From Balamuthia mandrillaris (taxonomy: Eukaryota), in the NCBI GenBank assembly GCA_031835245.2, contig JAVKOQ020000079.1, positions 176,321 to 196,320 on the forward strand: DNA of 20,000 nucleotides. Direction: 5' to 3'. Position numbers and translations under genes: made by a program. Shown here in pieces: positions 1 through 20,000 of the stretch. Each line of letters opens with the position of its first letter. Position 1 is the stretch's first letter. The notes under the pieces are model-generated. The model saw only the letters and a list, made by a program, of their open reading frames with translations. It did no database searches and was not told the DNA's origin.

Positions 1-151
1 GTCGACAAAAATAAATTCACGAATTCCCGCCAAAACCAAACCCAAACAAAAACGGTTCCCCAAGAAGAAGGGGAAGGCAGGGGCGGGAGCACCCCCCACC
101 AAAATAACCGCCAGACATAATAATGATAAAAAAAAAAATAGCTGTTGCGAA

Positions 152-1249
152 ATGTCAGCAATAGCAATGCCCAAGCCCAAGTATGGCATGTTGACGGCGC
201 TTAGGCGGGACGGAAGGCCTGGCAAACAAATGCCCCTTCTTAGTTCCGTCATCACCTTTGGCTCGTACGTGGATTTCTCTTCTGCTCTTGAGAAGAACCC
301 ACCACTTCTGCCTCCATCTCACCTCGGCTTATCTTTCTTTCCATCATCTTTCGCTAAAAAGCTGGGAGAAGTGCGCCGTCGTTCTCAAAGGTCAAGAGTT
401 CATTCCCCAACACGTAAAGCTGGACTTCACGGACCAGGTTCTCTCTCTCTCTCCCCTGCCTCCTCTCTGTCTTTGTTTCTCCAAACTCTCCTCGCCTAAG
501 TTGATCGCTCATGCGTCGTTCTCGTTGCAATGCAGCCAACCATTCACAACCTGAGCAACGAGGCTAGCCCTTCGGTTAGCCTGAACGACGTGCCATTGGG
601 TTACCAATACCCAAAGCCCTTGAAACACGGAGACATCATAAAGTTCTCCAACGGAGCCAAGTTTCGGTTCGACCCTGTTGTGCCTCTCGTTTTGGACATC
701 ACCAAAGAAGAGGACGAGGGAAGCATAGGAGCTTCCAAAGCTCAAACCAACAACCGCAGCACAAAGGCTGTTGCTGCAACAAAGCGTGGAAACTCGCCAA
801 CCGAAGAGAGCAACAAAGAAAAGGAGAGAATAGAAAGCGACAACGTCGCAGCTTCCCCCAAACATTATTCATCTCCTATCCAACACAAGAAGAGGATAAC
901 CTCCTCTTCTTCCTCCAACACGAACGCGAAACAGCAAGAAGAGCATCTTTCTCCAACTTGCGATGTACAAACTAAAACTTCTTCCACAACTTCGTTGCAA
1001 CAAAGTGCAGAGTCATGCAAAGTCTTCTGCCTCATCCACCCTCAACAGCGATTATCTTCTGTCTTACTCACCCCAAAAGACTCAAAGCAACAACAACAGG
1101 TTTGCTTGTCTAGCTTTCTTCTTTTGCCACAAAATCTTATGGTTAAATCATCAGTTTAACCTTTGCCTTCTCTTTTGCAGGCTTTCCTGTTGAAGGAAAC
1201 AGGCACCACAAAGGAGGCGTTTGCTCTTTGCGTTCCTTTGTTTGTGTGA
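152..1249 (+). CDS. FHA-domain protein (N-terminal FHA followed by a low-complexity Ser/Thr/Lys-rich tail); 4 exons
   Basis: Phase-consistent GT-AG model: exons 152-264, 362-437, 536-1099, 1181-1249. Spliced N-terminus MPKPKYGMLTALRRDG...ITFGSWEKCAVVL...PTIHNLS...VSLNDVPL...LKHGDIIKFSNGAKFRFD follows the FHA pattern (N...L..GD.I.F), although the usual GR is GS, so it may be degenerate. The last exon is less certain. Confidence 0.7.
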
Positions 1250-1292
1250 GTGACTCTACTTGGTCATTTTGCAAAAAAAGATGTTTGCCAGA

Positions 1293-2611
1293 TCAACTTT
1301 TTTTATTTCGTTTTCTTTTTGTGCCAACAGTTGCTGTTGTGGTCTCACGCTTGTCACTTCTCTCCTCTTCCTCAGCGTTATCACGGTCTGCTTTCATCTG
1401 CTGCTTTTCAGAAACATGATGACAACACCTATCACCGCTGTGTCCTGGTAAGGGATAGCTCATCTCATCGAAACTCCAAATGTTAATAGTGCGGTCCACC
1501 GATCCCGATATGATTTTGCTGTCATCATATTGCAGAGCCCATACGCCAGAAGTATGTTGCCGCAGGACGTTGCATGTCCACTTGCTCCCGTTGCGTACAC
1601 CATCCTCATCGCCTACTTCCTCCCATACTGCAAAGAGGTATTGAGTACGCAAAGAAATAACAAGATAGAAATAACAGAGAGGAGAGAGGAGAGGAGAATG
1701 CAGACCTCGTATGGTTTTGTCTGTGGAGCCACCGCCAGAAACGATTTTTCTGGGCCAGGTGGTGCTGTTCACTCTGAGGCAGAGAACTTCTCCTTCATGG
1801 CCGTCTATGTTGGCCACTTCTGCTCTTGAAGTACTTCCTTGCCGTAGATCCCATACCTATTTTTGTAAGATTGAACAGTTGGTTGGTTTGGGAAGAACTG
1901 AACATCAAACACAGCAACAAGAAAAGAAAAATACTTTGATGGTTTGGTCAGCTGAACCACTAAAGAGAGTATAGGGCATGCCAGTATGACGACGAACAGA
2001 AGAATTGCTCTCCGGAAACACCGCCAAAGAGTTTACTGCTCCTTTATGGCCTGTCAACGTCAGCACACATTCGGTGGTGCGCAGATCCCATAACTTGATC
2101 GTTCGGTCTGTATTGTATTGTCGAGATAATGTTAACAGTAGAAGAGAAACGTTGAGCGAGAGCTAGTGCTTTACCCTCATAACCACTTCCACTAACTAAA
2201 AGACGTTGGTCATCTTCAATGCTGAGACACCTGCATTGTACGTCATGAGAAATGCTAATTTTCACCAAAATGTGGCGGTTGGTATGAGAATGAGTAAGAA
2301 GTACCAGATATCACTACAATGTCCTAAGAGTGTATGTACACAAAATTGTTTCTGTAGATCCCATATCTTTATGGTGTGGTCCTCTGAGCCGCTCGCCAGC
2401 ATGCGGTCCTGGAACTATTAGACGACGAAGTAGAAACGAAGATCAGTATCTGGAACTGGATTAAGACACAGTGATGGTGAATGATGCCTGCAAGCTCCAG
2501 ACTCCCTTAACGTGGCCCGTAAATGTATGTATACAGCGGCCATTTTGAAGGTCCCATACTTTGACAGTTGCATCCTCAGAGCCACTACTTTCGGAGTCAG
2601 ACTTTCGCCTA

Positions 2612-2654
<43 letters not shown>

Positions 2655-4032
2655 ACAAGTGCAATATTACCTTAACAAGCGGTCTTTATGAAACTGGAGG
2701 CACCAAACGCCAGAGTTATGACCTCGCATCGTCATACGACATTCTCTGGTGTGCAAGTTCCATACTTTAATAGTTTCATCTTCTGACCCAGACACTGAAG
2801 AAAAGAAAATTGAGTCAGTATCGCAGTGAGAAGAGAAAGAGGGAGAAGAGGAGCACAATGCTTCACCTATCTTCTCTTCATCGAATTGAAGACAATAAAG
2901 TTGGCTGTCGTGCCCACGCAGGGTGTAGACTTGATATTTGGACTCCCGCCAGTTTTTGTCCAGTCGAAGCTTGTTTAAATATATGCCTTTCCAATCCTTT
3001 CTTCTTCTTTTCTGTGGTGCTGTTTTCTGAAAGATTGTAGATGATGATGATGATGACGGCGCAACATCATCCCTCTGCTGTTTAACGGTCTCCTCTGTGT
3101 TGCATTGATGGTCGCGTGCTGCTCCAGGAGATAAGACGTTGCCGCTTTCGTTGACGTTTGGTTGCTTTACCTTTCCCTTCATATCCACCAATTCTATATC
3201 TTGGCCTACAACTATCATTTCGTGGCGTTGTGTATCTTCGTGGCTGGATTGGCGACCCCCATTGTTGTCGTTGCAACGCAGCAGGTAGGAGGGGGGTTTT
3301 TGCGACTCCTGGCAGGCTGAGCACCATGTCATTATCGGAGTGACATCACGCTCCAAGTTAGGTTGCATACGCCACCGCCTGCGTCCAAACGTCACCATTA
3401 GTCCCATGAGAGAAGAGAAAAGAGGGCAGAGGAAAAAAAAAGAAGAGAAAGGGGACAAAAAGAGACTCAAACCGTTGACAAAGCAAGCGCCAGATAAGAT
3501 TATCCTGAGATAGGCGAGAAAACTGTCGGTTAAGCAGCGCAACATTGCTGAGCTCCCTCTCATCCAGATAGCTTAGAATGTAGAGCACGCACTCATCCGG
3601 CAAAAGGGCGAAATAGCCAGCTCCCTCCTTGTCGGAGAGGTTGTGCTTTTCCTTTTGTATTGTTTTTTTTTTTTGTTTTTGGGTGGCGGTGGTGGCGGGT
3701 AGGGTTTGTTTATTTGGAAAAAAAAAAGCAACAAGTGAGAAAATAATACTAATAATAGGGTGAGGAGAGGAGAGGTCACCAAATACCAAAACATCGTAGA
3801 GCGCTAACGTTTGTCGGATCTGTGCGTTGAGGTCCCTGGAGTGGGGGAGGAGCTGTTGAGCTAGGAGCTCTTCAAAGGGCCAACGGGTGGCCCCGTTCTG
3901 CAGGTTGTGGTGCACGAGCTGGACGCGATCCTCCATTTCCCCGGCTAGACATAGAAGCTCCTGCAACTGCTTGATGGTCTCACCCGTTTGTTGGCTGCGG
4001 GAGCTGTCTTGCTCCGCCTCTTCTCCTTCCAT
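1293..4032 (-). CDS. F-box/WD40-repeat protein (Cdc4/FBXW7/beta-TrCP-like SCF substrate receptor), multi-exon
   Basis: F-box motif FALLPDECVLYILSYLDERELSNVALLNRQFSRLSQDNLIWRLLC, linker DWKGIYLNKLRLDKNWR, and several WD40 repeats across ORF fragments (LRGHDSQLYCLQFDEEKI..VSGSEDETIKVWNL, SGSEDATVKVWDL..GHVKGVWSLQ, GHEGEVLCL, HTSGVWALQYDD..SGSVDRTINIW) separated by pyrimidine-rich introns. Start taken at ATG 4032 (MEGEE); not every exon boundary was resolved. Confidence 0.9.
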
Positions 4033-4295
4033 CTCTTCTCCTCTCACTTCTTCGCTCGCCAGTTGTCGTTTACAAATGGGGGAGGGGAGGGCAATTTGTT
4101 GGTGAATTGCTGCAGGAGAGGAGGAGGACCCCCGTTTGTCGACAAATAAGGACCAGGAAATTATTTGTCTCGTCGATTTTATTGGGAATTATTATTGAAG
4201 GCTCTCCTGCAGATTTGGTGCACCAATTGACCCCACCACGTTCATTCATTTCTTCCCTAGTTTAGGCCGCCAGAAGAAAGAACAACAAGCAAAGG

Positions 4296-4601
4296 ATGGG
4301 AGACGTAAGTATTACCGCCTCACTCACTTTCTTTTTGTTTCTTTTCTTTTCTCCACCTAACCAAACGAAGAGTCTCGTAAGGGCTTTGTATGACTATGAA
4401 GCGATGGATCCTGATGAGTTGACGCTTCGTGAGAACGACATCATATGTGTGCTGTCCAAAGACCCATCAGGTTGGTGGAAGGGGCAGTGCAACGGCCGAA
4501 TTGGCATGTTTCCTTCTAACTATACCGAACCTTGTGACTCGGCAACAGGCGCGATGGCAAACCCACACCTGACAAACCCTTCACGGGGAGGTACTGTCTG
4601 A
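4296..4601 (+). CDS. Small SH3-domain-only protein (~79 aa)
   Basis: Canonical SH3 motifs ALYDYEA..DELTL..ND.I.VL..DPSGWWKG..NGRIGMFPSNY. Intron 4305-4370 (GTAAGT...CTAAC...AAG, 66 nt) follows Met-Gly-Asp. Confidence 0.85.
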   Translation: MGDVSITASLTFFLFLFFSPPNQTKSLVRALYDYEAMDPDELTLRENDIICVLSKDPSGWWKGQCNGRIGMFPSNYTEPCDSATGAMANPHLTNPSRGGTV

Positions 4602-4654
4602 ACAAACGAAACAAAAAAGTTGTTTTTGGCAACGGCAGTAAATGGTGTATAACT

Positions 4655-6499
4655 TTATGCAAAGAACAACAACAAGGCAGAAGAAACAGTCGATACACCA
4701 CTGGAATCGTCCGTTGAAGTAGATGCTTGGAATGGTACGTATTGCAGCAGGTCAAAGTAGTAGAGCTCGGCACCGTATTCAGAAGTGGAAGTGACCAGGA
4801 CTATACGCTCTCCAATCAAGTTCAAAAAACCACCAACCAACGAGCCACTCCTCCTGTAAAAGATGCCAACATGGGTACCGTTACTGACCATGAAGTTGGT
4901 GTAGGAGTTGCCTCTCCCGGTGTTAACCGTTTGGTAGCAGTAGAGCAAGCCATCTGCTTCAAACAGGGTGCCTTTGATGGATGTGGCCCCCTCCAACTTG
5001 TCCAGTTGGAATGACTCCTCCTCCTCGTCTACTGCTGTCATCCTCCAAACCGCACCTTCACTGGAGATGAAGATAGAGTCTTGGAACACGAACAAGGGTG
5101 TGCCCAACACTAAAGTGTCTCCATCCTGTAGTTGCACAGTTCCATCCTGTGTGCCATCGCTGACATAGAGCTGTGGTTCCCCCAAATCCTCCTTAAAGAG
5201 AACATGAGCAGAGGCCACCAGCACTGTTCGCGTATCTATTGGAGGCTGCCCTGTAATCAAAAACGTTCCTTCTTGATCACCCGAAACGCCGTCTGTAATG
5301 CCCAGCTGACGATTATAAGTGAAGACGTAGCGGGAGGAGTCCAGTCGTTGAAAGTTGAGGAAGCATCGCAGATTGTAATCATTCCGGATGCAGTTTTGAG
5401 ATAAGTCAGTAAGTTGAACTACGGTGACATTACGTGAAGGTCCTTCGAAGGATGCACCACTCGGAGTGATGGTTGCACCGTAGAGCTGCTCCCTGCCAAG
5501 AGGCTCCTCATCACCGCTCTTGGCAGTAAAGAAGAATCGTTCTTCTGCATCTGATATCTCCTCCACCATCAAAAGATCAAAGCTGGAGAAAGGGGTATGA
5601 ATGGGGAATACAAACGACCCATCGTAGCCATATATGCCTCCGTTGCCTTCCACCCGAGTGCTAAGAAGCAGCAACTCTGTGGTTTGACCCAGGATAGAAC
5701 CACTGGTAAGCCCGAAGAACTCCTCATCTGGAACGGAGTCCAGTTCTGGGATTCCATAGAATGCACTCTTGTTCTTCACCATCTCATACATCTCTTCAAC
5801 AGAGTAGAGAGAGAGAGAGAGAGAGAAGGGATGGAGGAGAGGAAGAGGAAGGAAACATGAATAAGCAAATCACCAAAAAAAAAGAGAGAGAAAAGATATC
5901 ACAGAGAGAAGAACGTGAGGAAGAAACAACAAACCGAAGCCAGAGCTGAAGCGTGTCAAGCCCCATGGTGGGGAGGCAATCCCATTGTAGGGCATAAAAG
6001 CGTAGAGTTGGTCCTTGAATACAGTAACGAGGCTTCGCAGCTCCTCTGAACTTCCGAACACGGTTTGGTTCCATCTTGACAATACATGCTGATCACTTTC
6101 TTTACTGGCGCTCCAAAGAACGTTTTGTTGAAGATCATAGTCAAAAAGGAAGAGGTAGAGGACATCACCAAGTCGCACAGGAGAGAAACCAGAAGAGTCA
6201 GTCCAAAAAGGGTCTGTAGCGAAGGGGTCTCCTCGATTACTGGTCGTAAATTCTCCAACTTGTTGCACAACATTATCAGAGCTTGCCTCTATGGCGAAGA
6301 GTTGGCGAAAGGGTTGGTCTGGCACCGTTGCCATGAAGTAGCCTCGTGTAGAGCCAAACCTGAAGATGAGCGAAGGGTCTGAGGCTTCCACGCCTGGGTA
6401 GAGGTCTTCCAGCAACTGTGGTTCGAGGAAGTTTTCAGTTTGGGCAACCGCTGCATTGCCACAAAGCAGAGCAAAGGCAAGCACAATGAAGGGGCACAT
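4655..6499 (-). CDS. Secreted or surface ELWxxDGT-repeat-like (beta-propeller-type) protein, ~567 aa, 2 exons
   Basis: Exons 6499-5935 and 5793-4655 join in phase 1 across intron 5794-5934 (GTTTGT...AAG). Signal peptide MCPFIVLAFALLCGNAAVA. Repeat-like motifs PQLLEDLYPGVEASDP, GREQLYG, GEPQLYVSDGTQDGTVQL and SEYGAELY resemble bacterial ELWxxDGT repeats. Ser/Thr spacer and hydrophobic C-terminus SALLLFFA. Confidence 0.7.
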
Positions 6500-6583
6500 A
6501 GTTAGAACCAGAAGTCTTCTCCGCCTTGCAGTATAAACTTTGTTTCACGAAAAAAAGTTTATACAAACCAAAAAATAACATTA

Positions 6584-6669
6584 CCACCTTAGACCGCAAT
6601 AAACAACACACACACTACCTTAAGGGGTACCATCGGCCCACCTTAGACCGCAATAAACAACACACACAC
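6584..6669. repeat. Perfect 32-bp direct repeat (CCACCTTAGACCGCAATAAACAACACACACAC) x2 with a 22-bp spacer
   Basis: Identical copies at 6584-6615 and 6638-6669 in the intergenic region between two divergent genes. Confidence 0.9.
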
Positions 6670-6992
6670 ATTGATCATTCTTCTGAATACCCCTCCAAGG
6701 GGAAGATGGTGATTTTACTAAAAAAAAAAAAAAAAAAAAAAACACCCATGACGACATGATTTTAATTTATACTGCTTATCGCATCTTATTACAATCATTA
6801 ACGGACTGAAAAGAAATGGCCAGAGTAAAACAGCAGCAATGAAAGCCACATTTAGCAGGGATGTTGGTGTCGCCAAGAACCGCTGCTGCTTCATATCGTT
6901 TTAATTTTTCGTTGTCCTTATTTGTTTCTCTCTGGTTTTTTTTTTTTTTTGGCTGCGACAAAGAGCGAAACAACCACAAGAACGAGGCAAGC

Positions 6993-7844
6993 ATGCAGGG
7001 ACCCCCCACTACCGGAGAGCTGCAAGGAAGCAACGACGTTGCTAAGCTGGAAGATTTGTGCTCCAGACCCTACAAGGACCAGGCCATCTGGTTCTTGAAC
7101 GGTTTCTGGGTGGACTTTGCCAAGGACGAGGCCGACAAGATCTGGGGTTACGTCAACCTTTTAGCTGAGTTGGATGAGAAGAAGAAGGCGCACGGCAACG
7201 CTGTGGATGAGTTCCAAGCCCACCGCTTCTTGGAGAAAATCGGAGAGACCCTCACGGTCCAGTCCATGAGGGACAAGCTCCGCTCCACCGGTGCGTTCGG
7301 AGAGCAGAAGTTCAGAACAGTCCCTCTGGCCCACTTCCTCCTCTTCAAGTACAACATCAACTACCGCGACCTCGTCAACGCTCCTCAGGGCAGCCTCAGC
7401 CCCACGGAGCTCGCCAAGGCCCAAAAGATGGTGGAAGACGCCCAAGCCGCTTGCGAAGCCGCTCAGGCTCGCGAGGCTGAGCTCAGAGCCGCCGAAAGGG
7501 AGCTCAAGGCCCAGGAGGACGCCTATAACCGCAAGACTGAGGAACTGACGCGAGCCAGCGAGACTGGAGGAGCCGTTTCCAAGAACAAGGCCAAGGCTGA
7601 GCTCGCTCAACACCTTGCCGAGGATCCTTTGCCGCTTCGTCGTGCCAAGATCACCGCCGAAGCTGCCGTGAGGAAGGCTGAGGCCGCCGTCGCGGAGGCC
7701 CAAAAAAGTTTGGCGGAGGCGGAGGAGTACCTCCAAAAGGCCAAGAGCATGGGCGCACCTGAGGGACAGATCTGGTGGATGGAAAAGGAGTTGCAGGAAG
7801 CCAGGAAGTATTTGCCCAAGTCCAAGGGCGGCGTCGCCAAGTAA
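6993..7844 (+). CDS. 34-kDa calcium-regulated actin-bundling protein family member (Dictyostelium ABP34/AbpB-like), 283 aa, intronless
   Basis: Y.DQAIWFLNGFW near the N-terminus, an Ala/Glu/Lys coiled coil with ITAEAAVRKA, and C-terminal GQIWWMEKELQEARKYLPK recall ABP34 motifs (QQAVHFLNAYW; SAEAAVR; GAIWWMNRDLEE), matched from memory. Strong C/G-ending codon bias. Start placed at ATG 6993 because the upstream in-frame stretch is poly-T UTR-like sequence. Confidence 0.75.
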   Translation: MQGPPTTGELQGSNDVAKLEDLCSRPYKDQAIWFLNGFWVDFAKDEADKIWGYVNLLAELDEKKKAHGNAVDEFQAHRFLEKIGETLTVQSMRDKLRSTGAFGEQKFRTVPLAHFLLFKYNINYRDLVNAPQGSLSPTELAKAQKMVEDAQAACEAAQAREAELRAAERELKAQEDAYNRKTEELTRASETGGAVSKNKAKAELAQHLAEDPLPLRRAKITAEAAVRKAEAAVAEAQKSLAEAEEYLQKAKSMGAPEGQIWWMEKELQEARKYLPKSKGGVAK

Positions 7845-8282
7845 AAAGGCTCACCCGGTTCTTCTCACATGGTAATCTTCATATAAACCTTTTGAATGTG
7901 TTACTACTACCGGTTCGTGTTGTGTATTGTTGTCTTCTATCTTTCCTGGTCCTTTTTTTTTTCCCCCCCACAGGAAATGGGGAGGGACGAAAACAGGACA
8001 GGGCATGCAAAAAAACAAAGCGCCTTGTACGGTCCACCACGACCAGTCTAGCTAGCCTCTCCTCCATCGGCTGCCTTGCGGTATGAGGACAAAAAATACC
8101 AGCAGGCGAAGAGAAAAGAGGCGGAGAGGGCATGGAACCCAAGCTGCACACATATCCCACAATCACACCACCACTTGTGCTCAAGAAAAAAAAAATAGAA
8201 CAAAAAAACAAAAACAAAAACAAGGAACCCCTTCCCCTGCGAATAGCAAACACCTCCCTTCTCTCTGAGTGGAAACAACAAT

Positions 8283-8625
8283 ATGGAACACGAGAGCGCA
8301 CAAGATGTGAAGGAAGCCACTAAAGACTTCATCTTCCAGCAAACCATGTTCAGGGTGAAGGACCCTGTGAAGTCGGTAGATTTCTACAGCAAAGTGCTTG
8401 GCATGACCCTGTTGAAGCGCTTCGACTTTGAGTCCATGAAGTTCTCGTTGTACTTCATGGGCTACGTGGATGAGTCCCAGATCCCCACCGATGAGAAAGA
8501 GAGGACCAGGTGGCTCTTCCAACAGCCAGCTACCCTCGAACTCACCCACAACTGGGGCACTGAGAGTGACCCAACTTTTGAGGGCTACCACAATGGCAAC
8601 TCCAACCCCAGAGGTTTCGGTACGA

Positions 8626-8660
<35 letters not shown>

Positions 8661-8924
8661 CTCTCTTGCTCTCTTGCTCTCTTGCTCTCTTGCTCTCTTG
8701 CTCTCTTGCTCTCTTGCTCTCATTCTAACAGCCATTTGGCTGATATAGGCCACATTGGTATTGCTGTTCCGGACGTGGATAAGGCCTGTGAGCGATTCGA
8801 GCGACTGGGCGTCCAGTTTCAGAAGAAGCCTAACGATGGTTCGATGAAAGGCTTGGCCTTCATTAAGGACCCCGACGGCTACTGGATTGAGATCCTCAAC
8901 GGGGGCAACATGGCCTCCCTCTAA
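8283..8924 (+). CDS. GLO1: Lactoylglutathione lyase (glyoxalase I), ~170 aa, 2 exons
   Basis: Signature motifs [67 protein letters not shown]. Removing intron 8620-8748 (GTAC...ATAG, 129 nt, with (CT)n and (CTCTCTTG)n repeats) restores RGFGHIG. Confidence 0.96.
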
Positions 8925-9195
8925 ACCTTTCTCTTCTTCCTCCCCGAACGCAATGTCGTGTCGTCACAATAAACCCACAGGTTAAGATCCCGTGTCGTCA
9001 TAGTAGCCTTTCTTGGCGGCATGCAAAGAAACACGCAAGAAGAGTTAAAAAAAAAAAGGCAACCGACAAAAAAAATAGGGGCCCAAAGGAACCAGGCAGG
9101 TTAAGAAACTCATTGAGTATCGCACGGTGTGGAGGTGTGGAGGTGTGGATGTGCCGCAGCACATTACCATTACTCGTGGTACTAGGAAGTTGTGA

Positions 9196-10529
9196 ATGCG
9201 GAGAGAGTCACATCCTCCCAGCCCTACTGCCGCTACTACTGCCCTTGGGGTCATCACTGACACGGTTGACAGCAGCCAACACGCCAACAACTGGTGGAAG
9301 AACAACAGTTGCAAGAGCAGTGGTGGCGGCGGCGGGAAGAGACTGGAGAGCAGCAGAAGCTATCATCACGCTATGTTGAGACACGTGGCCTTTCGTCGGT
9401 GGACGCGGTGGCAAGGCCTGTTGGGTTTAGTTGCAATATGCTGCATCTTCTTGGGCAGCTTTGTATTTTATTTTCCTCTTACGGCGAGGCGAGAAGGTCA
9501 GCAACTCTTACTGTCCTTTCATAATGGTTGTATCTAAGCAAGTTTGCTTAACGTGCATTTTCATAGGCGAAGAGCTTCCTCAGCAGTGGGTTGACTCCAC
9601 GCCCTACCGCTGCCCCGACGGTCCTTACAGCTCCGCGCGCAAGTCGCTGCATGACTACATCCTGCAAAAAGTATTGGAGCCGTATCGCCAAGACTTGCCC
9701 TCAAGAGAGGGTTGGATCCTGATGGGAGGACCCGGGTCTGGTAAGACCTCCATCATCAACTCCATCTTTTCGCAACAGTCGGAGACGCCTATTCGTATCG
9801 ACCCCGATGAAATGCTTCCCATGCTGCCTGAATACCGCAAGTCGATGCGGTTTTGGAGCGAGACCAAGCAGACCTGGGTTTTTGCCAAAGATGCTGCCTT
9901 TGCTTGTCATGAAGAAGCCCAACATATCGCCCTACTTCTTGCAGGTTGATGTCTAACCCTAGAGGGTTCTTTTTCTTTGGGTTCAACATGTAGTTAATAG
10001 TTTGTTTTCGTTTTTTGCAGAGAAAGTGCTTCAGCTGCATATACCGTTTATATATGATGGAACAGGACGTAACATAACCACTTACGAAAAGTTGTTGGGT
10101 CTTCTTCAGCAAAATGGTTATCACTCAAACCTTATCCTGACATATTGTCCTTTGGATATTGCTTTGGAGCGGGTGAAGCTTCGAGGCCAGAACACAGGAC
10201 GCTTTGTCCCAGAGGAGGTTGTTACAAACATCTATTCAGTTGTTTACTCCAACTTTTTATCTTTGTACCCATTAGTTGACCAAGGTTCCTTTCCTCTCCC
10301 TCTCCCTCTCCCTACTCTTCCCTCTTTCTTTCCTTTTTTTTTAAAAGCAAAACTTACCAATGGTAATATAGCCTATGTATTTGATGCAAGTGGACAACGT
10401 CCACAGGCTGCTTGGTCGTGGAACAAGAGACAAGGGCACGCACATCGCTGTCGAGCCACGAAAGAGAGCTTAGTGCGGCATGTGCTCTCACTCCCATGCG
10501 ACATGCATGATGATCACCCGTTCCCTTGA
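9196..10529 (+). CDS. Zeta-toxin-family (PezT-like) P-loop kinase with an N-terminal single transmembrane anchor; 4 exons
   Basis: Phase-1 introns 9497-9566, 9945-10020 and 10285-10371 join the ORFs. TM segment LLGLVAICCIFLGSFVFYFPL follows a basic stretch. Walker A LMGGPGSGKT, then RIDPDEM, FIYDGTG and ERVKLRGQNTGRFVPEEVV, typical of zeta-toxin/AAA_33-type kinases. The start codon is uncertain. Confidence 0.75.
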
Positions 10530-10689
10530 GCTTCCTCCCTCGCTCTTTTCTATTCTCTTCTTCACTCTCTCATTTCTCTCTCCTCTCCTCTTTTCTCTTT
10601 CCTATTTATTTATTGATAAACAAAACAGTATGAATGGTGGAGTTAAAAAAAGCAGCATTAATTTGTGTGCTATGGCGCGCATGGCCTTA

Positions 10690-11892
10690 CTATTCTTCCG
10701 TTTTTTTAGTGCAGCGGTAAGGATAGTAGTTGGTAGCTGGTCCTAAATGGTCCAGCCACTCCAATGTTGCCATTTCTGTGCCTGCTCTTGCTTCTGCTTC
10801 TGCTTCTGCTTCGCTGGTGTTTTCGTTGTGAGCATTGCTTCCTGTACCACCACAACACTCTGCCGTTGACAAACAACACAATAAAGCCCTGTCTTTATGA
10901 ACAAAGTCATCGTCAGGCTGTTCAGCGCCGCTGCGAAAGACCGAACAGTTATGAAAGCAGCCAAATCGATAACAGCACCACACACGCTCATAGAATCCAA
11001 GCTGGAGTAGCCAACGAGGTCGGCTGTTTGGCTGATGGCTAGAATTGCCATCCTGCCCCAAACACACATAGTCGGCCACCGTGAAACCACAACGGGTGCA
11101 GGTCAGGGCTGGCGTCTTCTTCCTTATCGGTGGCAACTGATCCCAATAGCTGTCTATCTCCTCCTCTTTCGCCTCTCCGTCTTCTTTCGGTTGTTGAGAA
11201 GGAGAGTGGAGCTTTTCCAGCGCTGTGTAAAGCGTCGTTGGTGCAGAAGGCGGCGAGTAGATCATTAACTCCAAGTGCGTAGCTTCGATTTCCAGCTGCT
11301 TTCGTTTCTCAGGGTCACGCTCATAGGCCTTACAACAGCAGGCCGGTGCTCCCACTGATCCACACCCCAAAGGGCAAAATAACTGTTTGCTGTTGGCATC
11401 CCATACTAGGTAGCACCCGCAGCCGGTAGGTTCTGGTACTGGTGGCTCTTGCTCAGGTTCTCCTTCCTCGTCAGGAAAGCTCGTAATAGGCTCCCAATGG
11501 CGCACAGTATGAGGCGGGCGATGGCCTTGGCAGCGAAAGCCTCCAACACACCACTTACACCGCCCACAGGTGAAGGTCGGCAGCGGTGGGTTCTCTAATA
11601 GATAATGCAGCAGCTTTTTCCAGTTGGGTTGTTGTTTTATACCTGTTGCTTTCTCCAGAGTAGATAAAAGACCCACACCAGAAGATAGCAGTTTTGTCTT
11701 TGCTGCTTGCTCTGGAAGTGTTAGTGTGCTGGTTTTCTTTCCTCCAAAGGCGAAACAAGTCAGCTCAACAGCAACAAGGTCGCATGCATTGAGCACTGGA
11801 CAAGTTAGTACATTGAGAAGAAGCTCCGGGGGTAACCAGAACAAAAGGGAAGTGGTGGTCTCATTCAAGACGTTTCTTGTTATTTCTTCCAT
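10690..11892 (-). CDS. F-box-like protein with Cys/His-rich C-terminal region, ~400 aa, apparently intronless
   Basis: N-terminal LLFWLPPELLLNVLTCPVLNACDLVAVELTC matches an F-box start (LP.E.L..I/V). Many CxxC/CxC clusters follow. First ATG is at 11892 (MEEITRN); the ORF-track start at 11907 is a TTG. Confidence 0.65.
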   Translation of the reverse strand: MEEITRNVLNETTTSLLFWLPPELLLNVLTCPVLNACDLVAVELTCFAFGGKKTSTLTLPEQAAKTKLLSSGVGLLSTLEKATGIKQQPNWKKLLHYLLENPPLPTFTCGRCKWCVGGFRCQGHRPPHTVRHWEPITSFPDEEGEPEQEPPVPEPTGCGCYLVWDANSKQLFCPLGCGSVGAPACCCKAYERDPEKRKQLEIEATHLELMIYSPPSAPTTLYTALEKLHSPSQQPKEDGEAKEEEIDSYWDQLPPIRKKTPALTCTRCGFTVADYVCLGQDGNSSHQPNSRPRWLLQLGFYERVWCCYRFGCFHNCSVFRSGAEQPDDDFVHKDRALLCCLSTAECCGGTGSNAHNENTSEAEAEAEARAGTEMATLEWLDHLGPATNYYPYRCTKKTEE

Positions 11893-12173
11893 TTGACAAC
11901 TTTTCAATGGGACATCGAAAAATTACCCAAAATTTTTTTTTAAACCGAACTTATCAAGTACCCTACATATTACTCTTTCCTTATTTGATTTGGGTCAACC
12001 AAACACAGCACTGTTTGTGCACACGAGCTGCACGTTTCCTGATGAGCCCTAGTGATAGAAGTCTGGCCATTCACCTCAGCAGCAGCTTGGGTAACATCAT
12101 TAGCTTGCTTTGTTTTATACTTTTTCATTTCAGTATTCTTCTTTTCTTGCTGGCTTCTCAGCAGTAGCTCTGA

Positions 12174-12189
12174 AGGGTTAGGGTTAGGG
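12174..12189 (+). repeat. Short interstitial telomere-like tract AGGG(TTAGGG)2
   Basis: Sequence AGGGTTAGGGTTAGGG read directly at 12174-12189. Confidence 0.8.
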
Positions 12190-12308
12190 GCGGGTACTCA
12201 GAACCTACAGCATTCAACTCCCCATGGTCCATTCTATAAAACTCTAAGTCTATAAGTCCAACGGATAAAGTGGGGCAAAGTAGCAATTTTTTCAATTTTC
12301 TCATAGGA

Positions 12309-12325
12309 ATATATATATATATATA
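12309..12325. repeat. (AT)8 microsatellite immediately downstream of the recombinase-Myb stop codon
   Basis: ATATATATATATATATA at 12309-12325; the minus-strand TAG stop is at 12328-12330. Confidence 0.85.
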
Positions 12326-12327
12326 AT

Positions 12328-13821
12328 CTAACTGGATATAATCATAATATCATCATCATCATCATCATCATCATTCTCCTTTGTTTCTTCCTCTTCATCC
12401 AAGATGGATATGACTGTAGTGGTAGTAGTAGAAGTAGGAGATGATGGGAGGGAAGCATGGTTGTCATCCGGTGTGTCAAAGTCCTCATCATGGGCCACCA
12501 AGTATTTGTCTTTTAAAGCATCGAGATTGTTGAAGAATTCTGTGAGGAGATTGCGCCATTTGTCATAGCAATCATTGTTGGTTCGGCGTTGGGTAGGCAA
12601 GTGTTTGGCAATCTCCAACCAAGACCATCCATCACGCAAGCGCCAAGTGACAAGTCTACGGATTTCTGGTGTCTGCCAAGCAATCCGTTGTCGATGACCA
12701 TTCTTCTGATATTTGAGTCGATTGGATAACATTTGTTGTCGCTGCTGAAGTGCTCTGCGAACTCGTTGTCGTGGTGGTGTTTTTTCTTTTGAGTTATGAT
12801 TCCTTTCATCATCATCATCGTTATCATCGTTTTTTTTCAGAACATCATCATTAGGAAAAGTAGGTAAGAATGGCTGCTCTTGATGACGAGAGGTGAGGAA
12901 TGCTTTGTGAATGGGTGATCCGTTGACCAACTTGGGAAGTACAGGAGCTACAAACTCATCCACCAGCTCATTCAAGCCACTGAAAAAACCTTGTAGAATG
13001 CCAGAGATATGTTGACGGCAAAGCTGACGATGAATATTGGGCCAACGAAGAGGAGATTTGTTTTTGGCCGCATAAGTTGCTGCAGCTTCAGCTAACACAT
13101 CCTTGTCAAACTCATCTTTGTCTACCCAAGCAGTACAACATTCAAGCCACAAGGAGCGATAAAATCGTATTTGTTGATCTTTGGTTGGTAAATCTGTTCG
13201 TTTCATGAAACTAAAGAAGCAGTGTAAAAGAAAGAAAAAGAAAGAAAAAGAGAAAAAGAGAAAAAGAAAGAATGAGAAAGAAAGAAAGAAAGAAAAAGAG
13301 ACAAAAAACAAAGTGTGAATAAATGATGCAATGTCAAAAGAAGAACAAATAGACCAACACCAATCCATCAGAACAATTATTGTTTAGACCATGAATGTTG
13401 TTGCTGCTACAATAAACCTCTGCGTTCGAGCTGAGCGCTGAGTCTAAAGGTGCATTTTTGAATGCAAACAAGCAAGCAAGCAAGCAAACAAACAAGCCAT
13501 GACTGAATAGATTGATAGATAGTGGTAGATACCATCCAAACAAAACAAACCAGCAAACAAACAAACCAACAAACAAACAACAACAAGCAAAGGGCAACAA
13601 AAAAAAAACAAACAAACAAACAAACAAACAAACAAACCGTTGGCGAACAGCATGGATAAAACTCTGATAGTTGGTATCTGCAGACCACTTGGATTGTTGC
13701 AAAGCCTCTGGGGATAGATTGTGAAATGCTTCTTTGGTAACTAGCTCTGGAGCAATCACTGCAAGGGAGTGAGGATAAAAAAAACCACAAAGAGAAAAAG
13801 TAAGCACAGGTGGTTTATAGA

Positions 13822-13862
<41 letters not shown>

Positions 13863-14686
13863 AAGAAAAAACAAAAGAAAAACAAAAAATCAGATGAATA
13901 ACAAACCACAATGTCGAGGCCCAGGAGAATGATGATCAGCAGCAGCAGCAGAAGAAGAAGAAGAAGAAGAAGAAGAAGAAGAAGAAGAAGGATGAAGGGT
14001 GGTAACATTGCTAACCAAGCGATTGGCCACAATAGCACGTTTTAATGTATCCTTGACGTAGACTTGCTGAGATCTACCACGAGGTACCCAACCTGCGATA
14101 AGGGCAGTGGTATCCAGTACATTGTTCTGACTATGCCCTTCCTGCAGTCCCTCCAAGATCAAGGCAGTGCAAAGGAAGCCAGCACGTAAGGAGTGAAAGG
14201 AGAATAACCCTTCAGGATAACCAGCCCGAACAGCGCGGTCTTGCAGCTTGGCATTCAAAGTATCGCGTGACCATCCCCATAATGATGTTTGTTTTTGTTT
14301 GTCTGTCAAGCACCAGTTGTGAAACTCTCGCAAATCCAAACCATGCTTGCACAGCAGATGCTTGTTTAGCCAGTAAATAAAATCTCCAAGACAAACTCCA
14401 GCGGTTGATGTTGTTGATGCAGCAGCGGTCGTGATGGTAGAGGTGGTAGTAGTGGTGCTAAGTGGCAATGAGGATAACGGGGATGGTGATGATGAAGATA
14501 TTCCTCCTGGTGGTGGTGGTGGTGGTGGTGGTGGTGGTGTTAAATAACCTTCAAAAGTAACGACATGATTCCAATGATTTGGTATTCCTTTGGTGACTTG
14601 TTGGCGCAAAGAAAGGAAATAAAGAGGAGGAGAAAAGGCATCCTCTTGGTGGTGACAGCTGATGTTGCTGCTGCTGCTGCTGCGGC

Positions 14687-14732
<46 letters not shown>

Positions 14733-15076
14733 ATTGTTGTTGTTGGAAAAGGAGGATGAAAGTTTAGGTCGAAATGCCACAATATCACCCAAACGAATGT
14801 TTGCTGCTGTAATGGCTCTGGCACCAGTACAAACACTGTGTAACCAACAACTGGCTTCACCAGCTTTGCTCACCAGTCCATCTGGAGTGGATGCGATGAT
14901 ATGCAAGACGTCATCCAGCAAACAAGCATCTTTGCACAATTGTTTGCTAGAACAGGAGGGTTTGGCTCTTTTGCAATGCCGAATGGCCTGTTTGACTTGA
15001 TCTTTGATGGCATCCATTTGGTTCTTTAGCAACAACAAGTAGGCATGATCTGTTGCCATCATTGCTGTCGTGCGTC

Positions 15077-15128
<52 letters not shown>

Positions 15129-16376
15129 AGTGACACCATCACCAAGAAGGGTTTTGGATAGAGGAGAAGCATTCCTGCTGGTTGTGGTGATAATAGAAGT
15201 AGGTGATGATGCTGGGGATGAAGAGATGGAAGAAACAGAGGAAGTGGAGGAGGAGGAGGAGGAGGAGGAGGAGGAGGAGGCAGCAAGGGTATCAAGCTGT
15301 TGTTGGATACTTTCATCATGCAAACGATAAAGACTGGCAATCATGACATCACGCACAGAGCTCAAGGCATACCCCACATCCAAAATCAACCATTGAACAA
15401 AGGCTCCTACATTATGGCGTTGGAGATTCAAAGGAAGAGCTGGCAAACATTGATGATGTGCACAATGCGCTTCCCAGATGGCCAAAGTCCAAGCATGTTT
15501 ACGTTGGGTCGAAGGGCTCCATCGACTCGTCACTGCTGTCAACTCTGTCCAGCGCTCTTCTGACAAATGGTTCATCAATGTGATAGCACGAGAAAGACGT
15601 CTGCCAGCACCATCACCACCGTTACGACTACTGCTGCCATGTGTGGTATCATCAGTATTATCATTTGCTGTTCTAGCTCCAATATGTTGGTTATCTCTTT
15701 TCTTCTTTTCTTGTTTTTCTTCTTTGTGTTTTTCTTTATCTTCTTCTTCTTCTTCTTCTTCTTCTTCTTCTTTGTCGTCGGTCAACAACAACAAATCTAT
15801 CAACGTTGGTGTGGCTGTTGTTTTACTTGTTGCATCTATATCTGTTTCTGCTCCTCCTCCTCCTCCGTCTAATGAGGATGATGATAATGACAATAAATTA
15901 CAATTGCTACCGCTATCCATAACATCTTCATTGTTCTCAAAGACAAAGGACTCTGAATTTGTTGAAGAAGAAGAAGAAGAAGAAAAAGAAGAAGAAGAAG
16001 AAGAAGCAAATGAAGAAGAAGAACCAGAAGAAGAAATCATCCTTTTCGGTTGTTGTTGTCGTGGTTGTGTTTGGGTTGTTGATGCTGTGGTGGTAATAGT
16101 GGCGGTGGTGGTGGCGGTGGTGGTGGTGGTGGTAGATGAAAAGGGTGATGCAGAAAAAGGAGGTGAACAGAGTTCTGCAGGGTTATCAACAGTAGCAATA
16201 ACTGGAGCAGAATCAAGGGTGGTAGCTGATGGTGGTGTTTTTAACCAATAATGATCCAAAAACTGCTTGCGAATGAAAGAGCGAGAGTCCAGAGCCTGAT
16301 AGGGAGGCAAGTGATGATAGAGAGATGTTGTGGATAAGGATGATGATGATGATGATGATGATATTGAGACAATCAT
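12328..16376 (-). CDS. Tyrosine recombinase (Cre/DIRS/Crypton-type) fused to a C-terminal Myb/SANT domain; spliced, >=1160 aa
   Basis: Exons 16376(or 16522)-13907, 13758-13638, 13443-13418 (26 nt) and 13193-12328 join via GT-AG introns 13759-13906 (phase 1), 13444-13637 (phase 2) and 13194-13417 (phase 1); total 3483 nt = 1161 codons. Core-binding-like region SPSTQRKH..WEAHC..LPALP..VGAFVQWL...GYALSSVR. Catalytic residues: TGAR (R 14817-14819), VTKG (K 14589-14591), FHSLRAG (14184-14195), AGW (W 14088-14090), QVY (Y 14058-14060). Myb: WQTPEIRRLV..W.W.EIAKHLP..RRTNNDCYDKWRNLL (~12544-12690). The frame is open upstream to an acceptor at 16523, so a possible first exon 16711-16678 would give 1220 aa. 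Confidence 0.85.
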
Positions 16377-16533
16377 TATTTCATCATCCTCTTCTTTTGC
16401 TGCTGTTGCTACTATTGTTTTTGCTACTGCTACTTCTTTGTTGTTGTTGTTGTTGTTGTTGTTATTGTTGTTGTTTATTGGTGGAGGTTGGTCAAAGGCA
16501 GCAGGAATAGATAGATTATCTTCTGTTTGTTAA

Positions 16534-16565
<32 letters not shown>

Positions 16566-16707
16566 ATAGTAGACACAAACACAAACAACAAATTGTGAAA
16601 CAAAAGAAACAAGAAGTTAGTAATTGAGGATGAATGAATAAAGAGATGATAAAACTAAATGAGAACTATGTGGTTACTTGTTTTGTTTTTCCTTTTCTTT
16701 CCTAAAA

Positions 16708-17038
16708 TCATTTTCTTTCTTTCTCTTTTTTTTCCTTTTTCATTTTTATAATTGCCTTTTCATACTCAGTTGTCTTTTTTTGTTGCCTATCTATTATTTA
16801 CAACAACAATCACTACTATTACTCACTTACTCTCACTCAGCACTCTTAACCATTATTACCATCACCACCATTATTACTTTACTATTCAGCTATCTATCCA
16901 TTGTTTAACCAATATTATTACCATCAACCAACCAACCAACCAACCAACTCAAGCTATCACTCAACTAACCAACAAATATAAAAAGAGAAAGAGATCACCT
17001 GCCTGTGTTACGGCGTTGTGAACGAGTTGTGGCTCCTT

Positions 17039-17077
<39 letters not shown>

Positions 17078-17474
17078 TAGATGACGCAGCCACAGCAGCA
17101 GCAGCACTTTGCAAAGATGATTTGGCTGCAGCAGTAGCAATAGCCTTTTGGGCAGCAGCTGCAGCCTTGCGCGTAGATTTGTTGCTAAGGCTCTTGGATG
17201 CACTTGTGTTTTCCTCTCCTTTCTGTTTTTCTGCTTCTTTTTCTCCAGCTTTTGCTTCTTCTTCTTCTTCTACTTCTTCTTCTGCTTCCTCCTCTTCTTC
17301 TTTTTCTTCTTCTTCTTCCTTGTCTCTGCTAGCATCTTTGCTTCTCTGTTCCTCTTCTTTTTCTTTTTCTTTTTCTTTTTCTTTTTCTTTTTCTTCTTCT
17401 TCTTCTTCTTCTTCTGCTGTTGCTGCTGCTTGTTTAGCTGGGTCACTAGCAGTTTGCTTTGATACTAAAACAAT

Positions 17475-17511
<37 letters not shown>

Positions 17512-20000
17512 CATAAGACAACAACAACCACAATCAGTAAGTAATGGAATGAGAAATCACAAAGGCATAACACTGCAAACAAACACCAAAAAGATAGCGC
17601 TCCGATGGAGCGCTAAACAATCAACACCAAAAGACAATCAAAAAACAATGAATAGTAAAAACACAAAACTGGAGTTAAAAAGCTGCCGCTCCGACGGAGC
17701 GCTACTGCATAAGGATAGAATTGCAACCAAAACAGCCAAAAAGAAAAAAACACAAAGAGGAAAAGGACAAACAATCCAACAAACAAACTCCAACCAACAG
17801 ACAAAATGAAATATAATACATACATCCCAACACGTCGATCAGAATGGAATCATCACTCTCTTCATCCACTGCAACTGCTGATGGAGCTGTCTTGGGCATA
17901 TTTGTCTTGCTTTTGTTATTTCCACCACCACCACCACCACCACCACCACGTGGTGTATCTGTATGCATGCATGCATGCAAGTGAGATGCGATGCATTTGT
18001 GTGTTGTTATTGTGCAAAGAAAGGACGGATATAAGCAAGTAATAACAAAAAGAAAAAAAGAAAAAAAAAACGAGTAGGAGTAGTGGATGTTGTGGTTGTT
18101 GTAGTAACCACCAAACATGAGCACCTCTTACCTGTTGCAGGAGTGATATCAACACTCATGAGACTGGCAATCTCATCATCATCATCATCATCAGCATCAG
18201 CATCATCATTCTCTGAGGAGCTGCTATTGCTACTGCTGCTGCTGATACTAGGAGCAGTAGACTTGGTAGAAGCTGTAGGCTTCTTTTTCTTCTTGGATTT
18301 TTCCTCTTCCTGCTCTGACTCCTCTGACTTATCTGCCGCCTCTGACTCCTCCGACTTGGTGGTGGTCTTCTTTTTCTTCTTTTTCTGCTGTTGCTTTTGC
18401 TTCTGCTTCTGTTTCTGTTTCTGCTTCTGCTTCTGCTTTTGCTTCTGCTTTTGCTTCTTTTTCTTTTCTTTCAGCAGCACATCATCATCTGCTTTCCGTG
18501 GCTTCTTGCTTGTTGCAGGAGAAGAAGAGGCAGCAGAGGATGACATAGCTCTTGGGCGCTTTGTTGAGCTTGGTTTTTGCTGCTTTCTTTTTGCTGCTAT
18601 TGCTGCTGTTGCTGCTGCTGCTATGTCCATTTTGTCTACAAACTCACCAACTGATGTAGCATTTGCATCATCATCACCACCACCACCACCACCACCACCA
18701 CCCAGACGACTGCCATCATCAAGACTAAACTCTGCATCATTCAAACTACTACTCTGGTGGTCCACAGCAGCAAAAGAGCGAAGGTCAGGCCCAAAAAACT
18801 CTGTCAAGTCAATGCAGGGGCTGGCATCAACAGAGATATCTTGCTGCAGCTCACTGCTCTTCTGAGCCAGCTTGTCCATGGCTTTTTGGTGCCTAACCGA
18901 ATGGCGTTTGGCGCGATGCTTCTCCCTCTTCATTTCTGTAGTGCCGACTTTGGTAGAGGCTGTATGGATGGGCTGCCACGTTTTGTCTTCCAATTGATCC
19001 ACATATTGTAAATCCCTGGAGAGTAACAGAAAGAGAAAAAGAGAGAGAGAGAAAGAGAGAAAGAGAGAGAGAGAAATAAAGAGGAAAAGAGAAAAAGAAA
19101 AGTGAAAAAGTGGTGAGTTGTTGCTATGAAACAAACAAACAAACAAACAAACAAATAAAAAAACGACTTACCAATCAGCTGCGAGTGGTGATATAGCATC
19201 CAGCTCAGGCAAATCTTTGACATGCACAATAGCAGCTGCATCGGATAACTGGCCTGCTGGCATGTTAACTGTAGCAGAGCTGCTAGCTGTACTCTTGTTC
19301 TTGCTTTTGGTGCTGCTGCTGCTGCTTTTGCTTCGTCTTCGCTCAGGTTTTTTGGATTTTTCCACTGCGATGTGCGGCCACACTCGCTCCAGCTGAGAAC
19401 GAACCGGATGATGAATGCGTGTCTTCCAGACCTTTCTGTCCAAAGGATCCAACTCCAGCAGAGTATTCTGTTGTTGCGCTTCCTTCATCAAGCAGCGACG
19501 AACAGCGAGCACCAACCGCCTAACATCCTCCAAAGGTCCAGAAAGGTTGATGCTGGTAGAAATGCGCATGCCTTTCAAGGATTTCAGACTGGCAAAGTTC
19601 AACGCGTTCTCTGCCAAGGCTTCTTGCACCGTAAAGGGAGGACAATAATGGGTCAGCTTTATACGGTAGAGGAACAACTTTTCCTTGGCGGAATGCTGCT
19701 TATCTACTATCGCTTCCTTTTGGGCCGCTTGCTCTAATTGCTGGTGATCCAGTGGGGGATGTAAGAAGGCCTCTGGATCTTCCTCCATCATCGCTTCTTC
19801 TTCTTCTTCTTCTTCTTCTTCTTCTTGTTGCTCTTCGTCTTCATCTTCCTCTTCCTCTTCTTCTGACATCCTCTCTTGTTGTCCTTTCATTCGATGACGG
19901 CTTGTTGTTGCCTTTGGGGGAGTAGCTGACATAAGGGCATCTGCCAAAGACGACTCATGTAACCATTCTTGGCTCAACGGTGGCAAGCGAGTATTTTCCT
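16708..20000 (-). CDS. Large, highly charged low-complexity protein of unknown function, 5'-truncated by the window edge; >=5 exons
   Basis: Phase-consistent model: >20000-19172, 19015-18132, 17958-17824, 17464-16999 and (tentative) 16786-16708. Donors GTAAGT, GTAAGA, GTATGT, GTGATC. Contains poly-E, (KQ)n, poly-K NLS-like and poly-S tracts, plus one globular-looking segment (LFLYRIKLTHYCPPFTVQEAL...LERVWPHIAVEKS). Confidence 0.6.
17588..17704. repeat. Two imperfect 28-bp direct repeats, each containing a GC-rich palindrome
   Basis: AAAAAGATAGCGCTCCGATGGAGCGCTA (17588-17615) and AAAAAGCTGCCGCTCCGACGGAGCGCTA (17677-17704), 24/28 identical. Palindromes TAGCGCTCC-gat-GGAGCGCTA and CGCTCCG-a-CGGAGCG. 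Confidence 0.85.

Follow-up and report, generated by a model that had tools for sequence, protein, structure and literature searches.

A gene of Balamuthia mandrillaris that carries a tyrosine recombinase (YR) and a Myb domain in a single chain raises the question of whether it belongs to a mobile element and, if so, of which kind and with what target. The gene lies in a stretch of 20,000 nucleotides (hereafter the window), and the initial annotation left it between a new YR transposon family of a protist and a domesticated site-specific recombinase. We suggest that it is likely a copy of an undescribed family of YR-Myb DNA transposons that target telomere repeats. Of the two proposals, the first is supported for the family; domestication is weakened as an account of the family and keeps a low probability for this copy only.

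Gene structure of the YR-Myb locus

Conceptual removal of three GT-AG introns (148, 194 and 224 nt) leaves four minus-strand exons (16529-13907, 13758-13638, 13443-13418 and 13193-12328) that together form 1211 open codons. The four fragments first proposed as one gene do therefore share a frame with no internal stop in this model (Table 1). The 26-nt microexon of that proposal fared less well and is a doubtful part of the predicted splicing. A two-intron model that skips it and uses the acceptor at 13210 is likewise open and is the better fit in alignments with the other two Balamuthia subfamilies (146 versus 122 for P0012, 64 versus 57 for P0004); the microexon is present in the database gene models of four copies of the same subfamily (P0001, P0040, P0184 and P0197). 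The YR-Myb fusion is independent of the splice model because relatives hold both domains in one uninterrupted ORF, of 607 aa in locus L001 and 584 aa in locus L013. The predicted protein also contains four low-complexity insertions, at positions corresponding to predicted loops in a model of the paralogue P0012.

Table 1. Features of the YR-Myb locus in the 20-kb window
Feature	Position	Strand	Remarks
Four upstream exons	19998-19172, 19015-18132, 17958-17824, 17464-16999	-	770 open codons
Main YR exon	13907..16522	-	low-complexity N-terminal part, then core-binding and catalytic domains
Core-binding domain	~15602-15330	-	inside main YR exon
Catalytic domain	~14930-14027	-	inside main YR exon
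Intron, 148 nt, GT-AG	13759..13906	-	unspliced frame stops at 13890; family profile runs on across the intron
121-nt exon	13638..13758	-	conserved linker downstream of the catalytic domain
Possible microexon, 26 nt, doubtful	13418..13443	-	direct join of 13638 to 13210 equally in frame
Last exon, acceptor 13210 or 13193	12328..13210	-	middle domain, Myb, acidic tail, stop
Helical middle domain	~13209-12904	-	inside last exon
Single Myb domain	~12693-12550	-	inside last exon
Putative element end	12174..12207	+	TTAGGG tract 12174-12189, then junction signature

Position 16522 is a splice-acceptor-like site with no start codon. The exons further upstream (16999..19998, minus strand) belong to a multicopy Balamuthia gene that matches no Pfam family, and they would enter the YR frame only via a GC-AG intron (17002-16523). 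If a GT donor is used instead, they make up a gene of their own that closes with a short exon. These exons may represent a 5´ extension of the YR gene, a cargo gene or a neighboring repeat, and the accession order of the protein records gives no demonstrable linkage between the upstream gene and the window's subfamily.

A family of YR-Myb proteins across protists

When 1.84 billion representatives were searched with a profile, 560 matched at E 0.001 and 158 at 1e-30. Among the best 150 of the 560, with P0002 set aside, 36 of 149 extend from the YR to the Myb in a single chain. The single-chain architecture, which the initial annotation did not recognize from any known element, is real and marks a family rather than a one-off. 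Beyond Balamuthia, the named members belong to Monocercomonoides exilis and Blattamonas nauphoetae. Pfam assigned a Myb domain to 31 of 50 chosen members, a C-terminal chromodomain to three and Phage_integrase to four; at E 0.001 none of the 50 carried DUF3435, DUF3504, GCR1_C, NDC10_II or a reverse transcriptase (RT).

All six catalytic residues of a YR are present in the window gene, as had been claimed: the codons lie at 14819 (R), 14591 (K), 14195 (H), 14186 (R), 14090 (W) and 14060 (Y), giving the R-K-HxxR-H/W-Y set that defines the tyrosine recombinase superfamily. In a 93-sequence alignment the corresponding columns are nearly invariant among non-gap rows (86/86, 88/88, 91/91, 91/91, 89/89 and 87/89, respectively). 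For structure, a model of P0012 stood in for the window's own protein. It rests on a deep alignment, with which it reached a pLDDT of 87 (seven sequences alone gave 42, which is unusable). The model shows the phage-integrase fold and Myb domain that had been expected, with core-binding and catalytic regions followed by a helical domain (residues ~440-555) and one Myb. Cre is the best structural match for the N-terminal 410 residues (residues 72-412; Z 15.5, rmsd 3.8 A, 288 aligned; Foldseek E 4e-6), at an identity of only ~14%.

Other structure searches were less specific. BFVD returned generic integrases only, and the ESM Atlas pointed only weakly to ALOG/integrase and NDC10_II clusters, with fewer than 145 shared features in every case. 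An RNase III-like match of the helical middle domain was rejected, as its Z of 7.2-7.6 is background for helical bundles.

The window's Myb falls under the Pfam cut-off (E 6e-4), and its paralogues lie above it. The last Myb helix of the family resembles the telobox motif LKDKWRT (PMC4924339, from the part of that text available). In the family alignment the telobox-like columns hold D in 50/66, K/R in 60/68, W in 29/68 and R/K in 56/68 sequences. The window version is CYDKWRN, and its subfamily has Y in place of K. In a ranking by sequence, c-Myb repeats come before TRF1/TRF2, and by structure hTRF1 (Z 6.5, rmsd 1.8 A over 51 residues) ties with other Mybs; neither comparison sets the family Myb closer to TRFs than to other Mybs.

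Copies in Balamuthia mandrillaris

The proteins nearest to that of the window all come from Balamuthia mandrillaris; one of them, P0001, is 95% identical over 490 residues, which makes this species the very likely source of the window. Three YR-Myb subfamilies, spread over many contigs, form one clade with support 100 in a quick tree of family members only, from which P0032 and P0153, which lack the anchor motif, were omitted. The first is a cluster of 17 members, 15 of which are listed as 88-100% identical and on contigs of different lengths; the second consists of P0002 and P0004. Three 50-aa entries in cluster 2 (P0005-P0007) are unrelated and were excluded. The window's own subfamily has nine accessions for the 3´ part, on different contigs and in several cases with changes at conserved residues, and three 5´ fragments. 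These counts are of protein records, and haplotigs may inflate them.

Several Balamuthia gene models are chimeras of family members with their neighbors, namely a Ras/RapGAP gene (P0013), a DEAD helicase (P0020) and the window's upstream gene (P0033), and in P0003 and P0021 the partner is the last exon of another subfamily. The existence of the family explains this set of chimeric models.

Telomere tracts bound complete units in metagenome loci

A metagenome scan for the family yielded 44 loci, which fall into 26 distinct groups at 95% identity. A perfect TTAGGG or TTGGGG tract of at least 14 nt occurs at 30 of the 44 loci and in 16 of the 26 groups (11 with TTGGGG, five with TTAGGG), compared with none in each of 10 local shuffles. 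The 10 groups with no tract of this length are mostly short contigs; two loci, L006 and L041, hold more than 1.2 kb of upstream DNA each and no tract. In L004 the tract lies 7.7 kb from the gene. The TTGGGG loci are read under table 6, form one clade in the tree and probably derive from one ciliate-like host.

These tracts delimit compact units. We found five complete TTGGGG-bounded units of 2875-3194 nt, with end tracts in direct orientation. The overlap of L003 with L001 gives a 3340-nt unit with a TTAGGG tract of three repeats at one end and a long array at the other, and the L002 assembly is a unit of 3412 nt, circular or tandem, that has a single degenerate junction. The end tracts comprise 15-47 nt of telomere repeat, and each complete unit (2.9-3.4 kb) contains a single long coding ORF and lacks an RT, in agreement with the original reasoning that the gene belongs to a DNA element. 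Different subfamilies are stacked in tandem with short telomere tracts between them. An element that is 99.9% identical in L013, L014 and L016 has three different elements after it and four different AT-rich flanks before it; such changes of neighbor around one identical element are an indirect sign of movement.

Two other features of the loci were considered and rejected. Targeting of tRNA genes does not account for them, with one tRNA across the 44 loci and none in the window, and a 605-codon antisense frame in L031 is a low-complexity shadow and no gene.

The recognition helix of the Myb differs with the repeat, being RTNxDCKDRWR in TTAGGG loci versus an RxxxxVR[ED]RAR type in the TTGGGG host. 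This covariation amounts to a single phylogenetic contrast, because 11 of the 16 tract-positive groups form one TTGGGG clade. The telobox-like motif suggests that the Myb domain likely reads the host telomere repeat.

The putative element end in the window

The sole telomere hexamers in the 20-kb window form a 16-nt TTAGGG tract at 12174-12189, ~140 nt beyond the stop codon of the gene. TTAGGG is the Balamuthia telomere repeat (10.1101/2025.02.25.640156, in the available part of that source), and a tract of this length arose in one of 300 shuffles. The initial annotation had missed both this tract and the telomere-bounded build of the relatives.

The sequence next to the tract resembles the element ends at other loci. 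At 13 of 16 other distinct ends, AC occupies positions 13-14 from the last repeat unit, and AACC follows a few bases beyond it at seven of the 16; the window has both AC and AACC. With a matrix trained without the window, its junction ranks in the top 0.36% of all the 18-mers it contains. The signature and its fixed junction phase are common to TTAGGG and TTGGGG hosts. The window end can also be read as a peptide, VPAPNPNP, which follows the Myb in P0013 (8/8 residues) and, with one change, in P0014; the Ras match of P0013, with the first 74 profile positions missing, begins directly after VPAPNPNP. The orientation of the gene relative to the signature end varies: towards it in the window and in L009, away from it at the other 15 ends.

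Upstream of the tract the window extends for 7.8 kb and holds no second element end; therefore the element is larger than 7.8 kb or its other end has been lost. A repeat search of the window found microsatellites only and no terminal inverted repeats, and there is no RT within the 20 kb.

Alternative readings

The best of the competing accounts takes the window copy to be a host recombinase drawn from the family, either domesticated or immobile, acting for example on telomeres, with the tract as a relic. Its introns, its insertions in predicted loops and its changed Myb motif would fit such a role, as would the single end in the window, the gene-rich neighborhood and the 95% identical record P0001. 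The introns, the long low-complexity insertions, the single end, the gene-rich surroundings and the Y for K are, in addition, evidence against the reading that we prefer. However, the nine 3´ accessions of the same subfamily lie on different contigs, conserved residues are altered in several of them, and the window keeps the end signature, and we regard domestication of this copy as improbable.

It is very unlikely that the tracts are no targets but passive subtelomeric repeats, produced by ectopic recombination or telomerase healing, and that the YR has another substrate. Such an origin would agree with the long telomere arrays that terminate L001 and L004, and with outer flanks in the TTGGGG host that look like variable telomere-addition sites. 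Passive repeats would not, however, be expected to part different subfamilies as short internal tracts, in fixed phase and with a signature that holds across TTAGGG and TTGGGG hosts, and the window's tract is itself internal.

Least credible is that the gene encodes the integrase of a larger element, either a retroelement of the TATE or DIRS type or an endogenous virus, with its other genes beyond base 20000: the missing second end, the multicopy nature of the upstream gene and the pairing of a YR with telomere targeting in TATE and nimaviruses (PMC6681497, PMC10871703, in the parts of both available) speak for it, but the complete relatives are too small for an RT, the 1144-aa record of the upstream gene (P0192) matches neither an RT nor a viral family in Pfam, and viral contigs gave no relative in either of two alignments.

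Discussion

We conclude that the window gene likely encodes the transposase of a DNA transposon whose only enzyme is a YR and that, as first suggested, it belongs to a new YR DNA-transposon family of protists. The latter is supported because there are many copies in one genome, because the complete, telomere-bounded relatives lack an RT, and because the marker domains of CryptonF, CryptonA and Starships were found in none of 50 scanned members. What is new here is the element structure, that is, the telomere tracts that bound the family units.

We propose a model in which the YR is predicted to excise the element as a circle and to reintegrate it site-specifically in the telomere repeats of the host. 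By analogy with YR chemistry, Cre/lox and the Crypton model (PMC3212892), the element end would act as a degenerate inverted telomere half-site, such that tract and end form an inverted pair. Recombination between the circle junction and a telomere tract would, given the chemistry of YRs, leave repeats on both sides of the insertion. Every new copy would thus carry in a tract, which could be the target for the next copy. The Myb domain, judging from its motif, would find the telomere repeat for the recombinase.

The family suggests that target choice may be encoded via a swappable reader, a Myb domain or, in some members, a chromodomain. A bolder reading, to which we give slightly less than an even chance, is that these elements form an undescribed superfamily of one-gene DNA transposons of ~3 kb with a captured telobox reader, whose helix would be retuned to each host repeat, and that they build tandem arrays inside telomeres through recombination of the Cre type. 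Such a superfamily would extend over amoebozoans, oxymonads, a ciliate-like host and other protists, and would represent a compact native eukaryotic integrase directed at telomere repeats.

Comparison with known systems

Telomere targeting has already been described for retroelements. For an RT-free, one-gene DNA transposon that targets telomeres, we found no example in the available text of the literature searched, and the YR precedents are TATE and the giant nimaviruses. Nor did that literature, which lies outside subscription journals and Repbase, describe a YR-Myb family; a Repbase entry is possible. The available part of PMC3537659 mentions no YR-Myb fusion, and the word "myb" is absent from the text of the nimavirus paper PMC10871703.

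Cryptons are the closest in organization. In the accessible parts of the sources, they have a YR as their sole enzyme and direct repeats at their ends, with a circular intermediate proposed (PMC3212892), and some CryptonV families target microsatellites (PMC8869645). In the broad sense of a YR as sole enzyme without an RT, the complete relatives are Crypton-like, and the window is so within its 20 kb. The family shares with Cryptons the terminal direct repeats and, with CryptonF, a C-terminal DNA-binding domain. That domain is a Myb (a chromodomain in 3/50) and not GCR1_C, however, and the GCR1_C and DUF3504 that mark CryptonF and CryptonA were found in 0/50 members at E 0.001, as was NDC10_II; this comparison is one of architecture and marker domains, the family tree holding family members only. 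The observed ends are telomere tracts of 15-47 nt, within which the crossover point would lie, and are longer than the 4-6-bp repeats given for Cryptons in the text available.

Starships are likewise eukaryotic YR DNA elements, described in the available part of PMC9156397 as fungal, with a DUF3435 captain and large cargo. The family, by contrast, has no DUF3435 match, its Myb is fused to the YR, and its units of 2.9-3.4 kb are not large cargo elements with a captain at the 5´ end.

The two systems that share the target are built differently. TATE of Leishmania is a YR element that forms tandem clusters at a single insertion position within telomere hexamers, after GGG (PMC6681497, available part). 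As a VIPER-like retroelement it carries RT and RNase H, however, and the RT and RNase H ORF that characterizes DIRS, Ngaro, VIPER and TATE is absent from the complete relatives, ~3-kb units with one long ORF. Telomere-specific endogenous nimaviruses show YR-associated insertion at the host telomere motif, with repeats on both flanks and concatemers or episomes (PMC10871703, available part), but they are viruses of ~280-400 kb, with an arm-binding domain and a C2H2 finger in their YR. Set beside these systems, the family would be a further lineage among the few YR elements of eukaryotes, and a single-chain integrase of 550-600 aa for a repeated, gene-free site would be of interest to genome engineers.

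Terminal modules of the family

A chromodomain lies at the C-terminal end of three family proteins (database records P0111, P0117, and P0120) that form a single clade (support 98). This clade suggests that the targeting module of the YR family is swappable. A short 5´ exon carries a zinc-finger-like pattern (CxxC...CxxxC) in family members of different hosts, with no Pfam match for this exon in metagenome locus L002. One distant match, P0143 (2064 aa), has a family-like region in the same ORF as a ubiquitin hydrolase domain and an additional, second integrase domain.

Neighboring genes

YR-Myb elements of two subfamilies, the window copy and P0033/P0189, adjoin a multicopy gene, which lies upstream of YR-Myb in the window. 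This gene (1144 aa in record P0192) matched no Pfam family, and its matches in a single search were confined to Balamuthia. Databases label it as VASt, carbonic anhydrase, or phosphodiesterase, names that are unsupported by Pfam. The gene matching Zeta_toxin is probably a kinase-like host gene.

Locations of genes and exon patterns
Feature	Location	Strand	Remarks
F-box/WD40 gene	window 1296-4188	-	ordinary host gene
SH3 gene	window 4266-4601	+	ordinary host gene
F-actin bundling protein gene	window 6843-7844	+	ordinary host gene
Glyoxalase I gene	window 8247-8924	+	ordinary host gene
Spliced gene with P-loop domain	window 9431-10529	+	Pfam Zeta_toxin, E 3e-9
F-box-like gene	window 10690-11922	-	ordinary host gene, immediately past window tract
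Multicopy Balamuthia gene	window 19998-16999, continuing past 20000	-	P0187-P0193
Zinc-finger-like 5´ exon pattern	L001:60-150; L002:2732-2947; P0004 N-terminus		

Element ends and flanks

In metagenome locus L007, at positions 1-140, the left-end block (telomere-repeat tract plus signature) is present twice, spaced by 94 nt. Approximately 620 nt upstream of the gene in L010, two TTCGGG units face a CCCTAA-type run (L010:584-607); this arrangement may be a variant site of recombination. The sole tRNA gene among the 44 loci, for tRNA-Met, lies 250 nt past the tract (L009:3599-3671, minus strand).

In the TTGGGG host, variable AT-rich DNA precedes the outermost tract, whose phase also varies (L013, L014, L016, L024, and L028-L031). 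These left flanks resemble sites of de novo telomere addition, and the element arrays of this host may reside inside somatic telomeres.
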